IMG/VR virus record: IMGVR_UViG_3300046832_001910
Span: 1-64,000 of that record
Source: a virus
Length of the DNA stretch: 64,000 nt
Direction: 5' to 3' (one strand)
The position numbers were made by a program, and so were the translations under genes. Below are positions 1-64,000 of this stretch, in pieces (the stretch's first letter is position 1; each line of letters starts with the position of its first letter). The notes below the pieces were generated by a model. The model searched no databases. It worked only from the letters and a program-made list of their open reading frames with translations, and was not told the DNA's origin.

Positions 1-5
1 AAGAT

Positions 6-635
6 ATGTTTATGGTTAATGGTAAAGTAACTGAACATTTTAGACCATACGAATTTGTATTAGAGAAAGAAGGGCTAACCCATGCTGAATTTGCAAAGAA
101 ATTTAATAAAGGTACTATTGCTCAATACCTAGATGAACATAAATTAATTGATGAATGTATTCAATGGCTTGATAAAAAATATCCTAATGAAGGATTCTCA
201 AATAAAAAGAGTACAAAAACATTCATTGATATGTTAGAACACCAAAAGGCAAAAGTAGAAGACGGTAAAGGTTATTGGGATGCATCACCTCACTTCTTTC
301 ATGATTCTTTTTCTGCTCTAATTGGTCGTAATATGTTCAACGGTGTACACCCGGTTGAAAATCGTTACTTAAATGTTCGTGAAATGTTACACCTTATGGG
401 TATGCCACATGATTTTGAAATTGAATCATCTCGTCATATTAATCATATTGCTCAAAATGTACCGGTTAGAACTGCACAGGATATGGCCGATGAAGTTCGT
501 AAGTTTTGTGAAGGTGAACTAAAAATGACCCAGTATAAATATATGAAGCAAGATAACACTATCCAAAAAGTTATTGAAGCTGAAGAGTTAAGTAAAGAAC
601 CTAAAAAGAAATACAAAGTAAACAGTGTAATATGA
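6..635 (+). CDS. C-terminal part of a C5-cytosine DNA methyltransferase-like protein (probably truncated by the window edge)
   Basis: HPVENRYLNVREMLHLMGMPHDF and IAQNVPV resemble Dcm motifs IX and X. Confidence 0.7.
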   Translation: MFMVNGKVTEHFRPYEFVLEKEGLTHAEFAKKFNKGTIAQYLDEHKLIDECIQWLDKKYPNEGFSNKKSTKTFIDMLEHQKAKVEDGKGYWDASPHFFHDSFSALIGRNMFNGVHPVENRYLNVREMLHLMGMPHDFEIESSRHINHIAQNVPVRTAQDMADEVRKFCEGELKMTQYKYMKQDNTIQKVIEAEELSKEPKKKYKVNSVI

Positions 636-1639
636 AAGAAAATGCGTTAGCGATTGGCGTTTCTAGCCATGAGTTTATGAACATTCTTTTAACCTATTAT
701 CCTAAGAATGTTAATGAAACTTTTGATATCTATCTTTTCTTAGATGATAGTAAAGTAACCGAGGACAGTGTAAAAGCTGTTATCAGGAAACATAACATTC
801 CGTCATTCTTAAATGCAACATACATTAGCATAAAAGGAGTATATGATTATTATGTAGAGAAACATGGTTATGAAGGTAAGGCTAAAGAGTTCTTATATAA
901 TCATGGTTGTCTGTTTAAGGCTCTAATGCCAATGTACATATTAGATAAGTACGGCGTCAAAAGAACATATGTTTCTGATGATGATGTATTTATCTTTAAT
1001 GATCTTAGTTATATGTTCACTGAATACCAAGAATTTGGTTATAAGAAGGAGAATCTATTTAATCTAAGAAATGCTGATAAGTATGAAGTACTTGCCGCAT
1101 TTAATGAAATCTTTGAGAGTAATTTTACTTTAGAAGAAATGAATGCTTTATCAATAAATGCAGGTAATGTTATCTATGGTCATGATCCTAAAATGGAGTA
1201 TTACTTTAAAAGGTTTATGAATCATAAGATGGTACATCATTTATTCTTTAACTTCCAAGGATACACAAGTTGGACTGTTGAGCAGAGATTCCACCACTTT
1301 AATTTTCATAGACTTATTAAAGAAGGAAGAACTGTTGACTTATTAAAGAGTAAGGACCTTCGTCTTATGCAAAATATAGACAAAGAAGCTTTAGCAAATA
1401 ATATACAACCTCTCTATCTAAAGCAGGTTACTCCTTCACTTTTACATTATCCTATTGGTACAAAGAAGCCAATATTTCTTCGTCAATTTTTAAGAGGTAT
1501 TGAATGGAAGTTTGGATTTGAATATCAACCTAAGTATGAACTTAAGGATATTCTATACGATGAAACATGGCAACCTCCTGCATTTAAAGAAGTTCAGAGT
1601 AAGATGAAAAAATCTTTAAAAGTTTCTTCTGTCTTTTAA
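632..1639 (+). CDS. GT-A fold glycosyltransferase (GT8-like)
   Basis: YVSDDDVFIFNDL (DxD), INAGNV and VEQ motifs; overlaps the methyltransferase stop (ATGA). Confidence 0.55.
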   Translation: MKENALAIGVSSHEFMNILLTYYPKNVNETFDIYLFLDDSKVTEDSVKAVIRKHNIPSFLNATYISIKGVYDYYVEKHGYEGKAKEFLYNHGCLFKALMPMYILDKYGVKRTYVSDDDVFIFNDLSYMFTEYQEFGYKKENLFNLRNADKYEVLAAFNEIFESNFTLEEMNALSINAGNVIYGHDPKMEYYFKRFMNHKMVHHLFFNFQGYTSWTVEQRFHHFNFHRLIKEGRTVDLLKSKDLRLMQNIDKEALANNIQPLYLKQVTPSLLHYPIGTKKPIFLRQFLRGIEWKFGFEYQPKYELKDILYDETWQPPAFKEVQSKMKKSLKVSSVF

Positions 1640-1678
1640 ACCAAGTAATAAACAATCAATATAATAAAAAAACAAATA

Positions 1679-2431
1679 ATGGAAACTACAATCAAAAAAA
1701 TCGATGCATACGAACTTAGTTCGTTTGTTAAGAAACTTCTTCCGATTGATAAATTCATCTTTATGAAAATCGGTAAGGAAGGAACCGTTTCATCCGTTTA
1801 TTTCCCTGAACGCGATGCGGTTAAATTAGTTAACACTCCAACTAAAGATATCTTTGATGCGGAGATTACTTCACCACTTAAAGTAAGTTTTTATAACGGG
1901 AGTAAAGTAATTGATGCCCTATCTCATTTTAGTGGCGGCGAAGTAAAAGGTCGTATTCGTTATACTGAGTATGATGGAGAATTAATGGCCAGTGATTTTA
2001 TCCTAGAGAATAATGATCTTAAGATTAGTCTTGCTTGTACCGATCCTTCATTATCATTTATGGAAATGAGTAAGGAAGAAACTGATCGTGCATTTGGTAC
2101 TGATAACAAAATGTTTGAATTTGATCTTTTAACCACTCATGTGGATAAAATGAAATCTTTATTCAACCTTGATAAGGATGAAGATACTTTTACCGTATAT
2201 CTTAAGACTGATGGTGTAGGTATTAAAGGAACTTCATACGATGCTACACTGTGTCATACTTACGAATCAAATGTAGATGCAGGCGCAAAAGTTGTTATCT
2301 ATAAAAAGTATCTTAACCTATTAGATAAAGAAAATTATAAGGTTATGGTTTGTGAAAATAAAGTAGTATTTCGTTCATTAGATACCAACACTCATCTCAC
2401 TGTGGCTGTTGCAATAACTGATGAAGAATAA
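1679..2431 (+). CDS. Sliding clamp (gp45-like)
   Basis: 250 aa, acidic, beta-rich pattern; next to the polymerase; clamp loader present elsewhere in window. Confidence 0.55.
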   Translation: METTIKKIDAYELSSFVKKLLPIDKFIFMKIGKEGTVSSVYFPERDAVKLVNTPTKDIFDAEITSPLKVSFYNGSKVIDALSHFSGGEVKGRIRYTEYDGELMASDFILENNDLKISLACTDPSLSFMEMSKEETDRAFGTDNKMFEFDLLTTHVDKMKSLFNLDKDEDTFTVYLKTDGVGIKGTSYDATLCHTYESNVDAGAKVVIYKKYLNLLDKENYKVMVCENKVVFRSLDTNTHLTVAVAITDEE

Positions 2432-2434
2432 TCT

Positions 2435-3133
2435 ATGGTATTTGACATACTAAATACTGATATCTATTATATCAATCTAGATTCTCAAACGGAAAGGAAT
2501 GAAGAGTTCCTTTCCGTTATGAGATCTTCTGGCTTCTCCAATGAAAAGTTACATCGTGTAAGTGGAGTTATCAACGAATATAAAGACGGTTTTGATTCTC
2601 ATATTAAAGCTCTAAAAATTGGATTAGCCGAAGGAAAGCCTTTTATCATTATTGAAGATGATATGTTGGTTAATGAATTGCCACCTAAGATTGAACTTTT
2701 TGCACCAGGTACTCCTATAGTAAGTGCATTAAGTTTAGCATTAAGTAAATATGGTGTTTATGATGAGCCTAATTACAGAGGCCCATTCTTCACGTCTGGT
2801 GATTATGTTAATAAGGCTGGTATTAAGCACCCATATTTCGTAAGGATTTTTAATATGATAGTAGGTAATGCTGTATACTATCATGATATGAAATATGTAG
2901 AATCTTTAATTAATGAATTGGAATTCTTTTATAGATCAAGAATTTATACTTCACCCGTAACTGGTAGTACTTATAAGGGATCCTACAATCCTGATTATGA
3001 TTCATATATTCCATTTGATGCTATAATGGCTTTTATGCAGCCTACTACGTTTTTTGTAGCATTAAAAACACCTGCATTTTATCATCCAGGTGATCTTGAA
3101 CATGTTACAAGATTTACATTATCTGACTTTTAA
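2435..3133 (+). CDS. Glycosyltransferase family 25-like
   Basis: YYINLD..ER N-terminus, SH..AL and IIEDD motifs. Confidence 0.7.
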   Translation: MVFDILNTDIYYINLDSQTERNEEFLSVMRSSGFSNEKLHRVSGVINEYKDGFDSHIKALKIGLAEGKPFIIIEDDMLVNELPPKIELFAPGTPIVSALSLALSKYGVYDEPNYRGPFFTSGDYVNKAGIKHPYFVRIFNMIVGNAVYYHDMKYVESLINELEFFYRSRIYTSPVTGSTYKGSYNPDYDSYIPFDAIMAFMQPTTFFVALKTPAFYHPGDLEHVTRFTLSDF

Positions 3134-3173
3134 TACTTAAACCTTTTAAGAAGGTTTCATATAAAAATAAAAT

Positions 3174-4292
3174 ATGACTGAAGAACTAATTAAGATTAAG
3201 GAGGAGGCATCCAAGTATTATAATTATGAACAGGCTGTTAAGTTAATGCTTAACTCAATTTATGGCGCATTCGGTAATCCTTATTTTTATTTCTTCAATG
3301 TTGATATTGCAGAAACTATTACTCTTCAGGGTAAGGATGCTATTCTTTATACTGAAAAGCTAATCAATAAGTACTTTAAGGAATTTTGGCATAAAGACCT
3401 AGAAACCCATAAGGAGATGGGAATCACTGTTACTGGTAAAATTGAAAACCCGGTAGGTATCTATATTGATACTGACTCTATTTATGTTAAGTTTGATGAG
3501 GTAATTAAAAAGTCAGATTGGACTGGTAATGAAAAGGAGTTTATACTTAAACTCTATAACACTAGATTGGCTGACTATATTGAAAAGATTCTTCAAAAAT
3601 ATGCTGATGATAACAATGCAGAAAACTTTTTAAGTTTTGAATTGGAGAGTATTGCTAAAAATGCAATATGGCTTGCCAAGAAAAAGTATATGCAAAATAT
3701 TGTTTGGAAAGATCCTGATATTCACTATGATGAATTAAGTAAGATTAGTGCAAAAGGATTTGAAATTATCCAATCATCAACACCTCAATTTGCTAGAGAA
3801 AAACTAAAAGAACTCTTAACTTACATATTCTCTAATAATCAATTGAATATGAAAGAATTTGCAAGTTTACTTAAAGATATAAAGAGACAGTTTAAACTTG
3901 CAAACATTGATCAAATCAGTTTTTCTAAGAAGGTAAATAATTACCAAAACTATATCATAAATGATTATGAACAATTTGAAATTGGTCCTAAATGCCCAAT
4001 CGGTGTAAGGGCCGCTGGGTATCATAATTATCTTCTTAATAATAACATAAAACTTAAAGGTAAATATAAACCTTTAGGTAACGGCGAAAAATTAAAAATG
4101 TACTTTTCAACTGATAAATCATGTGAGGTATTTGCATATGCTCCTGGTGAATATCCTTATGAATTTGCGCCTCAAGTTGATTATGATGTACAATTTGAAA
4201 AAACGATACTTGATCCAATTAACCGTGTGGTAACTGCAATGGGATTTAAAGCATTTAACCGAAATCTTATTTATACTACATCGTTATTTTAG
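3174..4292 (+). CDS. Family B DNA polymerase, C-terminal subunit of a split gp43
   Basis: KLMLNSIYG (motif B), YIDTDS (motif C) and KKKY; no exonuclease domain or motif A. Confidence 0.92.
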   Translation: MTEELIKIKEEASKYYNYEQAVKLMLNSIYGAFGNPYFYFFNVDIAETITLQGKDAILYTEKLINKYFKEFWHKDLETHKEMGITVTGKIENPVGIYIDTDSIYVKFDEVIKKSDWTGNEKEFILKLYNTRLADYIEKILQKYADDNNAENFLSFELESIAKNAIWLAKKKYMQNIVWKDPDIHYDELSKISAKGFEIIQSSTPQFAREKLKELLTYIFSNNQLNMKEFASLLKDIKRQFKLANIDQISFSKKVNNYQNYIINDYEQFEIGPKCPIGVRAAGYHNYLLNNNIKLKGKYKPLGNGEKLKMYFSTDKSCEVFAYAPGEYPYEFAPQVDYDVQFEKTILDPINRVVTAMGFKAFNRNLIYTTSLF

Positions 4293-4319
4293 ACAAATAT
4301 ATAAAAAAATCTATAAAAT

Positions 4320-5510
4320 ATGAAGGACAAAAAATTTAGAATACACGTTTTAGGCCTACCTCATACTAAAACTACTAAAGATTTTACTGCTTGTGCTTAT
4401 ACTCAAAAAGCATGGAAGTTTTGTAAAATGATGAAAAGCAGAGGCCATTACATTATGCACTATGGTCATAAAGATTCTAATCCTGATGCAAATGAAAATG
4501 TTACAGTAATCACAAATGAAGTTTGGGATAAGGTTTATGGAAGCCATGATTATAAGAGTAAGTTATTTACATATAATACTCAAGATGAGGCATACCAAAC
4601 ATTCTATAAAAATGCTATTGAAGAAATAGGAAAACGTAAACAACCTGGAGATATCATTCTTCCATTTTGGGGATCAGGCGTTCGTCCTATTTGTGATGCT
4701 CATAATGACTTATGTATTATTGAACCTGGAATTGGTTATGCAGGTGGTATGTGGTCGGTATTCAAAATATTTGAATCATATGCCATCTATCATGCTTATT
4801 GCGGTTTAGGTAATGTTAGTATGTGTAGACAAAGTTGGTATGATCAGGTTATTCCTAACTACTTTGATCTTGATGAATTTGAATATTCTACTAAGAAGGA
4901 AGACTATTTCCTTTATGTAGGTCGTGTTTATGACGGTAAAGGAGTTAATATTGCAATTCAAGCAACCGAAGCAATTGGAGCTAAACTTAAAGTTGCTGGG
5001 CAAATTGGTGATGAATTCTATGAAAAGAATCCTTGGCCAAAGCATGTTGAATTTATTGGTTATGTAGATGCAGAGCAGAGAAAGAATTTAATGAAAGGCG
5101 CTATTGCATCATTCTTACCTTCTATGTATGTAGAACCATTTGGTGGAGTTCAAATTGAAAACCTTTTATGTGGTACACCAACTATTACAACCGATTGGGG
5201 CGCCTTTGCTGAAAATAATATACATGGTGTAACTGGATATCGCTGTCGTTCATTTGAAGATTTTGTTAAAGCTGCACGAGATTGCCAAGCTGGAAAAATT
5301 AAACCAATTGATTGTAGAAAGCATGGAGAAAACTTCTCACTTGAAGCTATCGCTCCTAAATATGAAAAGTATTTTAGAGAAGCCTTACATGTAACTCAAA
5401 ATAAAGGTTGGTACACAATTGAAGATCCAGAATTATATACTAAAGAATGGTTTGAAAAAATGTATCCTACTACTGATTCTAAAGTAGAAGAGAAAAAAAA
5501 ACCAGAATAG
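4320..5510 (+). CDS. GT-B glycosyltransferase (GT4 family)
   Basis: YVGR...KG and EPFGGVQIENLLCGTPTITTD motifs. Confidence 0.88.
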   Translation: MKDKKFRIHVLGLPHTKTTKDFTACAYTQKAWKFCKMMKSRGHYIMHYGHKDSNPDANENVTVITNEVWDKVYGSHDYKSKLFTYNTQDEAYQTFYKNAIEEIGKRKQPGDIILPFWGSGVRPICDAHNDLCIIEPGIGYAGGMWSVFKIFESYAIYHAYCGLGNVSMCRQSWYDQVIPNYFDLDEFEYSTKKEDYFLYVGRVYDGKGVNIAIQATEAIGAKLKVAGQIGDEFYEKNPWPKHVEFIGYVDAEQRKNLMKGAIASFLPSMYVEPFGGVQIENLLCGTPTITTDWGAFAENNIHGVTGYRCRSFEDFVKAARDCQAGKIKPIDCRKHGENFSLEAIAPKYEKYFREALHVTQNKGWYTIEDPELYTKEWFEKMYPTTDSKVEEKKKPE

Positions 5511-6394
5511 CAACTTATAATGAGCCCGGCTGGGCTATAGGACGAATTCATACTGGTCTAGGTAATTCTTTATCTGACGAGTATGAATTTGTTCATTTTA
5601 ATTGGTATAATCCAAACGATGTTAAGGCCTTATGGCAAGATGAAGGCTGGCGTGAATTTGATATCATATTAGGTAATGGTACATTATCCACTATAGAAGG
5701 CTTACCGCCAGAAGCATATCAAAAAATGATATGTGCAATTTGGTCATTACCAAATCTTAGTTCTCACTTTAGAGAAAATATCATTAAAAGAGAAGGAATT
5801 ACTTGGTGTTCTGCCGGTAAAGATTTACAAGATAAGCTTAAAGAAGAATATGAAATAGATTCTTCATTAGTAATTGCAGGCGTTGATCCTAATGAATTTA
5901 GTCCTAACCGAGATATTACTAAAATACAAAGAGTAGGATTAAATGGCTTACCTTTTATTAACCCAGGATGGGATGAAATAAAAAGACCTAATTGGTTAAA
6001 TCAGATAGCTAGAGGAATAGGTGGTGAGTCCATATTTATACATGGAAAGTCATTAAGCGAATCTCATACTATGTATGATGATATTGATATGTACATATGT
6101 ACAAGTCTAAATGATAGAGGTCCCTATGGCATAGCCGAAGCTGCATTTAGTAAAATCCCAGTTTTATCAACAAAAACTGGTTTTGCTAATATCTTTAAGA
6201 GTATAAGAACCTTTAATACAACCGAAGAAGCAATTCAAATCATTAAGACACTTAATGAAAATCCTAAGATGCTCAATAACTATATAGAGGAAGTATACCG
6301 TGAACTTACCAAAGAATTATCATGGTCTAATGTGGTTTCAAAATACTGGAAGCCTATATTTGAAAATAAGATAACCTTAAACAATAGTAAATAG
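5477..6394 (+). CDS. Second GT-B glycosyltransferase domain; frame open from 5477 with no ATG until 5726, possibly joined to the upstream gene by a -1 frameshift
   Basis: Upstream in-frame sequence RIATYNEPGWAIGRIH...; DRGPYGIAEAAFSKIPVLST motif. Confidence 0.65.
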
Positions 6395-6417
6395 TTTGCA
6401 TATAAAAATAAAAGAAT

Positions 6418-7617
6418 ATGAGTAAAGAATTTTCATTTGACGATTTAAACAAGGAAATGTCAAAACACTCCCAATACGGAGATACCTTGGACAAATCAAC
6501 CGTATCAGAGATTGATCACTTTATCCCTACTGGCAATTTTAATCTAAATGCATGTTTAACTGGCTCGTTTATTGGCGGATATCCAAATAACAGAGCAGTT
6601 GCATTGGCAGGCCCTTCAGGAACAGGTAAAACATTCCTTCTTCTTAATGCAATTAAACAGGCTCAACTTATGGGTTACAGTATCGTATTTTATGATTCTG
6701 AAAATGCCGTAGATCGTGACCTAGTTGAAAAGTTTGGAATTGATCCTAAAAAATTCCGTTATGAACCATGTAATACTGTTCAAGAGTTTAGAAGTTCTGT
6801 AACTGCTTTAACTGACTTATTAATTGAACAAAAGAATAAGGGAGCAGAATTACCTAAGATCTTAATTGCATTAGATTCTGCTGGTAACCTTGCTACACAA
6901 AAAGAAATTGATGATGCGAAAAGTGGATCTGACAAAGCAGATATGACTCGTGCTAAACTATTGAAATCTGCATTCCGTATTCTTATGACTAAATTAGGTA
7001 TCTGTAAGATTCCTTTTATCTTTACCAACCACACATACCAAACACAAGACTTATTTTCACAAACGGTTTCAGGTGGTGGAACTGGTCCTGAGTATGCAGC
7101 CTCAATTATTTTATTCTTAAGTAAAGCTAAATTAAAAGAAGGAACAGAACAAACTGGTATCGTAGTAACTGCAAAACCTAATAAGAATCGTTTTGCAAAA
7201 CCATCTCCAATTAAATTCCACATTTCATTTAATAAAGGTATGAATCCTTATATTGGATTAGAAGAATATATTAGCTGGGATAACTGCGGAATTGAAAAGG
7301 GAAGATTTATTACTGAAGGTCAATATGAAAAACTAAATGATGCAGGTAAAGCTGAATGTCGTCAACATGTTTATCATAAAGAAGGTAAAGAAATTACTGT
7401 TTACTTCCAACCTGCTGCAACTGCTCGTAAATTGGCAGTCGCTCACCTAAATGATTTGGTTGATCTTAATGAATTATTTACACCTCGAGTAATTACTCAA
7501 GAAGTACTTGATCGTTTAGAACCTATTGTTAATGCTAAGTTCTGTTATGGAACTGACGATGTAGATCTTGGAAACTTAACCGAAATACTTTCTGATAATG
7601 TTGAAGAAGTCGCTTAA
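6418..7617 (+). CDS. uvsX: RecA-like recombinase UvsX
   Basis: Walker A GPSGTGKT, FYDSE, LDSAGNL and FTNHTY motifs. Confidence 0.92.
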   Translation: MSKEFSFDDLNKEMSKHSQYGDTLDKSTVSEIDHFIPTGNFNLNACLTGSFIGGYPNNRAVALAGPSGTGKTFLLLNAIKQAQLMGYSIVFYDSENAVDRDLVEKFGIDPKKFRYEPCNTVQEFRSSVTALTDLLIEQKNKGAELPKILIALDSAGNLATQKEIDDAKSGSDKADMTRAKLLKSAFRILMTKLGICKIPFIFTNHTYQTQDLFSQTVSGGGTGPEYAASIILFLSKAKLKEGTEQTGIVVTAKPNKNRFAKPSPIKFHISFNKGMNPYIGLEEYISWDNCGIEKGRFITEGQYEKLNDAGKAECRQHVYHKEGKEITVYFQPAATARKLAVAHLNDLVDLNELFTPRVITQEVLDRLEPIVNAKFCYGTDDVDLGNLTEILSDNVEEVA

Positions 7618-7897
7618 TACTGCTAAACTTAAGGTTAAGTATGTATTAGGCAACCACACAACTTTACCAGGTTATCCTGATGCTGAGGATGTAATCTTTG
7701 AATTAATAAGAGATTATTGTGGTAAAGTTGCAAAAGAGATTAAGTTTACTAATGTTTCTTTACAAAAGAAATATAACTTAACAGAAGAACATACTGCTAA
7801 AGTACTTAACCGATTAGTTGCTGATAAAATCATAGGAGAAGTTAATTCTACCTCTGCTTATACCACATACGAGGTATTGATAAATCCGTATGAATAA
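7598..7897 (+). CDS. Hypothetical protein, possible winged helix
   Basis: ORF overlapping the uvsX end; helix-turn-helix plus wing-like pattern. Confidence 0.5.
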   Translation: MLKKSLNTAKLKVKYVLGNHTTLPGYPDAEDVIFELIRDYCGKVAKEIKFTNVSLQKKYNLTEEHTAKVLNRLVADKIIGEVNSTSAYTTYEVLINPYE

Positions 7898-7929
7898 ACT
7901 AAATCAACATTCTTCATAAAAAAATAAAC

Positions 7930-9216
7930 ATGTATTCAGGAGTAGATCACGAAAAAATATTCTTTAACTATTTTATAAAGAAACCTCATTACCTTAAATC
8001 GGTAAGACCAGGTTTCTTTTCTAATAGTGATGTAGATCATATTGCAAAATTAGCAAAAGACTTTCATACTAAATTTGGTGAAGTACCTTCAAAGGATCAA
8101 ATGAAGGCATTGGTTAAAGATGATCCTAATGAAATCTCTGATGATATTGTTTCTGCTGTTTATTCAATAAACATTAATGAATATGATCAAGATTGGTTAA
8201 AAAGAACCAGCGAATCTTGGATTAAGTGGAAACATTTTGATAAGCAATTGGTTAAAACAATTGAGTATGTAAAAACACAAGATGTATCACCTGATAATGT
8301 TGAAGATATTGTAACCAGAGCAATCGGTATGATATCTTCTGAAGGATCTCTTAACTTTGATTCTGATGTAGGATTAGACTTCTTTAATCCTGAACACCAC
8401 ATACAGAGAAAGAATAAAAAACTTGAAACTGGATGGACATTTATTGATAATGTATCAGGCGGTGGATATGATCCTAAATCATTGGTAATATATGCAGGTG
8501 AACAAAACGTAGGTAAATCAATTTGGTTATCAAATGATGCTGCCAATTTTGTAAGAATGGGCCATAATGTGGTATTCATTACTGCTGAGATGTCTGCACA
8601 AAAGGTTCTTAAAAGAATTGGTTCTAACCTATTAGATATTCCAATGATGGAGTATGATCAAAAATCTGTTAACCGTGACTTTATGAAACGCAGATTAGAA
8701 AAGATATCAAGAGGCTTATTACCGCCGGGTAAACTTTTCATTAAGGAATTTCCAACATCACAAGGTTCAGTTCTTGATATTGAAGCATATCTTAAAGAAT
8801 TAGAAGAATCACAAGATCATAAAGTTAATGTACTCGTAGTGGATTATATTAACATCTTATCAAATTATCGTAATCCTAATACCGAAAATACCTATATGAA
8901 GATTAAGCAAATTGCTGAAGATCTTAGAGCATTGGCGGTAAAGAAAGATATGTTAGTAATATCTGCTACACAGCTTAACCGTGGTGCCTGGGATTCTACT
9001 GAAATCAAAATGGAAAACATTGCTGAATCCGCAGGTCTTGCTCATACTGCCGATGTAATGTATGCATTGATCCAAGACAGTTTAATGCATGCAAATCGTG
9101 AGTATTGGTTAAAGGTTCTTAAGATTAGAGATGGCCAAGGAAAAGGCAGTCGCTGTAGATTTAATATAAACTATGATAATATGAGACTTACTGAAACTGA
9201 TGACATAACACATTAA
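7930..9216 (+). CDS. Replicative DnaB-like helicase (gp41)
   Basis: GEQNVGKS, ITAEMS, VVDYIN, SATQLNR and AESAGL motifs. Confidence 0.93.
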   Translation: MYSGVDHEKIFFNYFIKKPHYLKSVRPGFFSNSDVDHIAKLAKDFHTKFGEVPSKDQMKALVKDDPNEISDDIVSAVYSININEYDQDWLKRTSESWIKWKHFDKQLVKTIEYVKTQDVSPDNVEDIVTRAIGMISSEGSLNFDSDVGLDFFNPEHHIQRKNKKLETGWTFIDNVSGGGYDPKSLVIYAGEQNVGKSIWLSNDAANFVRMGHNVVFITAEMSAQKVLKRIGSNLLDIPMMEYDQKSVNRDFMKRRLEKISRGLLPPGKLFIKEFPTSQGSVLDIEAYLKELEESQDHKVNVLVVDYINILSNYRNPNTENTYMKIKQIAEDLRALAVKKDMLVISATQLNRGAWDSTEIKMENIAESAGLAHTADVMYALIQDSLMHANREYWLKVLKIRDGQGKGSRCRFNINYDNMRLTETDDITH

Positions 9217-9223
9217 AATAATT

Positions 9224-9658
9224 ATGCAACACGATAAAATCTTCAACAATTCATACGGCGAACAAGATCCGTCTGAAAACCGAATATCGTTTAATGTTTC
9301 CAATACATACGGCGATGATATGGATCATGATGATAAGATGCACTATAAGATGCTCTTTACAAAAATTGATTCTCTTATTCGTGGAAGCGAATTTGAACAT
9401 CTTAATATGGTCACAAAAGATGGCGTGATTAAGAAATTAAATAAAGTTCAAATTAATAAGATATACTTTTATGTTATTGAACATTTAGGATCTGCCTATA
9501 CAAGGATTGATCTATTCAGTGTCATATCAGATTATTTTGATGTTTTTCCTAATAAGTTTTATAACTCATTATCAAATAAATTTAAGGATGAGCTAATTAA
9601 AGAACTAGACGATAAGTACAATATTTTAGAAAAACGAAAGATAAGAAAACTTTTTTAA
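9224..9658 (+). CDS. Hypothetical protein
   Basis: 144 aa ORF tightly packed in the operon. Confidence 0.6.
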   Translation: MQHDKIFNNSYGEQDPSENRISFNVSNTYGDDMDHDDKMHYKMLFTKIDSLIRGSEFEHLNMVTKDGVIKKLNKVQINKIYFYVIEHLGSAYTRIDLFSVISDYFDVFPNKFYNSLSNKFKDELIKELDDKYNILEKRKIRKLF

Positions 9659-9659
9659 T

Positions 9660-10751
9660 ATGAGTAGAATTTGGATGATTAGTGATACCCACCTTGGATG
9701 TAGATCAAATTCTGTTCTTTGGCTTAGTATCATTGAAGATTACTTTTTTAACTTTTTCATACCTCTTGTTAAAAAGGAGTATAAGAAAGGAGATGTACTA
9801 TTTCATTTAGGCGATGTTTTTGATAACCGCCAAAGTTTAAATCTTGCTGCACAGGATTTAGGCATACGAGTTTTTGAAGAACTATCAAAGATATTTCCAG
9901 AGGTTCATATCATTGTAGGTAACCATGATATTATGAGAAAGAACTCAAATGATATTGCATCGGTTGACTGCCTTAAATATATTCCAAATGTTACTGTTCA
10001 CAAAGAACCTAAGATACTTGAATATGATGGAGTTTCATGTTTACTTATGCCTTGGAGAAGAAATGCAGAACATGAAAAGGAAACCTTAGCATCTATAAAG
10101 AAAAAGGTTGACTATATGTTTTGCCATACTGAAACACAAGGAGTACAAACCAGTCCTAGTACTAAACATCTCCATGAAGGCGGAAATGATTTAAGTACAT
10201 TTAAAAGATTTAAGAGAGTTTATTCTGGTCATATTCATTACAGACAAGAAAAGGAAAACTTTATTCTTGTTGGTAATCCATATCAAATGACAAGATCTGA
10301 CCGTGGAAATACCAAAGGAATTTATCTGCTAGATCTTAAGACTGGTAATCATGAATTTATCCAGAATGAGAGATCACCTATCTTTATTCGGTATTATATA
10401 AATGATATTCTAGAGAGGCGTATGGAGGATATACTTAATGAAATTAAAGATAATTTTGTTGATATTAATATTCCATCTAACGTTTTAGGAAAGTATAACA
10501 TTAATAAGTTTATGGATTTTCTTGATGGATATGCCAAGAAACTTGAACCTAAAATATATGACGAAGAAAACCCAATTGAATTAGATGACGATGTACAGTC
10601 TTCTGATTTTACTGGTGAATTTAATTTAATGACAATTGCTGCTGATTTTATAAATGGTCTTAATTATGACGATGACTTAAAAGAAAGACTTATTAAATCA
10701 GTATCTGACTTATATAAACAAACACTAACACCTTCTTATGAGGATTCTTAA
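9660..10751 (+). CDS. Recombination nuclease subunit (gp47/Mre11/SbcD-like)
   Basis: SDTHLG, GDVFD, GNHD and SGHIH metallophosphoesterase motifs. Confidence 0.92.
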   Translation: MSRIWMISDTHLGCRSNSVLWLSIIEDYFFNFFIPLVKKEYKKGDVLFHLGDVFDNRQSLNLAAQDLGIRVFEELSKIFPEVHIIVGNHDIMRKNSNDIASVDCLKYIPNVTVHKEPKILEYDGVSCLLMPWRRNAEHEKETLASIKKKVDYMFCHTETQGVQTSPSTKHLHEGGNDLSTFKRFKRVYSGHIHYRQEKENFILVGNPYQMTRSDRGNTKGIYLLDLKTGNHEFIQNERSPIFIRYYINDILERRMEDILNEIKDNFVDINIPSNVLGKYNINKFMDFLDGYAKKLEPKIYDEENPIELDDDVQSSDFTGEFNLMTIAADFINGLNYDDDLKERLIKSVSDLYKQTLTPSYEDS

Positions 10752-12405
10752 GGTAGAATTTAGAAATTTTGCAAGTTATGGAAATAGAACTCAAGTAATT
10801 GAGTTTGATAAAGAGCAGAGCGATCTCTATCTGGTTCTTGGCGGAAATGGAGCCGGTAAAAGTACATTAGCTAAAGTTATAACATTTCTATGTTATGGTA
10901 GGGTTGAAGGAGCTAACCTACGTGATCTTCCTAACCGTGTAAATAATAATCTTTGGGGTAAAATTTGGTTGGAAAGTAAAGGTAATCAAATTGAAATTGA
11001 AAGAGGAGTTTTACCAGGTATCTTTAATGTATCAATAAACGGTACAGATTATGATGTTGCTGGTAAATCAAATCTACAAGAATTTTTGGAGACAGAGATT
11101 TATGAAATACCTTACCATGTATTTAAGAATGTTATTATCTTATCGGTTAATGATTTTAAGTCATTTATTACCATGTCTCCGTTTGATAAGAAACAGATCA
11201 TTGATAGGATCTTTGGTTTCTCTGTAATCAATCAGATGCGAGAATTGGTAAAGAATAAGAGAAAGATTATTATTGATGAGATCCGAACATTTGATGATGA
11301 GATCCGAACATTGGAAGAATCAATACAATCTGTCTTATTAAAGATAGAGCAGTATGAAGAAGCATCAAAAGAAAAGGATGCATCTAAAGTTGCCGAACTC
11401 AAGAAAAAGTTAGTTGATCTTAATGAAACTAGAAAAAAGTTAAAGGAGGCAAACGATAAGACTAGGATTAAGATTGATGATAATGATAAAAAGTATAAAG
11501 TTAAATCATCGAAAGAATCTGAAATTAAGTCAGAGATTAATGCCGTTAAAAAAGGATTAGAACTTTATCAAAATAATACATGCCCAACATGTAACTCTCC
11601 ATTGGATTCTGAATTTCATCAACATATTAAAAAGGAAAAAGAAGATCTTTTAGAAACCTTAAATGCAAAGTATGAAAAGATCCAGTCTGAGGTTACTCAA
11701 ATAGATGATGCTCTAACTGCGCTAAGGGAACAGGGTAAACAAATTCATGTAAAAGTTGGTCAACTTGAAACAACAATGAGTACTCTTAAGAATGAACTTA
11801 TAGAATTAGCAGAAAAGGATGATGAATCATCTGGTCATCTTAAGGAATTGATAAAGGAATTTAAAGAAAAGAAAGAAGAAAAGGGAAATGTAAAACTTAA
11901 GAGCGAAGGTGAAGACTATTACTTAAGTATACTTGAAAATCTTATGGGAGATGATGGCATTAAGAATCTTGCTGTTAGATCAATTCTTCCATCTTTCAAT
12001 AATAATATTCTTGTAATGGCCAAAGAAATGGGAATACCTTTTGGCATTAGGTTTGATGATAAGTTTAATTGTACCATTCATCATTTAGGTCAAGAGATAA
12101 GTCCTAAGACTTTAAGTACAGGTGAAAAGAAAAAGGTGGACTTTGTAATTATCATGGCTTTAATTAAAATGATTAAAGTTAGATTCTCTAGTCTTAATAT
12201 TCTATTCCTGGATGAAATCTTTTCTTCAATTGATTCTGATGGTGTTTATCATATTATAAATATACTTCATGAAACTATCCAAGAGATAGGTCTTAATACC
12301 TTTGTAATTAACCACACCGTTCTACCTAGCGAATATTTTGACAAGAAACTTGAAATCACTAAAGATGCTGGCTTTTCTGAGTTTACAATTGAAAGCATTA
12401 AATAA
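10738..12405 (+). CDS. Recombination ATPase subunit (gp46/Rad50/SbcC-like)
   Basis: GGNGAGKS, CPTC zinc hook, LSTGE signature and FLDE. Confidence 0.93.
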   Translation: MRILKVEFRNFASYGNRTQVIEFDKEQSDLYLVLGGNGAGKSTLAKVITFLCYGRVEGANLRDLPNRVNNNLWGKIWLESKGNQIEIERGVLPGIFNVSINGTDYDVAGKSNLQEFLETEIYEIPYHVFKNVIILSVNDFKSFITMSPFDKKQIIDRIFGFSVINQMRELVKNKRKIIIDEIRTFDDEIRTLEESIQSVLLKIEQYEEASKEKDASKVAELKKKLVDLNETRKKLKEANDKTRIKIDDNDKKYKVKSSKESEIKSEINAVKKGLELYQNNTCPTCNSPLDSEFHQHIKKEKEDLLETLNAKYEKIQSEVTQIDDALTALREQGKQIHVKVGQLETTMSTLKNELIELAEKDDESSGHLKELIKEFKEKKEEKGNVKLKSEGEDYYLSILENLMGDDGIKNLAVRSILPSFNNNILVMAKEMGIPFGIRFDDKFNCTIHHLGQEISPKTLSTGEKKKVDFVIIMALIKMIKVRFSSLNILFLDEIFSSIDSDGVYHIINILHETIQEIGLNTFVINHTVLPSEYFDKKLEITKDAGFSEFTIESIK

Positions 12406-12429
12406 ATATACTGAAAATAATCGTTTCTA

Positions 12430-13410
12430 ATGTCAGCATATAATCAGGAGTTCAACAAGGATAATACCATTTTAAGATATGTAATGGTTGCTACTCTTGC
12501 AGAATTAAGAAATAAGGTTTACTATTATAACCAAATAGATGAGGATACTCTACAAAAAATAAATATCCCATTCTATTACTCAGTTACAGGTAATGAAAGA
12601 TTCTTAATGGATAATTTCATATATGATGCAGCTGCTGATGGTAAAGCTTATGGCGATTATGAAGTTGTACCTCGTGGCGTTTTACAGCTTAGTTCAATAT
12701 CAATAGATTCTGGCAGTCAAACAAATAAATTTGTAAGAGGCGAATTTGTAAGAGAGTGGAATGGTCTGTTAAAAACATTTTCATTAGAGACTAACTTTCT
12801 TCCTTTAACTATGACATTTAGCATAACTGTTATATGTTCAAATAACCTTGAGATGTTAAAGGCAACTGAATCAATCTTAAGTAAGCTTTATAAGACTACA
12901 TTATTTAATGTTGATTTAGGCATAATGAGAATCCAGGCAAGTATGGCTGTACCTGAAGATTTTAGTCAGGATAGACTTTTTGAATTTGCATTAAATGACA
13001 AGAAAGAATTTAATGTAACATTTGACCTTGAGGTTAAATCATTCGTTCCTGTTTTTGAAAATGGTATTCTTCTTAATGAAATTGCTGAATTAACTAGAGC
13101 TGCTATGGAATCTAATCCTAATGCAGAAGGTGTAGGTCTATTTAGATGTGGAGCTGATGGTAATGTAGGAATCTACTTTGGTGGAGTATTCCAGAAGTTT
13201 GAGTATACCGTTGATAATCTTGCAAAGGTTGCTCCAGAAAGTATCATATCAAATCAACAATATGTTAATCCTAATGATATTAATAGAGGAGGACCTTACA
13301 TAGAGTCTGAAACTACCTCGGCTGGGTTTAATCCAGATACGAAAAAATACACCGATACGGAGACTGAGGCAAGTAAAGAATATAGAAATGCACAGGACGA
13401 TGAAGGATAA
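12430..13410 (+). CDS. Tail terminator/sheath stabiliser (gp15-like)
   Basis: IPFYY...ERFL...VPRG pattern resembles T4 gp15 homologues; late-type motif upstream. Confidence 0.55.
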   Translation: MSAYNQEFNKDNTILRYVMVATLAELRNKVYYYNQIDEDTLQKINIPFYYSVTGNERFLMDNFIYDAAADGKAYGDYEVVPRGVLQLSSISIDSGSQTNKFVRGEFVREWNGLLKTFSLETNFLPLTMTFSITVICSNNLEMLKATESILSKLYKTTLFNVDLGIMRIQASMAVPEDFSQDRLFEFALNDKKEFNVTFDLEVKSFVPVFENGILLNEIAELTRAAMESNPNAEGVGLFRCGADGNVGIYFGGVFQKFEYTVDNLAKVAPESIISNQQYVNPNDINRGGPYIESETTSAGFNPDTKKYTDTETEASKEYRNAQDDEG

Positions 13411-13458
13411 TAACTTTAGGATCTTAGAATATATAAAACAAATAAAAAATCATCAAAT

Positions 13459-15288
13459 ATGAGTAAAGCAGTTAATGAAGGACAAACTCAAGTCTATTCG
13501 GATGGTAGTATTGAACCGCAATATGGTATAAATACTGATGCGCCATATCTTAATAACCCACCAAAGCAATTACTTGATCTTATTGCAGCTTTTTATAAAA
13601 GCGGTAAATCAGATAGTCAAGTTTTAGCAATCTTGGTAGGTATGGGAACACCGCAACAATTGGCATTATCTGGTATTAATGCATTTAAAGCCGCTACTCA
13701 GATGTATACAACTGAAAACAATCAAAAAAATCATAACAATATGAAATTTACACTTGTAGGCTTATACGAAAATGTAATGAAAGCCATTAATGCATTAAAT
13801 GAAATGGGAGAAGACAAATCAAGAGTTTCTTATTCTGCTAAAAATGCTCTTGGTATTTTAGAATCTTCTTTAGGATATTTTCCAATGAGATTCTCGAGCG
13901 GAGGTATTTCAATAATTAGCGAAGACATTGAAAATAATGTTAACCCAGCTCTTAAATATAAGATTGCAAAAACTCTTCATAGAGATCTTTCTTCTTCTGA
14001 ATGGTTAAACCCAGTTAGAGAATTAAGAAGTTACATTATGGCTTCATATGATTCTTCTAAATGGTCATTTAGAATTGCTGAGGCTATTGAAAGAACATCT
14101 GCACAAAAAGGTAAACTTTATGAAGGTTTAACTAATCAGTTAGAATCTCTTTTAAAAGAATCATCTGAAGATATTAAATCTAAGTTTACTTCAATTGCCG
14201 TAAAGAATCCTTGGTCTGCTGAATGTAAGAACATTCTAAACGAAATGGCTTCTTCTGATAAAAAGGCATATTCTAATAATGGAGGTAAGATTGGAAAGAT
14301 CCTTTCTCCTGTATTAGAATCTGAAGAAGGATTAACATTCCACTTACATGGAAAGAATTATATCTTTAATGAAGGCAAGATTTCTGAAACTGAAGTAAAG
14401 GATTCACGTTTCTTCGATGTTTTAGAAGGATTAAAAATGTTTAAACTTGATGGTAGTTCATTAGTTACTTTTTCTGAAAATGGAAAAACTTTAGAATATA
14501 ACATTGAAGAAGGTACATTAAGCTTAGGTGGTGTTGATCTTACTAATGCAAGTATTGTAGAATTAAAAGAATCTTTAATTGCAACTAGATTCTTTGGATA
14601 TAGAGATCAGTGGAAAACTGATAATGTATGTAAATTCTTTGAGAATGTAGATCTTTTACACGAAATGGATAATTTCACTGGAATTACATCTACTGAATTC
14701 TTAAATCTTTTCTTAACCGTTATTGCTGTTGAGGAAGGCGTTTGGGTTAATAAGGTTAACTTAGGAATGCAAATCAATGAAATGAAATTTTATTCATCAG
14801 CAACTGAGGTTGTCAAAATGATTAAAGAATTTATTAACTATGATGCATCTTCTATCTTATCTGAAAGATTAGTTGCTGAAGGAAATCAAAAAGCTATTAC
14901 TGATAAGAAGAGAAATGAAATTAATGATAGGATCTCTTTCTTGGAAGAAAAGAAAGGTAGTATTACCGAAGCAATTAATAAATTAGGTAACTCTGAAGAA
15001 TTACAAGAAGCCTTAAAACTTATCAATACTGAAATTACTAAATTTGAAAAGGAACTTCAGGAAACTTATTCAATAGTTGAAAAAAAAACTAAAAACCAAT
15101 ACCTAGATAATGGTTTTGTAGAGGCAACAATTGAAAACCCAGTATCAGGATTTAAAGTAGATACTCAGGTTTATGTTAATGCTGAAGAATATGCTTCTTT
15201 AGGAGATAATGATTTATTAACATTCGTAGATCCTAAAAACGATAAAGAACATATCGCTAAGAAAAAAGATCTTAAAGTTAAGCTCTAA
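13459..15288 (+). CDS. Hypothetical virion-associated protein
   Basis: 609 aa; late-type motif upstream; several (V/L)xE protease-like sites; C-terminal coiled coil. Confidence 0.5.
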   Translation: MSKAVNEGQTQVYSDGSIEPQYGINTDAPYLNNPPKQLLDLIAAFYKSGKSDSQVLAILVGMGTPQQLALSGINAFKAATQMYTTENNQKNHNNMKFTLVGLYENVMKAINALNEMGEDKSRVSYSAKNALGILESSLGYFPMRFSSGGISIISEDIENNVNPALKYKIAKTLHRDLSSSEWLNPVRELRSYIMASYDSSKWSFRIAEAIERTSAQKGKLYEGLTNQLESLLKESSEDIKSKFTSIAVKNPWSAECKNILNEMASSDKKAYSNNGGKIGKILSPVLESEEGLTFHLHGKNYIFNEGKISETEVKDSRFFDVLEGLKMFKLDGSSLVTFSENGKTLEYNIEEGTLSLGGVDLTNASIVELKESLIATRFFGYRDQWKTDNVCKFFENVDLLHEMDNFTGITSTEFLNLFLTVIAVEEGVWVNKVNLGMQINEMKFYSSATEVVKMIKEFINYDASSILSERLVAEGNQKAITDKKRNEINDRISFLEEKKGSITEAINKLGNSEELQEALKLINTEITKFEKELQETYSIVEKKTKNQYLDNGFVEATIENPVSGFKVDTQVYVNAEEYASLGDNDLLTFVDPKNDKEHIAKKKDLKVKL

Positions 15289-15305
15289 TTCTTAAAACTC
15301 ATATA

Positions 15306-15338
15306 AAAAGCTGACAGGTAAACTGTCGGCTTTTTTTG
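15306..15338 (+). terminator. Intrinsic terminator overlapping the promoter of the gp55-like gene
   Basis: GCTGACAG-GTAAA-CTGTCGGC followed by T7. Confidence 0.8.
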
Positions 15339-15364
15339 CATATAATAAAAAAATAGTTCAGGTT

Positions 15365-15730
15365 ATGCCGAGAAAAAGGAATTACTTAAATAATAGAGAT
15401 CTTTTAGATGAAATACGTAAATCAAAAGAACTTGATGAATTAACACCAAAGGCTCTAGAGTTCTTAATGTTATTAGCAGATAAATGTTCTACTAAACTTA
15501 CCTATAGAGATCCTGCCGATAGAGAAGACTGTATTGCTTTTGCCTATATGGATCTTTATCGTTATTGGAGAAACTTTGATCCAGAAAAAAGTGAAAATGC
15601 ATTTGCATATTTTACTGAAATTGCAAAACGAGGTTTTGCAAAAGGCTGGAACAAATTACATCCTAAGAAGTATGCAGGTACCGTATCAATTGACGGTAGT
15701 GCAGATAGCGAAGGGATTTATACAATCTAG
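15365..15730 (+). CDS. Late-transcription sigma factor (gp55-like, short form)
   Basis: YLNNRDLL and NFDPEKSENAFAYFTEI motifs typical of gp55 homologues. Confidence 0.82.
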   Translation: MPRKRNYLNNRDLLDEIRKSKELDELTPKALEFLMLLADKCSTKLTYRDPADREDCIAFAYMDLYRYWRNFDPEKSENAFAYFTEIAKRGFAKGWNKLHPKKYAGTVSIDGSADSEGIYTI

Positions 15731-15740
15731 TATAATACCT

Positions 15741-16217
15741 ATGAGTATAAAAAATGTCAAACCAACAGTAAAGTCAGGATTTAAACAAGGTTATTATAAA
15801 CCGCATCACCCTGAAAAGTATATAGGTCCTGCACCTATCATATATAGAAGTTCGTGGGAAAGAAAATTTTGTCATTGGTGTGATCATAATGAAAATGTAA
15901 TTAGTTGGGTATCTGAACCGTTTGCAATTAAATACTTTAATGTTTTAGACAAAAAGTTTCATAACTATTATCCAGACTTTTATGTTAAGATGGATAAGGA
16001 TGGAATCATTGAGGAGTATGTAGTTGAAATAAAACCAAAAGAACAGTTAAGAAAACCAAACCCTCCTAAAGTTAAGACCAAAAAAGCAATTGAAAACTTT
16101 AAATATGTTTATGAAATGTATGTAAAGAATCTATGTAAAGCTGATGCTCTTAATAAGGCTGCGGCCCAAAGAAATTTTAAGGTTATGTTATTAACTGAAG
16201 ATTCAAACCTTTTCTAA
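15741..16217 (+). CDS. Head completion nuclease (gp4-like, TnsA fold)
   Basis: PEKYIG, YRSSWE, YYPDF and VEIKP motifs; ATG at 15741 preferred. Confidence 0.88.
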   Translation: MSIKNVKPTVKSGFKQGYYKPHHPEKYIGPAPIIYRSSWERKFCHWCDHNENVISWVSEPFAIKYFNVLDKKFHNYYPDFYVKMDKDGIIEEYVVEIKPKEQLRKPNPPKVKTKKAIENFKYVYEMYVKNLCKADALNKAAAQRNFKVMLLTEDSNLF

Positions 16218-16218
16218 G

Positions 16219-16794
16219 ATGATTATAGGGAATTTTACAGATGATTTAGATTTATACATTGCAGAGAATAAAGGGCAGGCTCGTGCTTCTAAAGCATCCT
16301 CTAATGATTTATTAGCAGCAGGAATAAAAGGCACAGGAGTATTGGATCAAGGAAGAATGTATACTTTTAGATACTTTACTGAAGATGAAGACTTTTATGA
16401 TACGTTTCCTATTGTAATTGGTTTAGGTGCGGTACCTGGGTCAAGAACTAATCAACTTGGTATTAATTTACATTACCTACCGTATGATGCAAGAATACCT
16501 TTTATTGAGGATATCATAAAATCATTTGGATCTTTCTTTAAATCTCAATTTAATTTTGCTGGAGAAATAGCAAAACAATCATACAATAAAAATTTTACTT
16601 ACGAGGCTGTTAAAAAATCATTAGGTAGAAAATATAACTTAACATATGCAATTAGACAGTACAGGTTAGATCGAATGAAGGATCCTAAAATCATAGGATA
16701 TGAAGATTGGTATATGGGTGCGGTTAATGATGATAACAATTTCTTCGGTGGAGATATTAATCAGGCGCAAGCATTATATTACAAGAATATATAA
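16219..16794 (+). CDS. DNA end protector (gp2-like)
   Basis: GRMYTFRY, YDTFP and GINLHYLP motifs. Confidence 0.8.
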   Translation: MIIGNFTDDLDLYIAENKGQARASKASSNDLLAAGIKGTGVLDQGRMYTFRYFTEDEDFYDTFPIVIGLGAVPGSRTNQLGINLHYLPYDARIPFIEDIIKSFGSFFKSQFNFAGEIAKQSYNKNFTYEAVKKSLGRKYNLTYAIRQYRLDRMKDPKIIGYEDWYMGAVNDDNNFFGGDINQAQALYYKNI

Positions 16795-16813
16795 AACATA
16801 ATAACTACAGAAT

Positions 16814-18463
16814 ATGGCAGGATTTACAAACAGGCGAGGTCCTCTGACGGATTCCAACCCGGTAAGAAAGATTCTTAAGGATCTTTCCAATCTAGGTATG
16901 GCATACGATGATATGATCATTCGTAATTCCAGAGCAGTAGGATTTACCGAAAATGCTATGGGATATACAATGAATCCTATGGGATCTGATGCAGACGATA
17001 TGTATGCTGCATTTGCCGCGTTATCCTTAACTGATACAAGTCTTAAAAAGAATATTTCATTCTTTGATAAAGACTATGAAAAGAAAAGAGAACAACTTAG
17101 AACATTTGCCGTTCAGGATGAAATTGAAGATATCCTAGATGTTATTACAGATGAAGCAATAGTTTTTGATAAAAGTAATTACTTTGCATATGCAGAGTTT
17201 AATGGAGAAATTAGTAATTCTATAGAAGAAGAGATCGGAGATATCTATAATAATATCTATAGTTACTTTGGCTTTAACGATGCAGTACAACCTTGGAATT
17301 ATTTCCGTAAATGGTTGGTTGATGGATATCTTGCATTTGAGATTGTTTATAATGATAAGCAAACTGAGATCATTGGATTTAAAGAACTTGATCCAATATC
17401 ATTAATGCCTGGTCTTGATACTGAAACTGGTAAAAAGATGTGGGTTCAGTATAAAGGCGGTGGACCAAAGGAAAGAAAACTTTGGGATTCTCAAATCATT
17501 TACCTTTCATATTCTCAGGTTAATTCACCACAAAGGATATCATACGTAGAAAGACTTATTCGTTCCTTTAACCTATTAAGAATTATGGAAACTACCAGAA
17601 TTATTTGGTCAGTTTCAAATGCGTCATTCAAAACACAATTTATTATCCCAGTTGGTGGTAAATCTAAAACGAGAGCAAAACAATCTCTTGCACAGTTAAT
17701 GAATTCATACCGTGAAGTAGTAGACTTTAATTACGAGAGCGGTGAAATTCAAACTAACGGTAAACCAATGATGCCGTTTAATAAAGAATACTGGTTACCA
17801 TCTAAAGATGGTGAACAACCTGAAATTAGTACTATCGGTGGAGATGGTCCTGATCTAGGGGATACTGAAGCACTTAAATACTTTGCTGATAAATTAAAGC
17901 TTGCATCAAAGATTCCATTTTCACGATTTGATAAGGAAGGTGGAAATACTTATGATATGGAAGCAAGCGGTATGTTAAGAGATGAAATTAAGTTTTCTAA
18001 ATTTATTGATCGTTTAAGATCAATCTTCCAGGAAATTCTTATTAAGCCTGCATATCTTCAAATGTGTCTTAACCACCCAGAACTTAAAAACGATGTGGCC
18101 TTTAAGGCTGGTTTGGCATTAAGATATATTAAGGATAATGTGTTTGAAGAAATGAAAGAAATGGAACTTCAAACAAAAAGAGTTGACTTTATTGGTAATA
18201 TGAAAACTCAATTAAGTACAATGGATGAAAATATGACAGAAATACCATATTTTGATCTAGGATGGCTAATTAAGAGATATGGTGGATTTACTCAGGATGA
18301 TCTAAAAGCAAATGAAAGAGCTAAGGAACGTTCTGACTTAAAGACACAGGGGTACACTGAAGAGGATATCGAAAAGATTCTGTTAGGTGCCGACAAAAAA
18401 CTTTTTAAACCAGAAAAGGATGCAGGTGGCATTGAAGAGGATCCACTGGCGGGTTTAGGATAA
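16814..18463 (+). CDS. Portal protein (gp20)
   Basis: WLVDG, EYWLP and KIPFSR...RDEIKFSKFI motifs. Confidence 0.92.
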   Translation: MAGFTNRRGPLTDSNPVRKILKDLSNLGMAYDDMIIRNSRAVGFTENAMGYTMNPMGSDADDMYAAFAALSLTDTSLKKNISFFDKDYEKKREQLRTFAVQDEIEDILDVITDEAIVFDKSNYFAYAEFNGEISNSIEEEIGDIYNNIYSYFGFNDAVQPWNYFRKWLVDGYLAFEIVYNDKQTEIIGFKELDPISLMPGLDTETGKKMWVQYKGGGPKERKLWDSQIIYLSYSQVNSPQRISYVERLIRSFNLLRIMETTRIIWSVSNASFKTQFIIPVGGKSKTRAKQSLAQLMNSYREVVDFNYESGEIQTNGKPMMPFNKEYWLPSKDGEQPEISTIGGDGPDLGDTEALKYFADKLKLASKIPFSRFDKEGGNTYDMEASGMLRDEIKFSKFIDRLRSIFQEILIKPAYLQMCLNHPELKNDVAFKAGLALRYIKDNVFEEMKEMELQTKRVDFIGNMKTQLSTMDENMTEIPYFDLGWLIKRYGGFTQDDLKANERAKERSDLKTQGYTEEDIEKILLGADKKLFKPEKDAGGIEEDPLAGLG

Positions 18464-18508
18464 AAACTTTATAAGTTGATAATATATAAATCAAATAACA
18501 AGTAGAAG

Positions 18509-20242
18509 ATGTCAGGAAAAAAACTATTAATTCTTGAGAGATCACAATCTAATCTATCGTTTAAGACAGATGATGATGGTGCAGTCGTATTAGAAGGCGT
18601 TTTTACAGAATTTGGAGTTCGTAATAAGAACAATAGAATATATGAGGAAAAAGAAGTTTTACCTCATATTAATGAACTTCAAGAAAAGGTAAAGACAAAT
18701 AAGCTTTTAGGCGAATTGGATCACCCAAAAGATTTTGATATTAGCCTCTCTAATGTATCACACGTAGTAGAATCTTTAAAATACGATTCTGAAAATAAAC
18801 AAGTTATTGGAAGAATTCGTTTACTTAATACTACTAAAGGTAAGGAAGCCCAAGCTTTAATTAAAGATGGTATTCCTCTTCATATTTCAAGCCGTGCTGC
18901 TGGAACCGTTGATGAAAGCGGAAAGGTAAAGATTAAGAAATTCTTTACTTATGATCTTGTAGCAGATCCTGGATTTGAAAATGCAGAACTTGCAAGAGTT
19001 AATGAATCTTATGGATTCGATGACGACAATACTTTATTCATTTACGAAATGGAAGAAATTAAAAATACAGAAGATAAAAAAGAACCAACAATGGAAAATC
19101 AAAATTTTGTAACCGTTGAGGATTTTCAAAAATACACTGAGTACGTTCAAGGTGTATTGAATAACGTTAAAGAATCCGCCAATTCAGATAATTCTGAAAT
19201 CGTTGAGAAACTTATTAAATACAGCGAACATATTGCAGAAAAGGTAAATCAGTTAAATGATTATGCTGAGTATCTTTCTGAAAACCTAGATAAGAGTATT
19301 TCTTATTCTGACTATTTAGCAGAAAATGTAAATAAGATTAAGAGTTACACTAGTTATTTAGCTGAAGAATTAGATAACTCTATTCAGTATGCTGAACATG
19401 TTGCTGAAAAAGCCGATAAGGGAATCCAATATGCAAACTATTTAGGAGAAAACCTTGAAAAAGGAATTGAATATTCTGAATATGTTGCTGAAAAGGTTGA
19501 TCAAAATATTGCATATTCTAATTATTTAGCAGAAGGTTTATCAAGGAGCATTAAATATTCTGAATACATCGCTGAAAATGTAAACGGTGTTTCTGGAACT
19601 GCTATTAATGAATCATCTGTTTCTGAAGAAGAAGGCGTTTGCGAAAAATGTGCAAAGGTTCACGAAGGAACATGTGAATCTTACTCTGAAGAAACTAAGT
19701 CTAATAAGAAAGAATATAAAGATTCAATTGAAGAAGCATTAAATAAATTAATTGCAAAAGCTGAAGCAAAAACAAAAGTTGTATCAGAAATGCACTTTAT
19801 GAACTTCCTTTCTGAGTCTAAGAAAAATGAATTCTCTTCTCTATCTGAAGAAAAACAACAAATGATTGTTGAATCAATGAATGTAAAACCAATTATGTCA
19901 ACCGTACAGGCTGAAAACATTTGGGAATCATGCTTTATTGAAAAGAAGAGAGAATTAAACTTTATCAGCGATATGCCTGAAAAGTATACTGCAAAATGGG
20001 AAGCTCTATCAGAATCTCGTAAAGCTCAAATCATTGCAGAATCTAAGTTCTATACATTAAGTACTCCTTATGCAATTAATAATTTCTGGTCAACTAGAGA
20101 TTTAAGACCATCTCAGGTTGAATTAGAACAAATTAATGAGAGTAAGACTGCTGCTGAGGCTACCACCCAAAAAGAACCGTTAGTAAATGAATCATTTGCT
20201 GCTGATCTAATCAGTAAGGTTAAGTTCAATATCGGTAGATAA
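18509..20242 (+). CDS. Prohead protease (gp21) fused to a scaffold-like (gp22) coiled coil
   Basis: NKNNRIY, GELDHP, ISSRAAG and DLVADPGF motifs, followed by 14-aa helical repeats. Confidence 0.88.
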   Translation: MSGKKLLILERSQSNLSFKTDDDGAVVLEGVFTEFGVRNKNNRIYEEKEVLPHINELQEKVKTNKLLGELDHPKDFDISLSNVSHVVESLKYDSENKQVIGRIRLLNTTKGKEAQALIKDGIPLHISSRAAGTVDESGKVKIKKFFTYDLVADPGFENAELARVNESYGFDDDNTLFIYEMEEIKNTEDKKEPTMENQNFVTVEDFQKYTEYVQGVLNNVKESANSDNSEIVEKLIKYSEHIAEKVNQLNDYAEYLSENLDKSISYSDYLAENVNKIKSYTSYLAEELDNSIQYAEHVAEKADKGIQYANYLGENLEKGIEYSEYVAEKVDQNIAYSNYLAEGLSRSIKYSEYIAENVNGVSGTAINESSVSEEEGVCEKCAKVHEGTCESYSEETKSNKKEYKDSIEEALNKLIAKAEAKTKVVSEMHFMNFLSESKKNEFSSLSEEKQQMIVESMNVKPIMSTVQAENIWESCFIEKKRELNFISDMPEKYTAKWEALSESRKAQIIAESKFYTLSTPYAINNFWSTRDLRPSQVELEQINESKTAAEATTQKEPLVNESFAADLISKVKFNIGR

Positions 20243-20339
20243 AACTAAAGAACTATAATATATAAATAACAAATCTAATAGCTAAGAAGCAAAGAGCTAC
20301 AGATTGATTAATAAAACAAACAAAAAAACAAAAAACAAA

Positions 20340-22058
20340 ATGTATTCAAATCATTTAATTAATGAGGCTGAAGTACAAAAGACGTGGGCACCTATCATTG
20401 AGGAGGCTACTGGTATCACTGAGAAGTCTAAGTTATCTTGGATGTCTAAGTATTGCCACTACCACAATCTTAATGAAAGTGTTTACAATACTGTACACCT
20501 CAATCCAAACATGAACGTTCAGTCAATGGGCGCTCCTACTTTCCCTGGAGATCCTACCACATTGAACGCATTCTATTCACAGGCCCCAGGTTCTGGTGAT
20601 AGACCATTCTCTTTGTTGCCACTTGCTATGCAGGTTGCTGCTCAGACTGTAGGTCTTGATCTTGTACCTGTAGTTCCAATGCAAGGTCCTATGGGAGTTC
20701 TTACTTACCTAGACTTCGTATATGGTGGTGGTCGTACATCTCAAGCAGGTGGAATTAACGGTAACTCTGCTCCGTTAATGATCAAAGTTCCTCTAACTGT
20801 TGCTACAGGTGGAGACTTAGCGGCAAATGACCTTATCTATGTTGGTACTGGTTCATTCGGTGCATACGAATTAACTTACGTTGGTAAGTCTCGTATCGAC
20901 GGATATCCAATCTTCCGCGTAAGAGGTAAAGGTACTGATGTTGCTCAAGGAACTGATCCTTATGCACAAGGTGAAGAAGGTTACCAACCAATCTACGTAT
21001 CAATTACTTCTAGTACTGATGGTTATTCTGATGATCCTTTATCAGTAATTCGCGTTAACTTTGACGGGGCTCCTGAATTAGTTAAAGCATTAGAAGACCA
21101 TATCGTTGGTTTCTCTGGTAATGCCTTTGCTGAAAACAACCCTGCATCTGGTACACCTACTTTTGGTGCAGAAGCAATCAATGGTGTTGATCCTTATCAA
21201 AGAGGAGATGGCGAATCTACGCCTGATAACATCATGGGTCTATCATTGTTCAACAAATCAGTTGCTGCTAAAACTTATCAAGTTGCTGCCGCTGTTACTC
21301 GTGAGCAAGTACAAGACCTTAAGCAATTCGGTATCGATGCAGTTGCTCAAGTAGAAGCTGTATTGGTTAATGAATTAACTCAATCTATTAACAAGTATAT
21401 CTTGGATAGAATCTTCAAGAATGGTGTAACTAACGCTTACCAAGTATCTCAAGTTGATGGTACTGTTCTTTCAGCTGCCTTCACTACAGGTGCTACTGGT
21501 TCTGTTGTTATTTCTCTTGGAACTGACAATACTGGCGTTAACCGCTCTGTAACTGTTACTTCAGTATCAGTTGGTGGTGGTGGCGAAACTCAAGGTACAT
21601 TGCAACGTAGAATCCTTACTAAGATTCTTGCTGCTTCTAACTTGATCGCTACTCGTGGCCGTAGAGGACCTGCTACTTTCGCTGTAACTGGCGGTAAGAT
21701 GGCATCTGCTCTTCAGGACATCGCTGGATTCGTTGCTTATCCTCTTTCAAATACTGTTAACCAAGCTGGTGGTTCTCTTTACCCAATCGGAGCTATCGCA
21801 GGTGTTACTGTATATGTAGATCCAAACAGAGACTTTAACGATGTTAAGATCGCTGTAGGTCGTAAAGGTGATGGTAACTCTCCTGGTTTAGTATTCATGC
21901 CTTACTTAATGGCTGAATCTGTTGAGACAATCGCAGAAGGAACTATGGCTCCTAAGATCGCGGTTAAATCTAGATTCGACTTAGTAGACGCTGGATTCCA
22001 CCCACAAACTATGTACTATGTATTGAACTTCAACTTCAACGGAGTTGATATCATCTAA
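20340..22058 (+). CDS. Major capsid protein (gp23)
   Basis: VVPMQGPMG, EQVQDLK and FMPY...PKIAVKSRF motifs; highly biased codon usage; ATG at 20340. Confidence 0.93.
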   Translation: MYSNHLINEAEVQKTWAPIIEEATGITEKSKLSWMSKYCHYHNLNESVYNTVHLNPNMNVQSMGAPTFPGDPTTLNAFYSQAPGSGDRPFSLLPLAMQVAAQTVGLDLVPVVPMQGPMGVLTYLDFVYGGGRTSQAGGINGNSAPLMIKVPLTVATGGDLAANDLIYVGTGSFGAYELTYVGKSRIDGYPIFRVRGKGTDVAQGTDPYAQGEEGYQPIYVSITSSTDGYSDDPLSVIRVNFDGAPELVKALEDHIVGFSGNAFAENNPASGTPTFGAEAINGVDPYQRGDGESTPDNIMGLSLFNKSVAAKTYQVAAAVTREQVQDLKQFGIDAVAQVEAVLVNELTQSINKYILDRIFKNGVTNAYQVSQVDGTVLSAAFTTGATGSVVISLGTDNTGVNRSVTVTSVSVGGGGETQGTLQRRILTKILAASNLIATRGRRGPATFAVTGGKMASALQDIAGFVAYPLSNTVNQAGGSLYPIGAIAGVTVYVDPNRDFNDVKIAVGRKGDGNSPGLVFMPYLMAESVETIAEGTMAPKIAVKSRFDLVDAGFHPQTMYYVLNFNFNGVDII

Positions 22059-22080
22059 TAAATAGTAATCATACTGTTTG

Positions 22081-22109
22081 AAAAGGTCCGCTTCGGCGGA
22101 CCTTTTTTT
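22081..22109 (+). terminator. Intrinsic terminator with cUUCGg loop
   Basis: AAAAGGTCCGC-TTCG-GCGGACCTTTTTTT. Confidence 0.92.
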
Positions 22110-22140
22110 GTCTTAAATATATAAAAAAACAAAATAAGAT

Positions 22141-22389
22141 ATGTCACAAGGAGTTTACCGTGCAGCTGTACTTTACAATTTTAGCAGAAATGAATATGTT
22201 CTAATAGATCCTCAAACAGGTGGAGGAGATCCTAGTCAAGTAACATGGACTTGGGTATCTAATCCTAACCTTGCTACTAAATGGGTTAATGTTTTAGAAT
22301 TACAATACTACTTAACCGATACACCTCTTGGAGATCCTACACAAAATACATATCCTTGGGAGGTTCAGTGGTTTTATTTTGCGACATAA
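22141..22389 (+). CDS. Hypothetical late protein, single copy of a domain repeated in the next gene
   Basis: YNFSRNEYV...WVSNPNLATKW resembles the repeats in 22442..23575. Confidence 0.6.
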   Translation: MSQGVYRAAVLYNFSRNEYVLIDPQTGGGDPSQVTWTWVSNPNLATKWVNVLELQYYLTDTPLGDPTQNTYPWEVQWFYFAT

Positions 22390-22441
22390 TTAAGTCTAAA
22401 AAAACTTAGCCATAAAGATATATAAAAATAAAAATTAGACT

Positions 22442-23575
22442 ATGGCAATTTCAAGATCATTTATCTTAAAAGGAAACGACGCAGGTCGATTCTTAATTGT
22501 TCAAACTGCTGGTGAACCTACAGCTGATACCAGCGATGATAGGACCGTTGCTACTAGATATCCAAACCTAGCAACATTTGACGGCCAGGTAGCATCTACC
22601 TATTGGTACCCTAATCAGTGGGGTGACGAAAGTAAAACTCTTCTAGATGCTGCATACGGATATGAAATCCGTGATAAATATTTTAGTGATGCTGCCGGCA
22701 CTCCTATACTAGGCGCAGTTAATTCACCTAATGTTGCCGCCGGCCGAAGAACTGGAAATAGCTATGATCGTTCACAGATTATATTTTCAGAAGATATGGG
22801 AGCATATATTTATGTTCCTAACACTGGAGATCCTGTAGGTTCATGGGATGTTTACATTACTTCTAACCCATATGAGGCAACTCGTTTTGATAACTTGGTA
22901 CCGGTACAAAACTGGTTAACTACTACAACATGGGGTAATGTTAACTATGGTTATCGTATTATTCAGTATGCTTTCACAAAAGGCCCAACCGTACCTCAAT
23001 TAATAGCGCCATCTGTGACTTTCACTTTTGATAAAACTATTGATAGGGCTTATGTATGCTTTAATGCTCAGCAAAGCCAATATCTTTATGTTGCAAATCC
23101 GCTGGATCCTATCCCTTCTATGACACTATCATATGTTAATAATCCATGGGAAGCTACTCGTTTTGACGATCTTACTGACTTTGCGGCTATTGTTAATGGT
23201 CGTCCAGATTTCTTTGGATCTGCATTTAGAGGCGGCTGGGAAAACTATCAATACTTCTTTACACAATCACAAAATGCACCAACACCTAATGAATTTGATA
23301 CCTTCTTTAATACGGATGAATGTGGATATATTGGTGGATCACCAGGAATCGGTTTCCTCATTAAATATGCTGAGAGATTCTGTTATTCATGGAAAGAGTT
23401 TTATTCCCAGATATGGTATAGAGTATTTGGTAATCCTTATGGCTATTTTGATAATCCTGACTGCTTCCGTAAATGGTTTGAAGTACAAGATCATACAGCA
23501 CTCGAGTCATGGCTTTATGAACTTTGGGGTGGATATTCATGTGGAGAGGGATCTCCAATTGAAGGAATTGTCTAA
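22442..23575 (+). CDS. Hypothetical late protein with internal domain repeats
   Basis: YPNLATFD, NPYEATRFD and NPWEATRFD repeats. Confidence 0.65.
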   Translation: MAISRSFILKGNDAGRFLIVQTAGEPTADTSDDRTVATRYPNLATFDGQVASTYWYPNQWGDESKTLLDAAYGYEIRDKYFSDAAGTPILGAVNSPNVAAGRRTGNSYDRSQIIFSEDMGAYIYVPNTGDPVGSWDVYITSNPYEATRFDNLVPVQNWLTTTTWGNVNYGYRIIQYAFTKGPTVPQLIAPSVTFTFDKTIDRAYVCFNAQQSQYLYVANPLDPIPSMTLSYVNNPWEATRFDDLTDFAAIVNGRPDFFGSAFRGGWENYQYFFTQSQNAPTPNEFDTFFNTDECGYIGGSPGIGFLIKYAERFCYSWKEFYSQIWYRVFGNPYGYFDNPDCFRKWFEVQDHTALESWLYELWGGYSCGEGSPIEGIV

Positions 23576-23594
23576 TCCAATAATTTACTTAACT

Positions 23595-23622
23595 AAAAGG
23601 TCTACTTCGGTAGACCTTTTTT
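23595..23622 (+). terminator. Intrinsic terminator with cUUCGg loop
   Basis: AAAAGGTCTAC-TTCG-GTAGACCTTTTTT. Confidence 0.92.
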
Positions 23623-23668
23623 GTCTTTAGTCTCTTGAATATATAAATTACTAAAAATAATATCCTAA

Positions 23669-24799
23669 ATGAAAGAATTAGTAAACTTTGAACATTTTAG
23701 AATTATAAAAGAAGCCGAGGTTAGACTAGAGGCTCACTTAGATTCTATAGTTGAGCAGGCAATTAATGAAGCCACTCCAAAACAGGCACAGACTAGAGCA
23801 GGTGCTCTTTTTCAGAATCCTGTAAAATTTATGAAGATTAAGAATAATGCCAAGAAGTATCAACAGGCATTAGTTCAGAAGGCTCTTAATAATGTAGACT
23901 ACGAAAAGAAAAAGCAAGCCGCTGGTGGAGAAGTAGATAAAGATAAAATGGAGGTTCTTAAACAGGCAAATGCTGCAAAGAACCAGGCACTCACCGATAA
24001 AGCTTCTGCTATTTCTGACCGTATGACTACGCTTGCAACTAGCCCAGGTCTTCAGGCTGTTAAATCTCTTGCAATTTCAAAGGCTAAAGTTGCTGCAGCT
24101 GAAACTGCTCTTAAAGCCGCTGATGCTGAAGAGACTAAGCAACTTAAGATCCAGATAAAGAAACTTAATGCTCAAGCTGCAAAAGCCGAAGCAGATATTA
24201 AGGATTATGAAAAACAAGAGGAGCCTAAAGCAGAAACACCAGCAGAAACACCTCAGCAACAGGATGAACCTAAAGTAAAGGCAGAACCTGCCACTGAAAC
24301 AGACACCAAAGCATTGGAAGATGCTAAGGCAGCAATTTCTGCAGCTAAAGCTAATTATGATCAGGTTAAAGACGGTGATGATGAAGGTGCAAAAATTGAC
24401 GCCAAGATTAAGTTTAAGCAGGCACAACAGAAAAAAGCTAAGCTTGAAGGTAATGATGAACTTTATCAAGGTCTAGGTGATGATATTGGCGAATTAATGA
24501 CCCAGAAGCAGAAACTTAGTAAAGAACCTACCGAAACTAAAACTGAAGCTACACCTGATCCTCTTGATAAAGAAATAGCAGATCAGGAAGATAAGATAGC
24601 TGCAATTAAGAATACGGCAAAAGATAAAAACAGTCCTCTTGCAAACCCTGAGGTTTTAGCAAAAGCTCTTGAACCAGAAGAAAATAAATTAAAAGAACTT
24701 AAAGATAAAAAGTCTGGTAAAAAAGAAGAATCTGCTGGTTATATCGGAGAATCATTTACTGATAAGTTTAGACGACTAATGAAAGACGTTAATGTATAA
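23669..24799 (+). CDS. Ala/Lys/Glu-rich coiled-coil protein, candidate internal head protein
   Basis: N-terminal MKELVNFEHF..IKE and AINE motifs; late-type motif upstream. Confidence 0.55.
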   Translation: MKELVNFEHFRIIKEAEVRLEAHLDSIVEQAINEATPKQAQTRAGALFQNPVKFMKIKNNAKKYQQALVQKALNNVDYEKKKQAAGGEVDKDKMEVLKQANAAKNQALTDKASAISDRMTTLATSPGLQAVKSLAISKAKVAAAETALKAADAEETKQLKIQIKKLNAQAAKAEADIKDYEKQEEPKAETPAETPQQQDEPKVKAEPATETDTKALEDAKAAISAAKANYDQVKDGDDEGAKIDAKIKFKQAQQKKAKLEGNDELYQGLGDDIGELMTQKQKLSKEPTETKTEATPDPLDKEIADQEDKIAAIKNTAKDKNSPLANPEVLAKALEPEENKLKELKDKKSGKKEESAGYIGESFTDKFRRLMKDVNV

Positions 24800-25283
24800 A
24801 GTTCGTAAGATAAACTTTGGATGGTATAGAAGGCGGCATGGTATTCTTTTAGAAAATCTGCCGCCTTCAAAGCAAAGATTCATGGTAGAGAATGATTACC
24901 TAAAATGGTTAGATGCAGATACTCAAGCATTTGAGATCATATTTAAGGTAGAGGATATGAATGATCATGAAAAGAATCCTAACAAGATTCTTTGGAATCC
25001 TTTTCGTGAAACTTTTACCACAATTAAAGAAGTTGAATCTGACTCAAATGTTATGGATTGGAATTGCGCAATCTGTGACGTGGAGATTAAGTCAAGAATG
25101 GATTCAAAAAAGATAGAAAACTTTGTTTGTAAAAGATGTTCTGAGGCTCATAACTCACGGAATAAAAGGGTTGATCAAAGAGTAATAGATTCCTCTGTTA
25201 AATTTACTAAACACTGTAAATCTCTTCTAAAAGGTGAACAAAGGGAGTTTATAAACTATATTAAGAGATCATTTAAGGGATAG
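24792..25283 (+). CDS. Hypothetical zinc-finger protein
   Basis: CAIC...CKRC. Confidence 0.6.
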   Translation: MYKVRKINFGWYRRRHGILLENLPPSKQRFMVENDYLKWLDADTQAFEIIFKVEDMNDHEKNPNKILWNPFRETFTTIKEVESDSNVMDWNCAICDVEIKSRMDSKKIENFVCKRCSEAHNSRNKRVDQRVIDSSVKFTKHCKSLLKGEQREFINYIKRSFKG

Positions 25284-26078
25284 AGCTTTATCTAAAGTAA
25301 TCCTCGGCCAAACGGTTAGCAAACTTTTAGGAGAAGCATTATAAACCTCAACACCCTTTTGTTTAAGAAGATCTGCAATAACTCTAAACCCTGGTATAAA
25401 CTGGTCTCTATAAATATTATCACCAGTAACAGGAACTGGATATCCATTATGATGATGGCTTACCTTTCCATCATTACCCATATCATATCCTAACAATACA
25501 ATTCTTTTTGCGCCTAAATGATATGCTAGGTTGATAGCAGCATATCCGCTGTTATTTCCATGTGCAAGAGTATCCTTTGATTCCTCAAGACCAAATTTAT
25601 TTCCTCTTTTAAGAATCTTAATATCACCTACGTATGATGGATGATCTCTTATTGTAAATTTTAGACCTTTGAAATCATCTATCTCTTTTTTCATCCATGA
25701 GTAAACTCGGGAATCTGTCCAATAGAGAACCTGTGCACTAGGATACGATACCAAAGATTTGTTAATTGCTATAACCTTTTTACCATGTAATGAAGTCCAG
25801 TTAAAATCTCTAAGAGAAGGCCCACCACCAATAATAAAAACCGTTTCCCCTGACCACATTTGATCAACCTTACCAACTGCTCTTCTTGTAGGTTGACCTA
25901 CCGCATTCATGGTTAAGTTTCTTTTTTGTACAACTGGTATGTTGTCCGGGCTTACGATTATTCTACCTAACTTTTCATCAGATGAACCTTTCTTTACAAC
26001 GGTTGGTGGCATGCCGCGGTTTTCTTTAATGATAGGTACTCTTCTGTCATTACCTAGTATTTTCCTTACTCTTCTCAT
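25269..26078 (-). CDS. MAF/MptE-like (sialyltransferase-like Rossmann) protein
   Basis: IIGGGPSL and NSGYAAINLAYHLGAKRIVLLGYDM motifs; only credible minus-strand gene in the window. Confidence 0.7.
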   Translation of the reverse strand: MRRVRKILGNDRRVPIIKENRGMPPTVVKKGSSDEKLGRIIVSPDNIPVVQKRNLTMNAVGQPTRRAVGKVDQMWSGETVFIIGGGPSLRDFNWTSLHGKKVIAINKSLVSYPSAQVLYWTDSRVYSWMKKEIDDFKGLKFTIRDHPSYVGDIKILKRGNKFGLEESKDTLAHGNNSGYAAINLAYHLGAKRIVLLGYDMGNDGKVSHHHNGYPVPVTGDNIYRDQFIPGFRVIADLLKQKGVEVYNASPKSLLTVWPRITLDKALSLK

Positions 26079-26158
26079 GTAGGTCTTATATGATTTTTTT
26101 ATTTATCCTTGGTAAAACTATCACACGAGTTTGCATATAAAAATAAACTATATCTTAT

Positions 26159-27121
26159 ATGAGGAATGTACAAAATATTCTTTTAACTGAAAAGTATCGG
26201 CCACAGAGTTTAGATGATCTTATTACACCTAAAAGAGTAGGTGATAAGTTATCAAAGGGAGTTTATCAGCATCTTCTTTTACATGGTAGTCCTGGTACTG
26301 GAAAAACCTCTGCAGCCAAAGCATTGGTTAAACATTTCAAACATCCATATCTTTACATTAATGCATCAACTGATACATCTGTAGATATTGTTAGAAATCG
26401 TATTACTGACTTCTGTGCTAATCGTTCAATTATGGACGAGCCTGGAAAACTTAAGGTAATTATTCTTGATGAGATTGACGGAGTATCTGATCAATTCTTT
26501 AAAGCTCTTCGTGCTACTATGGATCAATTTGCATCTAATGCAAGATTCATTGCAACTTGTAATTACATTAATAAAGTACCTGATCCAATTCAGTCAAGAT
26601 TTGAAATGATTGATTTTGATTTTACTAAGGAAGAAGAAACAGAAATCATGAAGGGTTACATTATGAGAATTCTTCAAATCTGTAAAGAAGAAGGAATTGG
26701 TATTGATAAGCATGCAGCGGTTGAATTAGTAAAAAGAAAATTTCCGGATCTTCGTAATATGCTTAACCAATTACAAGGCTTTAAGTCTCAAGGTAAAGAA
26801 GTAATTACGGTTGAAGATATTAAGAAGTTTAGTTCTGTTTACAAGGATGTATATGATCTTATCATAGATAACACCGATCCTGTAAAAAACTATCAGTATA
26901 TGTTATCCAATTATGCAAATAGAGTAGATGATGTCTTATCTTCTTTAGGTGCAGAATTTATTGAATACATACAACAAGAAAGGACTTCATACATACAATT
27001 TATACCACAAGTAATTGTGACGGTATCAAAATATCAATCACAAAGACAGTTAGTTATTGATCCTGCGGTTTCTATGCTCGCATGTATCTATGAACTGCAG
27101 TCAATATTAAATGGCGCATAA
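26159..27121 (+). CDS. Clamp loader large subunit (gp44/RFC)
   Basis: EKYRP, GSPGTGKT, ILDEID and SRF motifs. Confidence 0.93.
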   Translation: MRNVQNILLTEKYRPQSLDDLITPKRVGDKLSKGVYQHLLLHGSPGTGKTSAAKALVKHFKHPYLYINASTDTSVDIVRNRITDFCANRSIMDEPGKLKVIILDEIDGVSDQFFKALRATMDQFASNARFIATCNYINKVPDPIQSRFEMIDFDFTKEEETEIMKGYIMRILQICKEEGIGIDKHAAVELVKRKFPDLRNMLNQLQGFKSQGKEVITVEDIKKFSSVYKDVYDLIIDNTDPVKNYQYMLSNYANRVDDVLSSLGAEFIEYIQQERTSYIQFIPQVIVTVSKYQSQRQLVIDPAVSMLACIYELQSILNGA

Positions 27122-27122
27122 T

Positions 27123-27287
27123 ATGTCTGATAACTTATTAAATGAACTAATTAAGAGATATCCTAATCATTTTGCATTAGGTGAAGCAGTTAAAAGGTTT
27201 TGGGAATTTAAGAGAGAAAGATCCGATAAATCTCTAGACGAGATTGAAAAAGAATTTCTTATCATAAACTTTCAGTTTAATCCTTAA
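27123..27287 (+). CDS. Small hypothetical protein (54 aa, not in ORF track)
   Basis: MSDNLLNELIKRYPNHFALGEAVKRFW... fills the gap after gp44. Confidence 0.55.
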   Translation: MSDNLLNELIKRYPNHFALGEAVKRFWEFKRERSDKSLDEIEKEFLIINFQFNP

Positions 27288-27319
27288 CCTGTTATTATTT
27301 TATAAATTATAAAACATAG

Positions 27320-28534
27320 ATGAAAAAGACAGGTAGACACACATTCGTTGTGGACGGAAATTATTTTCTGTTCAGAACATTATATGTCTTGCCTCGTCAG
27401 GGTAAGTCTAAAGAATTACTAGGTTCAGCCGAAGAAGCACAATCTTTTATGGTAAAGCTCGCAACTGACTTTGCATACCAGGTTAGGTTATTTGAAGGAC
27501 TTATTGATAAAATTGTATGGACAGTAGATTCACGTTCATGGCGTAAAGACTTTTATCCTGAGGCAGACTATAAAGGAAATCGTAAACAAGATTCCACTAT
27601 TAACTGGGAAAACTTTTCTAAAGTATCCGAAGACTTTATTTCATTCCTGGTTCGCCAGGGTGTAATCGTATCCAAAATTGATGGTGCCGAAGGTGATGAC
27701 CTAATGTATGCATGGAATACAGAATCATTGGCAAATAACAAATCAGTAATTATGTTTACTGGTGATAGGGATCTTGTTCAATTGGTTAACACTAATGGAA
27801 ATACTCATACTATTCTATTTTCACCGGCTCACAAAAAATTGTATACATATCAAGGATTCTCTGAATGGATGAATACTGAAACCGATGAATCATCTACTGA
27901 CATCTTTGATTTAATGAAGGTTTCAGTTTCACCAGAAAATCAATCTAAGAAACTATTACAAATTCTTGTTAAAAAGAAAAAGGTTGATATCATCGAGGTT
28001 GATCCAGAAGAGTTTAGATTTAGAAAGGTTTTAACTGGTGATGCCGGTGATAATGTTACTCCTGCATACTGGTATGTATTAAAGGATCGTAGGTATGGTA
28101 TCAGTGAAAAGAAGGCAGAAGAAATCGTATCTGAATTCAAACAAAAACATGGTACCCTTTCTCATATGTATCTCTATAATGAAGAGTTCATTACCGATTT
28201 GGCAAACATCACTATTAGGGTTATGAAGGCTAAACATATGACCCGCGAACAGATCATATCCAATATAAAGTCTAATGTAAACCTAATGGTTCTTTCTTCG
28301 GAATCAATCCCAGAAGGTATCCTAGACGAAATGTTTCGCTCTATAGAGACAAAGATTAATCTGAATGTTCTTAATATAAATGGTGTTTCCTCAATGAAAG
28401 CTATTTTGGAAAATACTTCTTATAAGGCAGAAGATACTTCAATCGCAGTCTCATCCAAGATATTTAAGGATGATGAAGAGGACGGCGATTTTTCATTCAT
28501 TACCGACCGTAAACAAAAAGGAAAGATATTTTAA
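27320..28534 (+). CDS. rnh: 5'-3' exonuclease / T4 RNase H-like
   Basis: VDGN, YKGNRK, EGDD, TGDRD and GDAGDNV motifs. Confidence 0.88.
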   Translation: MKKTGRHTFVVDGNYFLFRTLYVLPRQGKSKELLGSAEEAQSFMVKLATDFAYQVRLFEGLIDKIVWTVDSRSWRKDFYPEADYKGNRKQDSTINWENFSKVSEDFISFLVRQGVIVSKIDGAEGDDLMYAWNTESLANNKSVIMFTGDRDLVQLVNTNGNTHTILFSPAHKKLYTYQGFSEWMNTETDESSTDIFDLMKVSVSPENQSKKLLQILVKKKKVDIIEVDPEEFRFRKVLTGDAGDNVTPAYWYVLKDRRYGISEKKAEEIVSEFKQKHGTLSHMYLYNEEFITDLANITIRVMKAKHMTREQIISNIKSNVNLMVLSSESIPEGILDEMFRSIETKINLNVLNINGVSSMKAILENTSYKAEDTSIAVSSKIFKDDEEDGDFSFITDRKQKGKIF

Positions 28535-28537
28535 GTT

Positions 28538-28828
28538 ATGACACCTAAACTGGAAAAGAGAATAGACGATGCTATGATGGAATGTTATCGTCGCTTGTTT
28601 GCTCAATCAACTCCTACTGGAGATTTTGATAAAATGTTTGAAGAAGCAGAGATAAATGAATTTCATCAAAAAGTAATTCCATTCATGGACTATGAATTGG
28701 AAGAGAGTAAATGGGAGCCTATTTTTCTGGATATCATTAAAGAATTTAAGATTCCTAAAAGATATGATGGTATGTTTAGAAGAAGTATTTTATTAGGATG
28801 TTCTCCTAAAACAAAAATGGGTTGCTAA
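28538..28828 (+). CDS. Hypothetical protein
   Basis: 96 aa ORF. Confidence 0.55.
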   Translation: MTPKLEKRIDDAMMECYRRLFAQSTPTGDFDKMFEEAEINEFHQKVIPFMDYELEESKWEPIFLDIIKEFKIPKRYDGMFRRSILLGCSPKTKMGC

Positions 28829-28848
28829 CCTATAATAAAAAATAGGAT

Positions 28849-29265
28849 ATGCAATTATTTGACTATATAAAAGTTTTATTTGGTAAGGATGCTCAATGGG
28901 ATAAAGTTTCTAGTTATGATAAGTCTAGAAATTCCTTTATGACAAATCGTTTTATGAGTATTAAATTTCCTATTCAGGCAAATCTATTTAATACTCTTAA
29001 AATTGATCCAGTAGGTCAAGCAGAAGCATGGAGAATGGTTGCTTCAAAATTTAATAAAGTGCCAGGTTTCATTTATACTAAAGTAAAGAAACAAGAAAAA
29101 GAAAAACAGTGGACACCAGATCCTAAGGCTGTTGAACTTTATATGAAATTTAATGAAATAGGTCATAGAGAGTTTAAAGAATGCTTAAAATATAACCCAT
29201 CAGAAGTCCGAACCGCGATAGATATATTAGAAAAACAGATGGGAAATGATGTTAATCGACAATAA
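28849..29265 (+). CDS. Clamp loader small subunit (gp62-like)
   Basis: LFDYIK...FMTNRFMS pattern and size. Confidence 0.55.
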   Translation: MQLFDYIKVLFGKDAQWDKVSSYDKSRNSFMTNRFMSIKFPIQANLFNTLKIDPVGQAEAWRMVASKFNKVPGFIYTKVKKQEKEKQWTPDPKAVELYMKFNEIGHREFKECLKYNPSEVRTAIDILEKQMGNDVNRQ

Positions 29266-29917
29266 ATTTGAGTTAGGTATTCCTACGCACATTTACTTCA
29301 CACTTTATAAGTTTGATCACATTGATAGTATTATCATATCAAGGGTAATAAAGGAGTGTAAAAACTGGAATACTTCTGATGATGAAAATCTATTCACTAT
29401 TGATGTGGATTCTTTTGTGTCTGCAATCAAAGGAAATAAAAGATTAGAAAAAGAAATCACAAAAGCTGAAGCAGATGGCCTTTCATCTATACCTGGACAT
29501 AAACCAAATTCAGTTACATTTCTTTGGTCAATTATTGACAGACTTGAAAACTTAGAGTGGTTAACCTTTTCAGTTTCTTATGATAAGAAATTTAGTAGAG
29601 TTGTTAAGGTTAACAATAAAGAAATTATGAGCTTCTATTTTAAGATAGAAGAAGGCATTTTTGACTTAACTCAAGTATTTGGTAGAAGCCAATTAGATAT
29701 CATTAATAAAAAGATAATTGAGTATAAGATTATGCCAAATAAGTATCTGGAAAGATCTGGGTATTTTTACATGCAAGCTTCTTTATTATTTGAGATATTA
29801 GGCCAACTTGAAATTGATGGCACCCTTAGTACATTTGATCTTCTTGATCATATTGATCAAAAATTGGAAGAAGATGATCCTGTTCTTTTAGTGAAGACAG
29901 ACTATACTCCTTATTAA
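29246..29917 (+). CDS. Hypothetical protein
   Basis: 223 aa ORF overlapping the previous gene. Confidence 0.55.
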   Translation: MMLIDNKFELGIPTHIYFTLYKFDHIDSIIISRVIKECKNWNTSDDENLFTIDVDSFVSAIKGNKRLEKEITKAEADGLSSIPGHKPNSVTFLWSIIDRLENLEWLTFSVSYDKKFSRVVKVNNKEIMSFYFKIEEGIFDLTQVFGRSQLDIINKKIIEYKIMPNKYLERSGYFYMQASLLFEILGQLEIDGTLSTFDLLDHIDQKLEEDDPVLLVKTDYTPY

Positions 29918-29941
29918 GGAATATATAAACAAAAAGGTCTT

Positions 29942-30370
29942 ATGAAAAGTTTTTTAAGGAGATGTTGCGAGTCTAAGCGCGAATGTGTAACATATTTAAT
30001 CGTATTTTTATGGTTAGCGGTTGGAGTTACTGCAACATATTTTGAAACTGATTTTACAGCGTTAGCTGCATATTTTGTTTCCCTAACAGGTTTCGTTGCT
30101 TCATATATTTTTGGTGAAAGTGTTCGTAAAAGTAAAAATTCATCAATATTTTTACCAGGTCCTAACAGTAGAAGAGAAGTTATGATGTATGTTACAATAG
30201 CTCTCTGGTTAACAGTAGGAGTTTGGGTAATTGTACAGAAAGCTGATCTTATTGGTGTAAGTGCATATTTTGCTGCTTTAACCCCATTTGTAGGTTCATA
30301 TATTTTAGGTGAAACATTTAAGAAAGAAGTAACTATTATCGAAGACGATATAGAACAAATAAATTCATAA
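29942..30370 (+). CDS. Four-TM membrane protein with an internal duplication (holin candidate)
   Basis: Two copies of RE...WL.VGV...D...AYF..LT.FV.SYI.GE; late-type motif upstream. Confidence 0.55.
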   Translation: MKSFLRRCCESKRECVTYLIVFLWLAVGVTATYFETDFTALAAYFVSLTGFVASYIFGESVRKSKNSSIFLPGPNSRREVMMYVTIALWLTVGVWVIVQKADLIGVSAYFAALTPFVGSYILGETFKKEVTIIEDDIEQINS

Positions 30371-30373
30371 TAA

Positions 30374-32332
30374 ATGGCCGTCGTAGGAACAACAACAAAC
30401 GAGAATGGCGATGCTATTTTAATAAGTCTCCAAGAACCTTACAAAAATGTTGTAGAGGTAATAAGTTATAGTGATCAAACAGAAGGAGAAACTACATCAT
30501 GTTATTTTACTAAATCTTTTAGATGGGGTATAGATGGAGTTACATATTCTGATTGGATTCCCTTAACAAATGTGAATCTAGAGGCTTTATTAGTTAACCC
30601 AATTAATCCATTTTGGGTGCAGTATAAGTATGAACAGGTGGGCGATGGCACACTAGAATTTAAGTCTATCTCACTAGAAATAGTTACAGACGGTGGAGTT
30701 ATTTGTAAAGTTCCACAAATAAATTGCTGTGATAGTGGATCATTATCAGGAGCTCAAAACTTAGTTATTGACTGTTGCGGTTCTTCTTGGAATCCTTATG
30801 ATCTTTCTAGAGCTGCACAAATGTATACACAACTATCATCTGTTGCATCTAACCTATTTGGATTTTGTGTTAAGTACTTTAAGACATCTGCCGATCAAAG
30901 AAGCCGAGATGTTATCCTAAAGGAGTATTCTTTATTTAATGTAATCGCATCTGCTGAGGTAAAGATTATGTTTCCTAATAATGAATTACCTACACAAGAG
31001 ATTCAATTCAATCCTCTTATGATGGATTTTCCTGTACAATTTGAAGTACATATAGTAAAGTCTTCGTTTGAACAGGTATTTGGTGTTGGTGCAAAACCAC
31101 AGATGAGAGACTACTTATATCTGCAGCCTTACCTAAATAGTATTTATGAGGTTGATGCAGTAGCAGAACCAGATGACTTTTTATATACCAGTTCATATTG
31201 GAGAGTAAGCCTTGTTCCTTATCAACAAAGAACAGCCGTTCTTTATCCTGATAAAAACATTGAAGATGAAAAGGATGCATTGGTTAGTAGCATTGAGAGT
31301 AAGTTTGGCGAAGAAGCAAATAATGAATATGATGACGTTGTAAAACCTAATCAATATAACACAATAGGAACACAATGTAATGATTATGTTAGAAGAATTC
31401 TTGATAAGAAACTTATAATTAAAGAAGAGAATGTTTATAACAGATGGACAATCATTTCAAAATATAATTATAAGCTATCATCTATGGCAACCGGTACTGA
31501 AGCTATAGAATACAGATATAACAAAGGTTGGGGGCTTAATGATGATAGAGCATTTACATTTTGGATTAGACCTACTTATACAAATCCAATTGGTCCAAAC
31601 GTAGCAATTACAGGAATATCAAATAGTAGCGGTAAAGTAAAACTAAATACTTCAGGTCTACCGATATATGCTAATGCATTAAATGTTGGGGATTGGGTAA
31701 ATGTTGCAGGAACTGCATCATATAATGGTTTACATAAAATTATTGCAGTAGGTGCAACCAGTATTGATATTGATACACCTTATATTAATAACACTACTCA
31801 GGGTACTCCAAGATTTAATAGAGAGGCTAGCAATAATTTCATGATTTATGAAAACTCTCTAATACCTCCAACTGACTATGTATCTTTTACCTATACCCCA
31901 AATTGGTTTATAATTAAGATAGGAGATACCTACTTTAAGTATAACCTAAATGCGCAAGGATTAACTTTATTACATGATAATTGGTATGCATTTGTTATTA
32001 ATATAAATAGCATTGCACAGCAGATAAGTTTATTTGGTTATAACACAGTTAAAGATACAGGTGCAATTAATCCTGAAAATACATCACAGTTAAATCAGAT
32101 ATTTGTTGAAACTAAGTTATATACACCGATAGCAATTCCTGATTCTAATTCATGGAAACTATTAGGATCCAATACTGACATAACAAATATTCGTATTTGG
32201 AGTAAACCTATTGAGGAAGAATTACAAGAATTGATTTTATCACAATATGTTGTTAAGGATACTCACTTAACACTTCTGTTAGATAATGCTGCACCTCAGC
32301 TATTACTTAACAGACAACTCGACTCACGCTAA
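30374..32332 (+). CDS. Neck/head-closure protein (gp14-like core) with extra beta domains
   Basis: G..VKYF...RDVILKEY and P..RDYLY...IYEV pattern; LamG-like C-terminus. Confidence 0.5.
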   Translation: MAVVGTTTNENGDAILISLQEPYKNVVEVISYSDQTEGETTSCYFTKSFRWGIDGVTYSDWIPLTNVNLEALLVNPINPFWVQYKYEQVGDGTLEFKSISLEIVTDGGVICKVPQINCCDSGSLSGAQNLVIDCCGSSWNPYDLSRAAQMYTQLSSVASNLFGFCVKYFKTSADQRSRDVILKEYSLFNVIASAEVKIMFPNNELPTQEIQFNPLMMDFPVQFEVHIVKSSFEQVFGVGAKPQMRDYLYLQPYLNSIYEVDAVAEPDDFLYTSSYWRVSLVPYQQRTAVLYPDKNIEDEKDALVSSIESKFGEEANNEYDDVVKPNQYNTIGTQCNDYVRRILDKKLIIKEENVYNRWTIISKYNYKLSSMATGTEAIEYRYNKGWGLNDDRAFTFWIRPTYTNPIGPNVAITGISNSSGKVKLNTSGLPIYANALNVGDWVNVAGTASYNGLHKIIAVGATSIDIDTPYINNTTQGTPRFNREASNNFMIYENSLIPPTDYVSFTYTPNWFIIKIGDTYFKYNLNAQGLTLLHDNWYAFVININSIAQQISLFGYNTVKDTGAINPENTSQLNQIFVETKLYTPIAIPDSNSWKLLGSNTDITNIRIWSKPIEEELQELILSQYVVKDTHLTLLLDNAAPQLLLNRQLDSR

Positions 32333-32362
32333 CATAGAATATATAATCTAAATTAAGGATTA

Positions 32363-32980
32363 ATGAAAGAAGAATCTAAACATAAATTTAGAGATAGCCT
32401 CGGTGACTTATTAAGTGATTTGCCAGATGAGGTACCGGGTTTAGAAGATACCCCACAATTACCAAGAGTTAAGGCAGAAGGAACACAGGCTGTTGCATTA
32501 CAAACTGCAAAGAATAAAGCGCAGAGAGTAATGAATAATCTTCTTAAGTTTTATTTAAGTGAAGAGATTATTGAGGAGCACGAGTACATTAAAGTAAAAG
32601 CAGAACTTGATGAGTATGCATTAGGAATGCTTATACGTCAAATGCAAAATAGTGAATCTGCTATTTCAACATTAATGGATACTATAAACGAAGGTGATGT
32701 ATCTCCACGAATGTTTGAAGTACTTAGCGATCTTCAAAGAACATTATTAGATATCATAAAAAGTCAAACCATGTATATGGTTGCAATTGAAGAAAATGCT
32801 AAAAAGCTTTCTAGGGATATTGATGTTTATCATGGTGGATCTAATGATAACAGTTCTCAAAAGAAATCAACTACAACGGGTCTTAAGGCAAGAGGAACCA
32901 AAGATCTTATGAGAGCATTACAAGATAGTATTAATGAAGAAGATATACAAGATGTCGATGCAAATCAAGATGAAGAATAA
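32363..32980 (+). CDS. Terminase small subunit (gp16-like)
   Basis: SPRMFEVL helix and G.TKDL near the C-terminus; upstream of the large terminase. Confidence 0.6.
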   Translation: MKEESKHKFRDSLGDLLSDLPDEVPGLEDTPQLPRVKAEGTQAVALQTAKNKAQRVMNNLLKFYLSEEIIEEHEYIKVKAELDEYALGMLIRQMQNSESAISTLMDTINEGDVSPRMFEVLSDLQRTLLDIIKSQTMYMVAIEENAKKLSRDIDVYHGGSNDNSSQKKSTTTGLKARGTKDLMRALQDSINEEDIQDVDANQDEE

Positions 32981-33224
32981 CTATGTTCTTACAAAAGAGA
33001 TCATAGAAGAAAAAATAAGTGAGGGCGGTATCATATTACCTACCGAAAAGTACAATCGTAAATGTGTTATTATTAAATCTAATACTGACATTTTACCAGA
33101 AGGATGTACTGTTATAAAAACAATTGGCAAAGGTACGATGTTCAAAATAAATGGAGAAGAATATGAAGCTCTCCATGAAAATGATATCTTAGCCATAATA
33201 GAAGAAGATGGCACAGAAACCTAG
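32958..33224 (+). CDS. GroES-like co-chaperonin
   Basis: NYVL...EKISEGGIILP mobile loop and ENDILAII; start uncertain (32934-32970). Confidence 0.8.
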   Translation: MQIKMKNNYVLTKEIIEEKISEGGIILPTEKYNRKCVIIKSNTDILPEGCTVIKTIGKGTMFKINGEEYEALHENDILAIIEEDGTET

Positions 33225-35025
33225 AGCAGAAAGCGCAGGCTTTGAATTTAAAGTAGGGGCAGCTGAAGAATCCTTTTCATGGACTTCAGAAAAGGTAGAG
33301 CAACTTATGCTTGCTTTAGAAGAAGGGTATAAACCTAAAGCAACACCTTTTTATGAAGGTAATCCAAACCTAAGAAAAGGCAACATAGTTTTTAATTATA
33401 CACCACACGAGATTAGAGAAATCAAAAAGTGTGCTACTGATATCGTATATTTTGCAAATACTTATTGTACTGTAATGACCGATTTTGGTTTACAGACTAT
33501 TAAGTTAAGAGGATATCAAGAGGAAATGTTAAGGCAGTTCCAAGCAGAACGATTTAATGTATGTTTAGCATCTCGTCAGATTGGTAAAACGATTTGTTCA
33601 TCAATCTTTATCGCCTGGTATTCATTATTCAATTATGATAAGAATTCTCTCGTTCTTTCAAATAAGGGTGCTACTACGAGAGAAATCATTGATAAAGGTA
33701 AAACAATTCTTGAACACCTACCGTTCTTTTTAAAGCCAGGTGTAATTAAATGGGATGTATTCAATTCTAAATTTGATAATGGCTGTCGTATTATTGGTCA
33801 AACAACCACTAAGAAAGCGGCTATCGGTTTTACCATTCACTTACTGTTCATGGATGAGTTTGCACATATTCCTCAAAACTTTGTGGAAACCTTTTATGAA
33901 AACGTTTATCCTACTGTATCTGCTTCATCAAATTCAAAAGTAATTATTACAAGTACACCGAACGGCTTTAATAAATTTTATGACATTTATTCGGCTTCAG
34001 AGAAAGGGTTAAATGAATACTCACCGTTTAGAGTTGATTGGTGGGATGTACCTGGCAGAGATGAGGCATGGATGCAACAAGAAGTTGCTAACCTCGGTTC
34101 AGAAGAAGCATTTAACAGACAATACGGAAATCAATTTATTGCCAGCTCTTCTCTATTATTGGGTGCCGATAGTCTTAAAAAGCTTCAACAAAATCAAAAA
34201 GAATTTGTTCATAAAGAAGTTCCTGAATTTGAAGAAGAAAATGTTTCTTACGATGGCCTAGTATGGGATCCAACATTTGAGTTAGACGAAATTGAGGAAG
34301 ATACGAATTACTGGCTATTCTCTATTGATATAGCTGAAGGAAACGGCGGTGACTATTCAATAATCAATATCTTTAAGATTGAAATTATGGATGAACCTGA
34401 TTGGAAAAAGATAACATCGCCAGGTTCATTCGTTGACTTTTTTAGAATAAGACAAATTGGTAGGTTTAGAAGTAATGAACACACAATAGAAGAATTTGCA
34501 AAAGCAGTTTACATTTTAGCGTTTGATATGTTTCATTCAGAAAACGTTAAGATGATTATTGAGTGGAATATGTTTGGTGGAGAATTGATTAAAAGACTTG
34601 AAACTGTATTTCCACAAAGAAATGAATTTGATGAAGAGATGATAGTTAAGTTTAAACATCGTATAGATGCAAAAACAAAAAACTTTGGTCTTAAGGTTAA
34701 AAAAGATAATAAACCAATCTTTTGTCAAAATTTCAAAAAGTACATAACACAGAACAGAATTGTTATTAAAGATAAGAAAACCGTCTATGAAGCATCTACA
34801 TTTGGTAAGATGCCAAATGGATCATATGCAGGCCAATTAGGTCATGATGATCTTATTATGACAAGCATAAATAGTTCCGAATTTTTCTTTACTTTGGACT
34901 TCTCCGACTTTGTTGAAGAGATCTATGATACTGTAGATGATTCACTTCAGGCAAAGATTGATGAGATCTTAGATAAAGATTCAAAAGGAGGAAATCTTAA
35001 TTACGATATTTATGATCTTGTGTAG
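33208..35025 (+). CDS. Terminase large subunit (gp17)
   Basis: SRQIGKT, MDEFAH, ITSTPNG, DIAEG.GGDYS and HDDL motifs. Confidence 0.95.
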   Translation: MAQKPRAESAGFEFKVGAAEESFSWTSEKVEQLMLALEEGYKPKATPFYEGNPNLRKGNIVFNYTPHEIREIKKCATDIVYFANTYCTVMTDFGLQTIKLRGYQEEMLRQFQAERFNVCLASRQIGKTICSSIFIAWYSLFNYDKNSLVLSNKGATTREIIDKGKTILEHLPFFLKPGVIKWDVFNSKFDNGCRIIGQTTTKKAAIGFTIHLLFMDEFAHIPQNFVETFYENVYPTVSASSNSKVIITSTPNGFNKFYDIYSASEKGLNEYSPFRVDWWDVPGRDEAWMQQEVANLGSEEAFNRQYGNQFIASSSLLLGADSLKKLQQNQKEFVHKEVPEFEEENVSYDGLVWDPTFELDEIEEDTNYWLFSIDIAEGNGGDYSIINIFKIEIMDEPDWKKITSPGSFVDFFRIRQIGRFRSNEHTIEEFAKAVYILAFDMFHSENVKMIIEWNMFGGELIKRLETVFPQRNEFDEEMIVKFKHRIDAKTKNFGLKVKKDNKPIFCQNFKKYITQNRIVIKDKKTVYEASTFGKMPNGSYAGQLGHDDLIMTSINSSEFFFTLDFSDFVEEIYDTVDDSLQAKIDEILDKDSKGGNLNYDIYDLV

Positions 35026-35081
35026 AAAAGTAGCTATGCCGTGGATATATAAAAAAAGCAATAAAAAAAATATAATACAAG

Positions 35082-38000
35082 ATGGCACTAGATCCAAAAA
35101 TCGCTTCTCTTAAGGCTGCAGGTACTTACCGCTTTGAATTTGACAAGAGTCAGGTTGTTAGCATTCCTGCAAACCAAACAAGATTAATTGTTGGTTTTTC
35201 TAAGAAAGGTCCTTTTAATACACCAGTTTTTGTACCAGATACTGCATTCTTTAAGCAGGTATTTGGAGACATTGATAGGAATCTTGAAAGAAAAGATTCT
35301 TATTTTCACAGAAGCTGTTTAGCTGCATTAGAAAGAGGTCCAATTTTAGCTCTTAACCTTTTAGCATTAGACTCTGATGATAATGTAGACTACATTAAGT
35401 TAGGTACAGCTGCTACACCAGAAGCACAAGATAACGCAGGTGATTCTGCTGAATACCAAAAATTTTATAACAGAGATAAATTCTTTTATCCTGACTCTGA
35501 TGCATTCCTAGATAATGTTGGAGCAAACAGAAACACATTAAGCTCTTTATCTACAAATGATCTTTTGGATTTTGTTAATTTAGGTCAAAATCCAGTTTCT
35601 ATCATTGTTAGAAAAGCAGCAAATGACAATGTATCAAGTTTCAATGTTACTGTTGAAGAATGGTACGGAACTGCAAACGTTCCAGGTTTCTTAAATAAAG
35701 ACAGTTTAATTTCTGACTTTATGGTAGATGTATTTGTTATTGAAGGTAACTTTGGTGGTAACTTCGGTTCTGCTACACCTTATGAGAGATTTACAGCTGA
35801 CCCAACATTCCAACAATACTTTGATCCTACTAAAGGTATTCAAAGAAAGAAATTTGCATCTGATACAACAGATACTAAATTGGAAGAGTTCTTTAATGAA
35901 TCTGAAGTTAACCTAATTGCAACTTATACTGCATGTTTAATTCCTGATTTTGTTGATCTACTTGGAAATAACTTATTCATTGAAAAATTAATCAATGCTG
36001 ATTCTGCTACGACTGGTTTATTCTGTGCTGTTAATGAAGATCTATTTAGCGGAGATTTTCTTATTGACGGTGTAAAAGGTGGTATTGACCTAATCGGACA
36101 TAACATTGAATATACTCAGGCAACTGGTATTCAGGATGATGTTAATTTCCTTTCTTATAGTGGATCAATTGTATCTGACCTTGAATATGCAAGAGCTGCC
36201 CAATCGGTAAACACTGCAACAATTGCAACTGGTGATATTGTATCTGTTAATACTTTAACTGGCGGAAACATTCAAATTTCAATCATAGGTTCTACTGGAA
36301 ATCCTTTATATGATGCATTTGTAGGTATGGCTCCTAATACAGCCAATACTGTAGGATCATATATTAAAGGAGCAATTAGTTCTAAGTTTGTACCAGTTCT
36401 TTCAGTGAATGTAACAAGTACTGTGGTAACTGTTGTTTTATCTGGGGCTGGTGGTATTGTGGCTGGAGATTTTCCAACTACATTAGGTACTACATATACT
36501 TATGTAAATGAAGAAGATTTAGGATTTACTGTTCATGAATTTGAAACTTCAAATACTAATGCAAATATCATAGGTTCTTACGGAAGTGCAATGTACAGCG
36601 CATTCTCTGCTGGAACACTTACTGATGGCGATGAGGCAATATTTGAAATCTCAAGTACAGAATATGTTTCTTACTTAGTATTCAATGCTGCATCTTATGG
36701 ATTTATTCATACAGGCGTACCTGCTAATGCTGGTACTAAATTTGCAATCTCTGATTCTTCATATTTCTTACCAAGTGTTAGAATAACTCCTTATCAACAA
36801 GATACTTTTGCTACTGTTACTCCAAGATCTCAATTTAATATGGATAGTAACACTGGATTCTTCTTGGATTCAGACGGTAATTCTGTTGGCGGTTTTACTT
36901 TAGATATTCAAACACTTAAAGGTTCTCTTAACCGTTCAATTGATATCATTGCTGATTCTACATCTGAACCATTACTTAAGCCTAACCAGGTACTTATCGC
37001 AAGTACTAATCCTGATGCGGCTACCGTGGTTGTAGGAAATTACTTATTAAACTTTGAAGGTAATATTTCAACTCCTCATTCAAGATTAACAAGAATCAAT
37101 GAAGTACAAGGTGGTAAAACATCTACTCAATTCCCGTCAATCCCGGTTGGTACAACTGCCTTATTAGTAACATGTCAATCTGAAATTGCTGTTACAACTG
37201 TAAGTTCAGTTAAGAAGGTTGAATTGTATTACCCAATTGATAGCTGGGTTGATTATTTTAATATCTTTACCCTTGATGGATTCCAATTAGATGTGACTAA
37301 GCATGTTCCTAATGGAACTAATGAACGCCAAAACCAAATTCTAAATGGTACATTAAGTGGAACTAATCTATTTAAGGCATTAACCGATAGAGAGACTATC
37401 AATTTCCGTTATGTCGTAGATACATTTGGAAATGGTATTGAAAGTGGATCTAAAGCAATCTATACTCAATTATGTTCTGCTAGAAAGAATGCATTTGCAA
37501 TCATAAATGCTCCATCTGCTAAAGATTTTAAAGCTAACACTGATCCTTCATTCTTGGATGCGACAGGAGCCTTATCATCTAGATTTATTTCAACAGGTGG
37601 TGATCTTTCTAAGAACCCAACTGTTAGATACTCTTTACCTTCATCAACACAAGGCGGAAGCTGGGGTGGATTCTATTATCCTTTCATTACTGTAAGGGAT
37701 TTAGGAAAGAACATTAACGTTCCACCAGCTGCTTATGTATCAAATAACTTTATTGCAAAGTATGAAAATGCATTACCTTGGTCATTAGTTGCAGGTGTTC
37801 GTAGAGGTGTTGTAGGCGGAACTGGGGTTGTAGGATTAGAAATTAATCTTGACCTAAGCGATAGAGAATACTTAGAACCATTTGGATTGAACCCAATCAT
37901 TTTCCAAAGTGGAACTGGTCCTACTATCTTTGCAAATAAAACTGCTCAGCAAACTCCAAAATCTGCATTAAGTTCAATTAACGTTAGAGAGGTTGTTATC

Positions 38001-38297
38001 TATATCCAAGATGGTATTGAAGCAATCCTTAAAAACTACTTATTTGAATTTAACACTGCTCAAACAAGATTGGAAATTAAAACACTTGCTGATAACTTCT
38101 TATCAACAGTTCAAAATGACGACGGTGTTTATGACTTCCGTAACGTAATGGATGAAACTAACAATACGCCAGAGGTTATTGATCAAAATGTTGGTATCCT
38201 AGATACTTATATTGAACCAGTAAGAGGAATGGAAATCTTAGTACAAAGAACCACAATCTTAAGAACTGGGGCAATTAGTTCTGGAAACTTCCAATAA
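35082..38297 (+). CDS. Tail sheath protein (gp18)
   Basis: GFSKKGPFN, AGVRRG, INVR, FEFN and DETNNTPEVID motifs. Confidence 0.93.
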   Translation: MALDPKIASLKAAGTYRFEFDKSQVVSIPANQTRLIVGFSKKGPFNTPVFVPDTAFFKQVFGDIDRNLERKDSYFHRSCLAALERGPILALNLLALDSDDNVDYIKLGTAATPEAQDNAGDSAEYQKFYNRDKFFYPDSDAFLDNVGANRNTLSSLSTNDLLDFVNLGQNPVSIIVRKAANDNVSSFNVTVEEWYGTANVPGFLNKDSLISDFMVDVFVIEGNFGGNFGSATPYERFTADPTFQQYFDPTKGIQRKKFASDTTDTKLEEFFNESEVNLIATYTACLIPDFVDLLGNNLFIEKLINADSATTGLFCAVNEDLFSGDFLIDGVKGGIDLIGHNIEYTQATGIQDDVNFLSYSGSIVSDLEYARAAQSVNTATIATGDIVSVNTLTGGNIQISIIGSTGNPLYDAFVGMAPNTANTVGSYIKGAISSKFVPVLSVNVTSTVVTVVLSGAGGIVAGDFPTTLGTTYTYVNEEDLGFTVHEFETSNTNANIIGSYGSAMYSAFSAGTLTDGDEAIFEISSTEYVSYLVFNAASYGFIHTGVPANAGTKFAISDSSYFLPSVRITPYQQDTFATVTPRSQFNMDSNTGFFLDSDGNSVGGFTLDIQTLKGSLNRSIDIIADSTSEPLLKPNQVLIASTNPDAATVVVGNYLLNFEGNISTPHSRLTRINEVQGGKTSTQFPSIPVGTTALLVTCQSEIAVTTVSSVKKVELYYPIDSWVDYFNIFTLDGFQLDVTKHVPNGTNERQNQILNGTLSGTNLFKALTDRETINFRYVVDTFGNGIESGSKAIYTQLCSARKNAFAIINAPSAKDFKANTDPSFLDATGALSSRFISTGGDLSKNPTVRYSLPSSTQGGSWGGFYYPFITVRDLGKNINVPPAAYVSNNFIAKYENALPWSLVAGVRRGVVGGTGVVGLEINLDLSDREYLEPFGLNPIIFQSGTGPTIFANKTAQQTPKSALSSINVREVVIYIQDGIEAILKNYLFEFNTAQTRLEIKTLADNFLSTVQNDDGVYDFRNVMDETNNTPEVIDQNVGILDTYIEPVRGMEILVQRTTILRTGAISSGNFQ

Positions 38298-38337
38298 GAA
38301 AGAAAGAAAAAGAATAAATAAAAAAATAAGTTAAGCT

Positions 38338-38898
38338 ATGCCATTACCACATTACACTCAATCGAGGGCAAGTAATAACAGATATGAGCCAATTCAGCCT
38401 AACCTATTCGAGATAACTTTGTTTACCCCGAATGGAGATGATACTGGTTTGATTCTAGAACATGTTAAATCTGTTGGAGGTTTAAATGCATTAAACCCAT
38501 CTGTAGATGCAATTGGTCAAAAATATAAATTTGCTGACCGTTCATATGCAGGTATGCCTGGACAAACCTTCGTAGATCTTACTATTGCATTTACATTGAA
38601 CTTGAATGATGCAAATGAAAACTACATATACAATACCATGAGAAACTGGTATAAATTAATCTATGATCCTTTGACTGGAGAAATGGGATTAAAGAAAGAC
38701 TATGTAGGAAGTATGATCATTGTTCAGTATAACCGTGCAGGTGATATCTTCAGAAAGATTACATGTAAAGATATCTTCCCAACAGGTGCTCCTGATTTTA
38801 TTGATTCACTTGATTATGGAACCGCTGATGCCGCAGAATTAACAATGACTTATCGTTGTGATCACTGGGTTGAAGAAAATGTTGGTGCTCCTAACTAA
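38338..38898 (+). CDS. Tail tube protein (gp19)
   Basis: Follows the sheath; PNLFEI, W..LIYDP.TG and FPT motifs. Confidence 0.85.
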   Translation: MPLPHYTQSRASNNRYEPIQPNLFEITLFTPNGDDTGLILEHVKSVGGLNALNPSVDAIGQKYKFADRSYAGMPGQTFVDLTIAFTLNLNDANENYIYNTMRNWYKLIYDPLTGEMGLKKDYVGSMIIVQYNRAGDIFRKITCKDIFPTGAPDFIDSLDYGTADAAELTMTYRCDHWVEENVGAPN

Positions 38899-38915
38899 TC
38901 TTATGAAACTTAGAT

Positions 38916-38942
38916 AAAACTGGCCTTCGGGCCAGTTTTTTT
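38916..38942 (+). terminator. Intrinsic terminator with cUUCGg loop
   Basis: AAAACTGGCC-TTCG-GGCCAGTTTTTTT. Confidence 0.92.
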
Positions 38943-38986
38943 GTCTTATCTCTAATATATAATATAGAATACATAATCTATAGATC

Positions 38987-39457
38987 ATGATCATATTTAA
39001 AGTTGAAAACATATCCAACGGAAAAAACTATATAGGATATGCAATTAATGATAATCCTAATAACTTAGGATCTGGTAAATACATAAAGCGTGCAGTTAAA
39101 GACTTTGGTACTACTTCCTTTAAGAGAGAAGTATTAGAAACATTTGATGCAGATGAATCTTTAGGTGTTGTTATGGATCGTGTTGAGTATTGGATTAAGA
39201 AATTCAAATCGGATAATCCTAAATTTGGATATAACGAAAGCGTACAAGAAATGATTCCTCAAAAGAAAAAGTTAACTAAAAAGTTACAAGTTCTCTTAAC
39301 ACCTGAGGATGAAGATAACCTAAATACTATTATCATTCAAAAATCAATGGAAACTGGTATTAAGCCTATTCCAATTTCAAGATATGTTAGAAATATCATA
39401 GTTGAACATATCGTAGAAGAAACATCACCAGAAAAACAATTAATAAAAACAAAATAA
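38987..39457 (+). CDS. Degenerate GIY-YIG (Seg-like) domain fused to a ribbon-helix-helix-like domain
   Basis: IIFKVEN..NGKNYIG, LGSG, F.REVLE and GYN; C-terminal LQVLLT...ISRYVRNII. Confidence 0.65.
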   Translation: MIIFKVENISNGKNYIGYAINDNPNNLGSGKYIKRAVKDFGTTSFKREVLETFDADESLGVVMDRVEYWIKKFKSDNPKFGYNESVQEMIPQKKKLTKKLQVLLTPEDEDNLNTIIIQKSMETGIKPIPISRYVRNIIVEHIVEETSPEKQLIKTK

Positions 39458-39458
39458 C

Positions 39459-40457
39459 ATGAGTAACCACGAAGAGAATATCAAAAAGGAATTTGAAGCC
39501 GCAGAAGGTATTCAACCTGAAAATGAAGCTGTAGTTAATGATGGGAAGATAACTTCCTTAGGTAAAGTTGATCCAACCCGAGGAATGGGTATTACTTCAC
39601 CTGATGATCCAGAGATAAGAAGAATCCAGGAACTAACTGGATATATGAAATTAGATTTAACAAACCTACCATCAGGTGGACGTTTTTATAGAGATGATTT
39701 TGAACTTCATATCAGAGCTGCTCGTGTTGGTGAGATTAGGGACTTCTCTACTGTTGATGAAGAAAATATCAGAGATGTAGATGAAAAGTTAAATGCTATT
39801 CTTGTTGGTTGTACTAAAATAATGTATGGTTCTCAAAGAGGTTCATATAGAGACATTCTTGAAGAAGATCGTATTTATGTTATCCTATCAATTAGAGAAC
39901 TTACGTTTAAGAATGGCGAAGCTAAATTAATGATGCCGGTTGGTAAAAAGAAATGTACCACTGCTTCATGTAAATCTCAAGAAAGTGTAGAGTTAAGAAC
40001 AACCAATCTACAATTTAATAATGTAGATGAACTTATTGAAAAGTATTATGACCACGAAAATAAATGCTACACAGTTCCTACTAAAAGTCATGGCGAATTA
40101 GTTTTAGCTCCACCTACAATTGGTGTTATGAGAGCAATTACTGATTGGGCTAGAAAAAGAGAAGAAGAAAATAAATCATGGGATAAGTCTTCTCTTACAA
40201 TATTACCTTATGTACAAAGAGAATGGCGTGGCTTTGATGAAAAACAAATATTCTCTACTATGACAGCATTTCAAGGCTGGGATGCTGGAAAATATTCAAT
40301 CATATTTAGACTTGTAGAAAAAATGAAACTAGGAATCAAACCTGAGTTTGTATATCCATGTGTTTCTTGTGGCGCGGAGGTCACTGTTCCGCTTTCCTTT
40401 CCCGGTGGCATCAAATCTCTGTTCATTATTCAAGATATCTCTTCTGAACTTTTATAA
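39459..40457 (+). CDS. Baseplate hub / tail assembly chaperone (gp26-like)
   Basis: LPSGG.FY, DRIYVILSIRELT, CxxxxC and CxxC; between tube and tape measure. Confidence 0.7.
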   Translation: MSNHEENIKKEFEAAEGIQPENEAVVNDGKITSLGKVDPTRGMGITSPDDPEIRRIQELTGYMKLDLTNLPSGGRFYRDDFELHIRAARVGEIRDFSTVDEENIRDVDEKLNAILVGCTKIMYGSQRGSYRDILEEDRIYVILSIRELTFKNGEAKLMMPVGKKKCTTASCKSQESVELRTTNLQFNNVDELIEKYYDHENKCYTVPTKSHGELVLAPPTIGVMRAITDWARKREEENKSWDKSSLTILPYVQREWRGFDEKQIFSTMTAFQGWDAGKYSIIFRLVEKMKLGIKPEFVYPCVSCGAEVTVPLSFPGGIKSLFIIQDISSELL

Positions 40458-40473
40458 GATAAGAGTATTACTT

Positions 40474-40716
40474 ATGGAAAAACTGCATGTTCAACCTACT
40501 GAGTTGGACATGCTTCCATATTATGAATTTGAGTATACTCTTGAAATCTATAATGACATCATTAAAGAACGCAATGATGAAGAGAAGAAACAAAATCAAG
40601 ATGCTGAAGAAAAGTATAACATAGCAGGTATGAAGAATAATGCCATGAATATGGGTAAAAATATGTCTGGTTATAAACAACCTTCAATGCCTAAAATAAG
40701 TATGCCTCGTTTCTAA
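40474..40716 (+). CDS. gp51-like tail assembly protein, possibly a frameshift extension of the upstream gene
   Basis: LNFYKIRVLLM..LH....ELDMLPYYE pattern begins upstream of the ATG at 40474. Confidence 0.55.
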   Translation: MEKLHVQPTELDMLPYYEFEYTLEIYNDIIKERNDEEKKQNQDAEEKYNIAGMKNNAMNMGKNMSGYKQPSMPKISMPRF

Positions 40717-40742
40717 ATATATAAATAAAGATAACAGATAAA

Positions 40743-41738
40743 ATGGATAGACAGCAAATACTTAAAGAAATTCAAGACCAAAGTAAGTCTAAATTTTCTC
40801 AATTAAGAACGCAGGCTTTACAAGAAGCCGTAAGAAATCTTTCTGCAGCTGCAGCTGCAGCAGGTGATTCAAGTAGCGGTGGTGGTAGAACACCTTCATT
40901 GGAATTTGTAGTAAATACAACAGACAATCTTGAGTTTGGCTTTAACTTTACTTCAACAGGGGAGCCAATTGCATTTACTATTAATTGGGGTGATGGTACA
41001 ATTCACGAAGATTCTGGTGGTGGTGGATATTATGAAGAGAGCCATGAATATGCCGAAGTTGGTGAATATACGGTTACTGTTACCTTTGATGATCCTCTTA
41101 AAATATTGGAATTAGATTTTCCAGGAAGCAGCAATGATTACGCAGGAATATCCTCAATCACAAACCTACAGTATTTATCTAATTTACAAGATTTTAGAGC
41201 AGACAATAATCACTTGGAAAGTGTTGATCTTTCAGGCTTAACTAATCTTACATATGTAGATATTAGCGATTGTGAATTACCAGATTCAAGTACCCACTCG
41301 CTAACAAGTGTTAATCTTTCAGGTTGTACTGCCTTGGAAGAACTTCGTCTTGACGATAGCGATTTTTCAGGTGGTTTTCCTAATCTTTCTGGATTAAATA
41401 GCTTATTTTATTTTGATGCTGATCAATGCGATATAGTAGGAACCGTTGATTTATCAGGTTTACCTTCGTTGAACGGTTTTGATCTTAATGGTAATTCTCA
41501 GTTAACCAGAGTTATTATTTCAAGCTCTCAACCACTTGGTGATGGTTGGAGTATTTACATATATGGCTGCGGGTTGACTCAAACAGCAGTTGATAACATC
41601 TTAGTAGCTTTAAGTACTAATGGTGTACTTAATGGTAGCATTGATATGGAAGGCGGTACAAATGCAACCCCTTCAGCTACTGGTCTCGCGGCTAAGTCTG
41701 TGTTGGAAGGAAACGGTTGGGAAGTTCTGGTAAACTAA
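40743..41738 (+). CDS. PKD-domain plus leucine-rich-repeat protein
   Basis: INWGDG...HEY...GEYTVTV (PKD) and LxxVDLSGLxxL repeats. Confidence 0.75.
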   Translation: MDRQQILKEIQDQSKSKFSQLRTQALQEAVRNLSAAAAAAGDSSSGGGRTPSLEFVVNTTDNLEFGFNFTSTGEPIAFTINWGDGTIHEDSGGGGYYEESHEYAEVGEYTVTVTFDDPLKILELDFPGSSNDYAGISSITNLQYLSNLQDFRADNNHLESVDLSGLTNLTYVDISDCELPDSSTHSLTSVNLSGCTALEELRLDDSDFSGGFPNLSGLNSLFYFDADQCDIVGTVDLSGLPSLNGFDLNGNSQLTRVIISSSQPLGDGWSIYIYGCGLTQTAVDNILVALSTNGVLNGSIDMEGGTNATPSATGLAAKSVLEGNGWEVLVN

Positions 41739-41747
41739 TTTTTATGA

Positions 41748-44700
41748 ATGGCAGTAGTAACACTAAAGGATCTAATGGATCCTCTAACCAAGATAGCAAA
41801 ATCAACTGAAGAAACTGCTTCAAAGCTTGATGCGGTTGTTGCTGCTGTTTCAGGAGGGACTGGTGGTCAATTAAGTCAGGCAATCGTTACTGAACTACAG
41901 GTACAAACAGATTTATTAAGACAAATTGCAACCAATACTAAAAGTGGTTCAATAGCAGTTGACGGAAAACCTGTTGATAAAGATAAACTTAAAGAAGGTG
42001 CAGAAGCCATTAAAATGTTAGGTGGGGGTGCAGGCTCTCTTGCCATGGGTTTATTGGCATTTATGTTGGTGCCTAAGGGTGTTATTAAAAAATTCACAGA
42101 AACCATTACTAGCTTAATGGCGGCCTTTGATCAAATAGACACCCAAAAGGTAGAGAAAGGATCTAAAGCATTTGAAACTATTGCCGGTTCAATCGGTCAG
42201 TTTGCAAGAGGATTAGCAATGGCAGGTTTACTCTTTATACCTGCAATGATTGGGGTTGGTGTGGTTATTCTTTCTCTAAAGATCTTACTACCTACTTTTG
42301 AATTGTTAGGAGATTCTGATAAGAGAGTTCAAAAAGGTGCTGAAGTATTAGATCTTATGGGTGGTGCCTTAATAAAATTTGCTAAAGGATTAGTTCTGGC
42401 TGCAATTGGATCTGCTATCGGTATATTATTTACACCTCTTATAGTTCTTGCAATGATACTTATAGGTGGAGCTTTTGCTCTGCTAGGAAAGGTTGATAAA
42501 TCAATCAGACAGGGTGCAAGATCCGTGATGCTTATGGGCCGTGCTCTTGTATGGTTTGCGGTTGGTTTGGCTGTAGCTGCTCTTGCATCAATGATAGTTT
42601 TAACCAATCCAAATATGCTCTTAGCAATGGTTGGTAGTCTTGTTTTAGTTGGTGGAGCATTTGCTTTATTAGGAGTATTTGATAGATCAATTAAGAAAGG
42701 CGCCGTTGCCTTATTTGTAGTAAGTCTTACACTTGTAATATTTTCTATTTCATATCTTATATTTGCTGCTGTTACAAAGAATGTTACATTAGAACAGGTT
42801 CTTATTCAATCCGGTTTATTAATTGGAACCGGTCTTGCATTTGCCGTACTTGGTAAAATGTTTGGTCAAATTGTACCTGGTGCAATTGCAATTGCAGGTA
42901 TGGGTATTGGATTACTTGTATTTAGTTTAGGATACTTACCTTTTGCAGCGGTTACCAAGGATATCACATTAGAAAGCGTAGCTGCACAGGCAGGATTGTT
43001 ATTAGCATTAGGTGTAGAGTTTGCAGCTGCTGGTGTAGGTTCCCTATTTATATTAGCTGGAGCTGGAGCATTTGCAGCGGTTGGAATTTCATTATTACTT
43101 TTAGCTCCAGGACTTGCTGCTATCAAGGCGGTTGATTTTACTGAGGAAGACGCTAGGAATTTAACCACCACATTAGTTGGTGTTAAATCTGCATTCTTAG
43201 GTAATGCTGATGCTGATGAAGGATTCTTCTCAAAACTAGGTGGTGCAATAACCGGTGCTGTTGATGCAGTAAGAATGGTTGAAGCTGCATCCGGTTTTAT
43301 AGCAGCCGGTATCGCTCTTAAAACTTTATCTTGGGGCCTAATGGCATTTAAAGAAGTTAAGTGGAGTGACGAGTTATCAAAAGAATTAGTAGTTATGCTA
43401 AACGGTGTTACTACTGCATTTGCTTTAGCTGGGTCAAGCGAACAGGTTCCAAGTTCATCTTTCTTTGGTCAAATGTTCGGCTTTAAGAGAACTGCGGTTG
43501 AAGAAGGTATTAATTCAGTACTAGGTGCAGGCAGAGCACTTAAAGATATTGCCGAAGGTCTTAAGGCATTCCAGGCACTTATTGATAGTGGTGTTAATTT
43601 TGGTCAACCTGATGAAAACGGAAGATACCAACCTGGTACATTAGGTTATGCTGTAACAAACACGGTAGGATTTATTAATGAAGCATTTGCTTCAATTGCA
43701 GATCAAGGTAATGTTCCGGCAGGTGGAGTATTTGGATCTCTATTTGGAATTAAAAAGAATAAAGTTGCTGAAGGTATTGAGTCAGTTAAAGGCGCAGGTC
43801 AAGAACTTAACAATATTGCAAACGGTCTTAAAACCTTCCAGGAACTGGTTGATAGTAATATTAACTGGGATAGGTTAGGAGACGCTATTAAAAAATCATT
43901 AGGATTTGTAGGAGATGCCTTTGCATCAATTGGTGGTAAAGAAGAATCTGATGGATGGTTTATATTTAGCTGGGATGAGAACCTTGTACAAAAAGGCGTT
44001 GAAAGTGTTCAAGGCGCAGGTCAAGAACTTTCAACCATTGCAAACGGTCTTAAGACATTTCAAGATATGGTCACAGCTAATGTTGACTTTGTTAAGTTAG
44101 GTGAAACTATTAAGACTACACTTACATTAGTAGGTGATGCCTTTGCAATGATAGGTGGTAAAGAAGAATCTGATAGCGCACTATTTGGATTAATTGAATG
44201 GGATGAGAACCTTGTACAAAAAGGTATAGAGAATGTTAAAGGTGCTGGTTCTGAGCTTACAAATATCGCAAAAGGTTTACAATCATTTGCTGACCTTAAG
44301 AACCCTAAAGCCATAGCAAATAGTATTAAAGAAATCTTTACTTCAATTGGAGATACATTTACATTCTATTATGATAAGCCTAAATTCTCAGGACAACTTG
44401 ATCATATGAAATCGTTTGTTAATACAATGTCATATAATGCAAGTAAAGGTCTTATACATAAAGCAGCTGACGGAATGTCTAAAATGGCCGCGGCTATTAA
44501 TTCAATTAATACCGATAAAGCAGAGGCATTTGGAAATCTATTTAAGGGCGCCGGTGAATTAAGTACAAACACTATGGCATATTTCCAATTGATTAATGCT
44601 GTTGAAGATATTAGAGATGCACTTAATGCACAAGGAACTGGTGGAGGAACACAGACCGCAGCTGCTGGTGGAACTCAAGCAGGTGGCGGTGCTGAAAGTA

Positions 44701-44816
44701 AAGGTATTAAACCAACTCTTGACAGTATTAATCAATCTTTAGGAAGATTAAACAGTACAATGGGAAATATTGTTCCTGCTATCCAATCTATCAAAATTAC
44801 CGTACAAGAACCGTAG
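41748..44816 (+). CDS. Tape measure protein
   Basis: 1022 aa, Ala/Gly-rich, hydrophobic helices and repeated WDENLVQKG units; after tube and chaperone. Confidence 0.75.
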   Translation: MAVVTLKDLMDPLTKIAKSTEETASKLDAVVAAVSGGTGGQLSQAIVTELQVQTDLLRQIATNTKSGSIAVDGKPVDKDKLKEGAEAIKMLGGGAGSLAMGLLAFMLVPKGVIKKFTETITSLMAAFDQIDTQKVEKGSKAFETIAGSIGQFARGLAMAGLLFIPAMIGVGVVILSLKILLPTFELLGDSDKRVQKGAEVLDLMGGALIKFAKGLVLAAIGSAIGILFTPLIVLAMILIGGAFALLGKVDKSIRQGARSVMLMGRALVWFAVGLAVAALASMIVLTNPNMLLAMVGSLVLVGGAFALLGVFDRSIKKGAVALFVVSLTLVIFSISYLIFAAVTKNVTLEQVLIQSGLLIGTGLAFAVLGKMFGQIVPGAIAIAGMGIGLLVFSLGYLPFAAVTKDITLESVAAQAGLLLALGVEFAAAGVGSLFILAGAGAFAAVGISLLLLAPGLAAIKAVDFTEEDARNLTTTLVGVKSAFLGNADADEGFFSKLGGAITGAVDAVRMVEAASGFIAAGIALKTLSWGLMAFKEVKWSDELSKELVVMLNGVTTAFALAGSSEQVPSSSFFGQMFGFKRTAVEEGINSVLGAGRALKDIAEGLKAFQALIDSGVNFGQPDENGRYQPGTLGYAVTNTVGFINEAFASIADQGNVPAGGVFGSLFGIKKNKVAEGIESVKGAGQELNNIANGLKTFQELVDSNINWDRLGDAIKKSLGFVGDAFASIGGKEESDGWFIFSWDENLVQKGVESVQGAGQELSTIANGLKTFQDMVTANVDFVKLGETIKTTLTLVGDAFAMIGGKEESDSALFGLIEWDENLVQKGIENVKGAGSELTNIAKGLQSFADLKNPKAIANSIKEIFTSIGDTFTFYYDKPKFSGQLDHMKSFVNTMSYNASKGLIHKAADGMSKMAAAINSINTDKAEAFGNLFKGAGELSTNTMAYFQLINAVEDIRDALNAQGTGGGTQTAAAGGTQAGGGAESKGIKPTLDSINQSLGRLNSTMGNIVPAIQSIKITVQEP

Positions 44817-44906
44817 AAGATTAATCTTTTTTCTTAGAAACTTAAAACCAAGTTAACCTGTTACTATATAAAATTAACGGATTGTTCCACTAAAAGTATA
44901 GTAATT

Positions 44907-45701
44907 ATGGCTAAAAGTATTGTTTGGTTTGATTTAGAAACTACTGGTGTTAACACAGCAACAGATAGGATTATTGAGATCTGTATGATTAAAACAGATT
45001 TTGAAGGAAATGAGATTGCATCTTTTTATTCACTTGTAAATCCTGGCACTGGTATTGAATGGCGCCAAGAGGCGATAGATAAACATGGCATTACACCAGA
45101 TATGCTTGAAGACCAGGATAGGTTTGAATTTATTGCCAAAGAAGTTATGGACTTTATAGGTGACTCTGACCTTGGTGGCTATAATGCACTTTACTTTGAT
45201 ATCCCAATGTTAACTGAAGAGTTTATGCGAGCTGGGCTGGTCTTTAATCCTCGCGGTAAGGCTGTAATTGATCCGTTCATTATCTATTCAAAATATGAAA
45301 GACGAGATCTAAGTACTGCTTATACAAAGTACACAGGTAAAACTTTAGAAGGTGCACACCGTGCAGAAACGGATATCCGTGCAACAATGGAAATCTTCCA
45401 GGCACAACGTAAACTTTATGATATGCCAGGATCTGCGGTTGAAATTGATCAGGTGGTTAATGAGTCTCGTCAAACCCAAGTAGATCTTAGCGGTAAGTTT
45501 AAGTTTGCCGAAATCAATGGTAAAAAAGAAGTCGTATTCAATTTTGGAAAGTGGATGGGTAAACCTTTTAAAGAAGTTTATGAAGCCGACTCACGTTACA
45601 TTGAATGGATGATTGATAAAGGAGAATTTGCAAAAGAAACTAAGATCATAGCCAGAAAACTTGTAGAAAAGATGAAGGCTGAACCACCAATGCCTTTCTA
45701 G
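44907..45701 (+). CDS. DEDDh 3'-5' exonuclease (DnaQ-like)
   Basis: FDLETTG, GYNALYFD and HRAETD motifs; C-terminal FGKW domain. Confidence 0.9.
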   Translation: MAKSIVWFDLETTGVNTATDRIIEICMIKTDFEGNEIASFYSLVNPGTGIEWRQEAIDKHGITPDMLEDQDRFEFIAKEVMDFIGDSDLGGYNALYFDIPMLTEEFMRAGLVFNPRGKAVIDPFIIYSKYERRDLSTAYTKYTGKTLEGAHRAETDIRATMEIFQAQRKLYDMPGSAVEIDQVVNESRQTQVDLSGKFKFAEINGKKEVVFNFGKWMGKPFKEVYEADSRYIEWMIDKGEFAKETKIIARKLVEKMKAEPPMPF

Positions 45702-45751
45702 AAATTGTTAATAACTTTTTTCATTTTTAGAGAAAAAAGTCTATGAAAAAT

Positions 45752-45782
45752 TTTCAAATCCCAATAATTTGTTTTATATTTA
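45752..45782 (+). promoter_or_regulatory. Putative early (host Bacteroidota-type) promoter
   Basis: TTTCA-N18-TATATTTA; near-identical context to 57476-57506. Confidence 0.6.
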
Positions 45783-45799
45783 TATAAAATAAAACGGAT

Positions 45800-46000
45800 A
45801 TGGAAATTAACACAGGATCAGTCGTAAAGTATCAAAATGGTTACTACCGCGTTACACGCTGCACCAAAAACACAGTCAATCTATCTGGAGTATGGGGCGG
45901 CCGTATTTATCACAAAGGAATTAATAAGTCTGAGGTAACTGAAGCTGCTGCTGAATGGTATGAAAGATGGAGTCAATCTGAAACCTATCAATGCATGTAA
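45800..46000 (+). CDS. Small early hypothetical protein
   Basis: 66 aa ORF directly after the early promoter. Confidence 0.6.
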   Translation: MEINTGSVVKYQNGYYRVTRCTKNTVNLSGVWGGRIYHKGINKSEVTEAAAEWYERWSQSETYQCM

Positions 46001-46001
46001 T

Positions 46002-46229
46002 ATGATACGAGAAAAAACACAACACGCCGGACCTATCGTCATTGATCTAACAGGACCTGACGGTAATGCATTCGTCCTAATGGGAATGGCCAAAAAGTTT
46101 GGTCGTCAATTAGGCTGGGACAATGGTAAATGCCAAGACCTAGTAAATGAAATGATGAGTGGAGATTATGAGAATCTTCTCCAAGTGTTTGATCGCGAAT
46201 TTGGTAACTTTGTAATTTTAGAAAGATGA
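46002..46229 (+). CDS. Small conserved-looking phage protein
   Basis: IDLTGPDGNAFVL...MMSGDYENL; ATG at 46002 preferred. Confidence 0.65.
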   Translation: MIREKTQHAGPIVIDLTGPDGNAFVLMGMAKKFGRQLGWDNGKCQDLVNEMMSGDYENLLQVFDREFGNFVILER

Positions 46230-46531
46230 ATATAGACATTGAAAAACTTAAAAAGATCGAAGAGGTCTGCGGACAATTTGAAATTGGTCGAATCATGGGT
46301 GGTGGTGATCATAACTACCTTCGCTTTGGTTATTGGAGACCGACTGATTGGACTGCACTCCAAGAGATCTTAGGTCCTTCTATTATCGTAGAAGAAGACT
46401 CCGATTATGATGATGACTGCGGTTGGAAGTATTCATACACTCTCTATGATCGCTTTGAATGGGAAAAGATTCAAAAAGAAAGACAAGAGAGATTAAATGC
46501 ATGGAGACAACCTTCCGTGAAACAATCATAA
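46226..46531 (+). CDS. Hypothetical protein
   Basis: 101 aa ORF with ATGA overlap. Confidence 0.6.
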   Translation: MNIDIEKLKKIEEVCGQFEIGRIMGGGDHNYLRFGYWRPTDWTALQEILGPSIIVEEDSDYDDDCGWKYSYTLYDRFEWEKIQKERQERLNAWRQPSVKQS

Positions 46532-46555
46532 TACATAGTTATATAAATAACGAAA

Positions 46556-46567
46556 CGTTCTTTAACA
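46556..46567 (+). promoter_or_regulatory. boxA-like antitermination site before the tmRNA
   Basis: CGTTCTTTAACA versus rrn boxA TGCTCTTTAACA. Confidence 0.6.
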
Positions 46568-46571
46568 TTAT

Positions 46572-46952
46572 GGGGGTGACCTGGTTTTGACGGTTAAGCT
46601 GAAAATAGGTTACTGATGCAAGCAGGGTTAGATGGAAACCCTTAAACACCTATCACACAATAAAAGGCGAAGAGAAATCTTCATTCACCTGGGAAGACGC
46701 AATGTCTTTCATTGGTGCTGATTACGCAGTAGCTGCCTAGTCAGTCCCGCACTCATCGTGGGGTATTAAAAAGAATGAGAACCTTGAGTACTTCTCGCTG
46801 ACTCTCTAAATAAGAGTGGGGAACATTGGTCCAATTAACGATGTTGAAGAACTAATTGGTATTTTGTTTGTTTAGAAAAATAAACTAAGCTTGTGAACGA
46901 AGGATTTAGGTTCCTTAGTCGGACATGGGTTCGAATCCCATCACCTCCACCA
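46572..46952 (+). ncRNA. ssrA: tmRNA
   Basis: Acceptor GGGGGTG/CACCTCC-ACCA with G3:U70; T-arm GGGTTCGAATCCC; tag frame 46666-46740 GEEKSSFTWEDAMSFIGADYAVAA*. Confidence 0.93.
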
Positions 46953-46956
46953 AAAA

Positions 46957-47013
46957 AGGATGCTTACAGCAAACTAGGACTAGATTTGTAAACTATACTC
47001 CTCAGCATCCTGT
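46957..47013 (+). ncRNA. Unassigned small structured RNA, copy 1
   Basis: AGGATGC.TACAGCAAACT...AGCATCCTGTA, shared with 47843-47899. Confidence 0.5.
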
Positions 47014-47016
47014 AAT

Positions 47017-47089
47017 GCGGAAGTAGCTCAGTTGGTAGAGCACAACCTTGCCAAGGTTGGGGTCGCGAGTTCGAATCTCGTCTTCCGCT
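47017..47089 (+). tRNA. tRNA-Gly(GCC)
   Basis: Cloverleaf; anticodon loop TTGCCAA. Confidence 0.95.
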
Positions 47090-47115
47090 CAAAAAGAAAT
47101 TTTACTCACATAGTG

Positions 47116-47142
47116 AAACAAACATAGTGTGAGTATATATAA
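47116..47142 (+). promoter_or_regulatory. Phage promoter (AAAC-N16-TATATAA) in front of the leader ORF
   Basis: Same motif precedes about 12 replication/metabolism genes; flanked by inverted repeat TACTCACA/TGTGAGTA. Confidence 0.6.
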
Positions 47143-47164
47143 ACAGTAAATAAAAACAAATTCA

Positions 47165-47260
47165 ATGCAACTGCACGGATGTACATATTGGATACTTAGT
47201 AATGTGGAGAAGAATTTTCCACAGGCGGATTCAATTACACACATTCCAGGCAGGAGCTAA
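47165..47260 (+). CDS. Putative attenuator leader peptide containing all 20 amino acids (MQLHGCTYWILSNVEKNFPQADSITHIPGRS)
   Basis: ATG after an A-rich initiation region; 23 distinct codons in the first 24; 3' end complementary to the terminator 5' arm. Confidence 0.75.
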   Translation: MQLHGCTYWILSNVEKNFPQADSITHIPGRS

Positions 47261-47284
47261 TGAAATAAACTCATCTAATAATTT

Positions 47285-47324
47285 AGGCCTCCTGGAAAAT
47301 AAAAAATTCCAGGAGGCTTTTTTT
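47285..47324 (+). terminator. Intrinsic terminator (attenuator) between the leader ORF and the tRNA array
   Basis: GCCTCCTGGAA (47287-47297) / TTCCAGGAGGC (47307-47317) followed by T7. Confidence 0.9.
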
Positions 47325-47333
47325 ATGGGTCTC

Positions 47334-47364
47334 TTTCAGAAAAAGATTGAGTGGTTTATATTTG
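47334..47364 (+). promoter_or_regulatory. Putative early (host-type) promoter for the tRNA array
   Basis: TTTCA-N18-TATATTTG (TAnnTTTG -7 box). Confidence 0.6.
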
Positions 47365-47386
47365 TTTAGATTAAGAATAACAAATT

Positions 47387-47398
47387 TGTTCTTTGACA
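47387..47398 (+). promoter_or_regulatory. boxA-like antitermination site before the tRNA array
   Basis: TGTTCTTTGACA. Confidence 0.65.
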
Positions 47399-47414
47399 TA
47401 TTGGTACCGATTTA

Positions 47415-47499
47415 GGAAGATTGGCAGAGTGGTCGATCGCGGCAGTCTTGAAAACTGTTGAACTGCAAGGTTCCGTAGGTTCGAATCCTACATCTTCCG
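47415..47499 (+). tRNA. tRNA-Ser(TGA)
   Basis: Cloverleaf with long variable arm; loop CTTGAAA. Confidence 0.93.
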
Positions 47500-47509
47500 C
47501 AAATCAAAT

Positions 47510-47580
47510 TGCCCTCTCGTCTAATGGCAGGACATGTGGTTTTGGTCCACAGTGTGGAGGTTCGAATCCTTCGGGGGCAA
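47510..47580 (+). tRNA. tRNA-Gln(TTG)
   Basis: Cloverleaf; loop TTTTGGT. Confidence 0.93.
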
Positions 47581-47582
47581 CT

Positions 47583-47762
47583 AATGAAACCCACAGAAGT
47601 CCGATTAGCGCGGATGAAAGGAACCTTGGCTCTCAAAGGATCGCAACCTTTTAAAGAGAGTTTGAATGTCCCAAGGTACTCTGTTCAGATTCCTGCTCTG
47701 CTGTGCACGGCAACAGGTTATGGGGAACAAACCATAAGTAAAACTCGGAGATAGGTTTCATT
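47583..47762 (+). ncRNA. Unassigned multi-branched structured RNA (~180 nt)
   Basis: Closing stem AATGAAACC/GGTTTCATT with several internal stems. Confidence 0.55.
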
Positions 47763-47766
47763 TTAA

Positions 47767-47839
47767 CGGGGAGTAGATCAGTTGGTAGATCGGGTGGTTT
47801 GGGACCATCAGGCCGCAGGTTCGAGTCCTGTCTCCCCGA
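47767..47839 (+). tRNA. tRNA-Pro(TGG)
   Basis: Cloverleaf; loop TTTGGGA. Confidence 0.93.
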
Positions 47840-47842
47840 CTA

Positions 47843-47899
47843 AGGATGCATACAGCAAACTTTACTAAACAGCAAATTTGGAAAAAAGAAGCATCCTGT
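47843..47899 (+). ncRNA. Unassigned small structured RNA, copy 2
   Basis: AGGATGCATACAGCAAACT...AGCATCCTGTA. Confidence 0.5.
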
Positions 47900-47904
47900 A
47901 TTTT

Positions 47905-47977
47905 GCCTCTGTAGCTCAGTTGGTAGAGCTACTGATTTGTAATCAGTGGGTCGCAGGTTCGAATCCTGTCGGAGGCT
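47905..47977 (+). tRNA. tRNA-Thr(TGT)
   Basis: Cloverleaf; loop TTTGTAA. Confidence 0.94.
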
Positions 47978-47982
47978 CAAAT

Positions 47983-48054
47983 GGTCTGTTCGTCTAACGG
48001 TTAGGACATCACCCTTTCACGGTGGTGATACGGGTTCGATTCCCGTACAGACTA
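47983..48054 (+). tRNA. tRNA-Glu(TTC)
   Basis: Cloverleaf; loop CTTTCAC. Confidence 0.93.
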
Positions 48055-48060
48055 CAACAT

Positions 48061-48135
48061 TGCGGGGTGGACTGGAGATGGTTCCAGCTCAGTCTCATAA
48101 GCTGAATCACATGGGTTCGATTCCCATTCCCGCAA
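48061..48135 (+). tRNA. tRNA-Met(CAT), fMet-like acceptor but atypical
   Basis: Loop CTCATAA; TGCGGGG acceptor; lacks the GGG/CCC anticodon stem. Confidence 0.82.
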
Positions 48136-48139
48136 CTAA

Positions 48140-48213
48140 GGCTCGTTAGTAGAGATGGTTACAATGTCGCCCTGTCACGGCGAAGGTCACGGGTTCGAGT
48201 CCCGTACGAGCCG
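48140..48213 (+). tRNA. tRNA-Asp(GTC)
   Basis: Cloverleaf; loop CTGTCAC. Confidence 0.93.
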
Positions 48214-48287
48214 CAAAAAATGCCGAGGTTTAATATTGACCTAAAGTAATGTGTACAGTTACATCGTAGGAAGGCTACCTACATCTT

Positions 48288-48364
48288 GGGGGTATAGCTC
48301 AGTTGGCTAGAGCATCTGCCTTGCACGCAGAGGGTCGTGGGTTCGAGTCCCTCTATCTCCACCA
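48288..48364 (+). tRNA. tRNA-Ala(TGC)
   Basis: Cloverleaf with G3:U70; encoded CCA. Confidence 0.94.
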
Positions 48365-48365
48365 A

Positions 48366-48438
48366 GATCTCGTAGCTCAGTTGGTAGAGCAATACACTTT
48401 TAATGTATGGGCCGCGCGTTCGAGCCGCGCCGGGATCA
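48366..48438 (+). tRNA. tRNA-Lys(TTT)
   Basis: Cloverleaf; loop CTTTTAA. Confidence 0.92.
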
Positions 48439-48514
48439 CAAAAAAATCGCTAATGGAAACATTGAAGGTGTACAATGCTAGCAACACCGCAGGTTAAGCG
48501 ATATCCTGCAATTT

Positions 48515-48595
48515 GCCGAAGTGGTGGAATGGTATACACGCTGGTCTTAGGAACCAGTGCTTCACGGCTTAAGGGTTCGAGTCCCTTCTTCGGTA
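48515..48595 (+). tRNA. tRNA-Leu(TAG)
   Basis: Cloverleaf with variable arm; loop CTTAGGA. Confidence 0.93.
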
Positions 48596-48599
48596 CTAT

Positions 48600-48672
48600 G
48601 CATCCTTAGCTCAGTTGGTAGAGCGCTTGCCTTACATGCAAGATGTCGGAGGTTCAAATCCTTCAGGATGTA
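48600..48672 (+). tRNA. tRNA-Val(TAC)
   Basis: Cloverleaf; loop CTTACAT. Confidence 0.93.
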
Positions 48673-48678
48673 CAAAAT

Positions 48679-48761
48679 TGGAAGGTGGGTGAGTGGTTAA
48701 AACCGGCAGACTGTAACTCTGCTCCCTTACGGGTACGGCGGTTCGAATCCGTCCCTTCCAA
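48679..48761 (+). tRNA. tRNA-Tyr(GTA)
   Basis: Cloverleaf with variable arm; loop CTGTAAC. Confidence 0.92.
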
Positions 48762-48766
48762 CATTT

Positions 48767-48840
48767 GGACCTTTAGCTCAGTCGGTTAGAGCATCGGACT
48801 CATAATCCGCAGGTCGTAGGTTCGAGCCCTACAAGGTCCA
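48767..48840 (+). tRNA. tRNA-Ile2(CAT, lysidine type) or elongator Met
   Basis: Loop CTCATAA; GGACCTT/AAGGTCC acceptor resembles known Ile2 tRNAs. Confidence 0.8.
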
Positions 48841-48845
48841 CATTT

Positions 48846-48918
48846 AGTCGATTAGTTCAATTGGATAGAACACTTGACTACGGATCAAGAGATAAGGGTT
48901 CGAGTCCTTTATTGACTA
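48846..48918 (+). tRNA. tRNA-Arg(ACG)
   Basis: Cloverleaf; loop CTACGGA. Confidence 0.92.
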
Positions 48919-48923
48919 CTAAA

Positions 48924-48996
48924 GGTGATGTAGCTCAGTTGGTAGAGCAAAGGACTGAAAATCCTTGTGTCGGCGGTTCGATTCCGTCTATCACCA
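48924..48996 (+). tRNA. tRNA-Phe(GAA)
   Basis: Cloverleaf; loop CTGAAAA. Confidence 0.94.
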
Positions 48997-49007
48997 CAAA
49001 GTAATAT

Positions 49008-49079
49008 TCCTCGGTAGCTCAGAGGCAGAGCACATGACTGTTAATCATGGGGTCGGGATATCGTAATTCCCCCGGGGAG
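49008..49079 (+). tRNA. tRNA-Asn(GTT) with non-canonical T-loop
   Basis: Loop CTGTTAA; T-arm GGGAT-ATCGTAA-TTCCC. Confidence 0.82.
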
Positions 49080-49086
49080 CAAATAT

Positions 49087-49160
49087 TGGAATGTAGCTCA
49101 GTTGGTTAGAGCACTTGCCTGATACGCATGTGGCCGGCGGTTCGAGTCCGCCCATTCCAA
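49087..49160 (+). tRNA. tRNA-Ile(GAT)
   Basis: Cloverleaf; loop CTGATAC. Confidence 0.9.
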
Positions 49161-49165
49161 CATAT

Positions 49166-49239
49166 GGTGGTCGTAGCTCAGTAGGTAGAGCACTGGATTG
49201 TGGTTCCAGTCGTCGCCGGTTCGATCCCGGTCGATCACC
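49166..49239 (+). tRNA. tRNA-His(GTG)
   Basis: Cloverleaf with G-1:C73; loop TTGTGGT. Confidence 0.93.
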
Positions 49240-49244
49240 CAAAA

Positions 49245-49315
49245 GGCACCGTGTCCGAGTGGTTAGGCGAAGGTCTGCAAAACCTTTTACACTGGTTCGA
49301 ATCCAGTCAGTGCCT
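49245..49315 (+). tRNA. tRNA-Cys(GCA)
   Basis: Cloverleaf; loop CTGCAAA; U73. Confidence 0.92.
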
Positions 49316-49324
49316 CTAACATAT

Positions 49325-49397
49325 ACGTCTGTAGCTCAGTTGGTAGAGCACTGGTCTCCAAAACCAGGTGTCGGTGGTTCGAGCCCATCCAGTCGTG
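49325..49397 (+). tRNA. tRNA-Trp(CCA)
   Basis: Cloverleaf; loop CTCCAAA. Confidence 0.93.
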
Positions 49398-49413
49398 CTA
49401 ATACATAAACCAA

Positions 49414-49863
49414 ATGAAAGTGTTCAGAAAGACAAATGGGGTCAAGGTAAATGTGATTGAACACACCCTTGAACAGCTAAGGAATTTTCCTTATGCATCG
49501 ATTCACATCGGTACTGATTCTCAAAATCATGGAGATGTAACGGTTTATAGTACTGTCATTGCATATCGCTTTGGAAACACTGGTGTGCACTATATTGTGC
49601 ATAGGCAAAAATTCCCAAAGATTTCTGATATGTGGACTCGTCTTTGGAAAGAAGCAGAAATGAGTATTGAAACTGCTGAATGGCTAACACAACAAATTAA
49701 TGTTAAAATCTCTATTGATATGGACTATAACGGAGATGAAGGTTTCAAATCAAATAAGATCATATCAGCTGCAAAAGGCTGGGCAAATTCATTAGGATAT
49801 CCGGTTAATGTAAAGCCTAATGAACAAATTGCTACAAGGGCAGCAGACTATTGCTGTCGCTAA
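49414..49863 (+). CDS. RNase H-fold protein, YkuK/DUF458-like
   Basis: IHIGTDSQ, RLWKEAEMS and A.RAAD motifs; embedded in the tRNA array. Confidence 0.8.
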   Translation: MKVFRKTNGVKVNVIEHTLEQLRNFPYASIHIGTDSQNHGDVTVYSTVIAYRFGNTGVHYIVHRQKFPKISDMWTRLWKEAEMSIETAEWLTQQINVKISIDMDYNGDEGFKSNKIISAAKGWANSLGYPVNVKPNEQIATRAADYCCR

Positions 49864-49864
49864 C

Positions 49865-49949
49865 GGAAGGTTACCCAAGTGGTGAAGGGGGCAGTTTGCT
49901 AAACTGTTAGGTCGGCAACGGCGCGAGGGTTCGATCCCCTCACCTTCCG
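49865..49949 (+). tRNA. tRNA-Ser(GCT)
   Basis: Cloverleaf with long variable arm; loop TTGCTAA. Confidence 0.93.
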
Positions 49950-49999
49950 CTCTTTCAGAATGTAACTTTATGTATTATTATTAAATAAATAGTTTAGGT

Positions 50000-50197
50000 A
50001 TGAAACAGGATTTTATTTGGGTACGTAAGGTTATCCTAAACAATGATAATAGAACAGCTCATTATGACTCTTTATTGAGGTTAATTGAGTTGTTTACATT
50101 AAAGTGGAAACACAATGAAAAGGATCCACGCTTTCATGATGCATATGTTTCATATAAAGCTTTTTTGAAACTTACCCTTAGACAACAATATAATTAA
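50000..50197 (+). CDS. Small hypothetical protein
   Basis: 65 aa ORF. Confidence 0.5.
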   Translation: MKQDFIWVRKVILNNDNRTAHYDSLLRLIELFTLKWKHNEKDPRFHDAYVSYKAFLKLTLRQQYN

Positions 50198-50232
50198 ACC
50201 AAACAGAGTTTTAGCATATAAAAATAAAAGGT

Positions 50233-52110
50233 ATGGCCGTAAGTGTAGAAAAGAGGTATCAAAAACTTACTGATACTGAGCACGTTCTCCTTCGTCCGGG
50301 TATGTACATTGGTTCAATTAAACCACATACCGAGGAAGTTTTTCTTATTAATGAAAAGAAAGGAAAGTTTGAACCTACAGAGATTACTTATAATCCAGGG
50401 TTTATTAAACTTTTTGATGAGATCGTATCCAATTCAGTTGATGAACATAAAAGAAATCCTAATCTTAACCAGATTAAAGTTACAGTAGATGAAGTAACTG
50501 GTCGTATATCAATCTGGGATAATGGTGGAATACCTGTAGAGATTCATAAAGAGTACGGAGAATGGGTTCCTGAAATGATCTTTAGTAATCTTAAAACAGG
50601 AAGTAACTTTGATGATACCGAAGATCGTACTGTTGTTGGTACCAATGGCGTTGGTAGTACTCTTACCAATATATTTAGTAAAGAATTTAGAATTGAAACA
50701 TGTGATGGCAAAAAATCATTCTTACAGATTTTTTCAAATAACATGTCATCTAGGACAGAGCCGGTAATTAAATCTCATAAGAAAGGCTATACTGAAATTT
50801 CATACATTGCAGATTTTGATAGATTTGGAATGAAGAAGATTGATAAGTCTTCTCTACAAATGATCCAAAGAAGGCTTTATGATATTGCTGCATGTAATAC
50901 TTCACTAAAGATTTATCTTAATGATACCTTAATATCATTTAAGAACTTTAAGGAATACGCTGAACTCTATACTGATAATGTTTTTTATGAGCAGTCTCAA
51001 AATTGGAGAATTGGTATAGGTCATTCTACCTCAGGATTTAAAGCAATATCATTTGTAAATTCAGTAGAGACTAAAGACGGTGGTACACATGTTAATAATG
51101 TAACATTTCAAATCATTCAGTATCTTAGAGAAAAGATTAAGAAAAAGTACCGTGTAGATGTAAAGCCTACTGACTTAAAACAACACATCTTTCTATTCAT
51201 TGACTGTACTGTAATTAATCCGGCTTTCTCATCTCAAACAAAAGAGAAACTCATTACTGAACCAAAGGACTTTGGAAGTATTCATGAACTTTCAGAAAAG
51301 ATACTTAAACAAGTATTTGGTTCAGAAATCATTCAATCGGTTCTTGATTGGATTGAAAGAAAACAAGCAGCCGAAGAAAGAGCAAAACTTAGAAAGTTAA
51401 ATAATAACCTTGATAAGTCAAAGGTAATTAAACTTATTGATGCTAAGAAAACGGGAGATAGGAAAGGATGTACCCTTGCAATCTTTGAAGGTGATTCTGC
51501 ATCATCTGCATTCCGCCGTTACCGTGACCCACAAACACAGGGTGCATTTCCTCTCCGTGGAAAGTTTATTAATGTAAGAGAAATTCCTGACTCAAAGGTT
51601 GTACAAAATAAAGAAGTACAATCTCTTATGGCAGCAATTGGATTAAAGATTGGTCATGAACCAAAGGATCTCCGTTATGGTAAAGTTTTACTTTATACCG
51701 ATGCCGATGTTGATGGTAATTCAATTTCTGCTCTTCTTATAAACTTCTTTGGTAAGTATTGGCCTGAATTATTTGAGGAAGGTAAAATCTTAAAGGTTGA
51801 AACACCTCTTATGGTTGCAAAGAAAGGAAAAGAAACTCTTAGTTTTTATTCTGATGAAGAGTATAAAGAATGGGAACAAAAACAAAAATCATTATCTTCG
51901 TGGAATATTGAATATAAGAAAGGATTGGCTGCATTGGAGGACGAGGAATATCAGGAGATCATTAGAAGCCCTAGATCATACTTTCTTACAAAAGATAATG
52001 GATTTAACAGTACATTAAATATCTGGTTTGCAGGTGACTCTACACCCCGCAAAAAGAAAATTTTAGGAGAATCTGTAGAAATTAAAACAAGCAATAAATC
52101 TCTTTTTTAA
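50233..52110 (+). CDS. Type II topoisomerase ATPase/TOPRIM subunit (gp39+gp60 fused)
   Basis: HVLLRPGMYIG, GTNGVG, EGDSA, PLRGK, DADVDG and YKKGL motifs. Confidence 0.95.
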   Translation: MAVSVEKRYQKLTDTEHVLLRPGMYIGSIKPHTEEVFLINEKKGKFEPTEITYNPGFIKLFDEIVSNSVDEHKRNPNLNQIKVTVDEVTGRISIWDNGGIPVEIHKEYGEWVPEMIFSNLKTGSNFDDTEDRTVVGTNGVGSTLTNIFSKEFRIETCDGKKSFLQIFSNNMSSRTEPVIKSHKKGYTEISYIADFDRFGMKKIDKSSLQMIQRRLYDIAACNTSLKIYLNDTLISFKNFKEYAELYTDNVFYEQSQNWRIGIGHSTSGFKAISFVNSVETKDGGTHVNNVTFQIIQYLREKIKKKYRVDVKPTDLKQHIFLFIDCTVINPAFSSQTKEKLITEPKDFGSIHELSEKILKQVFGSEIIQSVLDWIERKQAAEERAKLRKLNNNLDKSKVIKLIDAKKTGDRKGCTLAIFEGDSASSAFRRYRDPQTQGAFPLRGKFINVREIPDSKVVQNKEVQSLMAAIGLKIGHEPKDLRYGKVLLYTDADVDGNSISALLINFFGKYWPELFEEGKILKVETPLMVAKKGKETLSFYSDEEYKEWEQKQKSLSSWNIEYKKGLAALEDEEYQEIIRSPRSYFLTKDNGFNSTLNIWFAGDSTPRKKKILGESVEIKTSNKSLF

Positions 52111-53453
52111 TGGAAAAAAGAACAGTAACATCATTCTTTGATAAAGAATATTTGGAGTATGCAAAATATGTGGTAGAGAACCGCGCTATTCCAAGTTGTA
52201 TTGACGGCCTTAAACCAACCCAAAGAAAGGTTGTTTTCGTTGCAAATAAGATTTGGAAAAATGGATCTGAAAAGCCAATGAAATTATTCCAACTTGCAGG
52301 TCGTGTAGCAGCTGAAGCATATTATCATCACGGTAATACTTCCTTGGAATCTGCTATGGTTGGTATGGCACAAAAGTTTAAGAACTCTTTACCTCTCTTA
52401 GATGGAATAGGTCAATTTGGTTCTCTGCGTTCACCTTCTGCTGGTGCACCTCGTTACATCAGTGCAAAATTACATCCTAACTTTAGACTAATCTATCAAG
52501 ATTTTGAACTTCTAAATAATAAGATTGAAGAAGGTGAAGAAATTGAACCAGACTTTTTTCTTCCGATTGTACCAACTGTGATCTTAAATGGATCATCCGG
52601 TATTGCTGTAGGATTTGCTACAAACATTCTTAACCGCAATCCTAAAGATGTAGTTGAAGCATGTTTGGCCGTTCTTAGAGATAAGAAGATTAAAACCCTT
52701 TCACCTTGGTTAAGTGAGTTCAAAGGAACATTTACCAGAGATCCAGGTAATCCTAATACATGGAAAATAAGTGGATCTTACCAGGTAGTAAATAGTACAA
52801 CAGTAAAGGTAACAGAAATTCCACCTTCATTTACATATGAGAGATATGAAGAGTGGTTAAATTCATTAGTTGAAAAACGTATTATTGTTGATTATGAAGA
52901 TAACTCATCGGATAAGATTGAATATCTTCTTAAGTTTCAGAGAGCAATCTTAAAGGACTACATATCAAAAGATAGGTTAGAAAATCTTCTTAAGATACAT
53001 TCACAGGAAACTGAAAACCTAACAACTATCGATGAAACTGGTAAACTAAAGATCTTTACTAAGGCAGAAGATATTGTTACTCACTTCGTAGGAATAAGAC
53101 TACAATTTTATCATAAGAGAAAGGCCTATCTTTTAGATAAGTTAGGTAGAGAACTTTTAATCATATCAAATAAGGCAAGATTTATTAAGGATATCATTGA
53201 AGGTAAACTTAAAGTAAATAATGTAGCAAAAGATATTATTGTTAAGTACCTTGATGATAATAAATATGACCGGGTTGATGGATCATATACATACCTATTA
53301 AGTATGGCAATCTATTCATTAACAAAGGAGCGGTTTGAAGAATTACTTAAACAGAAAGCCGATAAGGAAGCTGAGGTTGAAGCTATTAAGAAAACCGACC
53401 CTAAGGATATGTATATAAGTGATCTAGAACAATTGAAAAAATCTTTAGGTTAA
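52110..53453 (+). CDS. Type II topoisomerase breakage-reunion subunit (gp52)
   Basis: RAIP..IDGLKP.QRK, YHHG, APRY (catalytic Tyr) and GIAVGFAT motifs. Confidence 0.95.
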   Translation: MEKRTVTSFFDKEYLEYAKYVVENRAIPSCIDGLKPTQRKVVFVANKIWKNGSEKPMKLFQLAGRVAAEAYYHHGNTSLESAMVGMAQKFKNSLPLLDGIGQFGSLRSPSAGAPRYISAKLHPNFRLIYQDFELLNNKIEEGEEIEPDFFLPIVPTVILNGSSGIAVGFATNILNRNPKDVVEACLAVLRDKKIKTLSPWLSEFKGTFTRDPGNPNTWKISGSYQVVNSTTVKVTEIPPSFTYERYEEWLNSLVEKRIIVDYEDNSSDKIEYLLKFQRAILKDYISKDRLENLLKIHSQETENLTTIDETGKLKIFTKAEDIVTHFVGIRLQFYHKRKAYLLDKLGRELLIISNKARFIKDIIEGKLKVNNVAKDIIVKYLDDNKYDRVDGSYTYLLSMAIYSLTKERFEELLKQKADKEAEVEAIKKTDPKDMYISDLEQLKKSLG

Positions 53454-53493
53454 TGAAACCTATTAGGATTAATCAATATAAAAAATAAATACC

Positions 53494-53661
53494 ATGAAAA
53501 AGTACATCATAGTTGGAAGTGGGGTTAAGTGGACATGTGAAGCCAGTTCTGAACAGGAAGCATGGGAATCTCTTGCCCAGATTAAACAACTACCTGTAAA
53601 AGAACTCAAAAAGATGTTTACATTAATGAACTCAGATCCAGATATCTCTAAAAATCAATAA
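53494..53661 (+). CDS. Small hypothetical protein (55 aa, not in ORF track)
   Basis: MKKYIIVGSGVKWTCEASSEQEAWE...; follows a promoter motif at 53456-53481. Confidence 0.55.
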   Translation: MKKYIIVGSGVKWTCEASSEQEAWESLAQIKQLPVKELKKMFTLMNSDPDISKNQ

Positions 53662-53663
53662 AC

Positions 53664-53891
53664 ATGTTAATAGAACAAACCTCGATGACAGACTCATCAA
53701 TGATTAAAAAAGCAGTTTACAATTTTTCTGCTAGTACCTTAAAAATTGAATTTAACTCAGGTGCTGTTTATGAATATTCAAATGTTGATTCTCAAACATA
53801 TGAAGAGTTTTGTAAAGCAGAATCTCAAGGTAAATTCTTTAATGAAAAAATCAAAAACAATTATCAAAACTTTAAACTTTTATTAGACTAA
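53664..53891 (+). CDS. KTSC domain protein
   Basis: SSMI...Y.....L.IEF.SG.VYEY..V.......AESQGKFFN. Confidence 0.88.
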   Translation: MLIEQTSMTDSSMIKKAVYNFSASTLKIEFNSGAVYEYSNVDSQTYEEFCKAESQGKFFNEKIKNNYQNFKLLLD

Positions 53892-53893
53892 TT

Positions 53894-54148
53894 ATGGGAC
53901 CTAGTAATGTAATGTATGATGCCCTTAAGGCACAATTTGAAGCACAGAAGCAAAAGGCTCTTGCTACTCTTACAATCTATTTAACCAACCCGGTTGGTAT
54001 TGGGGAGCACCCTCAACATATTGATGAAATGGTTACTATGACCAGATCTTTGGCTGAGGCAATTGATTGTATTGAAACTTTAGAAAAAACATTTGAAGTA
54101 AAAGCTCCTAAGGTAAATGAAAACGAGGAAAATGAAAACTCTAACTGA
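53894..54148 (+). CDS. Hypothetical phage protein
   Basis: YL.NPVGIGEHP motif. Confidence 0.65.
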   Translation: MGPSNVMYDALKAQFEAQKQKALATLTIYLTNPVGIGEHPQHIDEMVTMTRSLAEAIDCIETLEKTFEVKAPKVNENEENENSN

Positions 54149-54359
54149 AATCGTACAGAGACTACTTGATGAAGGCCATATCTCTGCCGAGGAAGCTGTA
54201 ATCATTTTACAAACAGAGGTAAATAAATCTTACCCAGTTTATATTCCAGCACCTATGCCTTCATTACCTTATAGCCCACCATTTAAGCCTGGTGATATTT
54301 GGTATACTTCATCAACAAACTTTCCAATAGCAGGTTCAAAAGATAACACAAATGAATAA
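54132..54359 (+). CDS. Hypothetical protein
   Basis: MKTLTEIVQRLLDEGHISAEEAVIIL; start 54117 or 54132. Confidence 0.55.
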   Translation: MKTLTEIVQRLLDEGHISAEEAVIILQTEVNKSYPVYIPAPMPSLPYSPPFKPGDIWYTSSTNFPIAGSKDNTNE

Positions 54360-54831
54360 AGTAATCCTAGTAGGAAAGGCTGCGGCTGGAAAAGATCATA
54401 TGAGAAAAGTAATGGAAGGCCGTGGATTTATCTACGGCACTTCTTATACTACACGTCCTCCAAGAGAAGGTGAAATTGATGGCCAGGATTATTACTTTAT
54501 GACCAAAGAGCAATTTGAAGAAGGTATAGAGAATAACTTTTGGTATGAGTGGGTTGAATTTAATGGTTGGTATTATGGAACTAGTCATAAGCAGTTCAAA
54601 GAACAGTGTAACCTATTCATAATGACTCCTATTGGAATCTCTCACATCAATCCAATTGATCGTAAAGAGTGTACTATCATTTATCTTAATATGCCAACTG
54701 AGGTAAGAAGACAAAGACTACAGAATCGTAATATGCCAGGTGATACTTTAGAACGTAGAATCGAGGCTGATGAAAAAGACTTTGCAAACTTTACCGATTT
54801 TGATATTGAGATAAACAATCATAATTTCTAA
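54352..54831 (+). CDS. gmk: Guanylate kinase
   Basis: GKAAAGKD, TTRPPREGEIDGQDYYF and YYGT motifs. Confidence 0.9.
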   Translation: MNKVILVGKAAAGKDHMRKVMEGRGFIYGTSYTTRPPREGEIDGQDYYFMTKEQFEEGIENNFWYEWVEFNGWYYGTSHKQFKEQCNLFIMTPIGISHINPIDRKECTIIYLNMPTEVRRQRLQNRNMPGDTLERRIEADEKDFANFTDFDIEINNHNF

Positions 54832-54845
54832 CATATAAAAATAAA

Positions 54846-55445
54846 ATGAGTAAATTCATTATCATTGAAGGTACCGATAATACCGGTAAAGATACACAGC
54901 AAAATCTTATTATAAAGAATCTTAAAGATACAGTATTTCATAAAGTACATTATTCATCTTTACCTTTTAAAGATGATACTGAAATGCATACTAAGTATTC
55001 ACATAAGATGTATAATGATATGTTTAAGATGATGGTTTTGGCAAAGGACCAAGACATTAACATTATCTTTAATCGTTCTCATTTAGGTGAAAGCATTTAC
55101 TCTCCACTCTATCGAGGTTACTCTGGCGATTATGTATTTGATATTGAAAAACAATATGTAAATACATTAAGAGAAAATCTCTATCTTATTACTCTTACAA
55201 ATGATCCTCATACCATTTGGAGTAGAGATGATGGAAAATCATTTTACAAAAATGAAGAAGGTATTAAAGCCGAGGTTGATGGTTTTGTTCGTGCTCATCG
55301 CCTAAGTAAGATTAAGAACAAACTTCTTCTTAATGTTGGTACAATGAGTGCCGATGAAGTATCTAAAATCATTATAGATTTTCTATCACATGAAAATACT
55401 ATAACGGGAGATCCAAAACAATTAGCAATGTTTGATCATGAGTAA
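54846..55445 (+). CDS. Thymidylate-kinase-like dNMP kinase
   Basis: IIEGTDNTGKDT and FNRSHLGE..Y motifs. Confidence 0.78.
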   Translation: MSKFIIIEGTDNTGKDTQQNLIIKNLKDTVFHKVHYSSLPFKDDTEMHTKYSHKMYNDMFKMMVLAKDQDINIIFNRSHLGESIYSPLYRGYSGDYVFDIEKQYVNTLRENLYLITLTNDPHTIWSRDDGKSFYKNEEGIKAEVDGFVRAHRLSKIKNKLLLNVGTMSADEVSKIIIDFLSHENTITGDPKQLAMFDHE

Positions 55446-55626
55446 ATGGAGGGAAGAACGTATGTATGAAATAATGCATCATCTATGGGATAATCCAAAG
55501 TTGATGGAATTGTATGAACTTGAAATGAAAAAGGCTCATGCAGAAAAATATGTAGAAGAGTTCTTTCCAAAAATGGAAAAATGTTACGAAAAAGCTTTAA
55601 AAGAATATGAGAATTTACAAGGGTGA
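55438..55626 (+). CDS. Small hypothetical protein
   Basis: ORF overlapping both neighbours. Confidence 0.5.
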   Translation: MSKWREERMYEIMHHLWDNPKLMELYELEMKKAHAEKYVEEFFPKMEKCYEKALKEYENLQG

Positions 55627-56488
55627 AACGTTTGCTGACGTTTATCAAACAGCACTTAATGATGTACTTAATTACCCAGAGTATGTAACCTCCCCAAGAG
55701 GTATGAAAATTTTTGAGGTAACTAATGCTGCACTTGTTATTGAAGATCCAACATTCCCTCTTTATGAAAATAAAAGAAGAAGTAGTCAATTCAAATACAT
55801 AGGTGCAGAATTAGTTTGGTATTTTACAGGCCGTAGAGATACTGCTTTCATTTCTAAATTTGCAAAATTCTGGGAACAGATTGATAACGGAAATGGTACC
55901 GTAAATTCTGCTTATGGCAGTCTTATCTTTGCTGATAAAAATATTCATAATATTAATCAATACCAATGGGCATTACAGTCCTTAATTGAAGATAAAGATT
56001 CTCGTCAAGCAATTATACATTTTAATACTCCTAATCATCAATGGAAAGGTAATAAAGATTTTGTTTGTACTTTAACTGGTGTTTTTCAGATCCGTGATAA
56101 TCAATTAAACTTTACCATTGATATGAGATCAAATGATCTTATACTTGGTACTCCAACTGATGTTGCATTCTTCTGTCTTTTACAACAGCAAATGTATCAT
56201 CATCTTAAGAAACACTATCCTGAATTGGAAATGGGTACATATACTCATATTGTACATTCACTTCATATTTATGAAAGACATTTCTCGCTAATTCATGAAA
56301 TGCTTCAACAGTCTTTTGATCCAATCAGTTTTCCTGAAATTAGAGAGTTTCTGATTGATCCTAACGGTAATCCATTAGATGGCATTAAAGAAATTGAAAA
56401 TGAAATTGAATCAGGTGCCCAAGAAATTCGTGTAAAAGATGACCCTTTACATAATTGGATATCCGATGCGATTTTTATGGATATATAA
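55607..56488 (+). CDS. Thymidylate-synthase-family enzyme, likely dCMP hydroxymethylase (gp42-like)
   Basis: SRQA, KDFVCT, MRSND...GTPTD (Asp at the pyrimidine specificity position) and SLHIYERH motifs. Confidence 0.78.
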   Translation: MRIYKGETFADVYQTALNDVLNYPEYVTSPRGMKIFEVTNAALVIEDPTFPLYENKRRSSQFKYIGAELVWYFTGRRDTAFISKFAKFWEQIDNGNGTVNSAYGSLIFADKNIHNINQYQWALQSLIEDKDSRQAIIHFNTPNHQWKGNKDFVCTLTGVFQIRDNQLNFTIDMRSNDLILGTPTDVAFFCLLQQQMYHHLKKHYPELEMGTYTHIVHSLHIYERHFSLIHEMLQQSFDPISFPEIREFLIDPNGNPLDGIKEIENEIESGAQEIRVKDDPLHNWISDAIFMDI

Positions 56489-56506
56489 AAAAATAGCCAT
56501 AGCTCA

Positions 56507-57457
56507 ATGAAACACATCAAACTCTTTGAAGAATTTATTAATGAAGCAGTAGAAGATAGCGGTCTAAAGAAAGTCTATCTCGCTACTCGTCGTGATAGCG
56601 GACAAAGATGGTGGTCATATAAAGGATTTGCTGGTGATAAATTCTTTATCCAAGTAACTGAAAATAATATTGATAAGTTGGATATTAATCCTGACTATCC
56701 TGTATTAAATTATCATAGTACTATTGTTGATGAACTACTAAAGAAAGGAAAGATTAAAGAAGAAAATATCTATAATCATCCAAAGTACATTCCACTATCC
56801 GGTTCAAAGAAAGAGTTTCATAAACTTGTAGGTGAAGATGAAAATGTTCCTAAAACGGTTTACTCAAAGAATGAGGCATTAGAAAAGTTAAACTTTCCTA
56901 TTATTGCAAAACCTGCAAACGGTCACAGCGGAATAGGAATCCAGGTAATTAAGAAACCTGAATTGATGGAAGATATTGATGAGAAAGTATTTGATACTTT
57001 TTCTGAATATGTTGATAAGGTTGAGGAAATGAGATTCTTTAACTTTAAAGGTCAACCTATCTTTTGGATGGAAAGAACACCTGCAAACAGTAAAGCTAAG
57101 TCTGGTGATGGTAAGACTGATGAAGAGATGGAATTTAATTATGCAAAAAGAAACGTAGATAAAGTTCCTGCTGATTATAAGAAGGTCTTAGAAAAGTACT
57201 GTAAGATTTTTGAAAAGTTTCCTTACATCTGTTTTGATATGATGAAGGATAAAAATGGTAAGATCTTTGTAATTGAATCAAATGCCCAACCTGGCGTACC
57301 TTTTGATAGTACGGTTCAAATTTACAAAAAGATATATGAAGATTTCTATGGCAAACCGCTAGACGAAAAATCTCTTCAAAAACTGGATGAATACTCCAAG
57401 GAAATGGTTGAAAGAACGCTAAAACGTGATAGTGGAAGATTTTCAATAAAAAATTGA
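56507..57457 (+). CDS. ATP-grasp (RimK-like) ligase with an N-terminal MKHIKLFEEF motif
   Basis: VPKT, FPIIAKP..GHSGIGI, CFD and IESNAQPG motifs. Confidence 0.8.
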   Translation: MKHIKLFEEFINEAVEDSGLKKVYLATRRDSGQRWWSYKGFAGDKFFIQVTENNIDKLDINPDYPVLNYHSTIVDELLKKGKIKEENIYNHPKYIPLSGSKKEFHKLVGEDENVPKTVYSKNEALEKLNFPIIAKPANGHSGIGIQVIKKPELMEDIDEKVFDTFSEYVDKVEEMRFFNFKGQPIFWMERTPANSKAKSGDGKTDEEMEFNYAKRNVDKVPADYKKVLEKYCKIFEKFPYICFDMMKDKNGKIFVIESNAQPGVPFDSTVQIYKKIYEDFYGKPLDEKSLQKLDEYSKEMVERTLKRDSGRFSIKN

Positions 57458-57475
57458 AAAAAGTCTACAAAAAAT

Positions 57476-57506
57476 TTTCAATTCTCGTTTTTTTGTTTTA
57501 TATTTG
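57476..57506 (+). promoter_or_regulatory. Putative early (host-type) promoter
   Basis: TTTCA-N18-TATATTTG. Confidence 0.62.
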
Positions 57507-57544
57507 TACTGATGGTATATTAATACTATCTTAAATCAAATAAT

Positions 57545-58087
57545 ATGTCTGAGGAACTGAACAAAATTTCTGACTTTTATATTACATCTGATACGTGGTT
57601 TGGTCGACCACAAATACTTGAGATAGCAAAGAGAACACAGTTTGCAACGGTTGAAGAAATGAATGATCAACTCGTTAAGAACTGGAATAAGGTTGTTAAA
57701 TCATCTGACTTGGTTTTTCATTTAGGTAATTTTGCATGGGATCCTCTTACTGCAAGAACTATACTTAAAAAACTAAAAGGAAAAATCTTTTTTCTTATTG
57801 GTAATGCTGATGAAGCCTTATTGGAAGTAGCTGAGGAGTTTGAAAATGTAGTAATTCTTGATCATCAAATCGTTGAATTACCTCAATTTGATTCTGTTCT
57901 TTGTCATTACCCTTTAGAGGTATGGAACGGAAAATCTTCAGGAACAATTCATTTTCATGGACATACTGTTTTTTCTCATAAAACCGACTTAAGAGTTTCC
58001 AATCGTATTAACACGTGCGTAGACTTTTGGTCATATTCACCAATTAAATTTTCGGCAATTAAAGAATTCGTAAATGGCAAAATCTAA
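57545..58087 (+). CDS. Calcineurin-like metallophosphoesterase with degenerate motifs
   Basis: SDTWFG, HLGNF, GNAD, CHYP and HGHT. Confidence 0.75.
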   Translation: MSEELNKISDFYITSDTWFGRPQILEIAKRTQFATVEEMNDQLVKNWNKVVKSSDLVFHLGNFAWDPLTARTILKKLKGKIFFLIGNADEALLEVAEEFENVVILDHQIVELPQFDSVLCHYPLEVWNGKSSGTIHFHGHTVFSHKTDLRVSNRINTCVDFWSYSPIKFSAIKEFVNGKI

Positions 58088-58700
58088 AACTTACAAAGAA
58101 CTGGCAATTGAGTTTAAGAAAACTCGCTCTGAAAGAATCTATAATGAACTTTACAAAAAAATGAGACCAGGTTTATGGTCCTATGTAAATAACATTGTTA
58201 GAGATCCGGCCGTGGCTGATGACATTGTATCAACCACATTAACAAATGTTTATCTTAAGATTGATCAATATGATGAGTCTTACCAGATAACTACATGGGC
58301 ATATCGTATTGCCTATAATGAATGTATCGGATGGATTAGATTCCGAAACAAAAAGATAAGCATCAATGTATTTACTGATGCTGGTGTTGAACCACCAACT
58401 AAAGATGGATTCCTTGATCCAGAAACCCATGTTAAAACAGATGAAGACTTCTGGGAGGAAGAGGATATTCTTACAGAGCAGGTAAGAGTAACTAAAGAGG
58501 CAATAAATGCACTGCCTCCAATGTATAAGAGATACATGGTTGAAAGATTCTTAAATCATAAATCATATAATGATATCCTTGATATCATGGCAGAATATGA
58601 AAAGGATATCAATCTGCAGACAGTAAAGAATCGTATTTTCCGTGGCAGAAAAATCGTCCAAAGGCAATTAGAGAAAATGAAACTCTTCTCTGAAGCATAA
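58074..58700 (+). CDS. ECF-type sigma-70 factor
   Basis: ADDIV, TTWAYRIAYN (region 2); ALPP, SY..I and TVKNRIFRGRK (region 4). Confidence 0.9.
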   Translation: MAKSKTYKELAIEFKKTRSERIYNELYKKMRPGLWSYVNNIVRDPAVADDIVSTTLTNVYLKIDQYDESYQITTWAYRIAYNECIGWIRFRNKKISINVFTDAGVEPPTKDGFLDPETHVKTDEDFWEEEDILTEQVRVTKEAINALPPMYKRYMVERFLNHKSYNDILDIMAEYEKDINLQTVKNRIFRGRKIVQRQLEKMKLFSEA

Positions 58701-58719
58701 ATAGATAAAAAAAAGAATT

Positions 58720-59160
58720 ATGTATATCTTTAAACTTTTTAATGAACTAAACATTTGGAGGAAGGTTAGAGCCATTGCGTTAGAGAATGAGCAGGCTTTA
58801 AATGAATCTGGGTTTAGAGTTGATTGGATTGGCAGAATTTACACTGTCATCAATCTACCTGAAGAAGTAATTAATCAGCCTATCTCACGTGAAGGATATG
58901 TATTAATGAAACTTCGTGAATATGATAGCCTGTTTCTTAATATGGGTATTGCTGATGCAATTGCCCCAGAGCTTATGGAAATAGAAGGTGCTGAAGCATA
59001 TCTTTTAGTCCTATCACCAGATAGAGACTATCTTAAGTTTTGGCCTTTCACAGTTTCCATGATAAAAACTGTAGGTCTATTCTTTGCATTAAGACTTGTC
59101 TATCTTTTAATTACACACTATTGGTCATCTATCAGTTCTGCTTGGAACTGGATATTCTAA
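58720..59160 (+). CDS. Hypothetical membrane-anchored protein
   Basis: RVDWIGRIYTVINLP; C-terminal hydrophobic helix. Confidence 0.6.
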   Translation: MYIFKLFNELNIWRKVRAIALENEQALNESGFRVDWIGRIYTVINLPEEVINQPISREGYVLMKLREYDSLFLNMGIADAIAPELMEIEGAEAYLLVLSPDRDYLKFWPFTVSMIKTVGLFFALRLVYLLITHYWSSISSAWNWIF

Positions 59161-59164
59161 AGCA

Positions 59165-59908
59165 ATGTCAACACAACAATCACTATCACAAACGGAAACA
59201 ATTAATGGCAAACGATATTATGTTATAGGAGAACATAAGTATCCTTCTGTTACAACAGTTTTAGGTTCAATGACCGATTCTTCCGGTTTAGATAAGTGGA
59301 GAAAAAAGATTGGTGAAGAAGAGGCTGATCGCATTTCAAAATTTTCTGCAAATCGTGGTACCATCATGCATCAAATGATTGAGTACTTTTTAGGATCAAC
59401 TAAAGAAACACAAAAGGAAAGATTAAAAGAAGCCCAGGAAAGGATTATTGAATTTGTTAAAGCTGAGGGTTTTACTGCCGAGGAATTAGAAGTTGGCCGC
59501 AAACTTTTTTATAGTTTTTATAATAATGATCTCTTTAGTAAGATAACTAAGGTTATAAGTATCGAGGAGACGCTCTACTCCCACCAGATGGGAGGGTATG
59601 CAGGTAGAGTAGATAATATTTATGAGAATATTTTATCCCATCTACTCATCTTAGATTTTAAGACTTCTAGAAAACAGAAAAAGAAAGAGTGGATTGAAAA
59701 CTACTTTATGCAAATTTCTGCATACTTTCTAGCTTACTGGGAAATGACCGGTAAAAAACCACATGGTGGTGAAATCTGGATTGCTGTGGAAAACGATCTT
59801 CCACAGGTTTTTGAAGTTACATGGGAAGATATCCAAGATTATGGTAAGAAATTCTTATCCCTAGTGAAAGAGTACCATAAACTCAATCCATTACCTCAGA
59901 ATATATAA
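59165..59908 (+). CDS. PD-(D/E)xK exonuclease
   Basis: YPSVTTVL, RGT..H, AGRVD, DFKTS and Q..AY motifs. Confidence 0.88.
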   Translation: MSTQQSLSQTETINGKRYYVIGEHKYPSVTTVLGSMTDSSGLDKWRKKIGEEEADRISKFSANRGTIMHQMIEYFLGSTKETQKERLKEAQERIIEFVKAEGFTAEELEVGRKLFYSFYNNDLFSKITKVISIEETLYSHQMGGYAGRVDNIYENILSHLLILDFKTSRKQKKKEWIENYFMQISAYFLAYWEMTGKKPHGGEIWIAVENDLPQVFEVTWEDIQDYGKKFLSLVKEYHKLNPLPQNI

Positions 59909-59924
59909 AAAAACAAAATAATGA

Positions 59925-60230
59925 ATGAAACACATTCAGACATTCGAGACTTTTTTTACTAGAACTCTATCTGAGGAATTAGACCAAACACGTCATAAAG
60001 CGGCTAAACATATCGAGGATATAGAAACCGAAAACGAATCAGATAAAAAGGCTGAAAAGGATGTAGAGGAATACTTAGACGATAAGTCAGAGTATTGTCC
60101 TAGATGTGGCGAGCATAATGATGATTGTAAATGCCAATCAGAAGATCCTTGGTCAACACAAAATTACCACAGAGTTCCTGTAGGTAAGAAGGAAAAGAGT
60201 AAAGCAAAACAAGACTTCAAAACAAAATAA
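59925..60230 (+). CDS. Small acidic Cys-cluster protein with an MKHIQTFETF N-terminus
   Basis: CPRC....CKC; late-type motif upstream. Confidence 0.55.
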   Translation: MKHIQTFETFFTRTLSEELDQTRHKAAKHIEDIETENESDKKAEKDVEEYLDDKSEYCPRCGEHNDDCKCQSEDPWSTQNYHRVPVGKKEKSKAKQDFKTK

Positions 60231-60234
60231 AGAT

Positions 60235-60522
60235 ATGGAAAAGATTAACTTATTTTTTGCAAAGCACGGATCAAAGGTTATCACTGTACTTTTGATTCTT
60301 TTATACTTTAAGTCATGTAGCGTTGATAGCGAATTAGAGAGACTTAAAAAAGAAGCTAAAGCAAATACTGAAACTATCAGTAAACTTCCTACTGCGGCCG
60401 ATGTTAAAATTGAAGGCCTAAATGCAGAGAAGAGAATGATCCAAGCAACGGATCGTAAGATGTTGGATGTACAACGTCAAAATGAGATTGAAAAAGAGAT
60501 CTCAAAATTACAAGGTAAATAA
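60235..60522 (+). CDS. Membrane-anchored coiled-coil protein (possible lipoprotein or spanin)
   Basis: Hydrophobic stretch ending FKSC, then coiled coil. Confidence 0.45.
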   Translation: MEKINLFFAKHGSKVITVLLILLYFKSCSVDSELERLKKEAKANTETISKLPTAADVKIEGLNAEKRMIQATDRKMLDVQRQNEIEKEISKLQGK

Positions 60523-62741
60523 TGGCAAATATCATACCAGGTGTACCAACCCCAGGAGATCCCACATGTGCATTAACCGTTTGCGGTAGAATTATTGCAC
60601 AAGTAGACTGCATTAAGTATATAATGCAAGGTACATCTGCATGTATTGATATTCAACTTTTTGGTGCTGATGGAACTCCTCTTGACTTAGATCAATTTTG
60701 CGAAATGCAAATCCAATTAACAAGTGAATTGGAATGTGTTATAGCAAATTTTTGGTATCCTAGTGTTCCTACTGGATCAAAGGGGTTTGATATTGAAATT
60801 CTTCAATACACAACTACAAATGGTCATATAGTAAATAAAGGTCTTCTTAGAATATGTTTATCTACTAACTGTACTCTTACTACAACAGGTGCTGTTTTTG
60901 CAGAGATTATTCTTAAAGAATGTTTACTAACTGGACAACAGCAGATTTTAACAGGTGTTCCAACCCCAACAGGTTTACCTGAACCATCAGGGGATACTTT
61001 TGGCATTCCTTGTCTTCAAGTTGCAAGCATACTTAATTCAAAGATAGCAAAAAACGGTGGAGCCGGTGGATGCTTTCCAGGATATATTCCACCTCAACCT
61101 GGATCGAGTGGAATAGGATTTGCAATCGGATCAACAGGTTCAACAGGAGTGCATGGATCAACTGGACCACAGGGTGAACCTGGTCTGACAGGATCAACAG
61201 GTCTTGGTGCAACCGGATCAACAGGTTCAACAGGAGTGCATGGATCAACTGGACCACAGGGTGAACCTGGTCTGACAGGATCAACAGGTCTTGGCGCAAC
61301 CGGATCAACAGGTTCAACTGGTCCTCAAGGTGATCAAGGATTTATTGGTTCAACTGGTCCACAGGGTGCCGGTGGTTCATTAGGTTATTGGGGAAGTTTT
61401 TGGAGTACCCAGACCCAGATTGGCGGTGGTGTTGGTGTGGCTAATGTAATGACATTCAACAATACTGATCCTGATTCAAACGGTGTTTCTATTCAAAATA
61501 ATACTGAACTTACCTTTGCATATGACGGTGTTTATAACATACAATTTTCAGCACAACTTGACAGAATAGTTAGTCCTGCAACGGCAGATGAATTAGATAT
61601 TTGGTTTGCTAAAAACGGTGTTGCCATACCAGATTCAAATACAACCGTAGTTGTTGCTGGTCTTACTGTTGCAGCAAAAGAAGTTGCAGCATGGAATTTC
61701 CAATTGAAAGTTAATGCTGGGGATTATATTGAACTCTATTGGTCATGTCCTAATGCTAGTGTTGAATTGGTTTATGTTCCTACTGATATAAATCCTATAA
61801 GACCTGCTGTGCCTTCGGTAATTCTTACTGCTCAACAGGTAATGTATACCCAAATGGGTGGAACTGGTGCAACCGGTCCACAAGGAGACATTGGAGCAAC
61901 TGGTTCACAAGGTCCACAAGGATTTATTGGTTCAACTGGTCCACAAGGATTTGACGGTGCAACCGGTCCACAAGGTCCACAAGGAGACATTGGAGCAACT
62001 GGTCCACAAGGTTCACAAGGTCCACAAGGATTTATTGGTTCAACTGGTCCACAAGGTTCACAAGGTCCACAAGGATTTGACGGAGCAACTGGTCCACAAG
62101 GATTTGACGGTGCAACTGGTCCACAAGGATTTGACGGTGCAACCGGTCCGCAAGGATTTGACGGTGCAACCGGTCCGCAAGGTCCACAAGGATTTGACGG
62201 AGCAACTGGTCCACAAGGTTTTAATGGTTCAACTGGAAGTGTAGGGGCCACTGGAATTGGTGCAGTTGGTGCAACAGGTGCTCAAGGTAACATAGGTGCA
62301 ACTGGATCAACCGGGGCACAGGGTCCTATTGCTTCACTTTATTTACTTGAAGCGGTAACCGCGTCCATTTATTATACCTTACCGGGATCATTTACTGAAG
62401 ATCCTTGTAGATATAGCATCGTGAGTAATACAGTTAACGTATCAAGCGGATGGTTTAACACTTCAACTTATACATTTACTCCGCAGAAGGCAGGCTACTG
62501 GGAAATCACTGCAGCGTATGATGTGTATAGAAATTCTGAATCAAGTATGGCAATTAAGAAAAACGGTGGAATTATTGCATCAGCCGGATCATTTAATGCA
62601 GTAGCTCAGCAGATAACAAAGATCGTGTATCTAAACGGTTCAACTGATTCTATAAACATTATAAATGTTGGAGGATTAGCTGAATCAAGGCCGCAATATG
62701 CAGAAAGGTCTTGGTTCCAGGCAAGATGGATAGGAGAATAA
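60522..62741 (+). CDS. Collagen-like (Gly-X-Y) fibre protein with C1q/BclA-like globular domains
   Basis: Two GST/GAT/GPQ tracts; [10 protein letters not shown] and FTPQKAGYW domains. Confidence 0.85.
61128..61318 (+). repeat. 87-bp tandem duplication in the collagen tract
   Basis: GGATCAACAGGTTCAAC recurs at 61128, 61215 and 61302. Confidence 0.88.
61865..62235 (+). repeat. 9-bp and 27-bp tandem units ([12 protein letters not shown])
   Basis: GGTCCACAAGGATTTGACGGTGCAAC repeated with minor variation. Confidence 0.85.
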
Positions 62742-62769
62742 TATAATTACATAATAAATAAACTAAGTT

Positions 62770-63423
62770 ATGAAAAATAAATTAATTCATTATTTTATCA
62801 TAGGTATCTTCTGTAGCCTCTATTTTCTAGTTGCTACAATTTCTATGATTAACTCTGTTGCATTTTTTGACCTTGCTCATAATGGTGTTATGAACTGGGC
62901 TTTAGCAATTGGATTTGAATTAGGAGCAGCCGCATCTCTTGCTGCGATTATTATCCTAGATAAAACTAATAAAACAATGGTATGGACATTGTTCATACTT
63001 CTTACTGCCTTTCAAATGATGGCAAACTCATTTCATGCATTTATAAATCTTGAAAACTATATGCCTTGGATAGAACTGTTTGGTCTTGAAGAGGAAGAAC
63101 CGATATTTCAAAAGAGAGTACTCTCAATCGTAAGTGGAGCCGTATTACCTATCGTGGCTCTAGGATTCATTAAGTCATTGGTTGATTATATTAGACCGGA
63201 AAATGCTCAGGCAGAACCTCAAATAACAGAGGCACCTGAAATAAAGCCAGAAGAAACTCCCATAGTGACGGAGAATAAAGTGGAAACTTCATCTGCAATT
63301 GGCGAATCTAAAGTAGGACATGTTACAATAACACCTGATGTAACTGAACCTAAACAAACAGCAGAGCAGATTAAAGTTTCACAAGCTACCAGTCCTGGGA
63401 AGAGGTATGTTTACAAGCCCTAA
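62770..63423 (+). CDS. Four-TM membrane protein with a low-complexity tail
   Basis: Four hydrophobic segments; LAIGFE and GAVLP motifs. Confidence 0.65.
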   Translation: MKNKLIHYFIIGIFCSLYFLVATISMINSVAFFDLAHNGVMNWALAIGFELGAAASLAAIIILDKTNKTMVWTLFILLTAFQMMANSFHAFINLENYMPWIELFGLEEEEPIFQKRVLSIVSGAVLPIVALGFIKSLVDYIRPENAQAEPQITEAPEIKPEETPIVTENKVETSSAIGESKVGHVTITPDVTEPKQTAEQIKVSQATSPGKRYVYKP

Positions 63424-63462
63424 TAGTAAACTTTGTCAACCAACTTAAATAACGATAAAAAT

Positions 63463-64000
63463 ATGCAAACAGCAAGAAAGCATGATGATGAAGTGTTTCG
63501 TGAGAAGCGCGTTATAAAAAATCCAATAAAATTTAAGATACCTCTTAACGAAGAACAAAAAATAGCAAAGGATAGAATCCTAGCAAATACAGTAACCCTT
63601 TTAGCCGGTAAAGCCGGTAGTGGTAAAACTCTTTTAGCATGTCAAATTGCATTAGATGGACTTTTCCGCAGACACTTTGAAAAGGTAATCATTACACGAC
63701 CTACAGTATCAAAAGAAGAGATAGGTTTTTTGCCTGGAGATCTTCATCAAAAAATGGATCCTTGGGTACAACCAATTTACCAAAACATGTATCTACTTTA
63801 CGGTAAAGATAAAATTGATCCCTACATTCAGAGTGGACAAATTGAAATTGTGCCAGTATCATTTATGAGAGGCCGAACATTTCTTGACTCTTGTGTCATT
63901 GTGGATGAAGCACAAAACGTAACTAATGAACAAATGGAAATGATTGTTACTCGTGTTGGTCTTCGTTCAAAAATGATTATCTGTGGTGATGACGGCCAGG
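63463..64000 (+). CDS. phoH: PhoH-family ATPase (runs off the window end)
   Basis: GKAGSGKT, ITRP, GFLPG, FMRGRTF, VDEAQN and GD..Q motifs. Confidence 0.92.
   Translation, partial: MQTARKHDDEVFREKRVIKNPIKFKIPLNEEQKIAKDRILANTVTLLAGKAGSGKTLLACQIALDGLFRRHFEKVIITRPTVSKEEIGFLPGDLHQKMDPWVQPIYQNMYLLYGKDKIDPYIQSGQIEIVPVSFMRGRTFLDSCVIVDEAQNVTNEQMEMIVTRVGLRSKMIICGDDGQ

Follow-up and report, generated by a model that had tools for sequence, protein, structure and literature searches.

Attenuation by a translated leader peptide has been described for amino-acid and aminoacyl-tRNA synthetase operons, and in enterobacteria its examples include trpL, hisL and pheM of pheST as well as the multivalent leaders of thr (Thr, Ile) and ilvGMEDA (Ile, Leu, Val). 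The control of tRNA genes is, by textbook knowledge, exerted at the level of the promoter. T-box riboswitches, which are found mainly in Firmicutes, bind uncharged tRNA directly and without translation and control aminoacyl-tRNA synthetase and amino-acid genes, and the boxA of rRNA (rrn) operons acts in Nus-factor antitermination. No account of leader peptides or attenuators before phage or Bacteroidota tRNA genes was found in the literature covered, which takes in only a small part of the subscription journals.

An earlier note on a viral DNA had proposed that a short ORF containing all 20 amino acids, together with the terminator behind it, controls an array of tRNA genes in the manner of the trp and his attenuators. 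The DNA, 64,000 nucleotides long and named here the window, covers positions 1 to 64,000 of a viral record of 117.6 kb (IMGVR_UViG_3300046832_001910), this record being estimated as 38% complete. According to our analysis, it is rather probable that the element is a ribosome-mediated (leader-peptide) transcription attenuator placed before a phage tRNA array.

The element shares with enterobacterial attenuators a promoter-proximal short ORF, the 1:2, 2:3 and 3:4 pairings among four RNA regions, an intrinsic terminator, codons cognate to the product of the operon and a stop codon so placed that a finishing ribosome would mask region 2. In contrast to them, the genes regulated here would be those of tRNAs and not of biosynthetic enzymes, and the leader samples approximately 19 amino acids once or twice, whereas enterobacterial leaders hold runs of one to three kinds. 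Moreover, the ORF spans the whole 1:2 hairpin, boxA follows the terminator, and the element is borne by a phage with a very probable Bacteroidota host. A terminator/antiterminator switch that reports tRNA status also brings to mind the T-box riboswitches, but the conserved sensor here would be an ORF. The stretch 47091–47414 gave no match at E ≤ 1 to any Rfam family, neither to the T-box (Stem I, specifier or T-box) nor to another cis-regulatory family, and the identity with a T-box riboswitch was rejected. As to rrn boxA, the 17-mer at 47388–47404 is identical to the motif of the Bacteroidota 16S–23S spacer; unlike its rrn counterparts, it lies downstream of a candidate conditional terminator, and no terminator was found upstream of boxA in any of 111 bacterial boxA contexts.

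Anatomy of the element and its predicted folds

The window has a GC content of about 32% and contains a cluster of stable RNA genes (46572–49950) consisting of a tmRNA, tRNA-Gly, an interval of 324 nt, 20 tRNAs, a short protein gene and tRNA-Ser. The leader ORF and the terminator are situated inside the 324-nt interval, between tRNA-Gly and the tRNA-Ser that opens the array. The features of this part of the window are as follows:

47104–47134, + strand: inverted repeat directly after tRNA-Gly, overlapping the upstream promoter element (predicted fold)
47113–47143, + strand: candidate leader promoter (upstream 9-mer, 14-nt spacer, A/T box)
47165–47260, + strand: 31-codon leader ORF containing all 20 amino acids; candidate stall-sensitive stretch at codons 2–22
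47167–47182, + strand: region 1, 5′ strand of the lower stem, predicted to pair with region 2
47241–47260, + strand: region 2, 3′ end of the ORF with the stop codon, pairing with region 1 or region 3
47283–47299, + strand: region 3, 5′ arm of the terminator and partner in the antiterminator (predicted fold)
47307–47329, + strand: region 4, 3′ arm of the terminator and T-run (predicted fold)
47331–47366, + strand: second promoter-like block, after the terminator (box at 47357–47364; single occurrence in the window)
47388–47404, + strand: rRNA-type boxA of 17 nt, 10 nt before tRNA-Ser
47415–49398, + strand: tRNA array, the candidate regulated unit, with 20 tRNAs for 19 amino acids and none for Gly
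49865–49950: extra tRNA-Ser after the array, the 21st tRNA downstream of the leader

The arms of the inverted repeat at 47104–47134 differ in relatives yet remain complementary in the alignment, as judged by eye; this repeat could be an operator or a processing hairpin.

The terminator consists of a 13-bp stem (47285–47297 with 47307–47319) followed by a T-run, occupies approximately 47285–47326 and has a calculated energy of −21.9 kcal/mol. The pairing of the ORF end (47244–47260) with 47283–47297, which the earlier note had regarded as excluding the terminator, amounts to −15.5 to −17.8 kcal/mol, and the folding of both conformers gave three mutually exclusive pairings, 1:2, 2:3 and 3:4. The sequence of region 2 nearly repeats that of the terminator's 3′ arm. 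The duplex energies rise in the classical order (−15.4 for 1:2, −17.8 for 2:3 and −24.2 kcal/mol for 3:4). The predicted fold of the nascent RNA contains 1:2 until the 5′ arm of the terminator is complete, then narrowly 2:3, which is the minimum-energy fold before the 3′ arm is made, and finally 1:2 together with 3:4. In the predicted folds the terminator is always favoured at equilibrium; the choice between terminator and antiterminator would be kinetic, as in classical attenuators.

The position of the ribosome was imitated by a mask of 30 nt. With the mask at codons 2–22, the predicted nascent fold is 2:3, as the stall model had implied; only part of this pairing remains at codon 24, and none from codon 26 onward. 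The hairpin of the ORF is strong even when the terminator is left out (z −5.4). One low-depth contig of 246 nt from an RNA library spans 47166–47410 across the terminator; it may be DNA and was given no weight.

Conservation of the leader and its match to the tRNA array

The amino-acid content of the leader, on which the proposal had been built, was confirmed by recount. Nineteen types occur within the first 22 of the 31 codons, 23 of the first 24 codons are distinct, and all 20 types are reached by codon 30. Such a composition is rare per ORF: the probability of all 20 types in Met plus 30 codons is 1.4e-4 under the codon usage of the phage and 1.6e-4 to 5e-4 under nucleotide-composition nulls. 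The ORF is unique in this respect among 274 ATG-ORFs of 20–45 aa in the window and also among 556 ORFs when GTG and TTG starts are included, the next-most-diverse short ORFs being mostly antisense within tRNA and tmRNA genes. The codon usage of the leader is atypical for the phage (GC3 of 0.40 vs 0.224; six codons make up less than 12% of their families), each amino acid is represented by one to three codons, and Gly is present although tRNA-Gly is located upstream of the leader. A chance of this order is too weak for a scan of many windows, and therefore independent, comparative evidence was sought.

Using the neighbouring exonuclease gene as a query, 26 related loci were obtained, and 12 of them, counting L001 (a copy of the window stretch), keep the interval between tRNA-Gly and tRNA-Ser. 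A scan of metagenomes yielded seven loci with one new variant, which brings the clade to seven distinct variants. Within the interval, conservation is highest in the ORF block, and the flanking spacers diverge. In all seven variants the ORF is open, free of indels and retains all 20 types, so that codon diversity rather than sequence is kept, as had been anticipated. Particularly, L013 differs from the window at 15 of 93 bases and in seven residues; its sole Lys and sole Phe were lost by two replacements, and both were restored by other replacements. Of the trials with random substitutions of the same number, 0.97% end with the frame open and every one of the 20 types present; for the six differences of the L005 group, the figure is 12.5%. 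The changes seen in the clade carry a weak coding signal (5 synonymous vs 7 non-synonymous).

The folds of the clade were compared as well. A G–C pair of the terminator is replaced with A–U in L013 through changes in both arms, and the lower 1:2 stem of this locus is altered on both strands, the pairing being kept by eye with a shifted bulge; a fixed-column count scores the same two lower-stem pairs as broken. Over the clade, the ORF hairpin has a double change in 1 of 30 pairs. In six of six variants tested, the 5′ arm of the terminator finds its most stable pairing with nt 79/80–91 of the ORF, with 2:3 energies of −14.0 to −15.1 kcal/mol (p 0.008–0.038). The antiterminator strands are invariant within the clade, hence they give no covariation signal for 2:3 there. 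A covariance model of the element (R1) found no match in 15 more distant loci, and a 14-mer scan gave only chance matches outside the known clade; the searches beyond the clade being unproductive, the within-clade comparison rests on seven variants.

Some observations on the stable RNAs of the cluster may be mentioned here. The tmRNA of the window (46572–46952) encodes a tag of 24 residues and is matched at 100% identity by contigs from three lake metatranscriptomes, and the relatives L010, L013 and L019 have a different tmRNA with a 9-residue tag. Two spacers of 64 nt, one after the tmRNA (46953–47016) and the other after tRNA-Pro (47841–47904), have conserved ends and a variable middle, are closed by a stem of 7–8 bp and fold weakly better than shuffled sequences; they may act in processing or represent small RNAs. 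The segment 47682–47743 resembles the freshwater-1 RNA family with 68.6 bits, just below the family cut-off of 72; it is situated in a gap of 185 nt that separates tRNA-Gln from tRNA-Pro and is absent from the L005 group of relatives. Between the L001 and L005 groups, the tRNA-Ser (anticodon TGA) that opens the array is strongly divergent, and the preceding leader and the following tRNA-Gln are nearly identical in them, which suggests that one tRNA gene was replaced within the array. A collection of phages compared with the window gave tRNA matches only.

The same layout was found outside the clade with the exact 16-mer of boxA, which occurs in at least 113 viral stretches, 97 of them unique contexts with enough upstream sequence. 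Among the matches listed, 17 of the 97 contexts have a terminator at most 110 nt upstream of boxA, and in 14 of these 17 (the window included) a truly short ORF of 22–36 codons precedes the stem, with an in-frame stop 2–21 codons before its ATG and its own stop 20–39 nt before the stem. A fifteenth case, L208, has less than 330 nt of upstream sequence and was left out of the count of contexts. The layout of promoter, ORF, terminator, boxA and tRNA array, with a copy of the 3′ arm of the terminator near the ORF end, is thus present in at least 15 viral loci belonging to about 11 sequence families, the window included. These families are possibly less independent than counted, as one terminator stem is common to L158 and L192, and L257 is similar to family C. 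Shuffled sequences contain such an ORF with a probability of 0.05–0.10 per locus; 7 of 81 real contexts without a terminator have one, and an antisense control gave 4 of 14. Several tRNAs, or one where the sequence ends early, follow in 13 of the 14 comparator loci; in L246 the sequence stops before a tRNA is reached. These ORFs have a Bacteroidota-type promoter box, recognized by eye, about 20 nt ahead of their ATG.

The 5′ arm of the terminator is significantly complementary to the 100 nt upstream in 11 of 14 loci (p ≤ 0.03), the exceptions being L213, L230 and L257. Three terminators placed after long genes served as an internal control (p 0.27, 0.55 and 0.70). Relative to the end of the stop codon, region 2 always falls between −29 and +9 nt, and in 10 of 14 loci 2:3 is the minimum-energy fold when region 4 is left out. 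Regions 2, 3 and 4 covary three ways at one position both in family A (L190/L193) and in family B (L157/L246). A clear 1:2 hairpin (z −2.1 to −4.2) is seen in five loci; in the others it is weak, and in about half of the comparators it does not reach significance.

The leaders follow their own arrays. Over 10 families, only five tRNA types of the arrays are missing from the corresponding leaders vs a mean of 19.7 under permutation, and none of 100,000 permutations was as low; each array was followed for at most 6 kb or until the locus ended, and some are therefore incomplete. The five mismatches come from L149 (two) and L216 (three), and L230, which is not a family representative, has two. The leader of the window contains every one of the 18 amino-acid types other than Met that its array covers, and a readable leader codon exists for 20 of the 21 downstream tRNAs (under standard wobble, with one CAT-anticodon tRNA assumed to read ATA/Ile). 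The exception is tRNA-Arg (ACG), which cannot read the sole Arg codon of the leader, AGG at codon 30, situated inside region 2. Of the suggestion that the leader senses almost any tRNA, the presence of all 20 types stands, but sensing would not extend to Arg through the phage's own tRNA.

Raised amino-acid diversity is not a feature of the class (Fisher p 0.09 for the nine other families), and a complete set as a general property of such leaders had to be given up. The leader of the window contains all 20 types because its array covers 19 amino acids; the complete set, as the sequence comparison supports, would be a consequence of matching a near-complete array.

The ordinary diversity of the other leaders is consistent with a general translation-coupling switch, in which the leader would report whether ribosomes follow the polymerase (initiation rate, ribosome supply) and not which tRNA is short, the complete set having no special role. 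Such a switch would also accommodate the presence of only single codons per amino acid and the weak 1:2 pairing of several loci, in which a ribosome-free leader would already fold the antiterminator. We regard it as unlikely, since the amino-acid sets of the leaders follow their own arrays, the complete set is conserved in the clade vs a chance of about 1%, and the leaders of family C are still without Asp, Glu and Gly after 11–14 replacements.

A further rival, which we consider quite unlikely, is a structured RNA that is not translated, be it a small RNA or a leader binding a protein or ligand, with a functional hairpin and an incidental ORF. The strength of the hairpin in the absence of the terminator, the lower stem of L013 with its by-eye compensation on both strands, the codons rare for the phage and the location inside a cluster of stable RNA genes agree with it. 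On the other hand, the Rfam search at E ≤ 1 was negative, covariation of the hairpin in the clade is thin, an ATG-ORF spans regions 1 to 2 in all 15 loci vs 5–10% expected, and indels are in frame and the complete amino-acid set is conserved. Among the leaders compared, length differences are 0 or 3 nt, replacements are many, and the peptide sequence is poorly conserved.

Candidate promoters and boxA around the terminator

The promoter motif that had been noticed ahead of the ORF received support: the composite motif (47113–47141) occurs twice in the window vs 0.01 expected. Its second copy (46517–46545) precedes the boxA and tmRNA, and the motif is common to the leader and the tmRNA only. The A/T-rich box is found 11–30 nt before the ATG of many phage genes on the + strand and is probably the main promoter class of the phage; the ATG of the leader lies 21 nt after its box. 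The leader promoter motif is kept in all variants of the clade. The exact T4-late consensus is not enriched in the window (12 found, 11.5 expected).

The second promoter-like block (47331–47366) is conserved in all variants while the adjoining spacers diverge, and we take it to be of the Bacteroidota −7 promoter type, that is, host-like. L156 and L193 likewise have a promoter-like block and boxA after the terminator. As this block and boxA are situated between the terminator and the array, the array need not depend on read-through. The idea that the terminator gates the array holds insofar as the terminator precedes it, but the terminator is not the sole gate.

A variant of boxA (46557–46573) abuts the 5′ end of the tmRNA. 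The exact 17-mer is present in at least 120 genome stretches, and 73 of the 80 matches listed are named Bacteroidota. In two rrn contigs, L268 and L271, it is flanked by the spacer tRNAs on one side and the 23S gene on the other, a place that we take to be that of the rRNA spacer boxA; by its identity with the sequence at this place, the phage motif appears to be a boxA of the rRNA type. The taxonomy of the matches indicates that the host of the phage is very probably a member of Bacteroidota, in which translation does not rely on Shine–Dalgarno pairing. A boxA identical to that of the Bacteroidota 16S–23S spacer is widespread in phage tRNA arrays, typically 10–15 nt before a tRNA (loci L146–L257).

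The distance between terminator and boxA is only 6–19 nt in six loci by our own count, which leaves too little room for a promoter before boxA. It is very unlikely that the ORF is an independent gene for a 31-residue peptide, the array being transcribed only from the later promoter and the 20 types having been assembled by chance: its own promoter with gene-like spacing, a strong terminator, the promoter-like block and boxA downstream and a composition chance that is small, yet not negligible in a large scan, would suit such a gene, but region 2 nearly repeats the terminator's 3′ arm here and in 10 other loci, with covariation, six comparator loci have no promoter room, frame and composition are kept in a poorly conserved peptide, and leader and array match. 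No rival explains the leader-to-array match, the conserved frame and the composition together. An attenuator is the best explanation. In our opinion, the comparative evidence is decisive and may be said to carry the case.

Proposed mechanism and its meaning for phage tRNA arrays

The attenuation logic of the trp/his type, proposed at the outset, fits the anatomy in the order of energies, the folds under the ribosome mask, the recurrence, the covariation and the agreement of leader and array. Starting from these, we infer promoter activity, translation of the leader, its coupling to transcription, stalling as the signal and read-through. For translation, the preserved reading frame and the conservation of the composition are indirect signs. 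Transcription would start at the phage-type promoter 47113–47143, and the leader of 31 codons would be translated while being transcribed. A ribosome reaching the stop codon would cover region 2, so that the terminator forms and transcription ends at about 47325. If a ribosome stalled at any of approximately codons 2–22, where a tRNA is scarce, uncharged or cleaved, region 1 would be occupied and region 2 free; the latter would then pair with the 5′ arm of the terminator, and the polymerase would continue over boxA into the array of 20 tRNAs. The promoter-like block after the terminator probably provides an unconditional supply, to which the attenuator would add a supply driven by demand. In other phages, the amino-acid set of the leader follows the content of their own arrays.

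A more far-reaching reading is offered tentatively and with slightly less than even confidence. The leader may be a complete codon sampler of the whole tRNA pool, in which any missing tRNA species, for example upon attack by a host anticodon nuclease or upon host shut-off, would call up the full decoding kit, the promoter giving the basal supply. Such an element might be considered a virus-encoded homeostat of decoding capacity, and the equality of leader content and array content might be a rule in large Bacteroidota phages.

Summarizing, this large lake phage probably raises its tRNA output when the shortage of any one tRNA brings ribosomes to a halt. If the attenuator is true, the content of a leader would predict the extent of its operon, which may serve as an annotation rule. 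The finding bears on the question of why phages carry tRNA arrays, whether for codon usage, because of host shut-off or as an escape from tRNA-cleaving defences, and this question would become testable with simple reporters. Large phages would then regulate their own tRNA supply by ribosome feedback.

Follow-up and report, generated by a model that had tools for sequence, protein, structure and literature searches.

A candidate attenuation leader sampling all 20 amino acids ahead of a phage tRNA array

What is the role of a short open reading frame (ORF) that encodes all 20 amino acids ahead of a large tRNA array in a lake phage? We addressed this question in the window, i.e., the whole stretch of 64,000 nucleotides analyzed here (positions 1 to 64,000 of IMG/VR virus record IMGVR_UViG_3300046832_001910), for which the sequence-only reading had proposed that the codons of this leader mirror the anticodons of the downstream tRNAs, that sensor and payload co-evolved, and that the array is a minimal complete replacement set. 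The interpretation that we favor, with moderate confidence, is that a ribosome-coupled transcription attenuator precedes the array and that the 31-codon ORF serves as its translated leader. The features of the locus are collected in Table 1.

Table 1. Features of the leader and tRNA array locus, with positions in the window.
Feature	Position	Strand	Basis or detail
tmRNA (phage)	46572-46952	+	ARAGORN; Rfam RF00023, 107.2 bits; upstream of the module and outside the terminator's control
tRNA-Gly(gcc)	47017-47090	+	ARAGORN; Rfam tRNA, 71.8 bits; sole tRNA 5' of the leader
Promoter-like motif before the leader	47113-47142	+	Motif match; putative function
Leader ORF, 31 codons plus stop	47165-47260	+	All 20 amino acids; proposed sensing part, codons 2 to ~24
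Proposed antiterminator 5' strand (leader codons 27-30)	47244-47254	+	Pairs with 47288-47297
Intrinsic terminator	47285-47324	+	13-bp stem (47285-47297 with 47307-47319), 9-nt loop, 7-T run (47318-47324)
Second promoter-like site, in the gap from terminator to first tRNA	47335-47362	+	Consensus match only, 9/12 positions
boxA-like motif directly 5' of the first tRNA	47389-47403	+	Kept in all versions
Array, 21 tRNA genes for 19 amino acids	47415-49950	+	ARAGORN, Rfam
RNaseH_like ORF inside the array, before the last tRNA	49414-49863	+	Lies within the array

The inventory on which the proposed mirror was based was confirmed by ARAGORN: the 21 downstream tRNAs serve every amino acid except Gly, and Gly(GCC) lies upstream. 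The tRNA at 48767, which had been read as Ile2 rather than Met, was indeed Ile2-like, its top Escherichia coli matches being annotated as tRNA-Ile with anticodon CAT (80% identity, full length). In the entire 117,611-base record (rated 38% complete by CheckV), no tRNA was found beyond Gly(gcc) and the 21-gene array. The leader itself contains 20 kinds of amino acid in 31 codons, 19 of them within the first 24, and these first 24 codons include, as had been stated, a codon readable by 20 of the 21 downstream tRNAs, the exception being Arg(acg). The finer details also held: both Ser boxes (AGT and TCA) and both Ile types (ATA and ATT) are used, Leu is encoded as CTG and CTT only (for CTT to be readable, U34 of Leu(uag) must read the entire box), TTA is abundant elsewhere (39% of all Leu codons across 95 long ORFs), and the array lacks cognate tRNAs for GGA and AGG, the latter being codon 30 and so beyond the first 24. 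The start codon is the leader's sole ATG, which leaves an elongator Met tRNA unsampled.

To what extent could this composition arise by chance? None of 400,000 random 24-codon frames drawn from phage codon usage reached 20 tRNAs (mean 11.0-12.7, maximum 19). Six-frame translation of the record gave 69,822 stop-free windows of 24 residues; only three had 19 kinds of amino acid, and all three lay at the leader ORF. All 20 kinds in 31 residues were expected in 109-124 of 400,000 cases, and in 1.05 Mb of other viral loci, 20 kinds occurred in 1 of 4,064 ORFs that start with ATG and span 20-36 codons.

The breadth of the leader was also kept in relatives. All five DNA versions retained 20 kinds, with identity to the window falling to 77% (L044) and 32% (G001), and two further versions from the protein database had 19 kinds (P0006 without Cys; the tail of P0002 without Ala). 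Under simulated random replacement, 20 kinds survived seven changes in 2,614 of 40,000 trials and 21 changes plus three insertions in 235 of 60,000, while at least 19 kinds survived 14 changes in 2,681 of 40,000. The ORF, its extreme composition, and its conservation are directly supported by these data. As read from these sequences, selection acts on how broadly amino acids and tRNAs are sampled, not on the peptide sequence. That the region is a non-coding structured RNA or a plain spacer, with an open frame and 20 amino acids by coincidence, seems very improbable to us. The leader RNA does fold well (z = -5.65), and the predicted leader has an A-rich start context without a Shine-Dalgarno sequence; however, the phage's own genes are similarly poor in such sequences (of 95 long ORFs, one has a Shine-Dalgarno-like 5-mer), all 7 versions keep the frame open, and a composition with a chance of ~3 in 10,000 per ORF recurs after 68% divergence.

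We next considered the RNA structures that an attenuator would require. Upstream of the array are a same-strand ORF that is kept open, codons matching the operon's product, and an intervening intrinsic terminator, all of which are expected of an attenuator. The terminator has an energy of -21.5 kcal/mol in the window (-18.0 to -22.5 across versions) and shows pairing in 57/57 cells and two compensatory pairs in five sequences; it was found by folding and was not listed by the general terminator scan, which allowed loops of 3-8 only. An antiterminator sharing the terminator 5' arm and blocked by a finishing ribosome is a purely computational result, obtained in five sequences. This hairpin (47244-47254 with 47288-47297) has an energy of -15.5 kcal/mol in the window and -11.3 to -15.7 across versions, and shows pairing in 41/42 cells and one compensatory pair, although its covariation score was equaled by 91 of 500 shuffles of the five sequences. 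The 5'-arm column of this compensatory pair (alignment column 61) has a matching compensation in the terminator 3' arm as well. The terminator and the alternative pairing are thereby directly supported. In a cmscan of 45500-50500 against Rfam (E up to 1), no leader or T-box family was found in 47091-47414.

The effect of ribosome position was modeled by masking the ribosome footprint in RNA that ended before the terminator 3' arm, using the window, L002, and L044. With the ribosome at codon 22 or earlier, the terminator 5' arm was paired with a probability of 0.85-0.91, apart from two dips to 0.75 and 0.72; once the ribosome had reached codon 26 (L002 and L044) or, in the window, codon 29, the probability was 0.37-0.48 up to the stop. 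The antiterminator also formed in such truncated RNA without any ribosome (P 0.71-0.90), and no clear anti-antiterminator (1:2) hairpin of the trp type, which would terminate an untranslated leader, was seen in the folds; unlike in trp-type systems, an untranslated leader should thus read through. When the whole terminator was included, it formed with a probability of 0.82-0.98 at every ribosome position at equilibrium, and switching would therefore have to be kinetic.

Based on these structures, we infer a translated leader with read-through that depends on stalling. Transcription would start at the promoter-like motif near 47113-47142. A ribosome that reads the leader to its stop would cover codons 27-31 and prevent their pairing with the terminator 5' arm, so that the terminator could form and transcription would end at 47318-47324. 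Conversely, if the ribosome stalled at any of codons 2 to ~24, or never started, codons 27-30 would be free to bind the 5' arm, and transcription would continue into the tRNA genes. The biological trigger may be the loss of tRNAs during infection, e.g., through host anticodon nucleases. Since the sensing part has one or two codons for each of 19 amino acids, nearly every tRNA species supplied by the array is sampled, and the module would therefore act as a feedback gauge of tRNA supply: the phage probably makes more tRNAs when ribosomes run short of any. In G001, Gly, Cys, and Asn first occur at codons 28-30, a zone in which a stalled ribosome would block the modeled antiterminator.

Linkage of the leader to the array bears on another explanation, namely, that the ORF, its promoter, and its terminator form a separate small gene for a peptide or small RNA, a mere neighbor of an array transcribed from the promoter-like site at 47335-47362. 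The ORF has a promoter-like motif of its own in front and a strong terminator behind, a further promoter-like site lies 3' of that terminator, and the terminator always forms at equilibrium, all of which would suit such a gene. The upstream motif itself had one match in the window vs. none in 100 shuffles, is kept 5' of every leader version including G001, and also precedes unrelated genes on other viral contigs. However, a peptide whose identity falls to 77% and 32%, with only the set of amino acids preserved, does not behave like one whose function depends on sequence, and the end of the ORF pairs with the terminator arm in a compensated manner. Unit and array are also lost together: the leader was present in 9/9 related loci in which 12 or more tRNAs were in view (three sequence versions) vs. 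0/6 with seven or fewer, which directly supports linkage to large arrays. Furthermore, RNA-library contigs from two studies bridge the terminator from the leader interior (47166-47410 and 47212-47395), although they show no ends and may reflect DNA carry-over, and a similar layout recurs 5' of other phages' tRNA blocks, with content matched to the array. We therefore regard the separate gene as unlikely and return to the attenuator.

How closely do the leader codons follow the anticodons? In a given-peptide test, 28 of the 31 window codons were readable under strict wobble vs. 23.4 expected (P = 0.010), but under relaxed wobble, where U34 reads whole boxes, the count was 29 vs. 28.6 expected (P = 0.55). 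Within the window alone, a codon mirror beyond the amino acids is marginal. It is possible, though we lean against it, that the attenuator is real and the codon choice of the window leader is untuned to the array anticodons, the mirror coming from the presence of all amino acids, the array's supply of a single tRNA for each of them, and a preference for rare, often G-ending codons. Besides the relaxed-wobble result, this explanation would account for the atypical codon usage of the leader, which is enriched in codons rare for the phage (log-likelihood P = 0.002) and has G endings also in two-codon boxes, where either choice is readable; the strict-wobble signal could arise from this preference for rare codons alone. 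Likewise, close relatives have ATT or ATG in place of ATA, with the Ile2-like tRNA and the tRNA set unchanged, GGA and AGG are unmatched, and Arg(acg) is unsampled. On these same grounds, the codon-level mirror claimed by the sequence-only reading was not demonstrated by the window alone.

In contrast to what untuned codons would give, and in addition to the strict-wobble excess, codon and codon-box choice followed the leaders' own arrays across a wider class. This class comprised 24 leader candidates from other phage arrays, chosen blind to composition and including some related contigs and some chance ORFs. Amino-acid agreement with the own array was found in 314 of 480 cells vs. 262.2 after permutation (2 of 20,000 permutations as high). 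Of 176 informative codons, 121 were read by the own array vs. 96.2 (sd 6.0) from local codon usage (1 of 5,000 simulations), and when arrays were permuted among leaders, the observed readable share was reached in 2 of 5,000. In six-fold codon boxes, agreement was 48 of 64 cells vs. a permuted share of 0.588 (68 of 20,000 as high). Leaving out the window lineage and G001 gave 97 of 146 codons vs. 80.5 (8/5,000) and 276 of 440 amino-acid cells (4/20,000). Complementarity of the leader 3' end to the terminator 5' arm had a mean z of -1.60, with 10 of 24 candidates below -1.64. In G001, the array carries Leu(uaa) and Arg(ucg) and the leader has TTA and CGA, whereas the window lacks both these tRNAs and these codons; the G001 leader also has AGA without a cognate tRNA. 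Tracking of the array by leader codons across relatives thus found support in the class-level match and in G001, and failed where ATA was lost with its tRNA kept. Co-evolution of sensor and payload similarly survives in outline, through a set kept under drift, restriction to large arrays, and the 24-candidate match, without the codon-level mirror in the window.

The notion of a minimal complete replacement set applies to amino acids, all 20 of which are served by the 22 tRNAs, but not to codons: 42 (strict) or 54 (relaxed) of 61 are read, corresponding to 74.5% or 91.3% of phage codon usage. Even under relaxed wobble, TTA, TTG, AGA, AGG, CGG, GGA, and GGG are unread. The Leu and Arg codons that the phage uses most, TTA and AGA, are thus among those left unread, which also argues against a simple codon-bias supplement, in agreement with the earlier claim.

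Leader-peptide attenuators are well known from amino-acid operons, including trpL, hisL, leuL, thrL, pheL, and the ilv leaders. The phage module resembles them in having a short ORF followed by an intrinsic terminator, an alternative hairpin using the terminator 5' arm, a choice of hairpin that would be set by ribosome position, and regulatory codons that reflect the operon's product, here judged from sequence alone. In contrast, it would regulate tRNAs rather than enzymes, devotes one or two codons to almost every amino acid where those leaders carry a codon run for one to three of them, is phage-borne, and matches no Rfam leader family. Attenuation of the amino-acid type is the subject of a modeling paper (PMC1183508). 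If our interpretation is true, this textbook mechanism also regulates tRNA genes, and a phage uses it to gauge host decoding capacity.

Leaders of another type sense that translation is slowing in general; examples are ribosome-mediated attenuators that respond to antibiotics and the Pseudomonas aeruginosa mexXY/armZ leader. Like these, the phage leader would respond to ribosome stalling in general and not to one amino acid; they differ in controlling resistance or rescue genes and in not being complete amino-acid samples, and to our knowledge, none has been reported 5' of tRNA genes. PMC13041342 deals with leader ORFs of this kind. In Anabaena, translational stress induces a cryptic long tRNA operon, which is likewise an extra, near-complete array turned on when translation is impaired (PMC8421152 and PMC10272220). 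However, its control is assigned to the protein repressor TrcR in PMC10272220, and the words "attenuat," "leader," and "terminator" occur 0 times in PMC8421152.

A motive may come from work on phage tRNAs that counter host tRNA-cleaving defenses (PMC10264068, PMC11555353, and PMC12409363, as far as titles and abstract starts go): the phage would sense the loss of any tRNA and answer with its own set. The titles and abstract starts of these papers deal with the tRNAs themselves and mention no sensing leader, and our literature searches found no published account of an all-amino-acid leader gating phage tRNAs. If true, the proposed attenuator links phage tRNA arrays to this field, bears on how such arrays are controlled and what for, and offers a compact natural sensor of tRNA supply that is testable with simple reporters. 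The class-level codon-anticodon match also provides a way to predict the tRNAs each leader reports on. To a broader proposal we would give an even chance: phage tRNA arrays may commonly be run by programmable leader-peptide attenuators, each block having a test ORF in the codons of its own tRNAs, so that a phage would gauge individually which tRNAs are missing from the infected cell, for example, after attack by an anticodon nuclease, and top up exactly those. The window would then represent the extreme case, in which a single leader samples nearly the whole set.

Two elements between the terminator and the first tRNA deserve separate mention. The promoter-like site at 47335-47362 may allow the array to be transcribed without read-through; the regional count of sites of this type was not above that in shuffles. 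Finally, an exact scan of viral contigs for the 15-nt boxA-like motif found at least 116 stretches, and some of the matching loci carry tRNA arrays.

The viral record containing the window comprises 117,611 bases (34.7% G+C) and is 38% complete according to CheckV. As the sequence-only reading had stated, 21 tRNAs serving 19 amino acids lie downstream of the leader, with tRNA-Gly(gcc) upstream; both ARAGORN and Rfam recovered this arrangement, and no further tRNAs were found elsewhere in the 117,611-base record. The spacer between tRNA-Gly(gcc) and the array measures 324 bases. The tRNA at 48767 had been taken for an Ile2-like species, and this identification held, its best E. coli matches being annotated as tRNA-Ile and carrying CAT (80% identity, full length). 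On the opposite strand of 48767-48841, the best sub-threshold Rfam match was the plastid ycf2 5' UTR model (39.7 bits; gathering score 65.7), an element that adjoins plastid trnI-CAU. Another CAT tRNA (48061-48136) has an unusual D arm and a U1-A72 pair and reaches a score of just 30 bits against the Rfam tRNA model; the closest matches are tRNA-Met genes of Gordonia phages (81.3% identity, with 84% of its length covered), and by these likenesses it looks like a phage tRNA-Met.

Features of the leader and tRNA-array region (window coordinates)
Feature	Position	Strand	Remarks
tmRNA	46572-46952	+	ARAGORN, Rfam agree
tRNA-Gly(gcc)	47017-47090	+	ARAGORN, Rfam agree
Leader ORF	47165-47260	+	31 codons
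Terminator hairpin	47285-47324	+	13-bp stem, 9-nt loop, seven T; follows leader ORF
boxA-like 15-mer	47389-47403		directly upstream of first tRNA
21 tRNA genes	47415-49950	+	19 amino acids (all except Gly); ARAGORN, Rfam agree
Freshwater-1-like RNA	47682-47743	+	Rfam RF02979, full model, 68.6 bits (gathering score 72), near threshold
RNaseH_like protein gene	49414-49863	+	sole protein gene inside the array; PF04308, 75.5 bits

Together with tRNA-Gly(gcc), the array serves all 20 amino acids with 22 tRNAs, and U34 is present in each four-codon box. Allowing U34 to read A/G only (strict wobble), 42 of the 61 codons are readable; allowing it to read the whole box (relaxed wobble), 54 are, corresponding to 74.5% and 91.3% of phage codon usage, respectively. 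TTA (3.1% of all codons), GGA, and AGA are left unread. The array had been proposed to be a minimal complete replacement set; every amino acid is indeed served, but given this incomplete codon coverage, it amounts to one tRNA per amino acid and not to a full decoding set. The accompanying claim that it is no codon-bias supplement is favored by the set leaving the phage's favorite Leu and Arg codons unsupplied. Since Gly(ucc) and Arg(ucu) are both found directly past the last Ser tRNA in the relative L009, the window's lineage may have lost them.

The leader encodes all 20 amino acids in its 31 codons, 19 of them within the first 24. A cognate codon for 20 of the 21 downstream tRNAs was present in these 24 codons, the exception being Arg(acg), and both Ser boxes and both Ile types occur, in agreement with what had been read from the sequence; two corrections are that the sole leader ATG is the start codon and that CTT requires whole-box reading by U34. 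Leu is encoded by CTG and CTT only, yet TTA accounts for 39% of Leu codons in 95 long ORFs. GGA and AGG had been listed as mismatches, and neither has a cognate tRNA here, but only GGA (codon 5) belongs to the first 24 codons, AGG being codon 30. The start context is A-rich and without a Shine-Dalgarno sequence, as in the phage's genes, an SD-like 5-mer being present in 1 of 95 long ORFs. This scarcity of Shine-Dalgarno sequences points to Bacteroidota as the likely host group.

When random 24-codon frames were drawn, none of 400,000 reached 20 tRNAs (mean 11.0-12.7, maximum 19), and across the 69,822 24-residue windows of the record, all those with 19 different amino acids lay at the leader ORF. 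All 20 kinds were collected in 31 residues in 109-124 of 400,000 simulations, and by a single one of the 4,064 short ORFs in a background of 1.05 Mb from other viral loci. The match of the leader to the downstream tRNAs is therefore far beyond chance. The single background ORF with all 20 kinds (33 codons; 2764-2865, minus strand, of the unrelated viral contig L198) itself sits between a permuted tmRNA and the tRNA-Ser of an array; no clear terminator was seen behind it by eye.

We then compared viral and metagenome contigs found via neighboring genes and exact patterns. These relatives share the window's 22 tRNAs and their order, and each of the four further DNA versions of the leader holds 20 kinds. 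The peptide of the relative L044 is 77% identical to the window's; of its seven changes, two lose singletons (Lys16 and Phe18) and two others restore them nearby (Lys17 and Phe24). By hand count, ~10 of the base changes between these two leaders are non-synonymous and ~5 are synonymous. The phage G001 is much more distant (exonuclease 68% identical), and its 34-codon leader, 32% identical to the window's, again contains all 20 kinds, lies between the promoter-like motif seen in the window and a terminator, and is followed by ~32 tRNAs. Two protein-database versions hold 19 kinds each, P0006 being without Cys and the tail of P0002 without Ala; both are known from short contigs (the longest 2,865 nt for P0006; 954 nt for P0002). 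Random replacement retained the composition in 2,614 of 40,000 trials from the window to L044 and in 235 of 60,000 from the window to G001, and at least 19 kinds in 2,681 of 40,000 from L044 to P0006. On these sequence comparisons, the leader peptide is weakly constrained and its composition kept, as would be expected of a leader whose codons matter and whose product does not. That selection acts on the breadth of the amino-acid/tRNA sample is well supported.

Two patterns placed on conserved leader and terminator parts returned no new lineage, only contigs of known ones, and the promoter-like motif used as a probe returned mostly other genes. A profile search for the leader peptide gave six matches, three of them leaders. 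In the phage isolate collection, no relative of 47100-47420 was found, the two matching records covering the terminator only (16% of the query each), and with a 3.5-kb query tRNA pieces were the only matches. In G001, approximately three tandem copies of a ~120-nt unit lie between the leader terminator and the first tRNA (L054 13400-13720), with more copies elsewhere in the record; a tRNA-like gene at another G001 locus (L212 7784-7854; Rfam 54.6 bits) has a 6-nt anticodon loop and was given no amino acid by ARAGORN.

Linkage of the leader to large arrays was analyzed in 15 of 26 loci, those extending 6 kb or more beyond the exonuclease gene. The leader was present in 9/9 loci with at least 12 tRNAs in view and in 0/6 loci with 0, 1, or 7 tRNAs; the nine positives represent three sequence versions and thus few independent events. 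In L041 and L042, the genes found past the array in the window come immediately after the tmRNA and a single tRNA, and by eye no matched leader was found in the 270-nt spacer of L050, a relative with seven tRNAs.

Behind the leader lies a terminator hairpin, which a consensus hairpin scan missed because it accepted loops of 3-8 only. Leader codons 27-30 (47244-47254) are complementary to the 5' arm of this terminator (47288-47297), defining an alternative helix. In an alignment of five sequences, the terminator was paired in 57/57 cells with two compensatory pairs, and the alternative helix in 41/42 cells with one compensatory pair, a score equaled by 91 of 500 shuffles. G001 has A for G at one position of the arm, and both of its partners, in the leader strand and in the 3' arm, have changed from C to T. 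With five sequences, this covariation is no more than suggestive. The window's energies are -15.5 kcal/mol for the alternative helix and -21.5 kcal/mol for the terminator, values within the range reported for the trp attenuator.

We also examined how a ribosome on the leader would affect folding. A switch at equilibrium was rejected: with the whole terminator present, the terminator won at every ribosome position (P 0.82-0.98), so that no switch arises from thermodynamics alone. The switch was therefore modeled on RNA ending before the 3' arm, with the ribosome footprint placed codon by codon. In the window, L002, and L044, the 5' arm was paired with P 0.85-0.91 when the ribosome stood at codon 22 or earlier (two dips, 0.75 and 0.72), and pairing dropped to P 0.37-0.48 from codon 26 (L002, L044) or 29 (window) to the stop; G001 behaved similarly (0.69 vs. 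0.30-0.55). In the window's lineage, the border of the switch zone is also that of the amino-acid-rich part; G001 fits less well, Gly, Cys, and Asn first being seen at codons 28-30. In contrast to the trp attenuator, the alternative helix forms even without a ribosome (P 0.71-0.90), so that read-through is expected when the leader is not translated.

The relation between leader and array noticed from the sequence is, as a whole, real, and it is best read as a ribosome-coupled attenuator with a leader that samples almost all the tRNAs supplied by the array. In a literature search, with supplementary files outside its scope, no published account of tRNA genes controlled by leader-peptide attenuation came up. 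Nearest in print is the stress-induced tRNA operon of Anabaena (PMC8421152), an article with 0 occurrences of "attenuat," "leader," or "terminator."

Whether the leader also mirrors the array at the level of codons was analyzed by fixing the peptide and drawing synonymous codons from phage usage. Under strict wobble, 28/31 leader codons were readable by the array against 23.4 expected (P 0.010); under relaxed wobble, 29/31 were readable against 28.6 (P 0.55). Codons rare in the phage are enriched in the leader (P 0.002). G endings are preferred even where any ending is readable, and such a preference for rare codons or G endings could by itself produce the strict-wobble signal. The leader's ATA had been tied to the Ile2-like tRNA, and within the lineage this correspondence broke down: ATA is replaced by ATT in L002 and L003 and by ATG in L031, and is moved in L044, with the tRNA unchanged. 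The G001 array carries four extra anticodons (ucg, aag, uaa, and ucc), and its leader has CGA, CTT, TTA, and GGG. The suggestion that leader codons track tRNA gain and loss fared unevenly in this comparison, the window's leader being without CGR and TTR but having CTT and GGA. No cognate tRNA for the G001 leader codon AGA was present in 90.9 kb. From this window alone, the codon mirror is undecided.

We therefore turned to a wider class of phage leaders, sampled from loci gathered for another reason, with at least five same-strand tRNAs and composition not used in selection. Terminators were accepted if no more than 1 kb ahead of a tRNA preceded by a gap of 140 nt or longer, and the candidate leader was the longest ATG ORF of 12-60 codons ending between 60 nt before and 12 nt after the hairpin start. 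From 27 rows, L008, L024, and L226 were dropped (members of the window's lineage or, in a cut locus, an alternative reading frame), leaving 24 candidates, which include related contigs (L112 with L160; L158 with L190), arrays cut by contig ends, and surely some chance ORFs. Amino-acid presence or absence in the leader agreed with its own array in 314/480 cells, compared to 262.2 for permuted arrays (2 of 20,000 reached it). Of the informative codons, those for served amino acids at which the choice of codon makes a difference, 121/176 were readable by the leader's own array, compared to 96.2 (sd 6.0) from local usage (1 of 5,000), and 2 of 5,000 permuted arrays reached the observed share; with relaxed wobble, 65/89 were readable (21 and 5 of 5,000). 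Use of the Leu, Arg, and Ser boxes agreed with the presence of the box's tRNA in 48/64 cells, where permuted arrays gave a share of 0.588 (68 of 20,000 reached the observed value). After removal of the window's lineage and G001, the codon results were 97/146 vs. 80.5 (8 of 5,000) and 59/80 vs. 48.2 (16 of 5,000), and 276/440 amino-acid cells agreed (4 of 20,000). Codon-anticodon tuning thus has support at the level of the class and is unproven for the window itself.

The last 36 nt of the class leaders also showed complementarity to the terminator 5' arm above that of shuffles (mean z -1.60; 10/24 below -1.64), and the stop codon lay 23-34 nt before this arm in 17/24 candidates. A short ORF and terminator before a partial tRNA block, with amino acids matching the block, were seen in L117, L158, L190, L112, L160, L182, L111, L176, and L101. 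In L117, 20 of the 32 leader residues belong to the six kinds served; L190 has both Arg tRNAs and Arg codons, whereas both are missing from its relative L158.

In freshwater RNA libraries of two studies, contigs cross the T-run from within the leader (47166-47410 and 47212-47395), and a third reaches 47352; transcript ends are not visible in such contigs, and they may stem from DNA carry-over. In runs X1, X3, and X4, contigs cover the leader and none cover the protein gene inside the array, which hints that the leader contigs are RNA and not DNA carry-over, an uncovered part proving nothing by itself; the mapping left out the small-share runs X5-X24. The boxA-like 15-mer before the first tRNA also occurs in G001 (L054 13836-13857). 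Its exact sequence is found in at least 116 stretches of viral contigs, and among the matches listed, some loci hold tRNA arrays and most show few or no tRNAs.

Within the array, the freshwater-1-like element occupies a 180-nt spacer between tRNA-Gln and tRNA-Pro; since just a few bases separate these tRNAs in the L002/L003 lineage, the element is an insertion in the window's lineage. The RNaseH_like protein matches phrog_11311 (function unknown) and has relatives in 22 viral loci, 14 with tRNAs in view and 8 without. The window's tmRNA encodes a tag of 24 residues, compared to 9-residue tags in the tmRNAs of the relatives L041, L042, and L050.
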